A stretch of DNA of 38,404 bases from positions 1-38,404 of IMG/VR virus record IMGVR_UViG_3300045988_089052; one strand, 5' to 3'. Numbering within the stretch: position 1 is the first letter of the stretch; each line of letters starts with the position of its first letter. The notes under the pieces were generated by a model. That model saw only the letters and a program-made list of their open reading frames with translations, searched no databases and had not been told where the DNA came from. Made by a program: the position numbers and the translations under genes. Shown in pieces: positions 1 through 38,404 of this stretch. The stretch is from a virus.

Positions 1-135
1 ACCGTGGAGCTGTCCCGCATGTCCTGCACCGTGGAGCTGCCCCACATGTCCTGCACCGTGGAGCTGTCCCACATGTTCTGAACCGTGGAGCTGCCCCGCA
101 TGTCCTGCACCGTCGAGCTGCCAGACAAGGTAACA
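1..135. repeat. 27-bp tandem repeat, 4 good units plus 1 degenerate unit (consensus accgtggagctgYcccRcatgtcctgc)
   Basis: Units at 1-27, 28-54, 55-81, 82-108 and 109-135, with no spacers, in frame with the CDS. The same repeat is present at 38296-38404. Confidence 0.95.
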
Positions 136-494
136 TTTGTGCAGTCCTTTAAATAATATCCACTACCATCTGTAAGATTTAATTTATCAATTCCAATAAA
201 AATATGCTTTTCCGCCCACTCCTTAACAGCGGCGCGGGCCATCGCTTCGTATTTTTTAGGGTCGGATTTTATCCACTCAGGCAATTCGTCCTGATCGATT
301 TTAAATACCCACATATCAATAGGAACAAAAGGATCATCATTTTCAGGGCTTAATTCAAACCGCACAAACTTCCCCGCAATTCGGTTCTCCGCAGTATCTT
401 CAATGCATTTTTCCCGAAGCATTTTATCGTGGCTATCATAATCGGGCACAAATACGCCGTTTTTAAACAGCAGCCCGGATTTCAGTTTACACAT
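1..494 (-). CDS. Tandem-repeat protein, N-terminal part. ATG at 494; the ORF runs off the left edge and continues at 38376 once the 28-nt overlap is collapsed (239 aa in total).
   Basis: My own translation of the minus strand gives MCKLKSGLLFKNGVFVPDYDSHDKMLREK...LSGSSTVQDMRGSSTVQNMWDSSTVQDMWGSSTVQDMRDSSTV. The ATG overlaps the stop of the upstream gene. 494 + 226 nt = 720 nt, which is in frame with ORF 38151..38396. Confidence 0.65.
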   Translation of the reverse strand, partial: MCKLKSGLLFKNGVFVPDYDSHDKMLREKCIEDTAENRIAGKFVRFELSPENDDPFVPIDMWVFKIDQDELPEWIKSDPKKYEAMARAAVKEWAEKHIFIGIDKLNLTDGSGYYLKDCTNVTLSGSSTVQDMRGSSTVQNMWDSSTVQDMWGSSTVQDMRDSST

Positions 495-927
495 TTGACA
501 AATCCTCCCCAGTGGTGTATTTTTTAAGTGTAGATTTTTGGTCTGCGCCTCTGTTATCCGTGCCAGCGGATGCAGGGGCTTTCTTTTTTTCTTCTTCGCG
601 CAACAGTCGGTAGCTGCATACGTTCAACCATCCCTGTGTTGTTCCGTATCCGCACAACTTAACGGCTTCTTTTATCCGTTCGGCCTGTTCGCGCGTGAAT
701 CGGGCGGAAATGCGGTGTGGCAGCTTGTGCCTGTCACCCGACCGTTTACATTGCTTCACGGCCAAACCGCCGTTCCTGGCTGTTGCAACCGCGTCCAGCG
801 CGGCCTGCGCTTCTGCTGTCCGTTGTACGCCGTATTTTCCGGGATTGTTGGCCTTGCTGTCCAGCGCTTTGTCGTATCCGCTGAACCCGGCCGCACGTAC
901 AACCTGCACGCATTCTTTTTGTGTCAT
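487..927 (-). CDS. Hypothetical early protein; possible ribbon-helix-helix-like segment (RISARFTREQAERIKEAV)
   Basis: 146-aa ORF that overlaps both neighbouring genes as expected for translational coupling. I recognise no diagnostic family motif. Confidence 0.55.
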   Translation of the reverse strand: MTQKECVQVVRAAGFSGYDKALDSKANNPGKYGVQRTAEAQAALDAVATARNGGLAVKQCKRSGDRHKLPHRISARFTREQAERIKEAVKLCGYGTTQGWLNVCSYRLLREEEKKKAPASAGTDNRGADQKSTLKKYTTGEDLSNV

Positions 928-1169
928 GGCTTGTCCTCCTCTCTTACAGCTATGTATCCCGCGATCCCGGCCAGCACCAGCACCAGCCCAAACGCCAGCG
1001 TTGCAAGGCCCGGTAGCATGTCCGAGTTTCCACGGCCTATCGCCTGCAGGCCGTCCAGTACAGGCAGTACGGATGCAATCAGTACCACCTTATAGATAAG
1101 GCTTGTCCATCCGCGCAGGCCGCGCGGGAGACGCAGGCAGAACGGGTTAGGCTTGTCCATTTTAATCAC
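924..1169 (-). CDS. Small membrane protein (two hydrophobic segments)
   Basis: 81-aa ORF with the segments LIYKVVLIASVLPVL and LATLAFGLVLVLAGIAGYIAV. Its stop overlaps the start of the next gene. Confidence 0.5.
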   Translation of the reverse strand: MIKMDKPNPFCLRLPRGLRGWTSLIYKVVLIASVLPVLDGLQAIGRGNSDMLPGLATLAFGLVLVLAGIAGYIAVREEDKP

Positions 1170-1173
1170 TCCC

Positions 1174-1425
1174 TTATGTTATCGTTACCCTTACAGGTTC
1201 TTTGCCTGTGAATTGTTTAATCCACTCGTAAGCACCATTGCGTGATATTATGTAATGTGTGCCCTTTCCATGTTCGCCCACAACTCCACACGCAAACGGT
1301 AAATTTCCGGCAATAATATGTCGACCAAGTGATGGCTCTCCGATGCTGATATTATTTGCTCGGAACGCTTCCGCAAGCGCATGTAGCGTCATGTTACGTT
1401 GATATTTTTCATCTAATTCAAGCAT
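1174..1425 (-). CDS. Hypothetical early protein
   Basis: 83-aa ORF, second gene of the leftward early operon directly after the Cro-like gene. Confidence 0.5.
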   Translation of the reverse strand: MLELDEKYQRNMTLHALAEAFRANNISIGEPSLGRHIIAGNLPFACGVVGEHGKGTHYIISRNGAYEWIKQFTGKEPVRVTIT

Positions 1426-1431
1426 AAAATA

Positions 1432-1629
1432 TCAATCCTCCTTGCTATCAGACAGCAACTCGTCAACGGTAACACCATACAATTTCGACAATTTCTTATG
1501 GTACTTTCTTGACGGTCTGGTTTCACCCGATTCCCATTTGCTAACCGCTGCCTGATCAACATTCATTTTTTTCGCGACGTCCACCTGTCGAAGCCCGATT
1601 TTTTCGCGGTATTCCCGCAATCTTAGCAC
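1432..1629 (-). CDS. XRE-family HTH protein, Cro-like (GTG start)
   Basis: 65 aa; LRQVDVAKKMNVDQAAVSKWESG is a classic XRE helix-turn-helix. AGGAGGAG precedes the GTG, and the gene is divergent from the repressor gene. Confidence 0.8.
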   Translation of the reverse strand: MLRLREYREKIGLRQVDVAKKMNVDQAAVSKWESGETRPSRKYHKKLSKLYGVTVDELLSDSKED

Positions 1630-1673
1630 TATGTACTCCTCCTTTTTAAGTTATACTGTTTCCCCCTCAAAAA

Positions 1674-1689
1674 ACTCATAAATATGAGT
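1674..1689. promoter_or_regulatory. Operator-like inverted repeat ACTCATA-aa-TATGAGT
   Basis: 7-bp perfect arms, 8 nt upstream of the TTGACA -35 box in the divergent cro/repressor intergenic region. Confidence 0.6.
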
Positions 1690-1697
1690 AATCATTA

Positions 1698-1727
1698 TTG
1701 ACATGCGCGTAAACCCCGTGATACAAT
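1698..1727 (+). promoter_or_regulatory. Sigma-A-type promoter pointing at the repressor gene
   Basis: TTGACA (1698-1703), 18-nt spacer, TACAAT (1722-1727). An ATGAGT half-site (1726-1731) overlaps the -10/+1 region. Confidence 0.6.
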
Positions 1728-1809
1728 GAGTTTGCTGGAACATTGTACAAAGCCGCTCTTCGAGGGGCCTGGTTTTTTGTACGCATTTTCAAGGGACAAT
1801 CATATTATA

Positions 1810-1857
1810 ACTCATAATTTAAGAGTCGTCAATAAGGTAAACTCTTATTTTATGAGT
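1810..1857. promoter_or_regulatory. Two further operator-like imperfect inverted repeats
   Basis: ACTCAT-aattt-AAGAGT (1810-1826) and ACTCTT-atttt-ATGAGT (1841-1857), 31 bp apart and just upstream of the repressor start. Confidence 0.5.
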
Positions 1858-1891
1858 TTGTATGATTGCACAATTTGATTGGAGTGTTTTT

Positions 1892-2224
1892 ATGTTTTAT
1901 GACATTTACAAAAAATTGTGTGAAGACAATGGAGAGAAACCATATCAATTACCATTAAAGTTGGGCGCAAAAAGCAATAGTGTAGTTGCACAATGGAAAA
2001 ATGGATCGTTGCCAAGACCAGAAATGATTCAAAAAATCGCAGATTATTTTAATGTTTCTGTTGAGTATCTGATGTTTGGGGAAGTAAATAAAGAAAAGCC
2101 CGTACCGATCAGGCACGAGCTTAAAGAAAGTGATATGGAAATTTTAACGCTTTTAAAAGAAATTAACGAGAAGCAAAAAAAAGCGATAGTCGATATGATA
2201 CATACATTTATAGAGGAGAATTAA
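1892..2224 (+). CDS. XRE-family HTH repressor (CI-like, short form with no S24 peptidase domain)
   Basis: The ORF track starts it at 1862. I prefer ATG 1892, which has GGAG 9 nt upstream. The HTH is KLGAKSNSVVAQWKNGSLPRPEMIQKIADYFNVSVEYL. Confidence 0.75.
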   Translation: MFYDIYKKLCEDNGEKPYQLPLKLGAKSNSVVAQWKNGSLPRPEMIQKIADYFNVSVEYLMFGEVNKEKPVPIRHELKESDMEILTLLKEINEKQKKAIVDMIHTFIEEN

Positions 2225-2227
2225 TCA

Positions 2228-2533
2228 ATGAAATGGTATGAATTTCATATTCTAAAACAATTAAGCAAAGATGCTGTAAAGGTAAACAAATGGAACAAGA
2301 AAATTATAGATAATCTAAAGCGTTTCGGTTATGTAGACTCTTTAGGTGTCGCACCAAAAGGGCCGGCCAAAGGGAAAGAATGTGTTTTAATAAATGATTT
2401 TGGAGTAGAATATTGGAATAAGATGAAAAAAGAGCAAAAAGAAGATAGAAAATTCTGGATTGCTATCTTGATGAATCCCATATCTGCTATTATTGGAGCT
2501 ATTGCAGGATTCATTATTTCAAATTTTTGTTAA
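2228..2533 (+). CDS. Hypothetical protein with a C-terminal membrane anchor
   Basis: 101 aa, 4 nt after the repressor stop. C-terminal hydrophobic stretch FWIAILMNPISAIIGAIAGFIISNF. Confidence 0.55.
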   Translation: MKWYEFHILKQLSKDAVKVNKWNKKIIDNLKRFGYVDSLGVAPKGPAKGKECVLINDFGVEYWNKMKKEQKEDRKFWIAILMNPISAIIGAIAGFIISNFC

Positions 2534-2733
2534 TGCAAAATAGCCGAAATCAAGAAACCAGTTGTTGTGCCAAGCAAAAATGCAAGAATAGTTTTAATCC
2601 ATTTATTTCTAAAATCACGAATGAATAAAACCATTTCGCCTTTTTCGATTTTTACGGTCATAGCCTCTGTCTGAACAACGGAAAAATCGTTTTGATCGAA
2701 TACAATAATATCTTTTGAATTGAAATTAGCCAT
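2530..2733 (-). CDS. Hypothetical protein with a C-terminal membrane anchor
   Basis: 67 aa; WIKTILAFLLGTTTGFLISAIL. It converges on 2228..2533 and the two stop codons share TTAA. Confidence 0.5.
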   Translation of the reverse strand: MANFNSKDIIVFDQNDFSVVQTEAMTVKIEKGEMVLFIRDFRNKWIKTILAFLLGTTTGFLISAILH

Positions 2734-2878
2734 TGTTACTCTCCTTCATTTTTCTTAAAACCTTAAGCAATTCGTCTTTTTCAGATTGCGGTAATTCTAA
2801 AATTTCTTCAAAATATTCCGGCACATCAATTATTGGTTCACCATTGAAAAAAAATTCCTTTGTTTTGGTATTCGCCAT
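2726..2878 (-). CDS. Small acidic hypothetical protein (50 aa)
   Basis: The ORF track starts it at 2959. ATG 2878 is preceded by GGGAGG, so MANTKTKEFFFNGEPIIDVPEYFEEILELPQSEKDELLKVLRKMKESNNG is the likely product. Confidence 0.5.
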   Translation of the reverse strand: MANTKTKEFFFNGEPIIDVPEYFEEILELPQSEKDELLKVLRKMKESNNG

Positions 2879-2997
2879 ATGTGCGCCTCCCTTTTTTATT
2901 CTGCCGCATGGAAATATATTACCACAGTTATTAAATGTAAAATACTGGCAAAACACCAAATATTTGAAAAAATTAGAGTGATTTTAACTAAATTTAA

Positions 2998-3045
2998 CAA
3001 CAACCATTCGTTGTACATAGAATTATACAACAACCATTGGTTGTT
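2998..3045. promoter_or_regulatory. Two copies of CAACAACCATT(C/G)GTTGT, each an inverted repeat, 30 bp apart
   Basis: 2998-3014 and 3028-3045. The second is AACAACCA-t-TGGTTGTT with 8-bp perfect arms. They lie between divergent genes 2878(-) and 3144(+). Confidence 0.55.
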
Positions 3046-3143
3046 ATCAATGCATTTTTTGCACAACAAAATTTGTTTGTTTTTTGTGTAAGCAAAAATA
3101 TTGTCCAATAACCAGTACATTTTGATTTGAAGTTGACGAGGCG

Positions 3144-3686
3144 ATGTATATGAAAAAATCTTATTTTGATGGAGGATTATTACAATTAATTGGATGGAAA
3201 ATTCTGGGGTTCCTTGTTACATTTTTTACATTAGGAATTTGTTATCCATGGTCTGTTTGCATGATCTATGGATGGGAAACAAAGCATACCGTTATAAACG
3301 GTAAAAGACTTGGATTTGATGGAAAAGCAATTCAACTTTTTGGCAGCTGGATAAAATGGTTTTTGCTTACTTTTATTACGTTGGGTATATATGGCTTTTG
3401 GGTTGGTATTGCATTAAAAAAATGGAAAGTAAAACATACATATTTTATCGAAAATGAATCCGATTTAAACAAACAACCGGAAACGGTTGAGCTTTGTACA
3501 AATGCAATTCAAACGAATGTTGTTGTCCCGATTGATTTAAATGCTAATTATGAAGGCGACCCAGATGAAAACGATCCATTGCTTAATACCAACCGTACTG
3601 GTTCTATAATTTTTCTCGTATGTCTTATAGTTGCTATTATCATCTGTATTTTTACAATAATAAACATGATTTTACAGCGCATGTAA
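3144..3686 (+). CDS. DUF898/YjgN-like multi-pass membrane protein
   Basis: Repeated hairpin pattern (GWKILGFLVTFFTLGICYPW ... INGKRLGFDG ... WIKWFLLTFITLGIYGFW) plus a C-terminal TM segment. The start may be ATG 3150, which has better SD spacing. Confidence 0.55.
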   Translation: MYMKKSYFDGGLLQLIGWKILGFLVTFFTLGICYPWSVCMIYGWETKHTVINGKRLGFDGKAIQLFGSWIKWFLLTFITLGIYGFWVGIALKKWKVKHTYFIENESDLNKQPETVELCTNAIQTNVVVPIDLNANYEGDPDENDPLLNTNRTGSIIFLVCLIVAIIICIFTIINMILQRM

Positions 3687-3721
3687 TTTTGTATTAAATT
3701 ATATAGATAGGAGAGATTTAA

Positions 3722-4972
3722 GTGCTTTGCTCAAGATGCAAAAAAGAAATACCGAATGAAAGCATCTTTTGCAATTGGTGCGGAAAAAGGCAAACGGCTA
3801 TTGAACCAAAACAAAAAAGGAAACGTTTTAAGCGTCCAAATGGAAGCGGCACAATTTCAAAATACAGCGGGGAGCGAAAAAAGCCTTTTGTCGCTCGGCT
3901 TGACGGAAAATTAATTGGTACATTTAGAACATACGAAGAGGCCGACGAAGTTTTAACGGATATTATTGCAAGAAAACAAGCGTGCATGGACGTTATCCTA
4001 AACAAATACATCAGCACATTTACAGATGTTCATAATGCTTTTATACAAAGCAAAGAATACGAAAAAATTGGAGAAAAAGGAAAATACAGTATTGCCTCTG
4101 CATATAAACGATTCGAATCGCTGCATGATAAAGTGTTTACGAAAATCCTTGCTGCTGAATACGAATCCATTATAGATTCAGCGGTGGTATTACCGGCATA
4201 CAAAATTCGAACGCCAGAAGAAATTAAAAAGATGAGCGCAAAGGAACGTGATCGATACAATGCACTTATATCGAAACCGCAGGAACCATTAAGTTACAGT
4301 GCAAAATCGAAACTGAAACAATACATTATTCATTTATATAATACCGCAATATCAAACAAAATTGAAACCGTAAACTATGGTCAAAACATTGTACTTGATA
4401 AAGCCAGTAATAAAATTAAACGCCGAAATTTTACAAAATCTGAAAAAGATCTTCTCTACAAAAATGACAATGATGATATCGTAAAAATCATCCTTATATA
4501 TTTGGAATTAGGATTTCGACTTAACGAATTATTATCATTACCCACATCTCGTATTGATTTTGAAAATGATATCATTCAATGGGGAAGTAAAACAGATGCC
4601 GGAAAGGATAGAATAATCCCGCTTGTAGGTAAAGCACGTGAATATGTAAAATATTTTTATGGAGATGGAAGCCAAAAATTTTTGATTGAGCGCAACGGTA
4701 AGAGAATCCGAGAAGAATATTTTAGAATACATATGTTTTACCCTACGCTTGACCGATTAGGTATTGAATATTCAGACGAAAACAGCCGTTTTAACGTTAT
4801 TACCCCGCACCGAATTAGGCACACATTTGCGGCAGATAGTGTAAAGGCTGGTGTGGCACCAGAGGCGTTAAAAGAGATTATCGGGCATGCACAGTACAGT
4901 ACCACAATCAACAAGTACAACGATGATGTCGATGTCGATTACCTCAAAAAAGAGCTTCAGAAAAAGGGATGA
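3722..4972 (+). CDS. int: Tyrosine integrase with an N-terminal zinc-ribbon (GTG start)
   Basis: The C-terminal catalytic region ITPHRIRHTFAADSV...GHAQYSTTINKY carries the R..H-x-x-R..H..Y signature. The N-terminus is CSRCKKEIPNESIFCNWCG. attP lies immediately downstream. Confidence 0.9.
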   Translation: MLCSRCKKEIPNESIFCNWCGKRQTAIEPKQKRKRFKRPNGSGTISKYSGERKKPFVARLDGKLIGTFRTYEEADEVLTDIIARKQACMDVILNKYISTFTDVHNAFIQSKEYEKIGEKGKYSIASAYKRFESLHDKVFTKILAAEYESIIDSAVVLPAYKIRTPEEIKKMSAKERDRYNALISKPQEPLSYSAKSKLKQYIIHLYNTAISNKIETVNYGQNIVLDKASNKIKRRNFTKSEKDLLYKNDNDDIVKIILIYLELGFRLNELLSLPTSRIDFENDIIQWGSKTDAGKDRIIPLVGKAREYVKYFYGDGSQKFLIERNGKRIREEYFRIHMFYPTLDRLGIEYSDENSRFNVITPHRIRHTFAADSVKAGVAPEALKEIIGHAQYSTTINKYNDDVDVDYLKKELQKKG

Positions 4973-5073
4973 TTTGTTGCTAATTTTGTTGTTAACCCAC
5001 CTTAATTCACTATCTTTGAGTGAAAAAAAGCATTGATTTTAAGCCATTTTTCGGATATAAAACGATATACATA

Positions 5074-5122
5074 CTGCTTCCCAAGCAGAAGGTGGCGAGT
5101 TCGAGCCTCGTAATCCGCTCCA
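5074..5122 (+). other. 3' portion of a tRNA-Gly(CCC): anticodon arm to CCA, with no 5' half
   Basis: Anticodon stem CTGC/GCAG with loop TTCCCAA (anticodon CCC). Variable loop AGGTG. T arm GCGAG-TTCGAGC-CTCGT. 3' acceptor strand AATCCGC, then T and CCA. The upstream sequence has no acceptor or D arm. Confidence 0.75.
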
Positions 5123-5125
5123 AAT

Positions 5126-5178
5126 AAACCGCATTACATAGCCAAAAAACGGTTATGCAATGCGGTTTTATTTTATGT
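5126..5178 (+). terminator. Rho-independent terminator after the tRNA fragment
   Basis: AAACCGCATT (5126-5135) pairs perfectly with AATGCGGTTT (5159-5168) and is followed by a T-rich run. Confidence 0.7.
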
Positions 5179-5212
5179 TTTTTCGTTTTTGTTGCTAATT
5201 TGTTGCAAACAT

Positions 5213-5509
5213 TTAATTTAAAGCTTGAATTTTCCGCATAACGCTATCATATGCCCTTGAGTTTACTACTTTTAGCGTTTCAACTAATTCATTCATAATT
5301 CTCCACACCTGAACACTGTCTTTTCCGTCGACCGCTTGCAGAAATTCGCTATCACCTGATGTGCTAAGCGGTGTGGGCTGTTTTGACTGTTGCCCAGAGA
5401 GATGGTCCCTCACTGTGTATAAATCGGCCAATTTTGAACAATTCACATAAGTTGTGTCTCGCTGCTCCAATTCAAGGATAGATTTGTCCAATTCTTCAAT
5501 TGAAATCAA
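5213..5509 (-). CDS. Hypothetical protein (last gene of the accessory island)
   Basis: 98-aa ORF whose start overlaps the stop of 5506..6075. Confidence 0.5.
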   Translation of the reverse strand: MISIEELDKSILELEQRDTTYVNCSKLADLYTVRDHLSGQQSKQPTPLSTSGDSEFLQAVDGKDSVQVWRIMNELVETLKVVNSRAYDSVMRKIQALN

Positions 5510-6075
5510 GAGATATCAACTCCGATTTTTTTAGTCTTTTTACGGTATTTTTCGTGCAGTTCGTCTTGCATTAAATAGATCGCGGACATGTCGTATTCTA
5601 TGCTTTCCAGCTTGATATGCAAGCGTTCCACGCACTTTAATTCCTTGTCCACATCCATTACAAGTTCTTTCACCTTGCAAGCAGCCGCGACTTCTCCCAG
5701 ATTGTATAAATCAGTGTAGGATTTTTCATAAAGTTTTTTGGTCTCTACCTCCCAATCCCTCCACTTAATAAATGCATCCCGGATGGCGCGCCGTTTTGTG
5801 CTGGCGTCAACTTCTTGTCTCGTATAATTTCCCCAGCTCGCAGGAATAAGCGAAGGCCCCGCCGGATGCCCGCCGGGCAAAAGCTTACCGTAATGGTTGA
5901 TGTAATATCTGTGTACAGACCGCATGCATGTTGATTCGTCAAGATAGTGGTATTCCTGCATGCGTTTAAAACCGTGCAAAGACAAAAAGTCGAAATAATC
6001 CGCCATCTGACCATGCAGCATAATGCCTTCTATCTGGTGGTTTGAAATTGCATTAAAATTTTCCGATACCGTCAC
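5506..6075 (-). CDS. Hypothetical protein with a weak ferritin-like four-helix-bundle resemblance (GTG start)
   Basis: 189 aa. IEGIMLHGQMADYFDFLSLHGFKRMQEYHYLDE...HRYYINHYGKL resembles ferritin/Dps helices A-B. Judged by eye only. Confidence 0.5.
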   Translation of the reverse strand: MTVSENFNAISNHQIEGIMLHGQMADYFDFLSLHGFKRMQEYHYLDESTCMRSVHRYYINHYGKLLPGGHPAGPSLIPASWGNYTRQEVDASTKRRAIRDAFIKWRDWEVETKKLYEKSYTDLYNLGEVAAACKVKELVMDVDKELKCVERLHIKLESIEYDMSAIYLMQDELHEKYRKKTKKIGVDIS

Positions 6076-6248
6076 TTGTTTAACACCTCCAGTATATCGG
6101 TGAGCAGCGCGATGATTTTATCATTGTCGTATTCATGCGTTTTTTGACGTTTCAAAATTTCCTGGTTTATTTCAACGTTCTGCATGTTTGCCGCAAGATT
6201 CGCGCTGTTTATTCCGATGATTGCGCGGTAATAATCCTGAGCATCCAT
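6072..6248 (-). CDS. Small hypothetical protein (58 aa), missing from the ORF track
   Basis: My own translation: MDAQDYYRAIIGINSANLAANMQNVEINQEILKRQKTHEYDNDKIIALLTDILEVLNK. It has a TAATG overlap with the upstream gene and a GTGA overlap with the downstream gene. Confidence 0.5.
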   Translation of the reverse strand: MDAQDYYRAIIGINSANLAANMQNVEINQEILKRQKTHEYDNDKIIALLTDILEVLNK

Positions 6249-6652
6249 TAAATTTTCTCAACGACCGTCGCAACGTTTGTTACGCTGGACGCGGCTCCGG
6301 TAAGAACGAGCGACAAATTGGTAACGTTAGCTCCGGACAGCATACGGATAAGAGACGAAAGGCTCATGCTTACGCTGTTTGCAGCGGCAGCAACAGTTTC
6401 AGATGCCGTAGCGCCCGGAACGGCCACACCGTCCCGAAACAACGACACTGTGACAGTGCCTGCGGCTGTAGGAACAGCGGTAACGCTGATGTCAACATCG
6501 TAGTAACCGGGATTCGTGATAGAGATGACATTGCCGGAAAGAGCCAATCCGCAGCCGTAGCGGCGGACAATAGAACCAAGAGCAACCGTACCGTCTACGG
6601 CGACTGTTTGAGCCGTGGTATTCGCGGTATAAAGAGCAGCACTGCAAGACAT
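6248..6652 (-). CDS. Small BclA-C-terminal / C1q-TNF-like jelly-roll candidate
   Basis: 134 aa. NTTAQTVAVDGTVALG...ISITNPGYYDVDISVTAV...VSLFRDGVAVPGA...NLSLVLTG has the alternating beta-strand pattern I associate with BclA_C-type domains. There are no collagen repeats. GAAAGGAG precedes the ATG. Confidence 0.5.
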   Translation of the reverse strand: MSCSAALYTANTTAQTVAVDGTVALGSIVRRYGCGLALSGNVISITNPGYYDVDISVTAVPTAAGTVTVSLFRDGVAVPGATASETVAAAANSVSMSLSSLIRMLSGANVTNLSLVLTGAASSVTNVATVVEKI

Positions 6653-6672
6653 AAAAAGTCTCCTTTCAAATT

Positions 6673-6700
6673 AAAAAAGGGCGGAGCATTCGCCCCGCCC
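6673..6700 (-). terminator. Rho-independent terminator between 6726..7295 and 6248..6652
   Basis: Minus-strand RNA GGGCGG-ggcgaaugcu-CCGCCC-UUUUUU, about 25 nt before the next ATG. Confidence 0.65.
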
Positions 6701-6725
6701 AAAAACCTCGGCCAGCAGGGCCTTA

Positions 6726-7295
6726 TCAGATGTTGGAGCAGCCACAGCCGCAGCCGCCGAAAAACGGGTTCATGCCTGCGCCAAATGTAGTAGCAGTCGG
6801 ATACCGGATAACGCCGCACATGGCGTTGTTCAGCTCCAGCGCGCTGACTTTATCGCGAAGAGCCTGCATCTCATTTTGCTGGATGAGCGCACGCGTCTGT
6901 TCGCCCTCGGCATGAACCGCCGTGGTGATCGCGCATGTGTTTCGGTCGCCCTGCGCTGCAAGGTTCGCTACAGCAAGCTGCGTATTGCAGCAGCAATCGG
7001 CAAGCTGCATCTGGATCGATCTGCCCTCGTTCAAAATGCTGTTGTTCAGCGCAAACGTGCTGTCACATACACCATTTCCAATGCTGGCAAGACGGTCGTT
7101 GATGCCCTGGAACTGCTGGCCGTACAGAATTTCCTGCTGCGTCGCAGCCGTGGCACCGTCATTTTTCCCGCTAAACCCGTTTGTACCAAACAGGAAAAGG
7201 AAAAGAATAATGATCCACCAGGCGCCGCCGCCAAAGCCTTCCGCGCCGCCGCCTTCCGTCACGGCTCGAATATCAGAGAGAGAATAGTTGTCCAT
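6726..7295 (-). CDS. Single-pass membrane protein, Cys-rich, with a C-terminal GGCGCGCSNI tail
   Basis: 189 aa. A Gly-rich N-terminus is followed by AWWIIILFLFLFG, which is YjcZ-like in style. It contains the CCC triplet in LADCCCNTQ. The gene is GC-rich relative to its neighbours. Confidence 0.6.
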   Translation of the reverse strand: MDNYSLSDIRAVTEGGGAEGFGGGAWWIIILFLFLFGTNGFSGKNDGATAATQQEILYGQQFQGINDRLASIGNGVCDSTFALNNSILNEGRSIQMQLADCCCNTQLAVANLAAQGDRNTCAITTAVHAEGEQTRALIQQNEMQALRDKVSALELNNAMCGVIRYPTATTFGAGMNPFFGGCGCGCSNI

Positions 7296-7345
7296 AGATA
7301 TCTCCTTTCAAAAGTTTTGTTTATCATAAACCGTGTGCACCCGGT

Positions 7346-7573
7346 CTACTTCAAAAAAGATTGCAAGCCTTGCGCTTGCTGCTTCAGTTGTTCAAATTGG
7401 GCCTGGGACATTTTCCCGCTTTTCAGCAGCTCATTCACCATTGCTTCAGGATCTTTCCCTTGCATCTGCTGCCTGAATTGCGAAAACTGTTGCAAAAGCT
7501 GCATGGGGTTATTCCCTTGCATCTGCGGGCTTGACGACATCCCTTTGGCCAGCATTGACAGCATAGGATTCAT
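7346..7573 (-). CDS. Gln/Met-rich small hypothetical protein
   Basis: 75 aa. GGAGGA lies 8 nt upstream of ATG 7573. The start sits 65 nt inside the preceding ORF. Confidence 0.5.
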   Translation of the reverse strand: MNPMLSMLAKGMSSSPQMQGNNPMQLLQQFSQFRQQMQGKDPEAMVNELLKSGKMSQAQFEQLKQQAQGLQSFLK

Positions 7574-7904
7574 TGAGCATTTCCTCCAATCGTTTAATCC
7601 TGTTTTCCAACGTTCTTACATCTACAGCCGGTTCCGGCTGGTACGGGCTTATTGTATATGGAGTAACCGTTTTATAGCCCGCGCCGTCCGTTTGCGCAAG
7701 CCAAACAATGGGTGCAGTATCATCCATCAAAATTACGTTGCTATTCGGTGCCATTTGCAGCGCTTTTGCACCATTTTCTCCGTTTACGTGAATCACTTCA
7801 TATCTTGGTATCTGCGCATTTTCCATAGCGCTTAAACGGCTTTGATAAGGGCTTACAACTTGAAAATTTTGCGGCTGCTGGTATCCCATAAATTGGTTAT
7901 ACAT
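7509..7904 (-). CDS. Hypothetical protein
   Basis: 131-aa ORF with a Q/P/Y-rich N-terminus, then YEVIHVNGENGAKALQMAPNSNVILMDDTAPIVWLAQTDGAGYKTV. No family recognised. Confidence 0.5.
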   Translation of the reverse strand: MYNQFMGYQQPQNFQVVSPYQSRLSAMENAQIPRYEVIHVNGENGAKALQMAPNSNVILMDDTAPIVWLAQTDGAGYKTVTPYTISPYQPEPAVDVRTLENRIKRLEEMLNESYAVNAGQRDVVKPADARE

Positions 7905-7918
7905 AATGCCTCACGCCT

Positions 7919-8155
7919 TTACACAGATTTTATTTCATGTTCTCTTTCCACAAGTTCCGCTTCCAGTTCAGTAAGCGTACCGTATACGCAGTGCTTGAAA
8001 TAGATATCAAGCGCGGTTTCCAAATCGTATCCTCCTACAGTCATTAAGCGGCGCACATAGTCCATGAAAAACATCCTTTCCGTGATTTCATCATAGCGCA
8101 AAAAAGCCCCCGGCCTGTCCAAAATACGGACAAGTCGGGGACGATTTAAGTGCAT
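7919..8155 (-). CDS. Hypothetical protein (start uncertain)
   Basis: 78-aa ORF with no SD at 8155. An internal ATG (MDYVRRL...) has AAAGGA about 9 nt upstream. Confidence 0.4.
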   Translation of the reverse strand: MHLNRPRLVRILDRPGAFLRYDEITERMFFMDYVRRLMTVGGYDLETALDIYFKHCVYGTLTELEAELVEREHEIKSV

Positions 8156-8162
8156 ATTTTGC

Positions 8163-8363
8163 TTAATATGGAAGTGTTGTTTTACCTCTGATGGATTTTA
8201 GCACATTGTTTATTGTGCCGCGGCTTACGTCCAGTTCAGCGGCAATCGATTCAATCTCCCATCCTTTACGGTAGAACAATTCAAACACGCACTTTTCGCG
8301 GTCTGTGAGCCATTGGTAAGAGGCCATCGCCTCAAGTTGATGGACCGTAAACCTGTATTTCAT
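8163..8363 (-). CDS. Sigma-70 region-4 / LuxR-type HTH-only protein
   Basis: 66 aa. LTDREKCVFELFYRKGWEIESIAAELDVSRGTINNVLKSIRGK has the region-4.2 HTH pattern. Confidence 0.6.
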   Translation of the reverse strand: MKYRFTVHQLEAMASYQWLTDREKCVFELFYRKGWEIESIAAELDVSRGTINNVLKSIRGKTTLPY

Positions 8364-8381
8364 ATTCTTACCTTCAGAATA

Positions 8382-8561
8382 TTATAAAATATCGTCGATT
8401 TTACATTTTAAAGCTTCAGCTAAGGCTTTCGCCATTTTTAAAGATGGGTCATTTGTTCCATTTTCCCATCTTGCTACGCATACTTGAGAACACCCTACTT
8501 TTTCAGCAAGTTCAACTTGTGTTAGGCCTGCTTTTTTACGAACTTCTTTTAATTTTTCCAT
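8382..8561 (-). CDS. XRE-family HTH protein (59 aa), missing from the ORF track
   Basis: My own translation: MEKLKEVRKKAGLTQVELAEKVGCSQVCVARWENGTNDPSLKMAKALAEALKCKIDDIL. It has a TAATG overlap with the upstream gene. Confidence 0.7.
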   Translation of the reverse strand: MEKLKEVRKKAGLTQVELAEKVGCSQVCVARWENGTNDPSLKMAKALAEALKCKIDDIL

Positions 8562-8854
8562 TACGAAAACCTCGGAATTTTGAACTGTGCTGTATCGCGG
8601 TCTGGGCGCTCAACGCGAATTTCAAGGAGCTCAATATCGGTGTTACACATGTCAAATTCTTCATCGTATGAGCGCTTCAAATCGATGTAGTATTCCCACT
8701 TCCCGATTTTATCATCTTGACCAACGACCCATTGTTCCCCATCTTCTTGGCACTCAGTTGCAGCCTGTTCGATTTCTTCCCATACAGCTGCGCCGTCTAC
8801 GACGAGGCCAGTGTTTTTCAAAAAGAAGTCTTCAAGTATTGTGTTTCTATTCAT
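8561..8854 (-). CDS. Strongly acidic hypothetical protein
   Basis: 97 aa. I count about 24 Asp/Glu against about 11 Lys/Arg. It is translationally coupled to the XRE gene. Confidence 0.55.
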   Translation of the reverse strand: MNRNTILEDFFLKNTGLVVDGAAVWEEIEQAATECQEDGEQWVVGQDDKIGKWEYYIDLKRSYDEEFDMCNTDIELLEIRVERPDRDTAQFKIPRFS

Positions 8855-8881
8855 AACTCATTCTCCTTTTTTTGTTTAAAA

Positions 8882-9184
8882 TTAAAAGCTCTCACAGCAG
8901 GACTTTGGAACCCAGTGCTTAACTGTGCCAAACTCGCTGAACCACTTAACAAGGATTGCTTTTTCTGTTTCTCGCTCAATCTTAGCATCGTCCGAAACGC
9001 TGATCGCATAGCGCTCGCCGCTCGTGAACTCTTTATTTAAAAACCAGCTTTTTACAACGATCTTGTGGGCAAGAGCCTTAGCGCAAGCCCACGCAGCTTT
9101 CAGGCTTTCAGAAAATGTACGTCCGCCTTCGCGGTAAAAGCTCCAAGCGTCTTTCATGATCTGGATAAGATTGAACTTTTTCAT
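8882..9184 (-). CDS. Hypothetical protein (first gene of the accessory island)
   Basis: 100 aa with GGAGGAATCAGAAATG. The C-terminal ETEKAILVKW...WVPKS motif is common in small phage/plasmid proteins of unknown function. Confidence 0.55.
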   Translation of the reverse strand: MKKFNLIQIMKDAWSFYREGGRTFSESLKAAWACAKALAHKIVVKSWFLNKEFTSGERYAISVSDDAKIERETEKAILVKWFSEFGTVKHWVPKSCCESF

Positions 9185-9225
9185 TTCTGATTCCTCCGTT
9201 TGTTCCCTTGTCTATGTCTATATTA

Positions 9226-9243
9226 TATAACAAGTTTGTTATA
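9226..9243. promoter_or_regulatory. Perfect palindrome TATAACAA-gt-TTGTTATA overlapping a TATAAT box
   Basis: 8-bp arms, lying between the late terminator and gene 9184. The minus strand reads ...TTGTTATATAAT..., which contains a -10 hexamer. Confidence 0.55.
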
Positions 9244-9251
9244 AAACATGT

Positions 9252-9287
9252 AAAAAAACAAGGGGCTACCCAAGCGGATAGCCCCTA
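9252..9287 (-). terminator. Rho-independent terminator ending the late/lysis operon
   Basis: Minus-strand RNA AGGGGCUA-uccgcuuggg-UAGCCCCU followed by UGUUUUUUU, 5 nt after the holin stop. Confidence 0.85.
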
Positions 9288-9291
9288 AGGA

Positions 9292-9585
9292 TTACTCCGT
9301 TTTGTTTTTTTGTTTAAGAATCTGGTTTACATACACGCTGCACCCAGCTGCAAGCACACCCTGCACAATGGCCGTAAACAGCGCCAGAACGACGCTTTGC
9401 CATCCGGTAATGGTGGAGGTCGATATTACCCACAAAGCCGCCAAAACGATGCCAGCAGCGCCCAGCGTAATGGGGATATTCTTATCCTTTACGGCTTGCG
9501 CATTTTTCAGTGCCATGCCCAAAAAGTAGAGCACAACGGGCAGCACCGCAAGCTCCGGTTTGATATAGTTCATAATCTGTTCCAT
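9292..9585 (-). CDS. Holin
   Basis: 97 aa with three hydrophobic segments and a charged C-terminus (KQKNKTE). KPELAVLPVVLYFLGMALK...IPITLGAAGIVLAALWV resembles A118/phiLC3-type holins. It is adjacent to the endolysin. Confidence 0.8.
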   Translation of the reverse strand: MEQIMNYIKPELAVLPVVLYFLGMALKNAQAVKDKNIPITLGAAGIVLAALWVISTSTITGWQSVVLALFTAIVQGVLAAGCSVYVNQILKQKNKTE

Positions 9586-9599
9586 ATGTTCCTCCTACG

Positions 9600-9848
9600 T
9601 TATTTCTGTTCCAAAAGCGTAATGCGCTTCTCGTGATTTTCAATCCTGCCATCCTGCTCGTCGTTGTGCTCCCAAAGCCGGCGGTGACTTTCTCTCGCAG
9701 ACTTTTTCTGCTCTTGCATGTCGTTTTTCAACGTATCAAGCAACACCGTCAGTTTTGTGAGGTTGCTGTTGAGTTTAATAACCGGAGCGCCTACTGTAGC
9801 AAGCAGGCCAACCAGAGCAACAAGCACTGTTATAACAGTCCATTCCAT
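9600..9848 (-). CDS. Membrane-anchored coiled-coil protein, lysis accessory (XhlA-like by position and architecture)
   Basis: 82 aa with an N-terminal TM segment (VITVLVALVGLLATVGAPVI) followed by a charged coiled coil. It sits between the endolysin and the holin. Confidence 0.45.
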   Translation of the reverse strand: MEWTVITVLVALVGLLATVGAPVIKLNSNLTKLTVLLDTLKNDMQEQKKSARESHRRLWEHNDEQDGRIENHEKRITLLEQK

Positions 9849-9853
9849 GGAGG

Positions 9854-10564
9854 TTATACCTCCTTTATATCCAAGTATTTACCGTTGGAATCTTCAATGC
9901 ACGCCCATCCTCCAGAACCCTCATCGGTAAGGAGGAAAGCCCAGCCGTTTCGGGTCTGTTTCAGGTCGTATACTTTCCCTTTAACGAGCGTTGCAATGGC
10001 ATCGTTAGCGTTGAAGTCGTCCGCCTTTGGATATGGGCGCAATCTCAAACCATCCACAAGCACCGTAGCTTTGTAAAGCTTGTCCACATCTTCCGAAGGA
10101 TGGTCAAGCGTATCATTGCCGTTGTAAGTAGCTGCTTTATTCGGCAAATCGCTCCACGCGGACGGCTCAACAGCTGTGCCATTTACCTGTACCTCAAAGT
10201 GCAGGTGACGGCCTGTAACCTGCCCCGTGCTGCCAGCAACGCCAATTACATCGCCCTGACGTACCGTTTTCCCAACTTTCACGGTAATGGTTTTCAGGTG
10301 CTGGTAAATTTCGACCACGCCCGGCGCTGTCTGCACCTTTACCAGATTGCCGCGTCCACCGTTATAACCTGTGCTCACAGCTGTTACCGTTCCGCCCGTC
10401 ACCTCCCGAACAGCCCATGCGCTTTCGGGCAGTGCCTGTCCGGCCTGTTGCGTCGGAACAATATCCTGCCCCTTATGCTGCTCCTTGATGAGACGGCCAT
10501 TATACCAGTATTCTCGGTATCCGTAAGGGCTTGTAATTCTGTTGATTCCTGCAAATGGTGTCAT
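9854..10564 (-). CDS. Endolysin: M23 peptidase domain plus a C-terminal SH3b-like wall-binding domain
   Basis: HKGQDI (HxxxD) and GRHLHFEV (HxH) are the M23 zinc motifs. The C-terminal ~70 aa (YKATVLVDGLRLRPYP...GWAFL...GWACIED) looks SH3-like. Confidence 0.85.
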   Translation of the reverse strand: MTPFAGINRITSPYGYREYWYNGRLIKEQHKGQDIVPTQQAGQALPESAWAVREVTGGTVTAVSTGYNGGRGNLVKVQTAPGVVEIYQHLKTITVKVGKTVRQGDVIGVAGSTGQVTGRHLHFEVQVNGTAVEPSAWSDLPNKAATYNGNDTLDHPSEDVDKLYKATVLVDGLRLRPYPKADDFNANDAIATLVKGKVYDLKQTRNGWAFLLTDEGSGGWACIEDSNGKYLDIKEV

Positions 10565-10577
10565 GATGTTTGCCTCC

Positions 10578-10703
10578 TTAATATGTTTTGCTTGTAATTT
10601 CCTTATATTGCGTTTCTGAAATGATATTTTTTAGAACGGCCTGCCGCACCTGCGCGGCGCTCCACAGGCCCATGTCGTACCACTTTTTAATGTTGTCGTA
10701 CAT
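10578..10703 (-). CDS. xkdX: XkdX-family small protein (41 aa), missing from the ORF track
   Basis: My own translation: MYDNIKKWYDMGLWSAAQVRQAVLKNIISETQYKEITSKTY. This matches the XkdX pattern (W/Y..Y....GL.....V...V.KG.IT..EY..IT). Confidence 0.7.
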   Translation of the reverse strand: MYDNIKKWYDMGLWSAAQVRQAVLKNIISETQYKEITSKTY

Positions 10704-10705
10704 GC

Positions 10706-11050
10706 TTAACCCTCCAGCATCGTGTCCGTCATCATGGCCGTGTACGCAATCTGCGCCTCCACCCGGTCAAGCGGCGTCGGATCCGGCGCGGGCCGCGCGG
10801 CGATCTCTGCCGCCTTCTCCGCCTCTGTGCGTAGGGCGGGCGTACCGTTTGCCAGCTTGTAGTTCGCGCAGCCATCCGGCCCGAACAATGGTAGCGGGAA
10901 ATAGTTCCCTTGCGCGTGGTGGTATTTGTCGCCATACCCTTCATCAATAGCCGTCCAGCCCGCCGTGTCAGCCATAAACGCGATGCTGTTTACCTCTACA
11001 ATTCGTCCCGTTTCATCTGCTCGCACATATACTGTATACTTTTCATCCAT
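10706..11050 (-). CDS. Hypothetical tail-fibre-associated protein (XkdW position)
   Basis: ATG 11050 (MDEKYTVYVRADETG...) rather than the track start at 11086. It sits between the fibre gene and xkdX. Confidence 0.5.
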   Translation of the reverse strand: MDEKYTVYVRADETGRIVEVNSIAFMADTAGWTAIDEGYGDKYHHAQGNYFPLPLFGPDGCANYKLANGTPALRTEAEKAAEIAARPAPDPTPLDRVEAQIAYTAMMTDTMLEG

Positions 11051-11063
11051 TGTTTTCCCTCCT

Positions 11064-13877
11064 CTATAGGTCCGCAGACAAATCAAAATAACCTAACATC
11101 GACGCTGCGGCCGAATTTTGCCCTTGCTCAGTTATTTTTGTTTCTACTGTAAAGGCCATTGGCTGGGCATCTAAGGCGTTAATTGTGCAACCAAAAGTAT
11201 ATGGCGTACTATGAGCCGAAATTGTTGGCTTAATTCGCATAACTTGTAGTGTAGACTGAGAAAAACGATAGAGCATATCTTTCAATGTAGGATAGATTCT
11301 CCAGTCCGCATGAACACGTTGAAAATACCGCAAACACTCCGCCAGCTCCGCCCCGTATCCCTTCGGCACATAAGGCGTGGCCACGCTGCCTTTTTCAAGT
11401 TTTACCCAATTGATTTTTACCGATTTGTTTTCTTTCAAAAAAACGATTACGTGGCATACATTCTCTTTGATGCAACCGATTTTCACTCCGCCCCAATCCT
11501 GCTCTATCACATATGGCAAATCGGAAACGGACGTGTCTATTTTCAATTCCAATTTAGCCGTACCATTCAAAATACCGCTTTCGGTAGAAATAGACGCAGT
11601 AACGGTATCGCCAATTTTTATTTTTTTAAGCGGGATAATTTGTCGTAGTTGTGAGCCATATGTGTGAGAACTCCCTGCAGAGGTCACAGTTTGTGAAGCA
11701 AGTGTGTACTTTGCTTCAACCAGTTGCCACCGATCAGGCCCGTATCCAATGCCGGTTAGATAGTCGTAAACAGCTTCGCCCCTCTGGTTCACCGGATTCG
11801 TGAAATCGCTGTTGTCCAGCAGGTTCGGATACACCGCACCGTTCACCAGCTTATTTACTACGGAAAACCGCTTCTTAATCTTCCCGAACAGCACAGACAG
11901 CTTTTCCCCGCTGGCAATATCCGCGTCCTGTGCCGTTTCGGTGAATGCTACGGTGTTATTCGACACGTCGCTACGGGAGCCAATCAGCTCCGTCATCCGC
12001 ACCTCAAGTTCCCCGCCCGTCATGATGGTGAGCGGGCCGGATGGGTTGTCGAAGTCCAGAGAGTCTGTGGCGTAGGTTTCGGGGGTGGCGAGCTGATAGG
12101 CTACTTGGATGGGCGTGCCTGCTGCTTTTTGGGCGGCGAGGTAGGATTTCCAGTTATCGACCGAATCATACGAATTGTCTGCAAAGCCCAAAGACGTGCC
12201 GCCGTAATCATAGGCGTATACGCATAGGCTTGTGCGATTGCTGTACGATGCGCTTTTGTAACGGTCGCAAATCACGGTTGGTTCATTATCAACAAATCTA
12301 CCATTTGGCAATCCTCGGTCGAATAAAAAATAATTGGTGCCAGACGCTGTATTCAACCGCCAATTTTCCGTCCCATCCAGCTCCAAAAAGCCCACGTTAT
12401 ATGTGCTTTCCATCACGTCCAGCCCGTTGGTGCCGTCGTAGGCGGTGCTTTGATAGTAGACGGTGAGGGGATTAGATGCAAAAAAAGTGGTAGGATTCGC
12501 GTTGTTCGGCAGATACACTCGGATTGTACCGTTCTTCGAATTTGCGGCAATTCCCACTTTCCTGCTATACAAAGCATCGTCTTCTTTCGCCATGAGATAG
12601 CTGGACTCAATATGATTTCCAAGCGCTATGTCGTTGCACGAAATCAAATAGGTAACACCTGCACCGCTCTGTTCCCAATCCTCACTTCCATCCAGCACAA
12701 TGCGCTTGTCGTAGATACTCTTAACTCGCGTAATACACTTATCAGCAACATCACCAATTCGAAGCAACTCACGCGGTATAGGCAACTGTGTTATACTACC
12801 GTTGTATGGTTCATAGGGTAATGCGGTTGAACCAAGGTTGAGCATGGGGTAGACAGTGGTATCAACTACCGAATCAGGCGCGACAGCAATATACGCAACA
12901 CAGTGTTTTATTGGTGTGGGAAGCTCGAATGTTTTACTCGTAGTCGCCGAAACAGCGATATGCTTCGTTCCTGAAGTATCTTTTCCAATCACCAGATTTA
13001 CACCAGCCGCCTGCATGTTTGAGTTAAGAGTATAAGTTCCGGCAGGCAAAGAGAAATCTGCATCAATGACGATGTTGCCCCAACTGGACGCGGTTCCTTT
13101 AGCAGTGACGCTTTTATCCGGATTTACGGTATACGTTATTCCGGCAACTGTCTTCGTTATCGCTTTATTCGGCAGCAAATTCCGCCCGCACACCTGCACC
13201 GAATCCACACCCGTAAGCGCCACCGGAGCCTCCACCGTTCCGCCCTGCGGGGTTTCGCCGTAAGCGGTGATGGATGCGATACGCTGCGCGCCCGCGTAGG
13301 CGATGGAGACGGGCGCGCCGCTGTATGTAACGGGTTGGCCGGCAGCCCAGTCTTTGGACATTGCGGCGCTATCTGCGGCGTCCTGTGCGCTTTGTGCGGC
13401 GTTTTCGGCTTGCTCTGTCGCGTCAGTTACGGCTTGTAGCGCTTTTGCAATTTCCGCTGTAAGCACGTTGTAATAATCGCTGGATATGATTTTTGCGTCA
13501 GTCAGGACGCTTTCCTCTACAGAAATTTCAAACGTAAATGTTGTAAGTTTTTCTGATGCAGCATTATACATGTTGATTTCGCAATGGACGCAGCCTGACA
13601 CGGTCAATACCTGTTCCACAAGTTCGACCGTAACCGTATTGCCAGATACAGTAATGGCAGGAGAGTTGTCCGGCAGCGCGTCATAAAAGCCCGCTGTGCC
13701 GTCTGGTTTTTTATATCGGAAAGCAATCTCTGTTCCGCTTGGCACCTGATAGTCTAATCTCCCAACGTATAGATGCGCCGCGATATAACGTGTGTTTCGG
13801 TCGTTTTGTTTTGCCTTTATAATGACCGGACTACCCGTTTCAAGTAAATCAAGCGTTATGTTTTTTGTTACTTGCAT
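11064..13877 (-). CDS. Tail fibre / receptor-binding protein with a BppU-like N-terminal domain
   Basis: 937 aa. The N-terminus MQVTKNITLDLLETGSPVIIKAKQNDRNTRYIAAHLY resembles the baseplate upper protein N domain. An Ala/Gln-rich coiled coil (AENAAQSAQDAADSAAMSKDWA) follows. Positioned after Tal. Confidence 0.75.
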   Translation of the reverse strand: MQVTKNITLDLLETGSPVIIKAKQNDRNTRYIAAHLYVGRLDYQVPSGTEIAFRYKKPDGTAGFYDALPDNSPAITVSGNTVTVELVEQVLTVSGCVHCEINMYNAASEKLTTFTFEISVEESVLTDAKIISSDYYNVLTAEIAKALQAVTDATEQAENAAQSAQDAADSAAMSKDWAAGQPVTYSGAPVSIAYAGAQRIASITAYGETPQGGTVEAPVALTGVDSVQVCGRNLLPNKAITKTVAGITYTVNPDKSVTAKGTASSWGNIVIDADFSLPAGTYTLNSNMQAAGVNLVIGKDTSGTKHIAVSATTSKTFELPTPIKHCVAYIAVAPDSVVDTTVYPMLNLGSTALPYEPYNGSITQLPIPRELLRIGDVADKCITRVKSIYDKRIVLDGSEDWEQSGAGVTYLISCNDIALGNHIESSYLMAKEDDALYSRKVGIAANSKNGTIRVYLPNNANPTTFFASNPLTVYYQSTAYDGTNGLDVMESTYNVGFLELDGTENWRLNTASGTNYFLFDRGLPNGRFVDNEPTVICDRYKSASYSNRTSLCVYAYDYGGTSLGFADNSYDSVDNWKSYLAAQKAAGTPIQVAYQLATPETYATDSLDFDNPSGPLTIMTGGELEVRMTELIGSRSDVSNNTVAFTETAQDADIASGEKLSVLFGKIKKRFSVVNKLVNGAVYPNLLDNSDFTNPVNQRGEAVYDYLTGIGYGPDRWQLVEAKYTLASQTVTSAGSSHTYGSQLRQIIPLKKIKIGDTVTASISTESGILNGTAKLELKIDTSVSDLPYVIEQDWGGVKIGCIKENVCHVIVFLKENKSVKINWVKLEKGSVATPYVPKGYGAELAECLRYFQRVHADWRIYPTLKDMLYRFSQSTLQVMRIKPTISAHSTPYTFGCTINALDAQPMAFTVETKITEQGQNSAAASMLGYFDLSADL

Positions 13878-13886
13878 GTTGCCTCC

Positions 13887-15764
13887 TTATATTTCTCGCC
13901 CATTTATAGTGATTCCTCCAACTCCATCATGGTTCACTCCAATACTTATTGCGGGAGATACAGTACCAATAATCGGTGGCATCAAATCTATTCTTGCACC
14001 TCCGCCTTCTGAAACAGACATCATTATAGATGGGTCATTGTTCGATGTTCTAAGGTTTAAATTGGAGTGTTGTTTTCCATTTTGATCTCTAAATGAAGCA
14101 ACATTAAATACAATATTCCCATCATCATCAAACATCTTAAAATTAGGATTGTAGTATAGGCTACTTCCATCAGACGAAAGAGCGCCAGACATTGACAATT
14201 CCAATGCCGTATTACCAGATTCGTCGTACATTCTAAGATAAGGAAGATATGTTTTTCCTGATTTTTCCGCAAAAATTTCCCCGGCAATATTTCCTGCTCC
14301 ATCCCCGATTTTTATGCTCCCGAATGTTCCATTTCCGGTTAAATTTGCTTCTCCAGTTTCCATATTAATGCTTGACGCACCATTCAAACTCTGCAAAACG
14401 CCTGCTTTGATAAGGTTTGCTGTCAGCACGCCTGTCGTGATGAAGTCTGCGACTAAACTCCCGTCAATCGTCCAAGCGTTTCTGTAAGGCCCGTTTACAC
14501 CATTCGTTGAAAACCCAATGCCGTTTGTATTTATGCGCAACACATTTTTTGCGGTTTCGGCGCTTGGCGTGTCCAGAAACAGGATTTCTTTCCATGTGCC
14601 GTTGTCATCCTTAACCGCTATTACATAGCCATCGGCACTGGTTAGCCAATTTGTAGCGTTGTTTATGGCTTTTTGCATTGCGCTTGTTGTCGGTGCTTTT
14701 TCTATTTTTTGCTGCTGGTCTGCAATCGTATCTGCAATATTGGTGCGCGCTTCTCCAAGCTCCACACTTGTATAGCGTTCTTGCAGCACATCATAAACGG
14801 TTTTTACGCATTTGGCCGTTGCAGACACTCCCAATTCCGGGAACTCAACATTTACCGTATCGCAAAGTTCTACGCGTTCCAAAAGCGCAATGTTTTTATA
14901 TTCTTCGGTCTGTTCAAGCTGAATAAACGATACATCCAGGCTTACTTTGGGCACGCCAATGTTATTTGCCGTCATGTATGTATTAGCGCGGTTCCTTAGC
15001 TGCTCCTCCGTAGGCGCGCTTTCAAACTCTTGCGATAAATCCAGGGCCATGATTCGTGTAAAATTATATGTGCCGGGAGCGTTTAGAATTTTTTCAGGAA
15101 GTGTGACAAGGTTGTTATCGGTATCCATCCAATATGGATAAACGCCTGTATAAACGCTGGAAATGTTTTCGTCTTGTTCAAGGCTGGTAAGATTTTTACC
15201 ATACCTGATAGATACCCCGCGATTCATTCCGCGCTGGTTATATAGACGAACGGTGTATCGGTCAAATTGATATTCTCCGCCATATACATCTAATACGCTG
15301 CCTTGTTGACCACCTAGCAACGAACGCGTGGACGCTGGTGCCACTACAGACATTGTTGCAACCGTTTCTTTATCCGTCCAGAATGTAAACGGGCTTTCGA
15401 TTGCCGCGCTGCTTTGCAGCTTGGACATAGCTTCTGCCGCGCTCCCGGCTGTAAATGGAGACACAGGGATTCCGGATAGATCATAACTGATGTGTTCACT
15501 ATAAATCGTTATAATGCCGTTGATCGGTTTGGTAATCCTATAAATGCGAAATGGTTGCGTGTTCTCTACGGGGTTTGGAGATGCCAAAATAATGTTTCGC
15601 GTTTTTATTTCTTTATAATGGATTCCTGTAATCGGATACTGCATTTCAAGTTCAAGAATGCCGTTGCGTTCATATGTGACTTCACAAAAAATGGCATCAG
15701 CTAAAATGCCGATGCCATTCGTATCAAAAATATTTTCTGTGGATTCAAACAAAATAGGATTCAT
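13887..15764 (-). CDS. Tail-associated lysin / minor structural protein (Tal, prophage tail endopeptidase family)
   Basis: ATG 15764 has an ATGA overlap with Dit. MNPILFESTENIFDTNGIGILADAIFCEVTYERNGILELEMQYP is typical of the phage minor structural protein N-terminal region. Confidence 0.75.
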   Translation of the reverse strand: MNPILFESTENIFDTNGIGILADAIFCEVTYERNGILELEMQYPITGIHYKEIKTRNIILASPNPVENTQPFRIYRITKPINGIITIYSEHISYDLSGIPVSPFTAGSAAEAMSKLQSSAAIESPFTFWTDKETVATMSVVAPASTRSLLGGQQGSVLDVYGGEYQFDRYTVRLYNQRGMNRGVSIRYGKNLTSLEQDENISSVYTGVYPYWMDTDNNLVTLPEKILNAPGTYNFTRIMALDLSQEFESAPTEEQLRNRANTYMTANNIGVPKVSLDVSFIQLEQTEEYKNIALLERVELCDTVNVEFPELGVSATAKCVKTVYDVLQERYTSVELGEARTNIADTIADQQQKIEKAPTTSAMQKAINNATNWLTSADGYVIAVKDDNGTWKEILFLDTPSAETAKNVLRINTNGIGFSTNGVNGPYRNAWTIDGSLVADFITTGVLTANLIKAGVLQSLNGASSINMETGEANLTGNGTFGSIKIGDGAGNIAGEIFAEKSGKTYLPYLRMYDESGNTALELSMSGALSSDGSSLYYNPNFKMFDDDGNIVFNVASFRDQNGKQHSNLNLRTSNNDPSIMMSVSEGGGARIDLMPPIIGTVSPAISIGVNHDGVGGITINGREI

Positions 15765-16465
15765 AATGTCCACCACCTTGGCGTGATTTCTATTCCTGTG
15801 ATTCCGCCGCTCCAACCAATTTGATTTTCACCATGTTCCAATTTTGGGAATGTAGCAGCAGAAATTGTATTATTCTTATTTTCTGTGCCCTTGTAAGCGT
15901 TTTGCGTGTCACAATCGAGCATCACGTACTCTTCGATGTTTTTAAATTGTACGGAATACTCCCCAATCCGGAGCATTCCGCTTCCGTTTCCTCTTACATT
16001 TATAATAGGCAGCGCCGGAAATCCGAAATTATACAAGTTTCCAGACGCTGAAAATGATATTGGGTATTCTCCGGATTTTAAAAATTTTTGAGGCATGCAA
16101 TCAAATTCAATTGAAAACGGAGCCAAAAGCTTCATGCGGATTTCGATTTCAGGCCCATTTATAATCCTTGCCATTCGATAACATTCGGGCTCGTCTGTTG
16201 TTTCAAGCCTGCGATATCCTTGGGTAAGCAAAGTCCAGCGAAAGATTCGATCTAGCGCTTCATTCACGCCGCGTTGTAAAGCAAAGCAATCTACAGAGCC
16301 TGTCCGGTTTGCAAACGCTCCCTGATAAAAATGTAGGTCTCCGTTGCGCCCCGGAACCGATTCTGTAGATACTTTCGGTGTCGCTTGGCTAAACTCAATA
16401 GGCCCTTGCAAATAAATTCCAAAATCTTCGGAGCATTCACCATCAAGCCAAAAACGATCTTTCAA
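15761..16465 (-). CDS. Distal tail protein (Dit)
   Basis: 234 aa immediately after the TMP gene, with overlapping stop and start. The siphovirus tail-component N-terminal pattern is present (FWLDG..S.DFGIYL). Confidence 0.75.
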   Translation of the reverse strand: MKDRFWLDGECSEDFGIYLQGPIEFSQATPKVSTESVPGRNGDLHFYQGAFANRTGSVDCFALQRGVNEALDRIFRWTLLTQGYRRLETTDEPECYRMARIINGPEIEIRMKLLAPFSIEFDCMPQKFLKSGEYPISFSASGNLYNFGFPALPIINVRGNGSGMLRIGEYSVQFKNIEEYVMLDCDTQNAYKGTENKNNTISAATFPKLEHGENQIGWSGGITGIEITPRWWTL

Positions 16466-18279
16466 GCTCGTGCCGCCTCCCTTCTGGAAAATGCATTTTG
16501 AATTTTATACATAACAATATCGGCAAGCTGGTTGACATCTTGGCCTTGCGCTCCATACACATTTATATTGATGCCTTCGCTTGGGGAATTTCCCCTTAAT
16601 TGTTTCGCCTGTTTTGCGGGGACAACCATTTCACCTTTGTGCAGTTCTGCGATGTATCCATCAAACGGTACATAGTCAAGGCCGGATGCGTGCGAGCCAT
16701 TAACGCTTCTGCTGGATGTTTGATTCACGTTAACGCTTACGCTTCGATTTCCAAACAGAGAATCCCACAATCCGTTAAACCACGAAACCAGGCCGTTCCA
16801 TGCCGCGGCAATACCATCTATAATCCCCTGAACAATTTGTCCGCCAGCTCGCATTAAATCCAAATACAAACTTGCAAGGCCGTTTATAATAGCATTGATA
16901 AGCTCCGGTAATGAAGCTACCAGTTGTGGAATAGCTTGCATAATGCCTTTTATTAAATTGAGTAAAATGTTTATACCGGATTGTATGATAGTTGGTAGAT
17001 TTTGAGATATGAAAGTAGTAAAAGACTTTATAATTTTGGGTAATTGTCCAACCAATTCGGGAATTGAGTTGATAATGCCATTTACCAAAGAATTGAGCAT
17101 TTCAACGCCTTTTTCAAGAATAGACGGCAAATTTTCCGTAATAAAATTCAGAAAATCGTCTATGATTTGTGGCAATCGACTCATCATATCAGGCAATCCG
17201 TTTTCTATGCCTGTTGTTAGTTGACTTAATAAACTAGTGCCAGCTTCAAGCACTTGAGGCAGACTGCTGGCAATCCCTTCGACGATGCCACTTACAAGCT
17301 TGACGCCTGCGCTTAAAAGAGACGGTAAAACATTTGTAACTAATCTCGGTACTGCCTCTCCAATCACCGGTGCCAACTTTGATATAAGCGTACCGACTCC
17401 AATTAATGTTTGCTCAACTCTTGGGATAATATTTTTTGCTGCCGTTGCAGTGCTATCTGCAAAATTGTTAATCAGTTTATCCAAATCGGAATTTTCATCT
17501 GCAAGACCTGTGACAAGATTGCTCCATGCTGATTTCATGGAATTTATGCTGCCTTCAATGGTTTCCGAAGCTTCAGCTGCTGTTGTGCCCGCAATCCCCA
17601 TTTCTTCCTGCATTACATGGATAGCTTCTGTGATATCGGCAAATGAAGAAATGTCATACTTGATACCTGAAATCTTTTGCGCATCCTTTAAAAGACGCTC
17701 CATTTCTTCTTTTGTGCCACCATACCCAAGTTTGAGATTATCGAGCATAGTGAAGTTTTGTTTTGCAAATCCTTGATAAGCATTTTGTATCATATCGATA
17801 CTTGTACCCATCTTATTTGCATTATCAGACATGTCGGTTATGGCTTGATCAGCCACAACTGCTGCTTTTTCTGTGTCACCGCCAAGACTTTGAATCAAAG
17901 ACGCAGAAAAGCTAGTCACAGTATTCATGTATTCATTTGCAGACATTCCGGCTGTTTTATATGCATTTGCCGCATACTGCTGGACTGTATCAGACGCCTG
18001 CTTAAATAATGTGTCTACACCACCAACTAACTGCTCGTACTCTGCATAGTTTTCAACAGATGCTTTTGTCAATGCCGCAATGCCTGCTGCCGCTGCCCCG
18101 ATTGCAGCAACACCAACCTTTGCCGCTGCTGCAAGACCTGTTTTTAATTTATCTGCAAATGATGATGTTTTTTTGCCTGCATCATCTATGCCTTTTTGAT
18201 ATTCACTATCATCTAACGTAATTTTTGCATACAGGTCAAAAAGATTCAGAGGTGCCCCCTCCTTTCGTTGAGATGGCAC
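16462..18279 (-). CDS. Tape measure protein (start codon uncertain)
   Basis: 605 aa, Ala/Gly/Ile-rich and helical with repeated LPxIIxxxxxxI segments. Positioned after the G/T chaperone. The annotated GTG lies inside a hairpin and upstream of the only good SD. Confidence 0.85.
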   Translation of the reverse strand: MPSQRKEGAPLNLFDLYAKITLDDSEYQKGIDDAGKKTSSFADKLKTGLAAAAKVGVAAIGAAAAGIAALTKASVENYAEYEQLVGGVDTLFKQASDTVQQYAANAYKTAGMSANEYMNTVTSFSASLIQSLGGDTEKAAVVADQAITDMSDNANKMGTSIDMIQNAYQGFAKQNFTMLDNLKLGYGGTKEEMERLLKDAQKISGIKYDISSFADITEAIHVMQEEMGIAGTTAAEASETIEGSINSMKSAWSNLVTGLADENSDLDKLINNFADSTATAAKNIIPRVEQTLIGVGTLISKLAPVIGEAVPRLVTNVLPSLLSAGVKLVSGIVEGIASSLPQVLEAGTSLLSQLTTGIENGLPDMMSRLPQIIDDFLNFITENLPSILEKGVEMLNSLVNGIINSIPELVGQLPKIIKSFTTFISQNLPTIIQSGINILLNLIKGIMQAIPQLVASLPELINAIINGLASLYLDLMRAGGQIVQGIIDGIAAAWNGLVSWFNGLWDSLFGNRSVSVNVNQTSSRSVNGSHASGLDYVPFDGYIAELHKGEMVVPAKQAKQLRGNSPSEGININVYGAQGQDVNQLADIVMYKIQNAFSRREAARA

Positions 18280-18313
18280 CTCTTAGCCCATCTCTCTCAA
18301 CACTTAGAGAGAG
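18248..18313 (-). promoter_or_regulatory. Two-hairpin RNA module A (conserved loop UAAGUGUU, then GGGCUAA, then a second hairpin)
   Basis: Minus-strand RNA CUCUCUC-UAAGUGUU-GAGAGAG, au, GGGCUAA, then AGAGGUGCC-(18-nt loop containing AAAGGAGGG)-GGCACCUCU. A second copy is at 19527-19603. Confidence 0.55.
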
Positions 18314-18929
18314 GAAAGAATATTTTTCATGTGATTGATAATTTCGTCCTTTGTGCGCGTTTCTTCCGGTTTTGGATCTATAATTTCAATGTATCTAGCC
18401 TTCATGTACGAGCCGCCAGAAATTCTTGATACATTTTCTCCAATTACTTTAAGCGCGTCTGTCACATATACTTCATATGCGATTTGTTTTTGCTTTTCAT
18501 TGAATTTTGATATGGCATACCGCGTAAAAGCAATTACGCTGTTGTATCCTCTGTATTCTCCTGCACAGAGCCAGAGGAATCCCCGCCCTGTGCTGAGGTA
18601 AAAAGTTCCGTAAAGGCTTCATCGGTCATCAAATCAACAAAATCTTTTGTGAGCTTTACAAGGTTAAGCTTTTTACTGTATTCTGCTGCACTTGTTCCCT
18701 CAACGGATGCCAAAATTGAAATAATATCCGCTTTGTGATTTTTTAGCAGCTGTGGGAGTGACTTTTTTGCTCGATTCAGCAAAAATCCTTTTGCCGTTTC
18801 GCCTTCTGGCAGCTTTTCTCGTTTAAACATTGCTGCCGCAATATCATCGGTTGCAATATTGGTAATAGGCTCAATAATTTCAGCGATTACATCTAAAGTG
18901 CGTTCGCCTTTAATATCAGATAGTCTCAT
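18304..18929 (-). CDS. Tail assembly chaperone G-T fusion made by a -1 frameshift
   Basis: The -1 frame is open from 18618 down to TAA at 18304-18306. It encodes ...AFTRYAISKFNEKQKQIAYEVYVTDALKVIGENVSRISGGSYMKARYIEIIDPKPEE..., typical of gpT extensions. The U-run CUUUUUA is at 18599-18605. Confidence 0.6.
18534..18929 (-). CDS. Tail assembly chaperone (gpG analogue)
   Basis: 131-aa acidic protein between the major tail protein and TMP genes. Confidence 0.7.
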   Translation of the reverse strand: MRLSDIKGERTLDVIAEIIEPITNIATDDIAAAMFKREKLPEGETAKGFLLNRAKKSLPQLLKNHKADIISILASVEGTSAAEYSKKLNLVKLTKDFVDLMTDEAFTELFTSAQGGDSSGSVQENTEDTTA

Positions 18930-18941
18930 TATTCACCTCGT

Positions 18942-19511
18942 TTATTCAGTAGGAGCAGCACTATAAAACTCCATCGGCATCGAATCTTGTGCATCAAGCG
19001 ACACATGGCCAGTCAGTTCTACGGATACTTGTCCCTTACCATTTTTCGAAGTCTGTAGGGTAAACCCGCCAGTAGAAAGAGCGTTTTTTAGACAAACAGC
19101 AACCATACCTCCGTCGGCACGATCTCCAACCCACCATAAATCGGCAAAATCGGATTGCTTCAGGTCACGTCTCGGCGTGATTTTCGTCGAATCTGGGCTA
19201 CCAATATCCGCTGCGCCCAACGCCAATCGGATAGATTCCGGCGATGTTCCAAGCGATGTAAAAGACATCTTGCATTCCCAGCTATCCAGATGTTTCAGCT
19301 CTTTCATATTCACGGGGCAGTTATCAACATCCTCGCCCATGTCAGAATACGTCGGTACGCACGAAACATTTATACCGCCTGTTGTTGCGCATACAATATC
19401 TGCATCTTCTGGCGCTGTGGGAGTCGCTGGTGTAAATTTTTTAAGCACAACACCCGCATCAAGTTGCATTTCTTCAAATGTACTCTGAGGAATTACTGTA
19501 AATTTTCCCAT
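18942..19511 (-). CDS. Major tail protein
   Basis: ATG 19511 follows GAAAGGAGAAATACA, so MGKFTVIPQSTFEEMQLDAG... is the product rather than the track start at 19586. Position is upstream of the chaperone. Confidence 0.7.
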   Translation of the reverse strand: MGKFTVIPQSTFEEMQLDAGVVLKKFTPATPTAPEDADIVCATTGGINVSCVPTYSDMGEDVDNCPVNMKELKHLDSWECKMSFTSLGTSPESIRLALGAADIGSPDSTKITPRRDLKQSDFADLWWVGDRADGGMVAVCLKNALSTGGFTLQTSKNGKGQVSVELTGHVSLDAQDSMPMEFYSAAPTE

Positions 19512-19526
19512 TGTATTTCTCCTTTC

Positions 19527-19568
19527 AAAAAACAAATGCCACCCATTCAAAATTTTGAACAGGTGGCA
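19527..19568 (-). terminator. Strong intrinsic terminator immediately upstream of the major tail protein RBS
   Basis: Minus-strand RNA UGCCACC-uguucaaaauuuugaaug-GGUGGCA followed by UUUGUUUUUU. The loop extends the stem through UUCAA/UUGAA pairing. Confidence 0.7.
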
Positions 19569-19572
19569 ACGT

Positions 19573-19603
19573 TTAGCCCTTCCCACTCAACACTTAGAGC
19601 GGG
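19573..19603 (-). promoter_or_regulatory. Hairpin module B (CCCGCUC-UAAGUGUU-GAGUGGG, aa, GGGCUAA)
   Basis: It has the same 8-nt loop, spacing and GGGCUAA as module A. The stem differs by one compensatory pair plus one pair that is G-U only on the minus-strand RNA. Confidence 0.55.
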
Positions 19604-19612
19604 GGAATATAT

Positions 19613-19981
19613 TTAATTTGCTGTTAAATATTCTGCGGTTACATTCAAGTACCGCCGCTTGATATTTGCATCCGTCTCATCTTTTAGTGATTGACACCAT
19701 GGAGAACCGCGTTTTAACCAAATATAACCGCCATCGCATGTAATCACTTTTCCGCCAGTTCCAAGTGCATTAGACACTTCCTGTGCTTTATCGTTTGGCG
19801 TTTTTTCGCTTGTTGTATAATACCACAAATTAACAGTCAAACTTACCTCTCCGCCTTCCCAAGCGTCAGTGACGAGCTCGTATGTTAAATACGGAAAAAC
19901 AACATCGGAGGGAACTGCGGATGCAGCATACGCTGGTAAAAACTGTGTAAAAAAACTTTGCAATGCCGCTGCTTTTGTCAT
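19613..19981 (-). CDS. Tail completion / neck protein (assigned by position)
   Basis: ATG 19981 (MTKAAALQSFFTQFLPAY...) has an ATGA overlap with the upstream gene. Confidence 0.5.
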   Translation of the reverse strand: MTKAAALQSFFTQFLPAYAASAVPSDVVFPYLTYELVTDAWEGGEVSLTVNLWYYTTSEKTPNDKAQEVSNALGTGGKVITCDGGYIWLKRGSPWCQSLKDETDANIKRRYLNVTAEYLTAN

Positions 19982-20328
19982 TGCGGCAACTCCTTTCGTT
20001 CTGCTGTAAAACATTTAAGATCAAACGATGCAGAACCAGGTGATTTCTTTTCTTCCGGGTTTGAAGTAACACGATATGTAAACCCTGTTGCTTTGTCTTT
20101 AAAGTAATCGTTATACTCAATAGGCACTGTCTTTTGCACCAACGCCAAATACAAACTTGTTACGCCCTCTTTTTCGGCGCGTCGTGCTTCCATGCTCGTG
20201 TCCAAAGCTTGATGGTTAATAAAAACTGCGCCTTCCGACCATTGCAAAATATAACCGCCTTCTCCATCCGGAATACGCGTTTTTTCCATAATTACACATG
20301 GAATAGCAAAATCATCTAACAAACTCAT
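19978..20328 (-). CDS. Head closure / head-tail adaptor protein (assigned by position)
   Basis: ATG 20328 follows GGAGG, giving MSLLDDFAIPCVIMEKTRIPDGEGGY..., which is similar in style to SPP1 gp16-type head-closure proteins. Confidence 0.5.
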   Translation of the reverse strand: MSLLDDFAIPCVIMEKTRIPDGEGGYILQWSEGAVFINHQALDTSMEARRAEKEGVTSLYLALVQKTVPIEYNDYFKDKATGFTYRVTSNPEEKKSPGSASFDLKCFTAERKELPQ

Positions 20329-20330
20329 AA

Positions 20331-20825
20331 TTACCTCCACGGATAATCAGGGTCAAACGGGCGTTTATATATCGGAGTATTGATTTTAGTGGGCTGCACA
20401 GCGTCAAAATTTCCCACTTTTCGGTATGCATCCAATTGCGATTTAAACGCATCTTGCCATCCGATAGCATTTCCATTGTTGTTTGTGGCTTTTGTGTAAG
20501 AATATCCACCAAAACTTTCGGAAACATACGGCCCCGAAACTCCATTTTTTGTTTTCCATGCAATGATCTCTTCTGAAACCGTTATAATCGAGTTTGGCAC
20601 TGCAAGCGCCCAAACAGCTCCGTCAAAAGTTTCATCGACAAGCGTTAATTCGTTTCCGTATTTATACAATCCGTCATTAAATACGCTACCGATAATCCTA
20701 AAATATTGTTTATCAACAAGAAACGGCAGCGTAATGCCGCCGTTCTCAATGGTATAAACATTCTCATGTATTCCATTTGGCACTAAAAACCAATTGTTTA
20801 TGTGCCTAAGAACTTCCTCAAGCAT
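20331..20825 (-). CDS. Head-tail connector protein (assigned by position)
   Basis: 164-aa ORF directly downstream of the capsid gene. Confidence 0.45.
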   Translation of the reverse strand: MLEEVLRHINNWFLVPNGIHENVYTIENGGITLPFLVDKQYFRIIGSVFNDGLYKYGNELTLVDETFDGAVWALAVPNSIITVSEEIIAWKTKNGVSGPYVSESFGGYSYTKATNNNGNAIGWQDAFKSQLDAYRKVGNFDAVQPTKINTPIYKRPFDPDYPWR

Positions 20826-20848
20826 TACGCTGCCTCCCTGTCTTATGC

Positions 20849-21847
20849 TTAAGCTCCGGTTTTAGGCGATGTAGCAATCCCCTTAAGTACCGCCGCTTTA
20901 AGAGTGTTTTTCAGTGCAACGCCAGCCACAAGTTCAACTTCGCCAGTTTTGACCGCCCCCGGGGACATCAAGTCAGGCATATAAGACTGGATTACACTGG
21001 TTCCCGTAGGAGAAATACCGTGGAAACCATCAAGGCCAAGCGACACGGCATAAATCTCGGAAGTGCCGGCAGCAGATGAACTGGCCGCAGTATCCGCCAC
21101 AACATCAACAGTCGCCGAGCCGTTATAGTATTTTCCTGCATCCATCAAGGGAATGCCGTTGTATGTTTCTACATATCGGCCAAAATCATCTTTGGTACGA
21201 TCATAATACCCAGCGCGGCGCGCACATCCACGCACTCTGGTAAGCATTTTGGAGTTCATCAACAGCATTGACGGCGTGCCATCCAGCGCCGTAAGGAACC
21301 CATCCAACTCATCCAGAAAAGCATTGCAGTTTGCATCCAGTTCAGCGGCGTTTGTAAGGCTTACGGCGCTGGTAATTTCATTGGACGTACCAGCCAACAG
21401 TTTCTTAAGGCCGTCAAACGTGTTCGGAATAAACCCAGCGCCGGAAGACGCCGAAGTGCCGTTGATTACAAGATTATGGAAATAATTCGCCGTCGCTTTG
21501 ATTTTCTGCTCCGCCTGGAATGCCAGCTCATCAATTGCGCCGCTCGTGTTCTGTAGCACACGGTCAATCTGGAATGAGCCACCCATAATGATTGCATTTG
21601 TAGTTTTCTTTTCGCGTTTCGCTTCGCCAGCAGTGTATTCGCTGTTAATGGTACGTACTGCCGCCGTGCTGGGAGTTTTCAGCTGAATATACCCATAAGA
21701 CAGGGTAGAACCACCAGTCCCCGGAGAGATACAGTTGTCAAATGTCAAACGATCCAGCAGCAACGAGCTGCGACGAAACATATCAATGACCTGCTGGTCA
21801 ACTTTGTCGGCCATACCGACCTTAGCTTCTGCAAGAGTAATAGGCAT
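20849..21847 (-). CDS. Major capsid protein
   Basis: 332 aa immediately after the scaffold gene. MPITLAEAKVGMADKVDQQVIDMFRRSSLLLDRLTF is typical of a Firmicutes phage capsid family. Confidence 0.8.
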   Translation of the reverse strand: MPITLAEAKVGMADKVDQQVIDMFRRSSLLLDRLTFDNCISPGTGGSTLSYGYIQLKTPSTAAVRTINSEYTAGEAKREKKTTNAIIMGGSFQIDRVLQNTSGAIDELAFQAEQKIKATANYFHNLVINGTSASSGAGFIPNTFDGLKKLLAGTSNEITSAVSLTNAAELDANCNAFLDELDGFLTALDGTPSMLLMNSKMLTRVRGCARRAGYYDRTKDDFGRYVETYNGIPLMDAGKYYNGSATVDVVADTAASSSAAGTSEIYAVSLGLDGFHGISPTGTSVIQSYMPDLMSPGAVKTGEVELVAGVALKNTLKAAVLKGIATSPKTGA

Positions 21848-21854
21848 AATTTAT

Positions 21855-22418
21855 TTATCCTTTCTCGTATTTAACCCGCAAGGCATCTGCAAGATTTTTA
21901 GGCTCTGCGGGGCTTGGATTGTTTGCCGGAGGATTAGGGGTTTTCACTCCATTTGTCGTTTCAACAACAACAAAATCTGCCCATTCTTTTTTTGCGTTTT
22001 CCGTCAATTTTTCGGCATCTTTAATTTTTCCATCTTCGATTTCCAAACTATCAATATCAGATACTTTCAAAATTGCATCAATGCGTTTTTCACTAATCCC
22101 GGCGTTTTTCAAAATTCCACGGTAAGCAGATTCCTTTGCTTCGTGATTTTCTTTTTGTGTCTGTTCGTTTTTGAATTTTTCAAAATCCTCTTTGAGAGCG
22201 TCATATTTGACTTTATAGCTGTCTTTCTTTCCAGCTTCAAGGTCAGCCTGCGCTTTTTCCAGTTGCTTTCGGATATCAGGCAGGACTTTTGCGTCTTCCT
22301 CATACTTTTTCAAGTCAGTCTTTAGGCCATCGACTGTTTCGCTATGTGCTTCGATAATCTGATCGATCTTATCATCCTCGATACCCATAGCTTTCAACAT
22401 TTTTCGTGTAAGTGCCAT
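21855..22418 (-). CDS. Scaffolding protein (GP20-like)
   Basis: ATG 22418 (MALTRKMLKAMGIEDDKIDQIIEAHSETVDGLK...). Highly charged coiled coil. The track start at 22544 runs through terminator hairpins. Confidence 0.7.
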   Translation of the reverse strand: MALTRKMLKAMGIEDDKIDQIIEAHSETVDGLKTDLKKYEEDAKVLPDIRKQLEKAQADLEAGKKDSYKVKYDALKEDFEKFKNEQTQKENHEAKESAYRGILKNAGISEKRIDAILKVSDIDSLEIEDGKIKDAEKLTENAKKEWADFVVVETTNGVKTPNPPANNPSPAEPKNLADALRVKYEKG

Positions 22419-22501
22419 TTCTATCTTCCTTTCCTTTGGCCCCGGTTCCTCGGGGACGATAGTTGTATAAAAACCGCTGTGCTTCGCGGGTTTTACCAAA
22501 C

Positions 22502-22547
22502 AAAAAAAGCGTGGCCACCCACCCATTTCTGGATGAATAACCACGCT
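22502..22547 (-). terminator. Intrinsic terminator after the embedded cassette
   Basis: Minus-strand RNA AGCGUGG-(26 nt)-CCACGCU followed by UUUUUUG. A second, weaker hairpin plus U5 lies at about 22470-22495. Confidence 0.65.
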
Positions 22548-22567
22548 CGGTTGTTACGCAAAAACAC

Positions 22568-22744
22568 TTATTTGCGCCAAACGCTATTTATTTTTGCTGG
22601 TTGGGTATCTTTCTTTATTCTATGCGGGAAATACCCAACCATGCCGCCGTCAGGCGTTTCCTTGTAGACGAAAATGTCGTTCAAATATTCCTGTGTAACA
22701 GGCTTCGGTCTAATAATGAAAGGCTGTTTTTCGCAGAAATTCAT
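22568..22744 (-). CDS. Small basic hypothetical protein (58 aa), missing from the ORF track
   Basis: My own translation: MNFCEKQPFIIRPKPVTQEYLNDIFVYKETPDGGMVGYFPHRIKKDTQPAKINSVWRK. It has an ATGA overlap with the RHH gene. Confidence 0.5.
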   Translation of the reverse strand: MNFCEKQPFIIRPKPVTQEYLNDIFVYKETPDGGMVGYFPHRIKKDTQPAKINSVWRK

Positions 22745-22932
22745 ATGCCTCCCCTTTCAATGCGCTCTCGCAGAACGTCAAGAATAAACGCCTGAACGCT
22801 TTTCCCCGCATCTGCGGCAGCTTTCCTTATTCTTGTTCCTTCTTCTTTGCTTGGCCGTATCATTATGTTGTCCTGCCGCTTTTGGTACTCTCTGACAGCC
22901 TTTTTCTCCGCCTCGGTTCCCTTGTATGGCAT
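22741..22932 (-). CDS. Ribbon-helix-helix (CopG/Arc-type) DNA-binding protein
   Basis: ATG 22932 lies 8 nt after GGAGG. IMIRPSKEEGTRIRKAAADAGKSVQAFILDVLRERIE fits the strand-helix-helix pattern of RHH antitoxins and repressors. Confidence 0.6.
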   Translation of the reverse strand: MPYKGTEAEKKAVREYQKRQDNIMIRPSKEEGTRIRKAAADAGKSVQAFILDVLRERIERGGI

Positions 22933-22971
22933 ACACACCACCTCCGAGTAAAGTATACCATTTTATAAGAT

Positions 22972-23049
22972 ATGAGTAAACTCACAAATTGCACAAATAG
23001 TATGAGTTAACTTTGTATAATCTCACTATTGATTTATGAGTTAACTCAT
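22972..23049. promoter_or_regulatory. Three operator-like sites: ATGAGT-aa-ACTCAC, ATGAGT-ta-ACTTTG and ATGAGT-ta-ACTCAT
   Basis: Sites start at 22972, 23002 and 23036, spaced 30 and 34 bp apart. The third is a perfect 14-bp palindrome. Confidence 0.6.
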
Positions 23050-23057
23050 GGTATACT
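23029..23057 (+). promoter_or_regulatory. Promoter for 23114..23335 with an operator in its spacer
   Basis: TTGATT, 17-nt spacer, TATACT, with a TG extended -10. The 14-bp palindrome at 23036-23049 fills the spacer. Confidence 0.6.
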
Positions 23058-23113
23058 ATAATCACAGTAAGGAAAAGAAACAACGACAGGCCATAGGCCG
23101 GGAGGGAAAGAAA

Positions 23114-23335
23114 ATGAAACTGCAAACTGGTATGGTTATTTCATCTGTAAAGGCTCCTGATACATACAATGAAATTGTTAGGATGTATACGAAAAACGGC
23201 AAGAAAATGGTTGAGGTTTCTCAGTTTAACATTTACGAAGATGATAAAACAGTAATTTTTTACGAAAAAGAACTTTTGCATATGCTGAGACGCGGCCTTG
23301 CTTACGTTGTAAATAACTGGATGAGCAAAAACTAA
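23114..23335 (+). CDS. Small hypothetical protein (73 aa), the only plus-strand gene inside the late region
   Basis: ATG 23114 follows GGGAGGGAAAGAAA. It is followed by a plus-strand terminator. Confidence 0.55.
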   Translation: MKLQTGMVISSVKAPDTYNEIVRMYTKNGKKMVEVSQFNIYEDDKTVIFYEKELLHMLRRGLAYVVNNWMSKN

Positions 23336-23349
23336 TGGTACAAGGCCAT

Positions 23350-23378
23350 CCGCCCCCTAACCGGGGCGGTTTTCGTTT
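23350..23378 (+). terminator. Rho-independent terminator for the plus-strand moron gene
   Basis: CCGCCCC-ctaacc-GGGGCGG followed by TTTTCGTTT. Confidence 0.7.
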
Positions 23379-23701
23379 CCATCAAGCAAGGCAAGAATCA
23401 AAGAGGCAAAAACCTTATTAATATCCATGCTCTTTATACCGGAAATAGCACATTTCATTTTTTCTATATAGTATTTGCTTACCGTTTCGTCTTTTTCCAG
23501 TTTTCGTATTTTTTCTTCGAGCAGTTTTATTTCCTCGCTTTTATAGCCGGATTTCGATTTTTCTTCATCAGGCATACATAGCGTATTGCAAAGCGATCCA
23601 GACGGTACAGAGCAATATTGCCCATCAATAAATTTTGAAAACTGAAGCTGTTGTTCTAAATCTCCCATGCCAATAAAACTTCCAGAAGCCATCATTGACA
23701 T
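23357..23701 (-). CDS. Hypothetical protein
   Basis: 114-aa ORF with AGGAGATGTGATAAAATG. Confidence 0.5.
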   Translation of the reverse strand: MSMMASGSFIGMGDLEQQLQFSKFIDGQYCSVPSGSLCNTLCMPDEEKSKSGYKSEEIKLLEEKIRKLEKDETVSKYYIEKMKCAISGIKSMDINKVFASLILALLDGNENRPG

Positions 23702-23714
23702 TTTATCACATCTC

Positions 23715-23852
23715 CTATCGTTCTTTCACTTCATCCCGCCGCACCCGCACAACCTTCACGCCGTCCTTGACGGGTATCAGCTCCACACGATCGCCTTTTG
23801 CAATCACAGATTCAATTGACTTGATTTTTTCTGGTGTTATCAACTCATCCAT
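23715..23852 (-). CDS. Small hypothetical protein (45 aa), missing from the ORF track
   Basis: My own translation: MDELITPEKIKSIESVIAKGDRVELIPVKDGVKVVRVRRDEVKER. It overlaps the stop of the gp10-like gene by 8 nt. Confidence 0.4.
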   Translation of the reverse strand: MDELITPEKIKSIESVIAKGDRVELIPVKDGVKVVRVRRDEVKER

Positions 23853-24243
23853 TTTTCATCTCATCCTCTATAATATTTCTATACGTTTGCTTGTGGTCTG
23901 CAACGGCAGGCTTGAGAAACGGCTGCGCTGGGTTTCCTCTGGTATAATGCCATTTCCCTTTATCGTCTTGATACACCCATGGAATGGGACGTCCTCCAGA
24001 AGTGTAAATACCAGTCCCCAACTCCACATAAGGGGCATATTCTATGTTAGTTCCGATATATGCCACTGGTTCATCGGTATCCACCTTATGCGAAATGCTA
24101 TTACGGAGATTTCCCGTATCAACCGGGCAAAGCTTCTTTGCATATCCCTCCGCTGTCAATCCGCACTTTGCCAGCGCTTTCAAACAGGATTCTTCAAAGG
24201 CGGAAATGACTTCTTTTGAGTTATCAGTAAAACTAACTTCCAC
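23845..24243 (-). CDS. HK97 gp10-family protein
   Basis: DTGNLRNSISHKV...YIGTNIEYAPYVELGTG matches the gp10-family core motif. Confidence 0.65.
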   Translation of the reverse strand: MEVSFTDNSKEVISAFEESCLKALAKCGLTAEGYAKKLCPVDTGNLRNSISHKVDTDEPVAYIGTNIEYAPYVELGTGIYTSGGRPIPWVYQDDKGKWHYTRGNPAQPFLKPAVADHKQTYRNIIEDEMKNG

Positions 24244-25234
24244 GCTTCCACCTCATCCACTCTTGGTATGTCATGTCTGATATGACCTTATTTTCGCCTG
24301 TCTCCGAATTTCTGGCCCGTCTTTGGGCTTTACTGGCATTTACGTCAGGAAATGACGCAATCAGCGTGCAGCGGCAATTATATATCTCCTCCGGCCTACC
24401 CTGTGGGTCACCGGGAAAGCGGCACCCATTGGAAAATTTTTCGTCTGTCTCGACCTTTTCGCCGTCCAGCATAGCGTGACTGTGGCGGGTGCGCCCGTCC
24501 AGCGTCGCCAGCCACTCCTTTTGTAGCTTAATGCCCATCTTCTGGGCCGCCGTGTAGCTGTCAATGCGTCCCGCGTTCTGCGCCCCCGTCACCGCCGTTC
24601 TGGCCGTCCTGATAGCGCTGTCGCGGTTCATGGTGGGGATTCGGGTCTGCAAATCGTCTGCCAATCCCTTGATGCTCTTGCCTTGCAAAATCCCACTGGT
24701 GACGGTGGAGGTTATCTGCTTCTTTCCATAGGTCAAATCAATGCCACGCTTTACAGCCTTTTTCGGCGGATAATAAGGCATCAAATCAGGCTGTTCCACA
24801 ATCAGGCGCTTTACTGTCTGTTCGTCCCAAAGGTCAAAGCCCACATCGCCGGCCACCTGCTCAATGGTGTAAGCGGCATAGTTGCGATTCAATAAGTAAA
24901 TACCCTGTGTGGCGTCGTTTACATAGGAGACAGCCGTTTCATTGGCCTTAGTCATCCGCTCCGCCACTTTATCCCGCAGAGTCTCAAACCGTTTTCCGCG
25001 CCCGATCTGGGCCAGCCTCCATTGCTTATAGTCCTGCTCCGTCCATTCCCTGCCATTTACGACGGTGCCGATCAGGTCTTTCATTTCCTCGTCCCGCTTA
25101 GCAAAAGATTCAAAATAAGCGTCAACAGTCTCTTGCAATTCATCTCGTGCTTTGCGGTAAATACTAGCAATTCGGCGCTCAAGTTTTTTTAATTCTTCAT
25201 CCGTTAGCTGATGCGCTTTGTCCGGCGTCGGCAT
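24233..25234 (-). CDS. Head morphogenesis protein (SPP1 gp7 / Mu F-like)
   Basis: 333 aa after the portal gene. The C-terminal ...EEIYNCRCTLIA motif is typical of MuF-like minor capsid proteins. Confidence 0.8.
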   Translation of the reverse strand: MPTPDKAHQLTDEELKKLERRIASIYRKARDELQETVDAYFESFAKRDEEMKDLIGTVVNGREWTEQDYKQWRLAQIGRGKRFETLRDKVAERMTKANETAVSYVNDATQGIYLLNRNYAAYTIEQVAGDVGFDLWDEQTVKRLIVEQPDLMPYYPPKKAVKRGIDLTYGKKQITSTVTSGILQGKSIKGLADDLQTRIPTMNRDSAIRTARTAVTGAQNAGRIDSYTAAQKMGIKLQKEWLATLDGRTRHSHAMLDGEKVETDEKFSNGCRFPGDPQGRPEEIYNCRCTLIASFPDVNASKAQRRARNSETGENKVISDMTYQEWMRWKRGS

Positions 25235-26531
25235 TGATATTTACCTCATCGAAGCGTTGCATTTCATCTGCGGCTTTTTGCTTCAAGATTTTATCTGCTG
25301 CATCCGGATCGCCTAGAATTGTGCACGCTTTTTTCGTAATGTACTCATCATCTAAATACGGCGCAGCGAGCATTAAAGTGTTCATTGCTTCTGTCGGATT
25401 GTTGATTTTATTTCGCGTAAAAGTAGGTTTGTCTTCAATGCCTGCGATAGTAAATAGCCCGTTCAGAAATTCCAATACGCAATATTCAAACTGGTCTGCT
25501 TTCAAATCAAGTGGAAGATATGCTGCATCAATTTCCGTTGCCGTTTTTTGCCCGCCTTGCAAAGATGTTACATTAAGAGCTTGGAAGTCGTTATACATAT
25601 CTTGCTCCAAACGCTCTAAATATGCTATACGAGATTCATAAGGGATATCAATTGTGTGCGGTTCAATCTCTGCTCCAGCCCCTGTATCTGTTACTACGGC
25701 GGCCCTAGTTGTTTTTACACGATCAAGGAATTTGGCAACGTCTAGATCATCCATTCCGCCTGCGTTTTTTATCAACCAGTAAACTTGTGAAACATCATCC
25801 AAATCATTCGCAAATCCGCTTTTTATCAGGTCGTATGCGTCTATATTTTCCCTCAAACCAATAAGCTCACTTTGCCTATGAGGATTTCCCCAAAACGGTA
25901 TAATCGGGAAACCCGGATAGTTTTTCCCGTCAACAATTTCAGGATTATCGACAGCACTTGCCCTTGTAATTAAAATATATGGCCTTTTTTCTTCTTTCAC
26001 GGTCATATCTTTGTTTTTCAACTTAATATATTCTGTGTACCCATCAAGCTCGTACAATGTGGCGCGCAATGGTTTATCTGCATCAACTTGCCAATATCGT
26101 ATACCAGCCATGAGTGCTCCGTTTTCTTCATCATACAACGGTACAAATTCGGTCAGTTTGAACACTTCTAAATGATCATTATTCCAAAACCCAAATGATA
26201 CACCCTGTACTAAAGCGTTACGTCCCGCTTTCTGAATTACGTTATCAAAATTGCTTCCAAGCTTTTCTTTGTTGCTCTTTTTTTCAAGCGTAACGCCATT
26301 CCCAAGCAAATACTGGTTTTCCTGTGTAACGAACCGATTAAAAAAGTTAGACGCCATTTTGTAATTAGCACTGTAATTATCCGGCACAGCTTTACCGCTC
26401 ATGGTATAAAGCAGTTTTTGGTACGACATGATTGTTATGTTTCTCTGCCTATCGTATTCTTCGGCGTCTGCTGCGATACGATACATCGTTGATGTTTTAT
26501 GCTCTTTTATTGCAGCTTCAATAAAAGACAT
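25197..26531 (-). CDS. Portal protein (SPP1 gp6-like)
   Basis: 444 aa directly downstream of terL. Size and sequence character fit a portal protein. Confidence 0.8.
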   Translation of the reverse strand: MSFIEAAIKEHKTSTMYRIAADAEEYDRQRNITIMSYQKLLYTMSGKAVPDNYSANYKMASNFFNRFVTQENQYLLGNGVTLEKKSNKEKLGSNFDNVIQKAGRNALVQGVSFGFWNNDHLEVFKLTEFVPLYDEENGALMAGIRYWQVDADKPLRATLYELDGYTEYIKLKNKDMTVKEEKRPYILITRASAVDNPEIVDGKNYPGFPIIPFWGNPHRQSELIGLRENIDAYDLIKSGFANDLDDVSQVYWLIKNAGGMDDLDVAKFLDRVKTTRAAVVTDTGAGAEIEPHTIDIPYESRIAYLERLEQDMYNDFQALNVTSLQGGQKTATEIDAAYLPLDLKADQFEYCVLEFLNGLFTIAGIEDKPTFTRNKINNPTEAMNTLMLAAPYLDDEYITKKACTILGDPDAADKILKQKAADEMQRFDEVNINADAGQSASANG

Positions 26532-26577
26532 TCGAGCATTTTCATCTCTATTGGCATAAGCCCAATCGTTATATGTC

Positions 26578-27816
26578 TTAATACCAATTCACCACCCTTT
26601 CGCTCAACGGAATGTATTTTTCCTTTCCCGCTTTATATCGCAGAATTGTCATCACAAAATATCTTGTTTCGTCCATTGCATGATCGTTTTCTTTGATTGG
26701 TCTATCTTCATTCGATTTTTCGTCCCATCTATAAAGCCCAAATTCTCGGATTTCATCTTTGCAATCACGATGTATTTTTATCGTGCCATCCTGCAAATAT
26801 CTTGCAGTTGTTACAATCCCAGGTACTACATCGTTTACAGCCTTACGCACGGAAAATCTATGATGCCGATGAATTACCTCAATGAACGATGCGGCGGACG
26901 GGTCCACAACAACCGAACGAATTTGTAAATCGCCTGCCAAATTTTCAAGCTCTGAATAATATTCTTCATCCGTTTTATTCAATCGCTCGTCTCTGCCGGA
27001 ATAGTAATACTCTCGAATCCTTGTTGCGTGTTTCCCATCCCAACACCAAAGCCCTGCCGAGAATGGATTTAGCGTACCATAGTCTACGCTGATGTAATAT
27101 TCTCCGCTGTCCGGAATATCATCTACAATATTTGACTCGCCAAACATGGGATAAATCAGCCCGTCAGCAGCAACCCACAATCCTCGTATGTATCGGTCGT
27201 AGAAAACGCCCGTATACTGCGTTCTGTACCGTTCAAGCGTTTTTTCGCTTAATGATGGGTTGTCCGTCATTTCAAAATGCAAATATAGGGCATTTCGCTC
27301 TTTATGTTTCTTTATCCAGTTAATATAAAACCAATGATGTGGATTGTCCGGGTTGCAAGAAAACCACAGTCTTGCGCCATCCACCGAGCATCGAGCAAGG
27401 GCCTGATTAAAAAAACTTTCTGGCATCAGCGCCACTTCGTCAAGCAGTACCCCTGCTAAAGTTCTCCCTTGTATCAATGCAAAAGAGGATTCGTCTTTTC
27501 CACCAAAAACCTCAAAATAGTTTGTAACAGCTCCACGTCGCACTTCTAAAATTTTATCAGCGCGCCTCCATCGCAAAGTATATCGTTCTTTTGCAAGTGT
27601 CATTGAAACAAACGGAACCACAATATTTTTGCTTGCGCTGTCTACAGTTTTACCGCAAATTCCGAATCGCTGACCGGAAAACTCCCGCATTGCCCAATCT
27701 ACAAACGCCCACATCATAATAGATGTCTTTCCAGAGCGCACAGCACCATCGCAGATGATGGCGTCGTATTTGGAGTAAGGGAAAGCGAGGATTTTCTTTT
27801 GTTTATCGCTAATCAT
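26578..27816 (-). CDS. terL: Terminase large subunit (PBSX / terminase_3-like)
   Basis: Walker A motif GAVRSGKT near the N-terminus. 412 aa. Overlaps the stop of terS. Confidence 0.9.
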   Translation of the reverse strand: MISDKQKKILAFPYSKYDAIICDGAVRSGKTSIMMWAFVDWAMREFSGQRFGICGKTVDSASKNIVVPFVSMTLAKERYTLRWRRADKILEVRRGAVTNYFEVFGGKDESSFALIQGRTLAGVLLDEVALMPESFFNQALARCSVDGARLWFSCNPDNPHHWFYINWIKKHKERNALYLHFEMTDNPSLSEKTLERYRTQYTGVFYDRYIRGLWVAADGLIYPMFGESNIVDDIPDSGEYYISVDYGTLNPFSAGLWCWDGKHATRIREYYYSGRDERLNKTDEEYYSELENLAGDLQIRSVVVDPSAASFIEVIHRHHRFSVRKAVNDVVPGIVTTARYLQDGTIKIHRDCKDEIREFGLYRWDEKSNEDRPIKENDHAMDETRYFVMTILRYKAGKEKYIPLSERVVNWY

Positions 27817-28228
27817 CGCTTTCCAAATCCTCCGCTATTTCTCTCAAGCTCTTCGACAATCCATCCTCTTTTGCCGTTTCTGCCGTAGCTCCTCCAAAGG
27901 CTGTGAATTTATCGATTAATGTACCAATCGCCGTTGTAACTTCAGAAGCCGTTCTTGCATCTTCGATTTTTTTAGGAAGTACACGTAATCCAACTTCAAT
28001 GATGTTGCACACGGCGTTTCGCTTGCTTTCCATATAAGCCAAAATATCTGCCGTATTCTCTTCTTTTTTTCGTTTGAGATTTTCTGCGATTCCTTGAGAT
28101 TCTTCAACAACACGACGTACTGTTTGCCCACAAACCCCATTTTTTTTTGCAGTAGCATTATAGCTTTCAGTTTCAAGATAATCGGCAATAATTTTCTTTT
28201 TCTGCTTGTCGGTCAACCTTGCAGCCAT
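27809..28228 (-). CDS. terS: Terminase small subunit
   Basis: ATG 28228 follows AGAGGGTGG. The N-terminal HTH is LTDKQKKKIIADYLETESYNATAKKNGVCGQTVRRVV. Positioned upstream of terL. Confidence 0.65.
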   Translation of the reverse strand: MAARLTDKQKKKIIADYLETESYNATAKKNGVCGQTVRRVVEESQGIAENLKRKKEENTADILAYMESKRNAVCNIIEVGLRVLPKKIEDARTASEVTTAIGTLIDKFTAFGGATAETAKEDGLSKSLREIAEDLESDD

Positions 28229-28342
28229 AACACCACCCTCTTTATATAAACCCATATAGGCTAAATCTTCTTGCCGGGTCTTCCCCGGCATCATTGCTTT
28301 GTTGACCCGGTATGCGTCCGGGTTTCTTTACCAATTGGTATG

Positions 28343-28419
28343 TGGAGAAAACGGGATTTGAACCCGTGAACGCTACCAGGCTATACCTTTAAGCTGCTGT
28401 GCCGCCCAGCTCTTTCTCC
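28343..28419 (-). ncRNA. tRNA-like element without a canonical anticodon arm
   Basis: Acceptor stem GGAGAAA/TTTCTCC (7 bp). D arm GCTG-GGCGGCA-CAGC. T arm ACGGG-TTCAAAT-CCCGT. Discriminator A, with no encoded CCA. The 23 nt in the anticodon position form only GCU/AGC plus a mini-hairpin AGGU-aua-GCCU. Confidence 0.5.
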
Positions 28420-28582
28420 ATGCATCGCCGTCTTTCCGGCGTGTCAGCCTCTTGTACTTTGAGGCGCGTCACGTATTACGGGCCTCTAATTACCCGTTCT
28501 TTGATACGAATCGAAGCCGTTCTCAACCGATACGTTACGCTTTGGTGTGCCGATTGACCTCACGCAGACAAGCAACACATAT

Positions 28583-28702
28583 TCAAACAAGGAACAGCAT
28601 TAAAATCATATAGAAAATCGCTCTTTGGCGATCATCTTTTAATAGCCAATATATTGCCATAATTGCTTCAATTACAAAGGCTATCGCTTTGATTATCTGC
28701 AT
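28583..28702 (-). CDS. 39-aa hydrophobic peptide
   Basis: AGGAGGA lies 7 nt before the ATG. The product is MQIIKAIAFVIEAIMAIYWLLKDDRQRAIFYMILMLFLV. It is an AT-rich island inside GC-rich surroundings and forms the 3' end of the implausible 168-aa track ORF. Confidence 0.5.
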   Translation of the reverse strand: MQIIKAIAFVIEAIMAIYWLLKDDRQRAIFYMILMLFLV

Positions 28703-29074
28703 GCTGTATCCTCCTATAGGTCGACCCCGCCATGGTACGCTGCCTTTCGGCTCGCGTGGCGGGGTCTGTATCACAATCCGGGCTGCTGTATCTACCGGCG
28801 CGCATGATACGCTCCTACAAGGAGCTTGCGCGGCTCCATTCTGCAAAAAGCGCCCAAGGACTGGGACGCTTTCGTATACTCCTTCTACACATGGCAGATG
28901 AGCTATAAAACTGATGCGGGTTATATTCCCGACCCGCGGCGGTATTAACCGGCTCTCACGGTTGGCACGTCTGCCAGCGTCGGCCCCACAGGATCGCCTG
29001 ATCGGTGGCAGCTCGCTTTTTTCCGCGCTTTGCCCGGGCTTTGACAAATCAGAGTCATGGCGTTCCCTAGCGCA
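28703..29074 (-). ncRNA. Candidate structured RNA or leader (GC-rich, many perfect stems)
   Basis: Stems include a 10-bp stem 28723-28732/28757-28766 capped by GCC-GAAA-GGC; a GGAGC/GCUCC/GGAGC triple at 28811-28837; UGGCA-gacg-UGCCA at 28963-28976; AACCG/CGGUU at 28947-28963; and CUGCCA/UGGCAG at 28971-29011. There is no credible ORF. Confidence 0.35.
28845..28869 (-). terminator. Terminator-like hairpin inside the structured region
   Basis: Minus-strand RNA GCGUCCCA-guccu-UGGGCGC followed by UUUUU. Confidence 0.5.
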
Positions 29075-29108
29075 GAAAGGAAAAAGCACGCAGATTTCTC
29101 TACGCGCT
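29075..29108 (-). terminator. Terminator after the late-activator gene
   Basis: Minus-strand RNA AGCGCGUAG-agaaau-CUGCGUGCU (9 bp including two G-U pairs) followed by UUUUCCUUUC. Confidence 0.55.
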
Positions 29109-29165
29109 TTCTCGATTATATTTTACCGCATCATTTGTATAGCTTTCAAGTCTCACAAAGTCCCA

Positions 29166-29603
29166 TTATGTACCATTGTGTCCCAACTCACAAAAATGCT
29201 TCACTCCATCATCATGCAAACGATATATTGTCATCTTTCCCACACTCATTTTTCCATAAAGCGATTCTTTAACCTGTGGCCATGACATCTGCTGTCCATA
29301 TCTAAAATCCGTGTATCTTAGCCGCAATATTTCTCGTTCTAACGGGTCTTGAAGCGAATCAATGGCTTTATCCACTTCACGCATCACAGCAAGGTTCTTG
29401 GCGTAATCCTCGCTGTGTGAGGCGCACCAATCAACTCGCATATCTACTGCTTTCATCGGGTCGTGTGCGCCTATGTGCTGGCTACCATCTCCGGTCTGTG
29501 GTGTAATGCTGGTTTCAGCGGATTTCATCGCCATTATGCGTTGCTCAATGCTTCGATTCGCCCGCCAATATCGTTCATAGTTTTTAAGCTTTTCATATTC
29601 CAT
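29166..29603 (-). CDS. ArpU/RinA-type late transcriptional activator (sigma region-4-like)
   Basis: 145 aa. LQDPLEREILRLRYTDFRYGQ...MTIYRLHDDGVKHF. It is the last gene before the packaging module. Confidence 0.55.
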   Translation of the reverse strand: MEYEKLKNYERYWRANRSIEQRIMAMKSAETSITPQTGDGSQHIGAHDPMKAVDMRVDWCASHSEDYAKNLAVMREVDKAIDSLQDPLEREILRLRYTDFRYGQQMSWPQVKESLYGKMSVGKMTIYRLHDDGVKHFCELGHNGT

Positions 29604-29919
29604 TTATCAAACCTCCGCGCATTGCCACATATTTCCCGTAGCTTACAGGGCATTCTCCGCGCTTACGGCGCTCGTTGTTATATGTATCCAGCTCCCTTAA
29701 AAATGCACCGAGCTTGTCCCGCTCCCTTATTTTCTCGGCTTTTCTTTTCAATTTTAGTTGTTCTTGTGCTATTTTTTGATTTTCCATTCTTACCTTTTTA
29801 GCGCATGCATCACAATATTTCCGAGACGAGTTCGGTCTCTTTAATATCATCGGAGCGCCACACACTTCACACTGTCGCTCAATCATCATCGAACCTCCAT
29901 TATTCGCTTGCTTCGTCAT
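29593..29919 (-). CDS. Zinc-ribbon protein
   Basis: CEVCGAPM...YCDACAKK (CxxC x2) followed by a basic coiled coil. Confidence 0.5.
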   Translation of the reverse strand: MTKQANNGGSMMIERQCEVCGAPMILKRPNSSRKYCDACAKKVRMENQKIAQEQLKLKRKAEKIRERDKLGAFLRELDTYNNERRKRGECPVSYGKYVAMRGGLINGI

Positions 29920-30172
29920 TCAAAGCATCTTTCAGTGCATCGGTATTTGCCAGTAAAATATGCATAACAACATCTGACAGTATGTGCGCAGCGGCAGCAG
30001 ATTTATCGAAAGCCTGCATATTGTAATAACCGATTACTGTGTCGGTTGCATCATCTGATAAGCCAACCATCGCAATTTTATTTATTCTACGCTTTGCAAA
30101 CTCATGCAGTGCTTCTGTAACCATCTCACTGTATGGTTGCGTCATATCATTGCTTATGATAATCGTGCTCAT
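29900..30172 (-). CDS. Hypothetical protein
   Basis: 90-aa ORF in the early operon. Confidence 0.45.
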   Translation of the reverse strand: MSTIIISNDMTQPYSEMVTEALHEFAKRRINKIAMVGLSDDATDTVIGYYNMQAFDKSAAAAHILSDVVMHILLANTDALKDALNDEASE

Positions 30173-30278
30173 TATCGCACCTCCCTGAAATCACCAGACA
30201 CGCCCACATAACAATAGGGCAGGACAGAAGCAGTACAATTCCCACAGCCTTTGCGAAAGCTATGATTATTTCGAGCAT
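30147..30278 (-). CDS. Possible 43-aa membrane peptide
   Basis: My own translation: MLEIIIAFAKAVGIVLLLSCPIVMWACLVISGRCDNEHDYHKQ. It overlaps both neighbouring genes and its SD is weak. Confidence 0.25.
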   Translation of the reverse strand: MLEIIIAFAKAVGIVLLLSCPIVMWACLVISGRCDNEHDYHKQ

Positions 30279-30559
30279 GCCGGGGCCTCCTTAAGCCTGT
30301 TTGCCAGCCTGCGCACCTTGTACCTTCTGCGATTTTCAACAGCTTCAAAGCACTCGTACATCATACAGAGTTGTTCCAACATGATGGATACGTCCGCGAT
30401 CTCGTCAACGATGGCATCCGTTGCCGCTGGCTTTTCGTTCACGCCGGCGCGACGCATTTTACAAATCGCCTTAATGAGTTCGCTCATTTCTTCGATGGCT
30501 ACATCCTCTTGCGCGGTCTGGCCGTATGTAAGGATTGCCTTTTCAAATACTTCTTTCAC
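30266..30559 (-). CDS. MazG-like nucleotide pyrophosphohydrolase
   Basis: 97 aa, all-helical, with the acidic motifs EDVAIEEMSELIKAI and DEIADV typical of small MazG-family proteins. Confidence 0.55.
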   Translation of the reverse strand: MKEVFEKAILTYGQTAQEDVAIEEMSELIKAICKMRRAGVNEKPAATDAIVDEIADVSIMLEQLCMMYECFEAVENRRRYKVRRLANRLKEAPACSK

Positions 30560-30840
30560 TGGTTTTCCTCCTCACACATTTTTACGCCTCTGCCCACCGA
30601 AATGAACGAATACACGCCAATCACAGGCGCAAGCGGCAGGCTCGCATGACAGGCAGTCACCATCATGGCAAGCGCATTTTCGTCAACTTTGGCGCTGTCA
30701 TGCATGACAATAGCATCCGATTCGCCCCTGCGCGTTTTCACGCGCACACGCTGCCCTTTTTTCAAGTCAACAGGCGTTTCAAAAAGATAATTACCGAATC
30801 CATAGTCGGCTTCATGCCTTACAAGTACAACGTTCGTCAT
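30556..30840 (-). CDS. Hypothetical protein
   Basis: 94-aa ORF with overlapping stop and start. Confidence 0.45.
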   Translation of the reverse strand: MTNVVLVRHEADYGFGNYLFETPVDLKKGQRVRVKTRRGESDAIVMHDSAKVDENALAMMVTACHASLPLAPVIGVYSFISVGRGVKMCEEENQ

Positions 30841-30844
30841 AATC

Positions 30845-31021
30845 TTAATTCTCCTTCTCCTTACACTTCACAAATTCGCAATGCCCATCGAGCGGGCAGC
30901 TGTTGCAAATCAAAACTTCATCCGGGCACGGGCCTTCCACGCAATATTCCAGCAGCGGATAGCTTAAATCGCTGTGTAAGTAACACATGCCATTTTCTGC
31001 ATCACGATATTTACAAATCAT
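30845..31021 (-). CDS. Cys-rich small protein
   Basis: ATG 31021 has an ATGA overlap. The 58-aa product MICKYRDAENGMCYLHSDLSYPLLEYCVEGPCPDEVLICNSCPLDGHCEFVKCKEKEN has 9 Cys. Confidence 0.45.
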   Translation of the reverse strand: MICKYRDAENGMCYLHSDLSYPLLEYCVEGPCPDEVLICNSCPLDGHCEFVKCKEKEN

Positions 31022-31272
31022 GTCTGCTCCTCTTCTGCTGGCTGCTGGAGCCATTGCAATATCAAATCCGGACATCCATAAAAATCATCATTAAGTTTTG
31101 TCGAAAGAAACTCCGCCAGTTCATTATCATCCATTCCCCGGATGCGGTCGGCGTTGGTGATAATCTCCGGTTCGGTTTCAACACCGTATGTACTTCTTAA
31201 AGCAGCACAACCCGAACCACGATACGTCACGGTGCATTTCGCAAACGCCGGGCAGTTCTTACAGCCTTTCAC
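31018..31272 (-). CDS. Cys-containing hypothetical protein (GTG start)
   Basis: GTG 31272 follows AAGGAGGGAAACAG, giving VKGCKNCPAFAKCTV.... It has a GTGA overlap with the upstream gene. Confidence 0.45.
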   Translation of the reverse strand: MKGCKNCPAFAKCTVTYRGSGCAALRSTYGVETEPEIITNADRIRGMDDNELAEFLSTKLNDDFYGCPDLILQWLQQPAEEEQT

Positions 31273-31709
31273 CTGTTTCCCTCCTTCGGCTTTGAGCGGT
31301 AGGCTCTCCAACCTTCGCCATATTCACGAAACGGCCAATACCCAAATTTAGGATCTCCGACATCCACAACTCTTTCTTGTGATACGGAAACTATGCCCAT
31401 TCCACCAAAATATTCTTCTGATTCTGGTATATAGACTACCTCCCCGTCCATCCGCCGTAATTCCTCCAAGGTCAGCGGCTGAGGGTTCTCGCGTTCCGCC
31501 TTGTATCGGTCGCGCTCTGCGGCCACCGTGGCAAGTTCGCCTTTGAGCTTCGTGTTGTCGATTTTTTCAAAGTAGAGTTCTGCGCGCAATTGTTCAATGC
31601 GATTCGCTGCTGTTATAAACTCTGAACGCTTACATAGAATTGAATCCCATTCGTCCAGCATGCCATTGGCACGTATCCGCAACCGCTCTACAAGCTCTTT
31701 ATCTGTCAT
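31269..31709 (-). CDS. Hypothetical protein
   Basis: 146-aa ORF with a central coiled coil. Confidence 0.45.
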   Translation of the reverse strand: MTDKELVERLRIRANGMLDEWDSILCKRSEFITAANRIEQLRAELYFEKIDNTKLKGELATVAAERDRYKAERENPQPLTLEELRRMDGEVVYIPESEEYFGGMGIVSVSQERVVDVGDPKFGYWPFREYGEGWRAYRSKPKEGNR

Positions 31710-32103
31710 GCTCTGCCTCCCTTTCCTTCAGCGCGGCCTCGGCGGCTTCGCGGGTTAGAAAGACGGTTTTTCCGATACTTTCAAGATCGCACAAACTAAA
31801 TTTTTCTTCTAAAACCGCTCTCGTTCCCTCCCAACAATCCCGGTATTGCCACCCGTCGCAATACTCGTCGCAGTGATCGATTTCTCGCCACTTGCAGATG
31901 GACGCACCAACCCTGTACACTGTATCCCCGACCTTACACGGCAGCACCACAAGCCGCCCATCTTTCTCCGCCTGCGCCAGTTCCTCCGGCTCCAGCCCGG
32001 TGTCCTCATAGGCGGCGAGGCGGTCAACCCAGTCTCCACTGTATTCTGTATCGTCGATTTTAAGCCGAAATTTTCCACTGTCAAAGTATGTATATCTTTC
32101 CAT
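31699..32103 (-). CDS. Hypothetical protein
   Basis: ATG 32103 follows AGGAGG (MERYTYFDSGKFRLK...). Confidence 0.45.
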   Translation of the reverse strand: MERYTYFDSGKFRLKIDDTEYSGDWVDRLAAYEDTGLEPEELAQAEKDGRLVVLPCKVGDTVYRVGASICKWREIDHCDEYCDGWQYRDCWEGTRAVLEEKFSLCDLESIGKTVFLTREAAEAALKEREAEHDR

Positions 32104-32113
32104 GTAAATCCTC

Positions 32114-32308
32114 CTACCATCTGCGACCATCAACAGGTTCAAAGCGATTCTGGTCGAGCCAATAATGCGGGCATTCTCGTAATCCGTATAAATAGGCCAG
32201 ATACGCTTTTCCTACATTCGCATTCCCGCAGCCAAGGCCTCTGCCATACAGGCATGTGGAGCAATTCCGCGGCACTTTTTTAAACTCATGTACTTCTATT
32301 TCTCGCAT
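32114..32308 (-). CDS. Cys-rich small protein
   Basis: ATG 32308 follows GGGAGGGTTCACA (MREIEVHEFKKVPRNCSTCLYGRGLGCGNAN...). Confidence 0.45.
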   Translation of the reverse strand: MREIEVHEFKKVPRNCSTCLYGRGLGCGNANVGKAYLAYLYGLRECPHYWLDQNRFEPVDGRRW

Positions 32309-32994
32309 TGTGAACCCTCCCGTATGTCTCCGGCCCATTGCTCTGCCATGGCTTTTGCAATGCCGGGAAAGGTTTTCGCTCTTCGTTTTGAGTTTCGATT
32401 ACTATGAAGTTTATATCTGTTGCAGATGGTAGGGTCTCTGTTTGCACTTGTACTACCAACCCATAATCCTTCTGGAATCATAATATCCGTTGCCATCAGA
32501 GGCGGCAGGTTCTGAAGCCAGAGACACGTCCGTTTTTTCCATGGATGCCCGAACATATACGGCTCAATTACCTGTGAGTATGGAGGTAGCCCATATCGTT
32601 TCATCGGCACCGGATTTTCCACTGCAATCTTCGGACAGTCCGCATTCAGGATCTCATAGAAGAACTTTGCCGCTTTTCTTCCGCGGCTGTCCCGCTCCGG
32701 ATCCCTGATTGTATGATCCCCGTTGTAAAGTCTGACAGCTCCCGCCGCTGTCAGATAAGTACATGGAGGAAATGCAATGATCATGTCCCATTTTTCAGCT
32801 ATGTTGTGCCGCGTCCCGTCAGCCGTATCAAAATCGCACCGGCCATTCAGTACCGGCAAAACATCCGCTTGTATATGCCATTCCGGATGTCCTCCGCTGC
32901 ATGGTTCAATGTCGCAGCTGTAAGCTTCATGACCTAGCCTCCGCAGCTCAATCGTCACCGCCTGCGATTCTTCGCAGGCTACTAAAATTTTCAT
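32296..32994 (-). CDS. DNA C5-cytosine-methyltransferase-like protein
   Basis: ATG 32994. AFPPCTYLT resembles motif IV (PC) and IAVENPV resembles motif VI (ENV). I do not see a canonical FxGxG motif I, so the call is tentative. Confidence 0.4.
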   Translation of the reverse strand: MKILVACEESQAVTIELRRLGHEAYSCDIEPCSGGHPEWHIQADVLPVLNGRCDFDTADGTRHNIAEKWDMIIAFPPCTYLTAAGAVRLYNGDHTIRDPERDSRGRKAAKFFYEILNADCPKIAVENPVPMKRYGLPPYSQVIEPYMFGHPWKKRTCLWLQNLPPLMATDIMIPEGLWVGSTSANRDPTICNRYKLHSNRNSKRRAKTFPGIAKAMAEQWAGDIREGSQCEK

Positions 32995-33275
32995 TGTGAA
33001 CCCTCCCGGCGCTGGCCTCTGCTGCAAAAATCACCTTGATTGCGCTCTTCCGCAAACTCTTTGCAATAGTCATAATGTTCTTGCCAGTGCTTGCACTCCC
33101 GACAGTAGCACGCGCCAGAAGCGTGCACTGGGTCGATGGTTGGTTCTTGGCTCAACCTTTTGATGAGTATCTCGAAAATTTTATATACTGCGATTTCTTC
33201 TTTTTCTCCGGTTTTAATATCAAGCATTTCCTGCCATTTTTTCGACAGCGCATTCGCGTCAATCAGCCTTTCCAT
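32991..33275 (-). CDS. Hypothetical Cys-containing protein
   Basis: ATG 33275 follows GGAGGGCTGACA (MERLIDANALSKKWQ...CYCRECKHW). Confidence 0.45.
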   Translation of the reverse strand: MERLIDANALSKKWQEMLDIKTGEKEEIAVYKIFEILIKRLSQEPTIDPVHASGACYCRECKHWQEHYDYCKEFAEERNQGDFCSRGQRREGSQ

Positions 33276-33579
33276 TGTCAGCCCTCCGGTTCCATGCTTC
33301 GATTGCTTCTTGTACATAAGGTTCAAACATTTCCGTTTCTTTTTTGCATCGTTCCGATTTTTCGAAAAAACAGTTTCCCCATTTGCTAACGCATGGGTTT
33401 GGATTCACAAGGCCGTGCGTTATAATCGGCTTGCCACGACTTCGACATTTATTGCAGATTATTTGCACACGGTACATCACTTTTTTGTCTCCAATTCCGT
33501 TATATCCGATAAAGCGATAATCCTTGAATGATATTTTTGCATTTCCACCACAGAACGGGCACGGCTTCAAGTCAGTCAT
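33259..33579 (-). CDS. Lar-family restriction-alleviation-like protein
   Basis: LKPCPFCGGNAKI...CNKCRSRG is the Lar-type zinc-ribbon signature. Start ATG 33579 is preferred over 33585 on SD spacing. Confidence 0.5.
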   Translation of the reverse strand: MTDLKPCPFCGGNAKISFKDYRFIGYNGIGDKKVMYRVQIICNKCRSRGKPIITHGLVNPNPCVSKWGNCFFEKSERCKKETEMFEPYVQEAIEAWNRRADNGKAD

Positions 33580-33715
33580 TGTCATTCCCTCCGTCTTTAT
33601 CTGCCTCTTTCCAAACTTGGTATAAAGCGTAGGCCATTGGATTTCTTACAAATTCAAGATTTTTTGTTCTTTCGTATTCTTTCTGAATTTTATTTATGGC
33701 TGTCTCAATTTTCAT
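33572..33715 (-). CDS. Small hypothetical protein
   Basis: ATG 33715 follows GGAGGGGATGACA (MKIETAINKIQKEYERTKNLEF...). Confidence 0.4.
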   Translation of the reverse strand: MKIETAINKIQKEYERTKNLEFVRNPMAYALYQVWKEADKDGGNDND

Positions 33716-33977
33716 TGTCATCCCCTCCGTCCATCTTGGCGCCGCAGTTGGGGCAGTAATTATCAACAATTCTCACATGGAGGCAATGAGAGCAAGTGCC
33801 CACCTCATGCCCGTTTTCTTCATGGAGTTCTATCCACTCACCATGCACCACCGGTGCGGCGTCAACTGCGGGTGCGTCCTCTATGTCTCCGACATCTACC
33901 ACTTGCACATATCCGCACTGTGTATCTGCTTCCCATGCTTTTTCTATCAGCGCCTTTCGGCTTATCAAATCGTCCAC
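33705..33977 (-). CDS. Hypothetical protein with a C-terminal zinc-ribbon
   Basis: CSHCLHV...YCPNCGAKM. Confidence 0.45.
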   Translation of the reverse strand: MDDLISRKALIEKAWEADTQCGYVQVVDVGDIEDAPAVDAAPVVHGEWIELHEENGHEVGTCSHCLHVRIVDNYCPNCGAKMDGGDDNEN

Positions 33978-33992
33978 GGTCTATTCCTCCAA

Positions 33993-34262
33993 TCACATCG
34001 GCTCTACGCCCATCTTTTCGTATGCAACCGCTATAGCGTGCCGCATCTCATCTGTAAACGTATCTCTTCCGCCCTGTGCAAGGATCTCCAGCAGCTCCTG
34101 CCGCATCCGCGTATAAAATGCTCCGACCTCTCGCTCGTCAAGCTCAAGCTCTATCGCGGTGTTGTAGTGCGCAAGCGCCATGGCTTCGCATACAGCGTCG
34201 ATGCCTTCCTTGATACCGGAGTTCTTTGCATGGGCAAGCGTAAGCGCAAGGTTTTTGCTCAT
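33993..34262 (-). CDS. Hypothetical protein
   Basis: 89-aa helical ORF. Confidence 0.45.
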   Translation of the reverse strand: MSKNLALTLAHAKNSGIKEGIDAVCEAMALAHYNTAIELELDEREVGAFYTRMRQELLEILAQGGRDTFTDEMRHAIAVAYEKMGVEPM

Positions 34263-34265
34263 CTC

Positions 34266-34577
34266 TCACACCTCATGAACCTTGATGCCATGTACCCACA
34301 GCATCAGCTTTCGCTTGATAACGTATTCAGGTGTGCGTACACCTTTCGCATCCTCAACAATCATCTCTCCGTTCCGAGTGTACGCAAAATCGGCAATATA
34401 CTTGCAGCTGCGTTCTCCTGCCTGTTTGGGAATAAGCTCAAACGACACCTGTAACCTCAATTCGGATATTTCTCCCGCACGCTCCAGCAGCAAAAGGTCT
34501 ATGTATCTATCCCTCTCACGCTTACTGTCAAACGTTATGCCGTTGTATGTCGCCTTCTGGCTGTGGTATTTACTCAT
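34266..34577 (-). CDS. DUF1064-family protein (PD-(D/E)XK-like nuclease fold)
   Basis: MSKYHSQKATYNGITFDSKRERDRYIDLLLLERAGEI...ADFAY...VEDAKG matches the DUF1064 N-terminal pattern. Confidence 0.6.
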   Translation of the reverse strand: MSKYHSQKATYNGITFDSKRERDRYIDLLLLERAGEISELRLQVSFELIPKQAGERSCKYIADFAYTRNGEMIVEDAKGVRTPEYVIKRKLMLWVHGIKVHEV

Positions 34578-34578
34578 G

Positions 34579-35148
34579 TCATTCTCCCAACTTCGGCACC
34601 TGCTTCATGCATAAAACAGGCTTCAGCGACTGCCTTTGTACTTCTATTTCTTTCAAAAACCTCGGCCGTTCAAATTTCTGTGCCTCCGACTCAGGCAGAT
34701 TCCCGACCTCAATAGCTCCGCTTATTCCTCCGCACCATTCCTGTACTTCTTTCGGGAGCGACAAAAACAATTCTTGATTTCGATCTCTTGCTTCTTGGCC
34801 TTGCGTTCTTCCGTCTGGAAGCCGGAAAGTAAAACCATATCGGGTTGCATTGTTTGACATTTTCCGTGCAACAGACAAGAAGTTTTCCCACAGTTTCGCG
34901 GCTGGTTCCATGTTCTCAAGCGCCATTTGCCGAAGCTGTTCAAAAATATCCGCCGCTTGAATCGGGAACTTGCAAACTGCATTCGCTTTCAAAAACGCTT
35001 TTTTCACAAGCGTGTAATCATAGCTTCCAAAATGCCAGTACCAAACATCAAGCATCGCTTTTTGCTCTGCATCCGTGAGCGGCTTGCTGCCGAGTTTATA
35101 CAATGCATAGTTCATCGTAAGCAGCTCTGCAACGTCCTGTTTCGTCAT
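34579..35148 (-). CDS. G39P-like helicase-loader candidate
   Basis: The N-terminus VAELLTMNYALYKLGSKPLTDAEQKAMLDVWYWHFGSYDYTLVKKAFLKA...FPIQAADI resembles the SPP1 G39P loader/inhibitor family. It follows the replisome organiser. Confidence 0.45.
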   Translation of the reverse strand: MTKQDVAELLTMNYALYKLGSKPLTDAEQKAMLDVWYWHFGSYDYTLVKKAFLKANAVCKFPIQAADIFEQLRQMALENMEPAAKLWENFLSVARKMSNNATRYGFTFRLPDGRTQGQEARDRNQELFLSLPKEVQEWCGGISGAIEVGNLPESEAQKFERPRFLKEIEVQRQSLKPVLCMKQVPKLGE

Positions 35149-35822
35149 GTCTTTCCCTCCTGTGCAAGAATCCGCTGCATTTGCGCAGCGGCATCCTCCG
35201 CTGTATATTGCTGTTTGGACTGATATGTGCTTTGCCTACGTTCAATCGGATAAAATGCCTGCCATCCTCTGCGCACAACTTCCTGGACATATTCGAGGGG
35301 CATCATCCCGCTTTCCTGCGCCAGCTCACAGAGCTTGTTGAGATTTCCCTGTATAGCTCGTTCGGTATTCACTGCGCGTTTTGCCTTACGAACATCCAGC
35401 CAGTCAAACAACGCTTTTTGCAATTCCAGGTCGTCCGTAAACTCTAAGCACAGCTTTTGCTGTGCGTTATATTTATTTTCCTTTTCCTTTGCCTTCTCCT
35501 TCTCTTTTTCCTTCTCTTTGGCTTTTTTGGGTTTTTCAAAAAAGGCTTGGGTTTTTTGGCTTTCGTTGGCTTTTGGAGGACGGCCACCTTTTTTCCCGTT
35601 TTCGGATTGCTTTTGTGCAAAGTCGTTATATTTTTTAATGTCCCTATCTATCTGCGCCTTTAGGCCGGGGAATACAAATCGCTCGTTCCCGCAAAGCTCT
35701 TGCGGTGCGCCGGTCATGCTGTAATTTAGGCATGCCCTGAACAGCCGCCCACACTCTGCGTCGTTGAGTGGTTCCATGGCTTCCAAGATGCTGTGATAGG
35801 CACAAAAAAATTCTCTTGCCAT
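35145..35822 (-). CDS. Replisome organiser (DnaD-like C-terminal domain) with a KEKEKE linker
   Basis: 225 aa. An N-terminal domain is followed by the low-complexity KKAKEKEKEKEKAKEKE and then LQKALFDWLDVRKAKRAVNTERAIQGNLNKL. Confidence 0.5.
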   Translation of the reverse strand: MAREFFCAYHSILEAMEPLNDAECGRLFRACLNYSMTGAPQELCGNERFVFPGLKAQIDRDIKKYNDFAQKQSENGKKGGRPPKANESQKTQAFFEKPKKAKEKEKEKEKAKEKENKYNAQQKLCLEFTDDLELQKALFDWLDVRKAKRAVNTERAIQGNLNKLCELAQESGMMPLEYVQEVVRRGWQAFYPIERRQSTYQSKQQYTAEDAAAQMQRILAQEGKT

Positions 35823-35834
35823 CAGCTCACCGCC

Positions 35835-35975
35835 TTACTCGGCGCTGTCGATATCTTCGCAAAAACCGTCTTTTTCGTAGCACTCCTTGCAGCAATCCGG
35901 ACATATCTCTGCACCGCACGGTGCTCCACTTCCCTCATACGGGTTCCCGCAAAATTCACATTTCATAGATTTCAT
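35835..35975 (-). CDS. 46-aa Cys-rich zinc-ribbon-like peptide, missing from the ORF track
   Basis: My own translation: MKSMKCEFCGNPYEGSGAPCGAEICPDCCKECYEKDGFCEDIDSAE. It has an ATGA overlap with the upstream gene. Confidence 0.4.
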   Translation of the reverse strand: MKSMKCEFCGNPYEGSGAPCGAEICPDCCKECYEKDGFCEDIDSAE

Positions 35976-36631
35976 CCTTTCAGTTTCCATATCTTGCAAA
36001 GCTCTTCATCGAGCGATACCGGCACGATATGGTATTTGTCGCAAAATGTATCTCTCCCAAGTGTGTGCGCCTCCATGTGCTTTTCACGGCTCAACGGGAG
36101 CACACGCATGCCTTTGTGCACGATCTCACGCCTGTCTCTCCCTGTTCCTACGGCATCCACGTGGTGTAACTCTGCTTTCCGCCCGGTAAGGCAGCACTTT
36201 TTGTGCACCAAACACGCGTATACATATGCTGTAATATCTTCTGCTACGTCATACAATGGTCGGCGGCACGGCACTCCATATTTGATGCAAAATTCGATTA
36301 TAAATTGGAGAAACAAACGCGCTGTTGTCATATCACAATTCGATGTGCTGAAATATTCACAGTTTTCATACGCGATAAAATCATATTTCAGCAGTGCCTT
36401 TACCTGTTCCGGGTCCATCCCACTCCAGGCGGCAATATCACGGAGCAGCGCGTGGATACGCTTGCGCTGCTCCGGGCTGATTCTTCTGCCGTCTGTCAAA
36501 AGCATTTCGCAGTGTGTGATACGCTTATTGAGCAGATACGTTTTTTCAAACGGCACATAGACCGTGAACCCTTTTCCGTGGTCGCATCGAATGATTTCGC
36601 ATGGAATCGGCTCCATATACGGGTCGGTCAT
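35972..36631 (-). CDS. HNH-like (DUF968-like) protein
   Basis: ATG 36631 has an ATGA overlap with the RecT-like gene. The C-terminus CCLTGRKAELHHVDAVGTGRDRREIVHKGMRVLPLSREKHMEAH is an HNH-style motif. The track's longer ORF overlaps recT. Confidence 0.45.
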   Translation of the reverse strand: MTDPYMEPIPCEIIRCDHGKGFTVYVPFEKTYLLNKRITHCEMLLTDGRRISPEQRKRIHALLRDIAAWSGMDPEQVKALLKYDFIAYENCEYFSTSNCDMTTARLFLQFIIEFCIKYGVPCRRPLYDVAEDITAYVYACLVHKKCCLTGRKAELHHVDAVGTGRDRREIVHKGMRVLPLSREKHMEAHTLGRDTFCDKYHIVPVSLDEELCKIWKLKG

Positions 36632-37305
36632 TTTATACTCACGACCTTGGGAGATGACACCGGCGCAATATCTTCCGCTTCGTCTGCGGTCGAGAATCCC
36701 ATAAGTACCTCCGGGCAATATGTCCGTGCGAACCAGCTTGCCGCTCTGTACATCAGCATCTGCTGCGGAATGCTTTGCCATTTGCTGCCGTTTTTGTTGT
36801 ACCAGCCTTCTTTTTTTGCAAGCGCAAGTGTGATCGTTGTACCTACTAATTTGCGCCCGTCCGATTTCCGCACGGTTTCGCAGTGGCATCCCCAGTCGTC
36901 ACTTCCGGGTGTTCCCTCGAATACAAAATCCAGATCATGTGAAAATTTGCCGCACCCGTTCACAAGTGCGATACAGCTCTGACCGCTCCACGCAGGACGT
37001 CCCTGTACAACAACAAGGTTCTGCATTACAAGCGTCGGAGAAACGCCCATGCGCCCGGCAATCTCGACCGCCACAAAGCAGTTGTCCGGATTGTTCATGT
37101 AATCGCGCGGCACAACACTGCTTTTGGCATAGATCCGCGCGACCTTTGCGATGTTCGTCAAAAGTTCCATATTCTCGGCCAGGCTTTTCGTCTGCTGCAT
37201 GGCTTCCGCAGAACATAATGCAGAGGCGCTCATATCAACGGCCTGTGCACCTTGCGCCTCAAGTTCTGTCTGCGCTGTCTCAAGGTCCATCATTTTATCA
37301 TTCAT
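36628..37305 (-). CDS. recT: RecT/Red-beta-type single-strand annealing protein
   Basis: 225 aa. YAKSSVVPRDYMNNPDNCFVAVEIAGRMGVSPTLVMQNLVVVQGRPAWSGQSCIALVN fits the pattern. It is paired with an upstream exonuclease. Confidence 0.7.
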   Translation of the reverse strand: MNDKMMDLETAQTELEAQGAQAVDMSASALCSAEAMQQTKSLAENMELLTNIAKVARIYAKSSVVPRDYMNNPDNCFVAVEIAGRMGVSPTLVMQNLVVVQGRPAWSGQSCIALVNGCGKFSHDLDFVFEGTPGSDDWGCHCETVRKSDGRKLVGTTITLALAKKEGWYNKNGSKWQSIPQQMLMYRAASWFARTYCPEVLMGFSTADEAEDIAPVSSPKVVSIK

Positions 37306-37898
37306 TCGATTTTTCCTCTTTTCTGTTTTTTCTGCATTGCAATATGCATCTTGTAGCAGGCCATAAACTCTGTATCATCAATCGCTGTCGGATAAAGCCT
37401 GTACCGTCCGTCCGGAATAAGCTGAAGGCAATAAAGGCTTTCAATACGCTCCCGCCGCTCCGTCAAAAGTTTTCTGTATCCGTTTAACTGCGCTTTTACC
37501 AGCGGCTTTTTTATCGCCGCATTTGTCTTTAGGTCAACAACTGAAAAGCACCCGTCTACCATCCCGGCCCGGTCGATTGTTCCTGCATATTTCATGCGAG
37601 AATGCGCAATCGGAGATTCTATGTACTTCCATTCAACCGTGTGCTCATTCAGGAACCGCGCATAGGCTTGTATGTAACCGTAAATATCTTCCGAGCACTC
37701 AACTGTGCCGTAACGGTCAAGCGCCTCTGTAGCAGAATGTACCGCCGTGCCGCGCTGCGCGGCGTTATCCAATACGTACTTGTTGATGTCGCCGTATACT
37801 TCCCGGCTCATAAAGCGCAATATCTCTGACACACTCGGGATGCGTTCTCCGCGATACTCGTATATATGGCCCTCGTCATAAAACTTCAAACCGCGCAT
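37302..37898 (-). CDS. PD-(D/E)XK exonuclease (RecE/YqaJ/Cas4-like partner of RecT)
   Basis: 198 aa with G-T-I-D ... VVDLKT (the D...D/ExK motif). Overlaps the start of recT. Confidence 0.65.
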   Translation of the reverse strand: MRGLKFYDEGHIYEYRGERIPSVSEILRFMSREVYGDINKYVLDNAAQRGTAVHSATEALDRYGTVECSEDIYGYIQAYARFLNEHTVEWKYIESPIAHSRMKYAGTIDRAGMVDGCFSVVDLKTNAAIKKPLVKAQLNGYRKLLTERRERIESLYCLQLIPDGRYRLYPTAIDDTEFMACYKMHIAMQKKQKRGKIE

Positions 37899-38158
37899 GG
37901 GATTTCATCACCAGTCTCAACACGGATGAACGGGCCGGAGTAATACCAGTCCACAAGCATTTCTTTAAAGTCCTGTGTCGTGTCTTTGGTCAACACGATA
38001 CCGCTTGCCTCCGCCGCCTCGTTCAGGGCGAGAGAATCCGGCACAAAATGCCCATCCATAATGCATCTGTATCCGGATTCGGTGTATCGTTCCGGCTCCT
38101 GTGCCTCCGCGTAAGGGTCAAACACCGCGGAGATTCCTATGTAATGTAATTCAGGCAT
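37886..38158 (-). CDS. Hypothetical protein
   Basis: ATG 38158 follows AAGGAGGAAAGCG (MPELHYIGISAVFDPYAEAQEPE...). Confidence 0.45.
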   Translation of the reverse strand: MPELHYIGISAVFDPYAEAQEPERYTESGYRCIMDGHFVPDSLALNEAAEASGIVLTKDTTQDFKEMLVDWYYSGPFIRVETGDEIPCAV

Positions 38159-38404
38159 CGCTTTCCTCCTTGATTGATAATTTCCAATCGCCAACCGCAT
38201 AAAGTGTTTTTGTGCGGCAATCTTTTATTATTGCGTTCTGTGATAAAATAATTGTTTTGACATTTACACCTTTAGACAAGTTTTCAGCGATTTGCACCGT
38301 CGAGCTGCCAGACATGTACTGCACCGTGGAGCTGACCCGCATGTCCTGCACCGTGGAGCTGCCCCGCATGTTCCGCACCGTGGAGCTGTCCCGCATGTCC
38401 TGCA
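38151..38404 (-). CDS. Tandem-repeat protein, C-terminal part (continuation of 1..494)
   Basis: ...SSTVRNMRGSSTVQDMRVSSTVQYMSGSSTVQIAENLSKGVNVKTIILSQNAIIKDCRTKTLYAVGDWKLSIKEESDA. The ORF is open to the right edge of the window. Confidence 0.65.
   Translation of the reverse strand, partial: QDMRDSSTVRNMRGSSTVQDMRVSSTVQYMSGSSTVQIAENLSKGVNVKTIILSQNAIIKDCRTKTLYAVGDWKLSIKEESDA
38296..38404. repeat. 27-bp tandem repeat, 4 units plus 1 nt. The last unit is identical to unit 1 at nt 1-27.
   Basis: Units at 38296, 38323, 38350 and 38377. 38377-38404 equals 1-28 exactly. Confidence 0.95.

Follow-up and report, generated by a model that had tools for sequence, protein, structure and literature searches.

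The window analyzed here, a stretch of 38,404 nucleotides, represents a complete circular phage genome of ~38.4 kb, of which circularly permuted contigs of 38,585 and 38,447 bp were also found. Its six-frame ORF list contains 12 co-directional, closely packed minus-strand ORFs running from 9184 to 5213 (g01 to g12; Table 1), which, as stated in the initial annotation, lie behind the late-operon terminator (9286-9261) with a Peptidase_M23 endolysin and a Hol44 holin as upstream neighbors. On its other side the block is bounded by a bidirectional hairpin based on an inverted repeat at ~5129-5168 (z of -5 to -5.7 on either strand), a tRNA 3' fragment and an integrase. No complete tRNA was found at 5078-5125; the fragment matches, in their 3' halves, tRNA-Ser genes flanking related prophages and is presumed to represent the attP core. 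The placement of the block past the lysis genes and close to attP, as originally described, thus holds in the window. Likewise borne out are the coupling overlaps TAATG (g02/g03 and g09/g10) and GTGA (g10/g11), which are joined by a TTGA at g11/g12, and the mosaic base composition, with a GC content of 0.56 at 6501-7000 as against 0.45 for the whole window. At the level of individual genes, GC3 is 0.62 in g07 and 0.66 in g08, and 0.18 in g03, which is atypical of the window. Public gene calls omit g07 and shorten g05 to 60 or 48 aa. None of the products matched a structural, lysis or replication category of PHROG, in agreement with their proposed accessory nature, and the block does possess control elements of its own, namely a terminator and a -10-like element with a palindrome before g01, two HTH genes and an internal terminator.

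Table 1. Features of the twelve-gene block and its flanks in the window
Feature	Coordinates	Strand	Description
Late (lysis) operon intrinsic terminator	9261..9286	-	11-bp stem, 7 GC pairs, T-run; immediately 3' of Hol44 holin gene
Putative promoter/operator of unit	9222..9243	-	Perfect palindrome TATAACAA-NN-TTGTTATA (9226-9243) overlapping -10-like TATAAT (9227-9222)
g01	8882..9184	-	100 aa, basic; phrog_12732 (unknown function), E = 2.8e-12; lineage-specific front end
g02	8561..8854	-	97 aa, acidic, pI 4.2; TAATG translational coupling to g03
g03	8382..8561	-	59-aa XRE/Cro-type HTH; Pfam HTH_3 E = 1.4e-18
g04	8163..8363	-	66-aa single-domain sigma-70 region-4 / LuxR-GerE-type HTH
g05	7919..8155	-	78-aa ORF; start uncertain
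g06	7509..7904	-	131 aa; Q/N/Y-rich N-terminus, small alpha/beta domain (DGAGY motif), long C-terminal helix; core gene 1
g07	7346..7573	-	75 aa, Met/Gln-rich, helical; own GGAGG ribosome-binding site; phrog_22984 (unknown function), E = 7e-17; core gene 2
g08	6726..7295	-	189 aa; N-tail acidic, hydrophobic segment AWWIIILFLFLF flanked by Gly, invariant CCC within Gln/Asn-rich region, C-terminus rich in Cys; core gene 3
Two-hairpin intergenic element	6653..6725	-	Small 4-bp hairpin, strong GC hairpin 6700-6679 with T-run, then g09 RBS
g09	6248..6652	-	134 aa; stand-alone BclA-C / C1q-TNF-like jelly-roll domain; core gene 4
g10	6072..6248	-	58 aa; coupled to g09 by TAATG, to g11 by GTGA
g11	5506..6075	-	189 aa; remote ferritin-like four-helix bundle, di-iron site incompletely conserved; optional extension
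g12	5213..5509	-	98 aa, helical; N-terminal segment common to DUF7841-type proteins
Bidirectional terminator-like hairpin	5127..5175	both	Closes unit and integrase/tRNA side; MFE -27.3 and -22.9 kcal/mol, z = -5.0 and -5.7
Class II (Ser/Leu-type) tRNA 3' part	5078..5125	+	~48 nt: variable arm, T arm, acceptor, CCA
Tyrosine integrase	3722..4972	+	Phage_integrase E = 3.2e-19; convergent with cassette

Co-occurrence was examined by tblastn across loci and counted with jackhmmer over 151 g08-carrying loci; as the latter lack phylogenetic independence, fewer independent observations underlie the counts than their size implies. The genes of the block do recur together elsewhere rather than only singly, as would be expected of the island proposed at the outset. 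However, the recurring unit is not a single island of twelve genes: all twelve occur together in near-identical genomes only, to which g01, g02, g05 and g10 are restricted, whereas g06 through g09 travel together, less often accompanied by g04, g11 and g12, with the rest being lineage-bound. The recurring core, g06-g07-g08-[terminator hairpin]-g09, retains the same order, strand (100%) and fixed offsets, with g06 present directly 5' of g07/g08 in 138/151 loci, g07 in 113/151, and g09, 3' of g08, in 127/151. Clostridia account for most of the hosts, with Bacilli/Erysipelotrichales, Negativicutes, Collinsella and Mollicutes also represented; in the whole phage collection just six records, all from cultured C. 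perfringens phages, were found to carry the cassette.

With respect to the lineage-bound front end, the palindrome has no second perfect copy within the window, and a promoter role for 9222-9243 is inferred from its consensus match, promoter-like sites in a scan of the window being no more numerous than in shuffled sequence. The XRE HTH assignment of g03 is confirmed by its Pfam match and by PDB matches to the P22 C2 and 434 repressors, and the protein is probably an autoregulator working on the palindrome. The g01 family is found in 6/151 loci, in five of those in inverted orientation; g02 has no family match in Pfam, PHROG, NCBIfam and PADLOC searches, and g05 no relatives beyond near-identical genomes. 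In one locus (L002) g01-g03 are replaced by other cargo. In their organization g01-g03 resemble acr-aca-type mini-operons, wherein HTH aca repressor genes come after the acr genes (PMC9410906): small basic and acidic ORFs precede a translationally coupled short HTH gene, an inverted repeat lies in the promoter-like element ahead, and the set occupies the distal end of the late region. Unlike such operons, g01-g03 have no significant similarity to known Acr or Aca (for g01, AcrIIA3_fam scored just 14.7 bits where the cut-off is 70) and no known CRISPR context, and the transcript would run on into g04-g12.

The next gene, g04, had been called a sigma region-4-only protein, and it does exceed the Pfam cut-offs for Sigma70_r4 (30.2 bits against 24.1) and r4_2 (27.6 against 25.7), while falling just under that for GerE (23.0 against 23.5). 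It consists solely of the HTH typical of sigma-70 region 4 and GerE/LuxR-type regulators; unlike sigma factors it lacks region 2, and hence cannot be one, and unlike GerE/LuxR-type regulators it has no receiver or ligand domain. Its family lies upstream on the same strand in 63/151 loci, making it a recurrent companion of the cassette. Further, 52/121 loci have a terminator-like hairpin no more than 150 nt ahead of g06, versus 58/540 controls, and direct repeats spaced 11 bp, with lineage-specific motifs, lie upstream in 28/122 loci versus 6/707 controls. In other phages co-occurrence suggests a link between g04 and these tandem repeats; the window itself has no repeats upstream of g06, with g05 ending 14 nt before it.

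Among the core proteins, g06 belongs to a family of 2,171 clusters at 90% identity, and the core of its AF2 model (pLDDT ~94) has no fold match in the PDB, matching only uncharacterized viral proteins from records named Siphoviridae, Myoviridae and Podoviridae. The start of g07, whose N-terminus is conserved in the family alignment, overlaps the 3' end of g06 over 65 nt. Inspection of the g08 alignment shows a strongly conserved hydrophobic core behind an N-tail with a charge of -3, and the protein is presumed to be the membrane anchor of the cassette. This family comprises >6,392 clusters at 90% identity and 1,431 at 50% identity, the latter all ~80-270 aa in length and devoid of long fusions and annotation; g08 itself has no match in Pfam, NCBIfam, PADLOC or the PDB. 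As g08 could not be modeled usefully with AF2 (pLDDT 44), its topology, its oligomeric state and any contact with g09 are guesses.

The g08-g09 spacer contains the internal terminator anticipated earlier (hairpin 6700-6679, minus strand), and the element as a whole would serve to terminate transcription internally or to attenuate it. Of 78 unique spacers, 62 have a strong hairpin of this kind, 55 with tetraloops and 50 with T-rich tails, built from 35 distinct stem sequences. The C1q/BclA-C-like identity of g09 is likewise recovered, its match to Pfam BclA_C (E = 3.5e-6) being under the gathering score; 13/23 relatives match BclA_C, and the family profile matches BclA crystal structures with E = 1.8e-4. 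The family aligns over ~80-115 residues with the BclA C-terminal domain, a C1q/TNF-like trimer of the Bacillus/Clostridioides exosporium nap (PDB 1WCK, 2Z5W), and corresponds to one jelly-roll domain in size. Unlike BclA, it has neither a collagen-like stalk nor an N-terminal exosporium-targeting motif, is phage-encoded, occurs also in phages of presumed non-sporulating hosts, and is always paired with g08.

Phage and spore fibers typically end in jelly-roll heads of the C1q/TNF type, and a hairpin between a major-subunit and a minor-subunit gene is a known device for setting subunit ratios. Hence, the g08-hairpin-g09 order could be read as encoding a virion fiber or decoration, in which a coiled-coil g08 shaft and a receptor-binding g09 head, in a ratio set by the hairpin, are joined at their Cys-rich ends with g06 and g07 as assembly chaperones. 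The Cys clusters at the g08 C-terminus and the N-termini of many g09 proteins would suit such a junction, as would the cassette immediately 3' of the receptor-binding protein gene of Dulem virus 36. Nevertheless, we consider this improbable: the cassette is spread over records of differing named morphotypes, among cultured phages was detected in just a few C. perfringens phage records, and usually sits past the lysis genes behind a terminator; the conserved hydrophobic segment of g08 is of membrane type, fiber repeats are absent, and a complete BppU-type baseplate/RBP protein is already among the products of the window.

Downstream of the core, g10 has no detectable relatives outside near-identical genomes among the 151 loci. 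The ferritin-like call for g11 stands, its family profile covering entire ferritin sequences (1z4a, E = 4.9e-5), while the match of g11 to Pfam Ferritin is not significant; the family occurs in 10/151 loci, including those of C. perfringens phages and Dulem virus 36. As in ferritins such as that of Thermotoga maritima (1Z4A), g11 has acidic residues at several ferroxidase-ligand positions (E16, E47, E109, E145); unlike in ferritins, the helix B His ligand is replaced by Cys, Ala or Lys in the family, and because invariance is limited to H21, E109 and E145, it is doubtful that g11 oxidizes iron enzymatically. In other loci the slot of g12 is filled by DUF7841-type proteins; the g12 family is found in 18 loci and the DUF7841 type in 29 (union 43/151), all downstream and on the same strand.

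The initial annotation had hinted at a spore or cell-surface connection, under which the block would be conversion cargo remodeling the surface of a spore-forming host or its spores, by means of a BclA-like nap protein, a basal protein rich in Cys, a regulator of GerE type and a CotJC-like ferritin-fold protein. The remote BclA_C homology of g09, the near-threshold GerE score of g04, the ferritin-like g11, the Cys-rich g08, the predominance of Clostridia among the carriers and the attP-side position can all be accommodated thereby. However, no protein of the block matches the YjcZ, Cot, Exs or Cde families in Pfam and NCBIfam, the YjcZ-style segment claimed originally included, none has a signal peptide as read from the sequences, and g09 lacks the BclA regions noted above. 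Moreover, the cassette is present on large contigs from Collinsella (289 kb), Bulleidia, Selenomonadaceae and Mollicutes by assignment, all presumably non-sporulating taxa, so that the spore link is not supported; together with its occurrence in some phages within the late operon or next to replication genes, this renders such a role very improbable.

In terms of genomic position, the cassette is found where modules meet. Most often this is the interval from the lysis genes to attP, past the holin and ahead of int or a tRNA, and in integrated prophages the cassette lies directly beside the tRNA/tmRNA att site; an integrase relative is downstream on the opposite strand in 39/42 loci having a detectable one. 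In other phages it lies between the tail/RBP and lysis genes (L046-058, L060-069 and Dulem virus 36, just before holin/endolysin-like genes), in those of C. perfringens it separates the lysis from the replication genes, ~3.4 kb past the holin and adjoining KilA and recombinase genes, and in some phages it is within the late operon. Because its position varies, lysogenic-conversion cargo is not a label that fits the cassette in general.

This near-constant, same-strand association with the lysis genes, whether just past the holin (the window; L149-151) or just before holin/endolysin-like genes, raises the alternative of a lysis-module extension. A bitopic g08 would tune or complete holin action, as an antiholin-like timer or membrane disruptor, with g06 and g07 as cytoplasmic regulators and g09 set free at lysis. 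In L149-type phages g04 starts 10 nt after the holin, and would thus be co-made with the late genes; further, the hydrophobic segment of g08 with its long Gln/Asn-rich, partly helical C-terminal region is loosely like an XhlA-type protein (9600-9848). Yet Pfam and PHROG searches detected no similarity to holin, antiholin or spanin families, and a Hol44-type holin like that of the window was detected upstream in just 22/151 loci, so that the cassette is probably not bound to one holin family. In many cases a terminator stands between it and the lysis genes, it is remote from the holin in the C. perfringens phages, and it is also found on contigs assigned to MAGs of Mollicutes/Mycoplasmatota, which are wall-less. 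On balance, a lysis accessory appears unlikely.

The reading which we tentatively favor, while according it somewhat less than an even chance, is that of one transcription unit with two layers, the second being a mobile cassette that forms a host-membrane complex benefiting the phage. The first layer, g01-g03 and perhaps g05, would be lineage-specific, its promoter-like palindrome, basic and acidic proteins and coupled XRE repressor having the architecture of a self-repressed anti-defense (acr-aca-type) mini-operon. The second, widespread and horizontally mobile, would comprise g04, g06-g07-g08, the hairpin, g09 and optionally g10-g11-g12/DUF7841. Here g04 or an equivalent might act as a dedicated activator turning on a promoter without a good -35, and the g06/g07 overlap and the strong ribosome-binding sites of all three genes would deliver g06, g07 and g08 at high and similar doses. 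The single Gly-flanked hydrophobic segment could insert g08 into the membrane with its acidic N-tail outside; its Cys/Gln-rich domain would stay in the cytoplasm because its partners lack signal peptides, and there it might be bound by the Met/Gln-rich g07 and the coiled-coil g06, with a g09 C1q-like trimer joining at a lower dose through terminator read-through.

Such an arrangement may be compared to morons, i.e., independent transcription units passed between phages, such as that encoding the superinfection-exclusion protein gp15 of HK97 (PMC3594210). Both are mobile independent units at phage module junctions, with surrounding terminators, promoter-like elements, atypical base composition, a patchy distribution among related phages and a small membrane protein. 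Unlike the one-gene gp15 moron, the cassette runs to 4-7 conserved genes, includes an HTH regulator of its own together with a conserved terminator inside the unit, and in some phages is placed inside the late operon. This placement, together with the L149-type g04 right after the holin, points to very late lytic rather than prophage expression, which speaks against the favored reading. Most likely, the complex would act at the host cytoplasmic membrane to the benefit of the phage. No homology ties any core protein to a function, and PADLOC gave no match; our best guess is first the exclusion of superinfecting phages or a block of DNA entry, and second the control of a lysis step, although 4-7 conserved proteins exceed the needs of known exclusion systems, which counts against exclusion. 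The four core genes, for a membrane protein, two small partners and a C1q-like protein, represent a widespread, uncharacterized phage gene cassette, often carrying its own small regulator, which stands at the end of many genomes of phages with gut Gram-positive hosts.

Comparison of the loci that contain g08 resolves the twelve packed minus-strand ORFs of the window (g01-g12, numbered in the order of transcription), which the initial annotation had treated as a single accessory island, into a conserved cassette with a variable front end. A scan for g08 recovered 72 loci from IMG/VR, a further 72 from GTDB genomes and 18 records from GenBank phages, and co-occurrence was determined by iterative profile searches of the ORFs from 151 loci with g08; these are mutually related, so that the counts below are not independent events. 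Upstream of g08, on the same strand and in a fixed order, g06 is found in 138 and g07 in 113 of the 151 loci, while g09 follows downstream on the same strand and likewise in a fixed order in 127. Additionally, a g04-type HTH gene lies upstream on the same strand in 63/151 loci, mostly 1-2 kb away. Downstream of g08 there may be relatives of g12 (18/151), DUF7841 proteins, which have an N-terminal segment in common with g12 (29/151; 43/151 for the union of the two), or relatives of g11 (10/151, including C. perfringens phages and Dulem virus 36). The genes g05 and g10 occur among the 151 loci in near-identical genomes only, and g01 and g02 in six and five of them, mostly inverted relative to the cassette. 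Further, in locus L002 (333-6927), where g04-g11 are 92-99% identical to those of the window, g01-g03 are replaced by ORFs of 383 and 1,807 aa, lacking any Pfam match, between the holin gene and g04. Because g06-g09 recur together whereas g01, g02, g05 and g10 are rare and the front end of L002 differs, the supposed island is a mosaic of a conserved cassette (g04, then g06-g07-g08-hairpin-g09, with or without g10-g12) and a variable set of leading genes.

The g08 family comprises at least 1,431 clusters at 50% identity and more than 6,392 at 90%; among the matches listed, none is annotated and members span about 80-270 aa without long fusions. The C. perfringens phage CPD1 (23569-24816) carries tandem g08-sized ORFs, CPD1_038 (207 aa) and CPD1_039 (205 aa), of which the latter alone has an established g08 match; related phages have one such ORF. 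A further protein of about 125 aa, not present in the window, is encoded upstream of the cassette in 26 loci (L066-068, L101, L107, L110-112, L116-119, L121, L122, L127, L128, L130, L131, L133, L136, L138, L139 and L143-146) and immediately 5' of g06 in 20 of them. It has no Pfam match and displays a Cys...His...Asp pattern (YNPNP..GDCTVRA ... GHVV.V.DG.YYDTWDS), by its look that of a papain- or transglutaminase-like fold.

The window itself holds the entire genome, circularly permuted and about 38.4 kb long, of a temperate phage. The contigs that carry its g08 protein are all 50 kb or shorter and include permuted ones of 38,585 and 38,447 bp, and a near-identity search of GenBank phages returned no match. 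Six-frame ORF analysis bears out the dense packing and coupling overlaps first described, the junctions including TAATG twice, GTGA and TTGA, and Shine-Dalgarno-like sequences are recognisable in 10 of the 12 ORFs (all except g04 and g05). Both proposed terminators, that of the late operon and the internal one, were located (see the table), as was the GC mosaic: GC is 0.56 over g08/g09 against 0.45 for the window overall, and GC3 reaches 0.62 and 0.66 in g07 and g08 against 0.18 in g03. This mosaic is real and amino-acid composition explains only part of it (GC2 of g09 is 0.55).

Features of the window in and around the g01-g12 block
Feature	Positions	Strand	Remarks
HTH_3 protein, 120 aa	1862-2533	+	lysogeny region near the integrase; probably the repressor
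Membrane protein, 180 aa	3144-3686	+	lysogeny region near the integrase; weak DUF898/DUF6693 matches
Tyrosine integrase			beside the tRNA fragment; convergent with the g01-g12 block
Class II tRNA, 3' ~48 nt	5078-5125		adjoins the closing inverted repeat
Inverted repeat closing the block	about 5129-5168	both	folds far better than shuffled sequence
Second terminator-like hairpin	6700-6679	-	between g08 and g09
g06/g07 overlap	7509-7573	-	
g01-g12 ORFs	9184 down to 5213	-	gaps -65 to +73 nt
Palindrome TATAACAA-NN-TTGTTATA	9226-9243		upstream of g01; overlaps a -10-like TATAAT; sole perfect copy in the genome
Strong terminator	9286-9261	-	after the Hol44 holin gene
Hol44 holin	9292-9585	-	end of the late operon
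XhlA-like 82-aa protein		-	late operon, between endolysin and Hol44 holin
Peptidase_M23 endolysin	9854-10564	-	near the end of the late operon
tRNA gene	28343-28419	-	between early and packaging regions; Rfam 37.8 bits, above the gathering score; absent from ARAGORN output

Per-sequence hairpin detection identified a strong GC hairpin in 62 of the 78 unique g08-g09 spacers, with tetraloops in 55 of the 62, T-rich tails in 50 and as many as 35 different stem sequences. The hairpin thus keeps its structure as the sequence drifts. The cassette has this internal terminator built in; it is not a local accident. RNAalifold applied to a MAFFT alignment of the spacers recovered six pairs only, the stems being misaligned, and an Rfam scan of the island gave only a chance-level suhB/mmgR match (E = 0.53), falling on these hairpins. 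The strong hairpin is preceded by a small 4-bp hairpin in two sequence classes, which read (C/G)GCCC-N3-5-GG(C/G)CG(A/G)GG and CGCT-N-TAACA-GCG (window 6653-6725, minus strand, and the spacers of L001-L149). The 3' half of this small hairpin (GGCGAGG) is similar to the beginning of the 5' arm of the terminator (GGCGGGG), and alternative pairing of the two, i.e., attenuation, is therefore possible.

A second recurrent feature is the overlap of g06 and g07, which, in the majority of the loci on viral contigs that were compared, is 47-104 nt long, with g07 in the +1 frame relative to g06; it is down to 8 nt in the annotated genome of C. perfringens phage 17DYC and to 4 nt in Dulem virus 36. The longer overlaps are unusual for phage genes, and the overlapped tail of g06 is poorly conserved. 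A programmed frameshift joining the two genes was considered and dropped, as g07 has its own conserved Met and GGAGG site.

The region 5' of g06 also carries recurrent putative control elements. A terminator-like hairpin with a T-run occurs within 150 nt upstream of g06 in 43% of non-redundant loci as against 11% of control ORFs, direct repeats with an 11-bp spacing in 23% against 0.8%, and those with a 22-bp spacing in 10% against 1.3%. The repeat motifs are of at least eight unrelated kinds, which follow lineage and g04 subtype; L011, for instance, has three copies of the 11-bp-spaced repeat GGCGTAGAT. Judged from sequence, such hairpins and phased repeats are a predicted signature of a promoter with a DNA-binding activator of its own. 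In the window itself, g06 directly follows g05 and the control region lies upstream of g01 rather than g06; the palindrome there presumably represents the operator of the XRE protein g03. Terminators flank the unit on both sides in addition to the one inside it. Its predicted promoters reach consensus level only, and promoter-like sites are no more numerous in the window than in shuffled sequence. The cassette is a mobile and probably self-contained, regulated operon with conserved putative internal attenuation.

Two HTH proteins are encoded in the block. The XRE assignment of g03 stands at the curated threshold (HTH_3, E = 1.4e-18, 67.1 bits against a cut-off of 23), with PDB matches to the P22 C2 and 434 repressors. 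The 66-aa g04 passes two Pfam cut-offs as a lone sigma-70 region-4/LuxR-type HTH, the match being confined to region 4 (residues 19-56) and region 2 having none; PDB matches are weak (DesR and a sigma region 4). The region-4 part of the original call for g04 therefore holds, but its identity as a sigma-70 factor is ruled out by the presence of region 4 alone in so short a protein, and g04 is best classed as an HTH regulator. The front-end genes g01-g03 have the layout of acr-aca operons (PMC9410906), with small ORFs before the HTH gene, g02 (pI 4.2) TAATG-coupled to g03, and an inverted repeat upstream, without homology to known ones: no validated Acr/Aca homology was found, and g01 matches AcrIIA3_fam only at E = 0.023 (14.7 bits against a cut-off of 70). 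An acr-aca-type operon is, by this analogy, a conceivable if rather doubtful identity for g01-g03, and one compatible with any of the readings of the cassette discussed below.

The BclA-C-like call for g09 gains from its relatives. The window protein itself scores 27.4 bits against BclA_C (PF18573), under the curated Pfam cut-off of 38, but 13 of 23 relatives match this model and the family profile retrieves the BclA crystal structures from the PDB (E = 1.8e-4), which supports g09 as a probable remote homologue of the BclA_C/C1q-like domain. Neither g09 (134 aa, with the jelly-roll starting at residue 8) nor its relatives contain GXX collagen repeats, and g09 has neither the collagen-like stalk nor the N-terminal exosporium-targeting segment of a BclA-type protein. 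Identification with Ena (DUF3992) endospore-appendage proteins was dropped, there being no Pfam or PDB match to these. The ferritin-like assignment of g11 likewise held: a profile of seven relatives found 23 ferritin sequences among the PDB entries, with 1z4a at the top (E = 4.9e-5; full length, query 3-172 against chain residues 7-158), while Pfam Ferritin reached at best E = 0.23 in one of the seven. Two of the di-iron ligands (E, ExxH, E, ExxH) do not vary in the family, namely E109 and E145; E47 is mostly kept and the helix-B His is replaced. The profile match thus predicts a remote, four-helix-bundle ferritin homologue with an incomplete di-iron site.

The g08 protein has an acidic N-terminal tail, a nearly invariant Gly-flanked hydrophobic segment (GGAWWIIILFLF), a Gln/Asn-rich region with an invariant CCC in the family alignment, and a Cys-rich C-terminus. 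The likeness to YjcZ noted in the initial annotation is compositional, being limited to a Gly-rich and a hydrophobic stretch; neither the NCBIfam/TIGRFAM YjcZ model nor any other NCBIfam model matched g08 at E <= 0.1, save for a chance match to EhuB. Its AF2 model has a pLDDT of 44, probably on account of the shallow alignment (79% mean column identity). The g06 protein combines a low-complexity N-terminus, a small alpha/beta domain modelled confidently by AF2 and a long C-terminal helix; this model had no Foldseek match in the PDB at E <= 0.001 and only uncharacterised homologues in BFVD. The g07 protein is helical and Met/Gln-rich (75 aa). Single-sequence PDB searches with g08, g09 and g11, and profile searches with g06, g07 and g08, gave no match and nothing significant, respectively. 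No informative match was obtained for g01, g02, g05, g10 and g12, any PHROG matches being to families of unknown function.

As to what the cassette does, the matches above agree with the early impression that g01-g12 contain no virion, lysis or replication functions, and known defence families are equally unrepresented: g01, g02, g05-g09, g11 and g12 match no PADLOC-DB model, and g04 has generic HTH matches only (CasR/CARF HTH parts). A late accessory to lysis is an unlikely role, as none of g01-g12 matches the holin, antiholin, spanin or endolysin families of Pfam and PHROGs; the true holin and endolysin lie upstream. That the products form a virion fibre is still less probable.

The commonest place of the cassette is after the lysis genes, with an opposite-strand integrase 1.5-3 kb downstream; in the window, the lysis genes flank it on one side and attP/int on the other, and where it is part of an integrated prophage, the gene at its end adjoins one for a tRNA or tmRNA. 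In the 55-58-kb phages (L046-058), L060-069 and Dulem virus 36, it is placed between tail/RBP and lysis-like genes, and in the C. perfringens phages CPD1, 17DYC and PMQ04 between lysis and recombinase/replication genes. Its locations are thus junctions between functional modules. Like a moron, the cassette is present in some related phages and absent from others, and is probably dispensable. In the phage collection, it was detected in six cultured C. perfringens records only, and among the viral records with g06-like folds are ones named Siphoviridae, Myoviridae and Podoviridae. L149 and L151, from different metagenomes, have an identical g08 and the same called upstream genes, as compared, yet different tRNA genes at 9733-9809, tRNA-Arg(acg) and tRNA-Lys(ttt), which suggests variable integration sites or chimeric tRNA ends.

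By MAG assignment, which is error-prone where contigs are short, carriers include Oscillospiraceae, Lachnospiraceae, Acutalibacteraceae, Christensenella and Clostridium, the best match being a Dysosmobacter MAG (65% identity; 82% to the closest family member), and further Bulleidia and other Bacilli, Selenomonadaceae/Anaerovibrio, Mollicutes/Mycoplasmatota and Collinsella (contigs up to 289 kb). Assignments to Bacteroides and Methanobrevibacter, on short contigs, are probably mis-binning. Several of the Bulleidia/Bacilli, Selenomonadaceae, Collinsella and Mollicutes carriers do not sporulate, and Mollicutes/Mycoplasmatota have no cell wall. The speculated link to the spore or cell surface is disfavoured as a general function by these non-sporulating carriers together with the absence of any YjcZ, Cot or Exs match; remodelling of the spore or surface is accordingly the least probable of the readings weighed here.

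We tentatively favour a role for the cassette at the cytoplasmic membrane, where it would counter incoming phage or serve to take over the membrane of the host, ranking this above a lysis accessory, then a virion fibre, then spore or surface remodelling, with the remainder left to something else. This order follows from the moron-like architecture, the presumed membrane anchor, the independence of the named morphotype and apparently of holin type, and the very different envelopes of the hosts. In such a scheme, g06, g07 and g08 would be co-produced, g06 and g07 overlapping and g07 having its own GGAGG, and g08 would be anchored in the cytoplasmic membrane. Since none of the four core proteins (g06-g09) has a signal peptide and the N-tail of g08 is acidic, the simplest topology would be N-out/C-in, placing the Cys/Gln-rich domain in the cytoplasm, where it could bind g06, g07 and, at lower dose, a C1q-like trimer of g09. 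Cys clusters are present at the C-terminus of g08 and at many g09 N-termini, and may form a contact or metal site. The topology and contacts of g08 are guesses, its AF2 model being unusable. In its fullest form, which is possible but speculative, g04 and g06-g09 would constitute a system hitherto unrecognised and very widespread, encoded by phages of Gram-positive gut bacteria, in which a sigma-region-4-type activator drives a membrane-anchored complex with a C1q/TNF-like trimer tip, a two-hairpin RNA sets the subunit ratio, and the outcome is superinfection exclusion, or a takeover of the host membrane, by a new route.

The closest known kind of element is the phage moron (PMC3594210), with which the cassette has its architecture in common, and the closest domain relatives of the unit are BclA_C, ferritin, XRE and sigma-region-4/LuxR HTHs. 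No described system is known to combine these parts. Literature searches on DUF7841, on phage-borne BclA_C and on cassettes of this type turned up nothing, neither the cassette nor DUF7841 being mentioned in any paper of the library searched. Three of the four core proteins belong to no assigned family other than PHROGs of unknown function. The cassette is an unusually large, regulated and very widespread accessory cassette, common among the phage genes of gut Firmicutes, with g08 clusters numbering in the thousands at 90% identity. Its anatomy of regulator, upstream phased repeats, internal attenuator, presumed membrane anchor and C1q-like subunit is clear and testable, and its presence in the cultivable C. 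perfringens phages CPD1, 17DYC, PMQ04 and HMD-PC1 makes genetics feasible. In the conserved core, a well-defined part of the dark matter of the gut virome is open to experiment: a function for it would annotate thousands of prophages at once, and could reveal a new mechanism of exclusion, lysis control or anti-defence in the human gut virome.

Follow-up and report, generated by a model that had tools for sequence, protein, structure and literature searches.

The locus lies within an operon of structural genes on the minus strand of the window, our term for the whole 38,404-nt stretch of viral DNA (IMG/VR record IMGVR_UViG_3300045988_089052) that was analyzed. The order of genes on that strand was TerS, TerL, portal, MuF, gp10-like, a 45-aa gene, a 114-aa gene, the cassette, scaffold, major capsid and tail. 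This result agreed with the original prediction, which had placed the cassette inside a minus-strand structural operon, between the head genes and the scaffold gene. Every element listed in that prediction was present, at most a few bases from where it had been placed, including three small genes: a 63-aa RHH gene with an N-terminal helical extension (22741..22932, minus strand), a 58-aa ORF that overlaps the RHH stop codon (ATGA) and is translationally coupled to it (22568..22744, minus strand), and a divergent 73-aa gene (23114..23335, plus strand), which we call the cargo. The GC content of the cassette was lower than that of its flanks. The neighboring 114-aa gene (23357..23701, minus strand) was also variable, being present in the relatives L018 and L014 and missing from L016, L017, L019 and Dulem virus 33, and it did not belong to the unit in which RHH gene and cargo are exchanged. 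The phage is temperate: it carries a tyrosine integrase (3722–4972) and an HTH protein (1862–2224).

The cassette genes

Against Pfam, the RHH protein matched a NikA-like family (E = 4.5e-5) at 23.9 bits, under the curated cut-off of 27; matches to the RHH domains of TacA, HicB and FitA were weaker, and all were sub-threshold. Its PHROGs match was phrog_13890, which is Arc-like, and a profile search of PDB gave weak matches to a DUF1778 RHH protein and to Arc (E = 0.08–0.4; Arc E = 0.43). PF21983 was annotated on many of the homologues. Although the matches fell below curated thresholds, an RHH fold is very likely for the 63-aa protein because all of them span the same 35–45 residues. Homologues formed 286 clusters on hundreds of contigs, and two of these clusters occurred on 203 and 646 contigs. 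For the RHH gene, dN was 0.05 and dS was saturated. Most homologues were solo genes of 59 aa, with hairpin 0 of the scaffold-gene leader (described below) beginning ~15 nt past their stop codon. Genes found 3′ of the remaining homologues were unrelated, and comprised a Lar-like Zn-ribbon, a fused DnaJ-type Zn-finger and three other small ORFs. At L014, the protein directly 3′ of the RHH gene matched Lar_restr_allev at 50 bits, versus a cut-off of 28.6.

The 73-aa cargo is a real gene, as judged from its dN/dS of 0.08–0.16, which reflects purifying selection, and from the confidence of its AF2 model (pLDDT 82). The product was small and beta-rich. A search of this model for a known fold had been proposed originally, and Foldseek gave no significant match: nothing in PDB fell under E = 0.1, and BFVD yielded only uncharacterized small phage proteins (E ≥ 3.6e-3). 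One BFVD row was a KTSC-domain fusion protein, a resemblance that we dropped because Pfam gives no KTSC match. A profile search of PDB sequences also returned nothing. The family is rare, with 12 profile matches in 1.84 billion representatives, one of them spurious (the eukaryotic repeat protein P0015). There was no tblastn match among GenBank phages, and a search for further loci recovered one Oscillospiraceae MAG and zero loci in IMG/VR. At L015, a homologue was found in a small-gene operon adjoining the lysis module. The cargo protein had a gravy value of −0.40 and no transmembrane or signal features.

The 58-aa ORF is probably a real gene. A strong Shine-Dalgarno sequence (AAGGGGAGG) lies 4–5 nt upstream of its start, and its frame had the top codon usage among six frames but weakly so (+0.08 per codon, comparable to the RHH gene). 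Its final ~9 codons fall within backbone-homologous DNA, and its stop codon (22568–22570) is in the loop of hairpin 0. The ORF was restricted to near-identical copies of this phage; it had no homologue but itself among 5.8 billion protein clusters, and tblastn against phages gave zero matches. A single-sequence AF2 model (pLDDT 62) was too poor for fold searching. The product is basic (pI 9.5) and, like the 73-aa protein, it is small and soluble; the cargo protein is likewise basic. Neither small protein had been recognized in the original prediction, and family searches in Pfam, PHROGs, PADLOC and NCBIfam were empty for both, with no toxin family among the results for the 58-aa protein.

The control region

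Promoters and operators had been claimed for the cassette, and consensus searches located candidates for both. The predicted promoter of the RHH gene (TTTACT-17-TATACT; 22952..22980, minus strand) and that of the cargo (TTGATT-17-TATACT; 23029..23057, plus strand) each carry a TG extension. The layout of the RHH promoter was retained in L029, L037 and L045, and equivalent cargo promoters were present in L014 (TTGACA-17-TATACT) and L008 (TTGCAG-17-TATATT).

The motif TATGAGTTAACT occurred in three copies, at about 22971, 23001 and 23035, with spacings of 30 and 34 bp. Three putative operators were annotated there, without strand. O1 (ATGAGTAAACTCAC; 22972..22985) has 2 mismatches to a palindrome and shares bases with the −35 element of the RHH promoter; O2 (ATGAGTTAACTTTG; 23002..23015) has one perfect half-site and lies between the two promoters; and O3 (ATGAGTTAACTCAT; 23036..23049) matches the palindrome at all 14 bp and takes up the cargo-promoter spacer. 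In the window and in L029, L037 and L045 alike, mismatches numbered 0 in the operator at the cargo promoter, 3 in the central operator and 2 in the one at the RHH promoter. The remaining 38 kb of the window contained just two weak matches to the motif. An operator-like match at 30474 was inside an ORF, and we took it as chance.

An operator was also present at the position equivalent to O3 in L008, L014 and L018, where its sequence changed with the class of RHH protein. The core of the operators was GTTAAC where the RHH protein has a DNIMIRP strand, GCGATTG where it is the DYFGLRP variant, and GTTTAAC for the L018 RHH protein. At each locus the best palindrome was the one within the cargo-promoter spacer. 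From this covariation and the position of the sites, we predict that the RHH protein binds O1–O3. We infer the ranking of operator strength from the match of each site to the palindrome.

Boundaries of the exchange unit

The predicted minus-strand terminator is hairpin 1 (22507..22548, minus strand), a 19-bp stem followed by U7 with a folding energy of −30.3 kcal/mol (z = −6.6). The hairpin recurred in Dulem virus 33 and L016, which are cassette-free, and in Chenonceau, L008, L014 and L018, its stem preserved by compensatory changes. Comparison of these stems places it in the leader of the scaffold gene, a covarying series of several hairpins that is part of the phage backbone and not of the cargo; hairpin 1 is not the cassette's own terminator because relatives without a cassette share it. 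Hairpin 0 of the same leader (22556..22577, minus strand) has the loop UAAGYGUU in close relatives, and 6/7 of its pairs were changed on both sides across six phages. Rfam had no match in the cassette or in the scaffold leader. A consensus search of the DNA from hairpin 1 to the start of the scaffold gene gave no sigma-70 promoter. As a separate observation, a conserved TATACA/TATAAT-like box follows hairpin 2 of the leader.

Structure prediction supported the plus-strand terminator proposed for the 73-aa gene (23350..23378), which consists of a hairpin at 23350–23369 followed by UUUUCGUUU. This intrinsic terminator extends into the 3′ end of the 114-aa gene, which is convergent with the cargo gene, and lacks a U-tract when read on the minus strand. 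It was 93% identical in Chenonceau and was also present in L018 and L045. Hairpin 1 formed the left boundary of the exchange unit and the cargo terminator formed the right one. The cassette had been described as self-contained. This description held for its promoters, its operators and its plus-strand terminator, all by prediction, but was overstated because the minus-strand terminator belongs to the backbone.

Distribution among related phages

The original prediction also called the cassette a moron, and its moron-like nature was borne out by its distribution together with the promoters of its own and the lower GC content. Near-identical phages, with flanks 95–99% identical to the window, either lacked it or carried a replacement. 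L016, L017 and L019 are 95–98% identical on both flanks, yet they are without the DNA of window positions 22596–23724. In L018, whose flanks are near-identical, positions 22571–23349 are replaced by a different RHH/cargo pair; the breakpoints of this swapped unit are the two terminator structures. Dulem virus 33 has no cassette, and Chenonceau has another version at the same site, a region about which the paper describing Chenonceau says nothing.

Three close RHH homologues were sampled at 21 places, and all 21 lay on the strand of the late operon just 5′ of a scaffold or capsid gene. A divergent small ORF was found ~176 nt upstream at each of the 21, and this arrangement held across unrelated head modules. 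In a wider census, which is biased by near-duplicate metagenomic contigs and in which the calling of short cargo ORFs was imperfect, 87 of the 97 loci had a divergent ORF with an ATG and a Shine-Dalgarno sequence starting 160–222 nt upstream of the RHH gene. These ORFs fell into about 29 unrelated clusters; the same cargo could accompany more than one RHH class, and a single RHH class occurred with at least five cargo families. The late units that followed RHH homologues began with scaffold or capsid (37 loci), TerS-like (8 loci) or overlapping PAPS-reductase-like genes (17 loci). J-domain cargo was present at several loci. In searches of Pfam and PHROGs, no cargo matched a verified anti-defense protein, and nearly all cargo was without a match.

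Discussion

Site, regulator and flanks are kept in many lineages while the cargo swaps, and we therefore regard the region as a structured slot rather than a one-off insertion. Our favored reading, which we consider probable, is that the region is one allele of a widespread and hypervariable slot for accessory genes, carried by temperate phages whose hosts are gut Clostridia of the Oscillospiraceae type, that it is controlled by an Aca-like autorepressor, and that it is not a toxin-antitoxin (TA) module. Across the loci compared, the RHH gene and the control region make up the conserved core of the slot, and the RHH protein is its predicted regulator. The fixed part would consist of a gene for a 59–63-aa RHH protein and a control region of ~180 nt, with two back-to-back sigma-70-type promoters and three operators. 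The variable part would be cargo read divergently from the RHH gene, here a 73-aa gene ending at its own terminator. Genes coupled directly 3′ of the RHH gene would be optional, and here this part would be the 58-aa ORFan.

In the proposed slot, RHH dimers on the three operators would repress both promoters. Repression would be tighter for the cargo than for the RHH gene, because a perfect palindrome fills the cargo-promoter spacer and a weaker site overlaps the RHH −35. When the DNA enters a cell free of RHH protein, both promoters would fire, and a burst of cargo and RHH protein would follow until the circuit closes. Aca autorepressors control anti-CRISPR loci by this kind of logic. Later in the infection, transcription of the head genes upstream could run on into the RHH gene because the hairpin at 23350–23369 has no minus-strand U-tract; this read-through would add RHH protein and would collide with transcription of the cargo. 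Hairpin 1 would insulate the scaffold and capsid genes from the slot promoter.

Our leading guess is that the 73-aa and 58-aa proteins are protein inhibitors deployed during early infection, in counter-defense or host takeover. Hints at a role for cargo come from the Lar-like domain at L014 and from the J-domain cargo. More tentatively, the RHH protein and its three-operator region may act as an Aca-like beacon for a large reservoir, of at least 29 cargo families in the 97 loci, of immediate-early genes of counter-defense or host takeover in temperate phages of gut Oscillospiraceae. If this is true, both the 73-aa and the 58-aa protein would represent new small inhibitors, directed at host defense or host machinery, and cargo would sit at fixed entry points to late units and be exchanged as cassettes between terminator structures.

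Comparison with acr-aca loci bears on these suggestions. In Pseudomonas Mu-like phages, the acr/aca1 island lies among the structural genes. The acr/aca1 region of those phages is, like the cassette, an accessory island (PMC4378225), Aca14 is an RHH regulator that represses anti-defense operons via inverted repeats in their promoters (bioRxiv 10.64898/2026.07.27.740549), and Aca11 and Aca13 regulate bidirectionally (PMC12282945). BLASTP gave no alignment between the RHH protein of the window and Aca14. Comparison of the RHH profile with Aca14 in hhalign gave a weak match in the right register (44 columns, probability 26%, E = 7e-4), and the L018 RHH protein was 28% identical to Aca14 over 58 aa (pairwise E = 5e-4). 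In build, Aca14 and the RHH protein of the window agree: each has an N-terminal helix and then the RHH domain, in ~60–67 aa. Shared with acr-aca loci are a small conserved DNA-binding autorepressor (here predicted) beside hypervariable and mostly unannotated small genes, inverted repeats within the promoter, and independent shuffling of cargo and regulator. The differences are that acr-aca cargo is upstream of the regulator and co-transcribed with it, whereas the cargo here is divergent; that there are three operators here and one or two there; that the hosts here are gut Clostridia; and that the cargo here includes no verified Acr or anti-defense protein.

The phages of gut Clostridia are abundant and poorly annotated, and their accessory genes are almost uncharted. 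A conserved regulator and recognizable operators beside swappable cargo would offer a handle for guilt-by-association, much as Aca1 opened the discovery of anti-CRISPRs. A search for the RHH gene together with its operators would list dozens of small effector candidates in phages of Flavonifractor, Evtepia and other Oscillospiraceae.

The cassette could instead be a moron expressed in lysogeny, in which the 73-aa protein, and maybe the RHH and 58-aa proteins, benefits the lysogen, for instance through superinfection exclusion, defense against other phages or a fitness gain for the host, and is silenced by antisense transcription late in growth; expression in lysogeny with lytic silencing was also part of the original prediction. 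The lambdoid moron, in the concept of Hendrix and Juhala, is a unit of promoter, gene and terminator between late genes. Like it, the cassette is an extra transcription unit between structural genes, with a different GC content and with a promoter and terminator of its own, and it is missing in close relatives. The temperate lifestyle of the phage (integrase and HTH protein), the host-type promoters and terminator, the patchiness and lower GC of the cassette, the antisense orientation of the cargo to the late operon, and the L015 homologue of the 73-aa protein beside a lysis module, a typical site of lysogenic conversion, are all in keeping with such a role. What sets the cassette apart from lambdoid morons is a dedicated repressor with a three-operator switch. 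An autorepressor with its best operator on the cargo promoter predicts little cargo at steady state. From this hierarchy, with a weaker operator on the RHH promoter, we argue that steady-state repression would be tight, and a transient burst after DNA entry fits better than constitutive expression in the lysogen. The cargo also lacks the transmembrane or signal features typical of exclusion proteins, and it has no PADLOC match. We consider a lysogeny-expressed moron unlikely, though it is the most probable of the rivals.

Secondary immunity of the P22 immI type, with the cargo as an antirepressor of the main repressor and the RHH protein as a Mnt/Arc-like silencer, appears improbable. Relative to late transcription, the orientation of P22 immI is the reverse of that of this cassette; here it is the regulator that shares the strand of late transcription, with the cargo antisense to it. 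In the immI region (mnt-arc-ant, sieA), divergent promoters whose operators overlap are controlled by RHH repressors (PMC8022706). That layout, RHH control (here predicted) of divergent promoters with operators, resembles the cassette, and the diversity of cargo could mirror a diversity of repressors. However, there is one RHH protein here, not two, and its similarity to Arc is of a generic RHH kind. Family searches found nothing Ant-like and no likeness of any cargo to known antirepressor families; the cargo families are mutually unrelated. Near-identical phages, which presumably have the same main repressor, differ in their cargo or have none; a component of the lysis-lysogeny switch would not be expected to vary in this way.

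We give even less credence to an RHH protein that chiefly regulates late structural genes (the scaffold/capsid or terminase units), with the divergent ORFs incidental. The consistent placement of RHH homologues on the late strand directly 5′ of a late unit would suit this role, as would the consensus sigma-70 promoter at the same pre-scaffold place in the distant L021, L024 and L027. Yet L016, L017 and L019, whose scaffold and capsid are 97–99% identical to those of the window, manage without the RHH gene; a terminator of −30 kcal/mol stands between the RHH and scaffold genes; and the three operators are all in the divergent control region, with none in the scaffold leader.

Least probable of all is the originally suggested type II TA or abortive-infection pair, with an RHH antitoxin and a coupled 58-aa toxin: the RHH gene comes first, the ATGA overlap couples it to a small gene for a basic protein as in the TacA/TacT, FitA/FitB, ParD/ParE and CopG-type modules, and there are weak matches to the RHH domains of TacA, HicB and FitA, but these matches concern only the generic DNA-binding fold, the 58-aa ORFan has neither a homologue nor a toxin-family match (Pfam, PHROGs, PADLOC, NCBIfam and tblastn), and the largely solitary RHH homologues, whose 3′ genes are unrelated where they exist, are not kept with an adjacent co-transcribed partner. 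What is conserved together with the RHH gene is a divergent promoter and a position for cargo rather than any 3′ gene; we rejected the pair on this ground, and a tempting TA annotation is thereby corrected. The terminator beside the cassette is likewise reassigned, to the leader RNA of the scaffold and capsid genes, and this conserved and covarying leader may itself control late genes.

Genes and proteins of the cassette

The window holds the genome of a temperate siphophage or a prophage, and encodes a tyrosine integrase (3722–4972) and an HTH protein (1862–2224). Its long minus-strand structural operon comprised, in order, TerS, TerL, an SPP1-type portal (25197–26531), a MuF-like protein (24233–25234), an HK97-gp10-like protein (23845–24243), a 45-aa gene, a 114-aa gene, the cassette, the scaffold gene (21855–22418), an SU10-type major capsid gene (20849–21847) and tail genes. 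Rfam called a minus-strand tRNA a short distance upstream of the gene for the small terminase subunit (28343–28419; 37.8 bits versus a gathering score of 29); ARAGORN called no tRNA anywhere in the window.

ORF, promoter-consensus, repeat and folding analyses located every gene, promoter, operator repeat and hairpin of the original prediction. On the minus strand, the 63-aa ribbon-helix-helix (RHH) ORF (22741–22932) overlaps the start of a 58-aa ORF (22568–22744) as ATGA, with the Shine-Dalgarno (SD) sequence AAGGGGAGG before that start, and a long hairpin followed by U7 lies at 22507–22548 (−30.3 kcal/mol, z = −6.6). The plus strand carries a 73-aa ORF (23114–23335) and a GC-rich hairpin with a U-tract (23350–23378), a predicted terminator. 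The predicted minus-strand (TTTACT-17-TGGTATACT) and plus-strand (TTGATT-17-TGGTATACT) promoters are mirror images, each with an extended −10 element.

The 63-aa protein very probably belongs to the RHH DNA-binding proteins and has a helical extension at its N terminus, judging from a NikA-like match (E = 4.5e-5; 23.9 bits, under the cut-off of 27) and mutually consistent, sub-threshold matches to the TacA, HicB and FitA RHH domains. It also matched an Arc-like PHROG, and its profile matched the DUF1778 antitoxin RHH domain and Arc in the PDB. The 73-aa protein had no family match in Pfam, PHROGs, PADLOC or NCBIfam. Only six close homologues were found among 5.8 billion clusters, and a search of 1.84 billion proteins gave 12 representatives, one of them spurious; its gene is under strong purifying selection (dN/dS 0.08–0.16). 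The 58-aa ORF is an ORFan: nine contigs of the same phage carry identical copies, and no other homologue was found. It is plausible as a real gene because of its strong SD, its ATGA coupling and a codon usage that is the best among the six frames.

Fold comparison had been proposed for both small proteins. The AF2 model of the 73-aa protein (pLDDT 82), a four- or five-stranded sheet with one helix, found nothing significant in the PDB; its matches in BFVD were all to small phage proteins that are uncharacterised. The single-sequence AF2 model of the 58-aa protein was poor.

Exchange at a single site among related phages

Relatives of the window phage differed at precisely this position. In Dulem virus 33 the gene order is conserved, but the homologue of the 45-aa gene is followed directly by the scaffold gene. 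Three IMG/VR contigs (L016, L017, L019), 95–98% identical to the window on both flanks, carry 368 bp with two same-strand small ORFs in place of window 22596–23724. In contig L018 (96–99% identity on both flanks) only 22571–23349 was exchanged: the RHH gene there is a different one (60 aa), the operators of the control region are ATGGTTTAACCAT, and the divergent cargo is 41 aa plus 65 aa. From these breakpoints, the exchange unit is bounded by hairpins 0 (22556–22577) and 1 (22507–22548) of the minus-strand scaffold-gene leader on the left and by the plus-strand terminator on the right.

At the same site, Flavonifractor phage Chenonceau encodes an HTH regulator and, on the plus strand, unannotated ORFs of 37 and 65 aa; it also has the same plus-strand terminator and a remnant of the RHH gene, which a GIY-YIG homing endonuclease has truncated. 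Within Chenonceau 2988–3640, the GIY-YIG ORF (3167–3640; Pfam E = 2.6e-5) abuts the RHH homologue, whose reading frame runs on upstream past the annotated ATG with no start codon there. The annotation as deposited has a 36-aa 'Arc-like repressor' and misses both plus-strand ORFs, calling antisense ORFs in their place.

Two further phage lineages, L008 (with a Phage_cap_E capsid) and L014 (whose MuF contains an intein), have a homologue of the 73-aa gene at the same site, each time divergent from an RHH homologue; two more homologues, in the unrelated contexts L015 and L028, adjoin HTH genes. The plus-strand terminator (window 23357–23378; also L014, L018, L028 and L045) sits in the last codons (ENRPG-stop) of the convergent gene, which encodes 114 aa in the window. 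The motif (N/K)ENRP(G/D) is retained in otherwise dissimilar convergent-gene proteins, apparently because of the embedded terminator. Relatives' head modules hold other accessory features: a Tad2-like ORF (anti-Thoeris family) that follows the capsid gene (L008, 1679–1933), a MuF protein fused to an ADP-ribosylating exotoxin domain (L032, 1–1528), and the intein interrupting the MuF gene (L014, 4728–6539).

A conserved regulator with variable cargo

RHH homologues comprised 286 clusters, with protein cluster P0041 on 203 contigs and P0096 on 646. We sampled 21 places for three close RHH homologues. In all 21, the RHH gene lay on the late-operon strand immediately before a scaffold or capsid gene, and a divergent small ORF lay ~176 nt upstream of it. 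This placement held across unrelated head modules (SPP1 portal/MuF/gp10; Phage_min_cap2; HK97-type portal with S78 protease and Phage_capsid). More distant homologues preceded a TerS-like or PAPS-reductase-like gene, likewise with divergent cargo. In one subfamily (IMG/VR loci L070–L080 and L088–L097), the RHH stop codon and the start codon of a PAPS-reductase-like gene (235 aa, TGKDS motif) overlap, with a gap of −1 nt, and the regulator heads a longer operon.

A wider census found a divergent ORF with ATG and SD 160–222 nt upstream of the RHH gene in 87/97 loci. These ORFs fell into about 29 unrelated clusters of 37–241 aa, of which Pfam recognised solely a J-domain family. The same cargo occurred with different RHH classes, and one class (MPYKGT...) occurred with at least five cargo families. 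A second variable position, directly downstream of the RHH gene, was empty in most loci. It holds the 58-aa ORFan in the window, three small ORFs in L045, a fused Zn-ribbon in cluster P0100, a DnaJ-type CxxCxGxG zinc-finger pair fused to the RHH domain in L008 (4470–4829), and in L014 an uncalled 66-aa Lar_restr_allev (restriction alleviation) ORF (2147–2347, minus strand; 50.2 bits versus a cut-off of 28.6) starting 1 nt after the RHH stop. Across these loci, the RHH gene and its control region form the conserved core. The J-domain cargo (L050, L055, L096) is 160–170 aa with an HPD motif; two separate pieces of the DnaJ chaperone toolkit, zinc finger and J-domain, thus recur around the RHH regulator.

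Operators and proposed regulation

The window control region contains three copies of TATGAGTTAACT, 30 and 34 bp apart; one of them is the perfect palindrome ATGAGTTAACTCAT, and it fills the plus-strand promoter's spacer. Among loci of the window's RHH class (L029, L034, L037, L045), all three operators recurred unchanged in place, irrespective of the cargo, and other classes had different operators at the same positions: ACACGTTAATGTGT in L008, ATCATGCGATTGAT in L014, ATGGTTTAACCAT in L018, and AAGTTAACTCAT or AAGTTAACATAG in L050 and L055 (all predicted). A GTTAA(C) core was common to RHH proteins sharing the DNIMIRP strand. Because operators covary with RHH class, the indirect but consistent indication is that the RHH protein binds these candidate sites.

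At four loci, the spacer of the cargo promoter contained the perfect palindrome, the middle operator kept one half-site, and the operator over the RHH-promoter −35 had two mismatches. We infer that the RHH protein would repress both promoters, the cargo promoter more tightly, so that cargo would be made mainly while no RHH protein is present, right after the DNA enters the cell, and would then cease to be made. Because the hairpin at 23350–23369 lacks a minus-strand U-tract, late transcripts reading through from the head genes would further increase the amount of RHH protein and counteract transcription of the cargo. A match to the palindrome with two mismatches (ATGAGTTCGCTCAT, 30474–30487), inside a 97-aa minus-strand ORF of the early region, is probably due to chance; were there a second target of the RHH protein, this match would be relevant.

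Comparison with known systems

We concluded that the finding is real, and that the cassette is best described, from these genomic comparisons, as an allele of an accessory slot that is under repressor control, exchanges cassettes and is widespread among phages of gut Clostridia. The closest systems in logic are acr-aca anti-defence loci. The RHH regulator Aca14 acts through inverted repeats in the promoter to repress a neighbouring anti-defence operon as well as its own (bioRxiv 10.64898/2026.07.27.740549), and Aca11 and Aca13 regulate bidirectionally (PMC12282945). Against the Aca14 sequence from the former's supplement, BLASTP with the window RHH protein gave no alignment, and similarity was weak both for its profile (hhalign probability 26%) and for the L018 RHH protein (pairwise E 5e-4). 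The slot would thus work like an Aca locus, with membership not established at this weak similarity. The classical analogue is P22 immI, a variable region inside a late operon run by RHH repressors (PMC8022706), from which the window differs in cargo and orientation.

Counter-defence or host takeover is our leading, if tentative, hypothesis for the cargo. Its main rival is a moron that benefits the lysogen. The cassette had been predicted to be a moron, and presence/absence among relatives, its own signals and a GC content of 0.37 (versus 0.43–0.52 in the flanks) agree with this; it departs from the moron concept in being a structured slot with a dedicated repressor. The type II toxin-antitoxin module also suggested originally was rejected: the downstream slot is mostly empty or unrelated, leaving no conserved RHH/partner pair, and no toxin family was recognisable, so the cassette is not such a pair. 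The accessory slot would gain significance should the RHH family turn out to work as a beacon for effector families that are new.

The scaffold-gene leader

We aligned the region upstream of the scaffold gene from the window, L008, L014, L016, L018, Chenonceau and the cassette-free Dulem virus 33. Four hairpins were conserved: hairpin 0 (loop UAAGYGUU, which in the window contains the stop codon of the 58-aa ORF), hairpin 1, hairpin 2 followed by UUUUUAUACAA, and hairpin 3 followed by the SD. Compensatory changes occurred in 18/50 predicted pairs, including 6/7 pairs of hairpin 0. The cassette had been called self-contained, with its own terminators. Its predicted promoters and plus-strand terminator bear this out; the minus-strand terminator proved to be hairpin 1 of the resident leader, present also in Dulem virus 33, and the cassette is therefore not fully self-contained.

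No Rfam family matched the leader. For the scaffold/capsid unit it may serve as an attenuator, as a target of antitermination, or as a late promoter combined with a stabilising leader. It spans 22419–22585 (minus strand) in the window, 3380–3540 in L002, 3829–4000 in L016, 3849–4000 in L018 and 2818–2985 in Chenonceau (L001). Two tandem terminator-like hairpins follow hairpin 0, then a 5'-proximal hairpin beside the SD, and a TATACA/TATAAT-like box is conserved after hairpin 2. At the leader position, the more distantly related L021, L024 and L027 instead have a consensus sigma-70 promoter, and in L014 a 53-aa ORF is inserted between hairpins 1 and 2.

Follow-up and report, generated by a model that had tools for sequence, protein, structure and literature searches.

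The interval between the late-activator gene and the packaging genes of this phage is best read, with a probability of about 0.55, as the untranslated 5′ leader of the late operon (packaging and structural genes), in which accessory RNA cassettes acquired independently of one another form an array. By analogy with a known phage RNA, the array probably serves counter-defence through antitoxin mimicry. The anatomy, mosaicism, family memberships and hairpin covariation behind this reading were computed; from the same material we infer transcription, terminator action and counter-defence.

The interval covers approximately 0.9 kb on the minus strand of the window (the whole 38,404-nucleotide stretch of viral DNA that was analysed), and it is untranslated save for a conserved 39-codon ORF. 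It is bordered by an ArpU-like gene (29603-29166) and by terS, which starts at 28228 and is followed by terL and an SPP1-type portal. An initial annotation had named the 39-codon ORF as the only credible one in the interval, and purifying selection was indeed seen there only (28702-28583): among five alleles 9 codons vary, 7 synonymously and 2 conservatively, with 4/8 and 1/11 in the other frames. Indels or a stop interrupt the frame of a 168-aa ORF in L083, L085, L089, L133 and L136, and Pfam and PHROG searches with this ORF returned no matches. Given broken frames in relatives and the lack of family matches, a protein-coding role was rejected for this ORF and for the antisense ORFs. The same annotation described a GC-richer, hairpin-dense part. 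Its GC content is 0.565-0.575 over 28700-29099 compared with 0.385-0.46 in the flanks, and every hairpin feature that had been listed was recovered at its minus-strand position. For a 401-nt core a fold of -167 kcal/mol was obtained (z = -4.2), which none of 100 shuffles equalled. The opposite strand does nearly as well (z = -3.85). On the minus strand, and there alone, most substitutions at predicted pairs are compatible with G-U pairing.

Searches for known elements returned little. At permissive and gathering thresholds the tRNA-like element was the sole Rfam match in the window, and weak matches (Guanidine-II at 13.9 bits, permuted tmRNA at 17 bits, snoRNAs and trpB) were rejected as chance. 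ROOL and GOLLD, which had been put forward as candidates, were not found by a cmsearch-type Rfam check of the window at gathering thresholds or of 28100-29300 at E <= 10. A blastn search of the 0.9-kb region against GenBank phages came back empty, and reading 28229-29110 by eye revealed neither tandem repeats nor direct repeats of the protein-binding type. The elements that we did delimit are collected in Table 1.

Table 1. Elements of the leader and its control region, in the order of predicted transcription
Feature	Position	Strand	Description
Activator repeats	29150..29185	(-)	TGGGAC / TGGTAC / TGGGAC / TGAGAC, 4 direct repeats, exact 10-nt spacing
Late promoter	29120..29149	(-)	TTGAAA-18-TAAAAT (relatives: TACAAT); predicted start ~29113
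T1 hairpin	29081..29113	(-)	GCGCGUAGA-GAAA-UCUGCGUGC, extended by A/U pairs, then U-run; terminator-like
Module A 5' part	29016..29080	(-)	CCGGGC and GCGCGG, potential pairing with segments ~250-300 nt downstream
Variable slot 1	28980..29015	(-)	hairpin; unrelated longer sequence instead in L091/L092/L139
Core1	28908..28979	(-)	hairpins UGGCA-GACG-UGCCA, CCGUG...CGCGG, GCGGG...CCCGC; most conserved block
Two-hairpin sRNA unit (variable slot 2)	28833..28906	(-)	conserved hairpin and predicted internal terminator T2
Core2	28778..28844	(-)	GGAGC/GCUCC/GGAGC triple (28837-28811) and GCGUAUCAUGCGC...GCCCGG
abiF-class hairpin HP3	28720..28772	(-)	GAUACA-GACCCCGCCA-CGC-GAGCCGAAAGGCA-GCG-UACCA-UGGCGGGGUC; 10-bp stem-loop, orphan
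39-aa hydrophobic peptide gene	28583..28702	(-)	MQIIKAIAFVIEAIMAIYWLLKDDRQRAIFYMILMLFLV; SD AGGAGG at 28715-28710
Module B spacer	28420..28582	(-)	untranslated, hairpins; travels with the 39-codon ORF
tRNA-like element	28343..28419	(-)	acceptor, D and T arms intact; anticodon arm non-canonical
Proximal terS leader	28229..28342	(-)	two GC hairpins (28323-28305, 28289-28273)

Ahead of the leader lies what looks like a late control region of the Ltr/ArpU type. Four TGRKAC repeats, beginning at 29185, 29175, 29165 and 29155, abut the -35 element and overlap the 3' end of the ArpU-like gene, whose stop codon is at 29168-29166. These are presumed to be the binding site of the late activator, and the repeat words differ with the activator variant, e.g. 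four copies of TGGCAC in L117 and three of TTGTAC in L092. This layout of repeats and promoter agrees with the experimentally defined Ltr/ArpU architecture (PMC3753634). The activator itself has no Pfam match, it matches PHROG 36 'transcriptional regulator' (1.3e-13) and phrog_248 'transcriptional activator' (6e-7), and its homologues form 37 clusters, 0 of them named. The promoter is the best match in the region, at 10/12; its TTG, its TA...T and its spacing are kept even where the activator is 66-71% identical and the spacer sequence is unrelated. The T1 hairpin (-22.3 kcal/mol, z -7.2) is present, loop included, in 13/13 close relatives and is nearly invariant, with two single-base variants. 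In more distant relatives the transcript begins with just a 4-bp hairpin that lacks a U-run. In the short relatives, of which L082 was read, no promoter was seen downstream of T1.

Beyond T1 the 0.9-kb stretch is a mosaic, not one RNA. In thirty-odd related contigs of gut phages at least six cassettes are each independently present or absent, all of them downstream of an ArpU/Ltr-type late promoter. A good example is L081, with an activator 97% and a terS 100% identical to those of the window, which has neither the GC-rich scaffold nor the 39-codon ORF and retains the tRNA-like element along with an abiF-class hairpin that has diverged. In L082 and L087 the proximal leader follows T1 with nothing in between, L084 possesses the scaffold and is missing the 39-codon ORF, L092 has a methyltransferase inserted 3' of the hairpin, and distant relatives host HicAB in the same slot.

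The GC-rich scaffold contains the most conserved 140 nt of the stretch, core1 and core2. The mean pairwise identity of core1 is 98.6%, compared with 83% for the adjacent activator gene, and that of core2 is 95%. The GCUCC-UUGUA-GGAGC hairpin of core2 is kept in all variants via G-U changes. Slot 1, in turn, is 13% identical to its counterpart in L091/L092/L139, with flanks at 99%. Across IMG/VR, JGI metagenomes and GTDB genomes core1 was found in this phage family only, and so was core2. Exact-pattern scans of IMG/VR for the GC-rich core returned this family alone, a JGI metagenome scan added 10 copies from the same family, an nhmmer search of 139 loci found no divergent homologues, and a match in the GTDB genome scan was rejected as a chance occurrence inside a gene. 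The scaffold family comprises 18 distinct sequences, all from the human gut, with almost no informative variation. No statistical covariation was obtained from these 18 sequences for core1, core2 or the long-range helices, and for the long-range pairs covariation was looked for and never seen. In so small a family, therefore, the sequences may be highly identical because they spread recently and not because they are constrained.

The hairpin in slot 2 that had first been noticed for its likeness to a terminator belongs to a family with strong covariation. The unit consists of a conserved hairpin, GCUC-A-UCUGC-CAUGU-GUAGA-AG-GAGU (28903-28878), and T2, a variable, predicted intrinsic terminator (28873-28845; -14.2 kcal/mol, z -3.5). 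We define the family by the pattern NCUC-A-UCUGC-CAUGU-GUAGA-AG-GAGN, then 3-6 nt, a variable hairpin and usually a U-run. Scored with a purpose-built covariance model (R2), the unit in the window reaches 74.4 bits (E 5e-18), among the best members of the family. Compensatory changes are found in 9/11 pairs of the second hairpin, a level reached by 0/500 shuffles, and the first hairpin has covarying pairs in the second of tandem copies, in P1 and in SPbeta. The family has no match in Rfam 15. It also occurs in P1 (NC_005856, ~52,900-52,980), P7 and SPbeta/phi3T. In large phages it recurs within tRNA/ncRNA islands, where its neighbours include drum, DUF3800-I/VIII, a GOLLD match below threshold (100.7 bits; gathering score 150) and skipping-rope and YrlA-like matches that are likewise below threshold. 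The link between ncRNAs and neighbouring tRNAs that had been drawn from ROOL and GOLLD is thereby upheld indirectly, by the recurrence of the unit in such islands, but not by a direct match to either RNA.

The unit is not fixed in its slot. In L084-type relatives an abiF motif takes its place, and some replacements lack a U-run (GCGCCACUUGC in L088, L089 and L136). No consistent protein partner was found, the genes downstream of the unit being mutually unrelated. In SPbeta it lies within the late-operon leader, between yonN and yonK, as two tandem copies beside the orphan phage RNA DUF3800-VIII. The start of that operon has been mapped experimentally to ~1.2-1.4 kb upstream of yonK (PMC5467207); the idea that this start coincides with the unit was rejected, as the published primer positions place it ~700-900 nt further upstream.

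The second cassette that could be identified is the orphan hairpin HP3. The abiF RNA motif (RF03085) is the RNA antitoxin of Abi_2/AbiD/F toxins, and its layout recurs in HP3 at 28766-28723, with stems and bulge sequence-identical to motifs that score 39-49 bits. Both have an outer stem of ~6 bp, an unpaired A, a 3-bp inner stem, a terminal loop and a 5-6-nt 3' bulge. In gut prophages, bona fide abiF motifs (39-49 bits; gathering score 37) are flanked by a TATAAT promoter on one side and AbiD genes on the other. These motifs consist of UGAUACAGACCCCGCCACGC, the loop CUCUCAACGAU and GCGUACCAUGGCGGGGUCG, and HP3 is the same as these in the outer stem CCCGCC/GGCGGG, the inner stem CGC/GCG, the bulge UACCAU and the 5' flank UGAUACAGA. 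The scaffold is thus identical base for base and the terminal loop alone differs, HP3 having the mini-hairpin GAGCCGAAAGGCA where the abiF motif has CUCUCAACGAU. Because of this loop HP3 fails the Rfam abiF model (gathering 37 bits), which returned no matches on 28100-29300 even at E <= 10. Unlike the abiF motif, which adjoins an Abi_2 gene, HP3 sits inside a late-operon leader and is not followed by a U-run.

HP3 folds at -30.8 kcal/mol (z -6.4). Pairing holds in 97.4% of alignment cells, with 2 compensatory pairs and 4 G-U-variable pairs, and compensatory changes preserve it in the diverged copies of L081 and L106. The proposal that the region encodes one or more functional RNAs is supported in part: individual elements on the presumed transcribed strand look functional, among them this 10-bp hairpin with its compensatory and G-U changes, the T2 hairpin and the tRNA-like element. 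The form of one large RNA is not supported. In other gut prophages (L102, L104, L105, L107, L108 and L140) the exact HP3 sequence is preceded by a promoter and followed by an AbiD gene. The AbiD variant behind it (291 aa in L102) is 58% identical and matches Pfam Abi_2 (7e-41) and PADLOC AbiD (1.5e-80), a tie between loop and AbiD that consists of one gene family in one arrangement. The abiF motif in slot 2 of L084-type relatives (28.3 bits) has a loop identical to the consensus and is additional to HP3, so that these phages would carry two different specificities. L106 holds a second orphan copy of the HP3 type, with its own promoter and U-run, and a search of the window and its relatives with a model of the hairpin (R1) found no further copies. 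A tblastn search of the window and of the loci that carry the scaffold detected no Abi_2 or AbiQ gene. AbiD-bearing and scaffold-bearing contigs do share samples (7000000111 and 3300045988). A ToxI-like array, that is, ~36-nt tandem repeats with a ToxN/AbiQ gene, was also looked for in the window: the AbiQ gene is absent and no such repeats were seen by eye. An array of this kind does occur in L106.

The remainder of the leader is a mixture of coding and non-coding pieces. The 39-aa peptide has no match in Pfam, PHROG or PADLOC, and the presence or absence of the module B spacer matches that of its ORF. A type I toxin-antitoxin role for the ORF, by way of an antisense promoter at 28554-28583 (+), was dropped because the -35 of that promoter is not conserved in L083 and L086. 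The tRNA-like element, already suspected from its sequence, scores 37.8 bits with Rfam RF00005 (gathering score 29). Folded on its own, it has a cloverleaf as its minimum-free-energy structure, with a canonical T loop, UUCAAAU. ARAGORN finds nothing with default settings; at a relaxed -ps80 it reports an anticodon stem of 4 pairs and a U.U mismatch, a loop AAAGGUA and a 13-nt variable region. With no U33 and no purine 37, this element, which is confined to one phage family, is by its sequence not a decoding tRNA. The proximal terS leader (both hairpins -24.7 kcal/mol, z -4.4) is the sole piece common to all close relatives with the same packaging module, in which the next gene is either this terS or one for an HNH endonuclease. 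The L082 version includes a D-arm-like GUUGGUAGAGCA and, after it, a 6-bp stem closed by a loop of 7 nt, which together look like a tRNA fragment.

We propose that these parts work together as follows. Host RNA polymerase would start at the promoter between the ArpU-like stop codon and the first hairpin, once the activator, bound to the four 10-nt-spaced repeats, switches it on. It would then transcribe T1, a GC-rich scaffold that is specific to the lineage and contains two swap slots, the sRNA unit of slot 2 that brings its own terminator, the abiF-class hairpin, a small membrane-peptide gene, the degenerate tRNA-like element and finally the proximal terS leader. The cassettes would be dispensable for late expression as such, and their RNAs would be produced in large amounts when late transcription fires. 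Transcripts ending at T1 or T2 would become short RNAs and those that read through would become mRNA, with the tRNA-like element a possible processing point for RNase P/Z. The orphan HP3 could act in trans as a decoy antitoxin, binding and neutralising AbiD/AbiF-type (Abi_2) toxins of prophages resident in the same host. This proposal follows the precedent of PhiTE, a phage with a pseudo-ToxI that mimics a type III antitoxin RNA and defeats ToxIN abortive infection (PMC3475682). RCd22, the abiF-motif RNA of the C. difficile phi027 prophage, neutralises AbiF by direct binding, in cis and in trans (bioRxiv 10.1101/2025.04.15.648962). The model has its own difficulties. Late expression may come too late against an early-acting Abi system, HP3 could be all that is left of a former Abi cassette, and if T1 is an efficient terminator then an additional read-through mechanism is required.

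Other explanations account for parts of the evidence. One is that ~29080-28720 is a new class of single large structured ncRNA, in the manner of ROOL, GOLLD or OLE, held together by long-range helices and with the swapped segments as peripheral arms. The cores are 95-99% conserved compared with 83% for the neighbouring gene, the fold has a z of -4.2, CCGGGC/GCCCGG and GCGCGG/CCGCGC recur in independent folds of several variants, and the variable segments are exchanged for other hairpins just as peripheral arms might be. However, the long-range pairs never covary, Rfam offers no match, an intrinsic terminator lies mid-way, two of the 'arms' are autonomous elsewhere and the family is tiny, with its 18 sequences from the human gut only. 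Since near-identical relatives have some pieces and not others, and some of them lack the whole module, we consider one large RNA unlikely. A late-transcription gate appears similarly improbable. T1 and T2 would then terminate most transcripts, with read-through granted by the activator in the manner of lambda Q, by a put- or EAR-like RNA in the scaffold or by a ligand-sensing fold. Such a gate would suit the conserved order of promoter, hairpin and U-run, with T1 beginning at about +1 to +7, a second hairpin and U-run (T2) 240 nt downstream, the mutually exclusive GGAGC/GCUCC/GGAGC hairpins, and the fact that the abiF motif RNA works partly through premature termination (bioRxiv 10.1101/2025.04.15.648962). 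But T2 is part of an imported sRNA unit that is replaced elsewhere, sometimes by sequence with no U-run, and the start hairpin of distant relatives has 4 bp and no U-run. The scaffold is not an antiterminator of T1, because phages that lack it have the same promoter, T1 and terS. For the same reason, the put-like antiterminator suggested by the initial annotation finds no support, and HK022 put, EAR and riboswitch families gave zero Rfam matches over 28100-29300 at E <= 10.

It is more doubtful still that the interval is evolutionary debris in a recombination hot spot, i.e. remnants, no longer functional, of an Abi cassette, of tRNA genes and of an sRNA gene. The degenerate anticodon arm, the tRNA-fragment-like sequence in the proximal leader of L082, the lost toxin gene of the abiF-class hairpin and the unrelated cargo in the slot of relatives (HicAB, methyltransferase, HNH) would all fit decay. 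Yet conservation is higher in the non-coding blocks than in the protein gene next to them, the orphan hairpin has compensatory changes in L081 and L106, and the sRNA unit is among the best-scoring of its family. Least probable is a packaging signal (pac/cos), recognised in the DNA by the small terminase, despite a location immediately upstream of terS. Everything upstream of 28342 is missing in relatives with the same terS (L082; L001/L081, terS 100%), the G-U changes that preserve pairing point to RNA and to one strand, and no direct repeats of the protein-binding type were seen by eye in 28229-29110. The idea of a cos/pac region, raised earlier for the whole interval, is accordingly unsupported for the GC-rich part, as relatives without that module keep the promoter, the first hairpin and terS. 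The last ~110 nt (28342-28229), two GC-rich inverted repeats kept ahead of terS or the HNH-endonuclease gene, stay a candidate.

A wider hypothesis can be entertained tentatively. The late leaders of temperate phages may carry exchangeable sets of 'warhead' RNAs that disarm RNA-regulated abortive-infection toxins, HP3 being matched to one AbiD variant and the second hairpin of sister phages to another. The sRNA unit and the tRNA-like element would belong to the same toolkit, and the GC-rich core would be a scaffold or processing platform. If HP3 does neutralise AbiD/F-type toxins, it would represent a natural case of RNA antitoxin mimicry directed at the Abi_2 family, which is very widespread and the proposed ancestor of Cas13. 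To our knowledge such mimicry has essentially one studied example so far, PhiTE against ToxIN. Neutralisation by HP3 would, moreover, explain what long non-coding leaders of late operons are for. The abiF-class scaffold appears to take different terminal loops, paired with different AbiD variants, which suggests how the specificity of the antitoxin is encoded. Independently of mimicry, the analysis has revealed a strongly covarying small RNA unit that is unannotated in the model phages P1, P7, SPbeta and phi3T.

Comparisons with known systems place the leader in context. Pseudo-ToxI of PhiTE and HP3 are both phage-borne, toxinless RNAs that resemble the antitoxin RNA of an abortive-infection toxin of their hosts. 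The PhiTE case is genetically proven and involves tandem 36-nt repeats and ToxN/AbiQ, whereas here a single abiF-class hairpin has a presumed Abi_2 target and a function that we deduce. The islands of ROOL and GOLLD likewise cluster ncRNA modules with tRNA-like sequences, but the present array is less than 0.9 kb long, is embedded in an mRNA leader and has no sequence or structure match to either RNA. The late leader of SPbeta is also long and non-coding and hosts the two-hairpin sRNA unit; it differs in that SPbeta uses another polymerase and belongs to an unrelated phage lineage, and the abiF-class hairpin and tRNA-like element were undetected there. The closest parallel for the control region is found in the Ltr/ArpU/RinA systems (PMC3152322, PMC3753634), where the activator gene likewise lies directly upstream of terS and the repeat words are likewise tied to the activator variant. 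The staphylococcal and enterococcal models, however, have a short leader and a terminator-like hairpin ahead of the promoter, whereas here the hairpin lies 3' of the promoter and ~880 nt of RNA cassettes extend from the promoter to terS.

The region between the gene for an ArpU-like regulator and terS is best filed as a predicted late-operon leader that brings together an abiF-class hairpin, orphan and with a swapped loop, one member of a phage sRNA family that is widespread yet undescribed, and a pseudo-tRNA. What the initial annotation observed here was confirmed: all of the hairpins that it named are present, and the part described as GC-richer has a GC content of 0.565-0.575 over 28700-29099, its flanks being at 0.385-0.46. 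For the 401-nt core the folding energy is -167 kcal/mol (z = -4.2). The antisense strand comes close (z = -3.85), so the RNA strand is not picked by folding energy alone. The 168-aa ORF, previously doubted on composition, is not a gene: it has no match in Pfam or PHROG, and its frame is interrupted in L083, L085, L089, L133 and L136. The 39-codon ORF, singled out earlier as credible, is a gene for a small membrane peptide; five alleles differ at 9 of its codons, synonymously at 7 and conservatively at 2, and the same count gives 4/8 and 1/11 in the other two frames. The tRNA-like element scores 37.8 bits with the Rfam tRNA model (threshold 29) and folds as a cloverleaf, but has no usable anticodon arm.

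Features of the predicted late leader and of related loci in P1 and SPbeta
Feature	Coordinates	Strand	Remarks
ArpU-like regulator gene	29603-29166	minus	phrog_36, E 1.3e-13
Stretch between ArpU-like gene and terS		minus	about 0.94 kb
Putative activator-binding repeats TGGGAC, TGGTAC, TGGGAC, TGAGAC	starts 29185, 29175, 29165, 29155	minus	exact 10-nt spacing
Predicted promoter TTGAAA-18-TAAAAT	29149-29120	minus	best promoter match in region
Hairpin T1	29113-29081	minus	-22.3 kcal/mol; begins within a few bases of predicted +1
Slot 1	29015-28980		replaced wholesale among relatives
Slot 2	about 28906-28845		replaced wholesale among relatives
tRNA-like element	28419-28343		
terS	ATG at 28228	minus	helix-turn-helix
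terL	after terS	minus	Terminase_6N
SPP1-type portal gene	after terL	minus	
P1 copy of sRNA unit (L210)	NC_005856, about 52,900-52,980	minus	own TTGAAA-17-TAGATT promoter and terminator
SPbeta yonN-yonK spacer (L211, NC_001884)	330-2003 of locus		1.7 kb without annotated genes
SPbeta tandem sRNA units (L211)	1501-1628 of locus		two units
SPbeta DUF3800-VIII RNA (L211)	1682-1747 of locus		47.5 bits

The start of the ArpU-like gene is overlapped by a minus-strand gene (29593-29919) for a 108-aa zinc-ribbon protein, which has weak matches only, to PHROG families of unknown function and, faintly, to an HNH-endonuclease PHROG. The closest GenBank relatives of terL (26578-27816) are those of Dulem virus 33 from lemur gut (67%), Eggerthella phage PMBT5 (55%) and Flavonifractor phage Chenonceau (62% over 75%).

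The four putative activator-binding repeats straddle the activator gene's stop codon and directly adjoin the -35 element of the predicted promoter. In relatives the TTG, the TA...T and the spacing are kept, and the repeat words change with the activator variant, e.g. four TGGCAC in L117 and three TTGTAC in L092. This layout matches that shown experimentally for the Ltr/ArpU/RinA activators (PMC3753634). In the short relatives, as read from L082, no promoter was found 3' of T1, which argues that the whole feature is probably the 5' leader of the late transcript.

How is this leader put together? We gathered relatives through the terS and activator proteins, through protein homologues with their contigs and through DNA patterns; BLAST and alignments show sharp module boundaries. 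In L082 and L087, T1 runs straight into the final ~110 nt ahead of the packaging genes. L001/L081, with terS 100% and activator 97% identical, have nothing more than the tRNA-like element and a 10-bp hairpin that has diverged. L084 has the GC-rich scaffold and the tRNA-like element without the small ORF, L092 carries a methyltransferase inserted 3' of the hairpin, and in L090 and L091 the hairpin is followed by a different terS. Where the activator is 66-71% identical, HicAB or other GC-rich sequence occupies the same slot. The activator-to-terS slot is a general cargo hot spot.

Several loci carry further cargo. In L117 and L118-L123 the slot contains, in opposite orientation, HicA/HicB or just HicB, together with GC-rich terminator-like hairpins. 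The insert of L092 (4925-6440), which separates the abiF-class hairpin from the terS leader, is an N6-adenine methyltransferase-like ORF with an NPPY motif. L112 (4440-5540) and L113 (4440-5100) have an ArpU-like gene of 60% identity and, 3' of it, ~1 kb in which highly GC-rich palindromic units (GGGCGCGGAACCCGCGCCCCCTACGAGG..., GGCGGCCAATGGCCGCC) recur and resemble REP-like repeats; in L112 these precede polysaccharide-synthesis genes rather than phage late genes.

The two blocks left between the swapped slots of the GC-rich scaffold have a mean identity of 98.6% (core1) and 95% (core2), against 83% for the activator gene, and were found nowhere outside this phage family in IMG/VR, JGI metagenomes or GTDB genomes. 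Every scaffold-bearing contig with a named source comes from the human gut. Among only 18 distinct sequences, almost all of the variation at predicted scaffold pairs is one-sided G-U change; this is an argument for RNA of the minus strand, but does not establish a global fold. A regulatory role would be compatible with the mutually exclusive GGAGC hairpins, though nothing speaks for it.

The 'internal terminator' of the initial annotation belongs to a small RNA unit that is widespread. A 20-mer taken from the hairpin immediately upstream of it was found in 54 IMG/VR stretches, which come from widely differing phages and environments. All of these have NCUC-A-UCUGC-CAUGU-GUAGA-AG-GAGN, then a variable hairpin and usually a U-run, often directly 3' of a consensus promoter. 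The second hairpin has compensatory changes in 9 of its 11 pairs, with 95.5% of cells pairing and none of 500 shuffles as good; the first also covaries, with UGUAC/GUACA in the second copy of tandem pairs, A-U instead of G-U in P1 and G-C in SPbeta. The window copy, at 74.4 bits with our covariance model R2, is among the best. The unit is absent from Rfam, and no protein gene accompanies it consistently.

In about half of the loci the unit lies within or close to a tRNA array, frequently in the same orientation. RNAs found beside it there above threshold are drum and DUF3800-VIII, with sub-threshold matches to GOLLD, DUF3800-I, skipping-rope and YrlA. For example, the tRNA island of L198, a 118-kb gut phage contig, combines the unit with a sub-threshold, full-length GOLLD match (2536-2952; 100.7 bits, gathering score 150), a drum RNA (80.8 bits) and a sub-threshold DUF3800-I (42.9 bits against 44.2). 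In L186 (4130-4215, minus strand) a tRNA-like sequence, GCGGUGGCGGAAUAGGUAGACGC...GGUUCGAAUCC..., called by neither Rfam nor ARAGORN, lies directly 3' of the unit, with similar ones in L177, L192 and L199; the window likewise pairs a non-canonical tRNA-like element with the unit.

Unannotated copies occur in three groups of GenBank phages: P1/P7; SPbeta, phi3T and relatives; and two Vibrio phages. The P1/P7 copy (R2 51.6 bits) lies between pmgF and the convergent rlfB-rlfA, rlfA encoding a DUF3800 protein. In SPbeta, yonK is preceded by a non-coding spacer with both units and the DUF3800-VIII RNA. Published primer-extension primers bracket the YonO late start at L211 positions 583-826 (PMC5467207), 700-900 nt upstream of the unit, so another temperate Firmicutes phage, unrelated to this one, likewise has the unit in a long non-coding late leader.

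The 10-bp hairpin has relatives of another kind. A 17-nt pattern from its 3' half recovered the same 52-nt sequence in unrelated prophage contigs, 9 nt 3' of a TTGATT-17-TATAAT promoter and directly before a gene matching Pfam Abi_2 (7e-41) and PADLOC AbiD (1.5e-80). AbiD homologues of 58% identity carry at the same place UGAUACAGACCCCGCCACGC-CUCUCAACGAU-GCGUACCAUGGCGGGGUCG and a U-run. These motifs reach 39-49 bits with Rfam abiF (RF03085, gathering score 37) and 42-54 bits with the model of the window hairpin, which thus has the abiF scaffold base for base, the difference being confined to the terminal loop (GAGCCGAAAGGCA for CUCUCAACGAU). The two loop types pair off with the two AbiD variants. 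In the window hairpin 97.4% of cells pair; compensatory change is seen at two pairs and variation through G-U at four more. L084-type phages have both loop types, with an abiF motif of canonical loop and different outer stem in slot 2 (28.3 bits, E 0.006 locally).

No Abi_2 or AbiQ gene was found in the window or any scaffold-bearing locus. Another orphan abiF-class copy occurs in L106 (1-1200). There a promoter, a 37-nt repeat in 2.3 copies, a terminator and a ToxN/AbiQ gene make up a complete, canonical type III toxin-antitoxin locus; 3' of it a separate promoter drives an abiF-class hairpin with a UUUUU loop and U-run, and no Abi_2 gene is nearby.

The initial annotation proposed one or more functional RNAs, perhaps a ROOL or GOLLD, or a put-like element. 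The functional RNAs hold up; the ROOL, GOLLD and put-like identities do not. An accessory cassette array fits the data; neither one large RNA nor a device dedicated to antitermination does. The packaging site suggested as an alternative could lie only in the last ~110 nt before terS. In L084 and L086-L089 the same proximal two-hairpin leader is followed by an HNH-endonuclease-like gene instead of the window's terS, which suggests a cos-type packaging module swapped in behind an identical leader. The start of this proximal leader (L082:4525-4570; window 28342-28300) reads in L082 CCAGUUGGUAGAGCA, then a 6-bp stem with a 7-nt loop; it resembles a tRNA D arm and anticodon arm and may be the remnant of a second tRNA gene.

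We propose that the late leader is an accessory array of RNA cassettes, sited for massive late transcription. The tRNA-like element would possibly be an RNase P/Z processing point; T1 and the internal terminator may yield short RNAs and throttle read-through, or may matter little. Most specifically, the abiF-class hairpin would be a decoy antitoxin, an antitoxin-type RNA without its toxin. RCd22, which has two abiF motifs, is the RNA antitoxin of an Abi_2/AbiF toxin, acting in cis and in trans by direct binding, and needs its stem structure (Saunier et al., bioRxiv 10.1101/2025.04.15.648962). A decoy would look like the window hairpin: orphan, conserved with compensatory changes, and from samples shared with AbiD-carrying prophages, as the same samples yield AbiD-bearing and scaffold-bearing contigs. 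Both this counter-defence hypothesis and the sRNA unit of P1 and SPbeta are open to direct testing. For the decoy role, the pseudo-ToxI of phage PhiTE (PMC3475682) provides an analogy.
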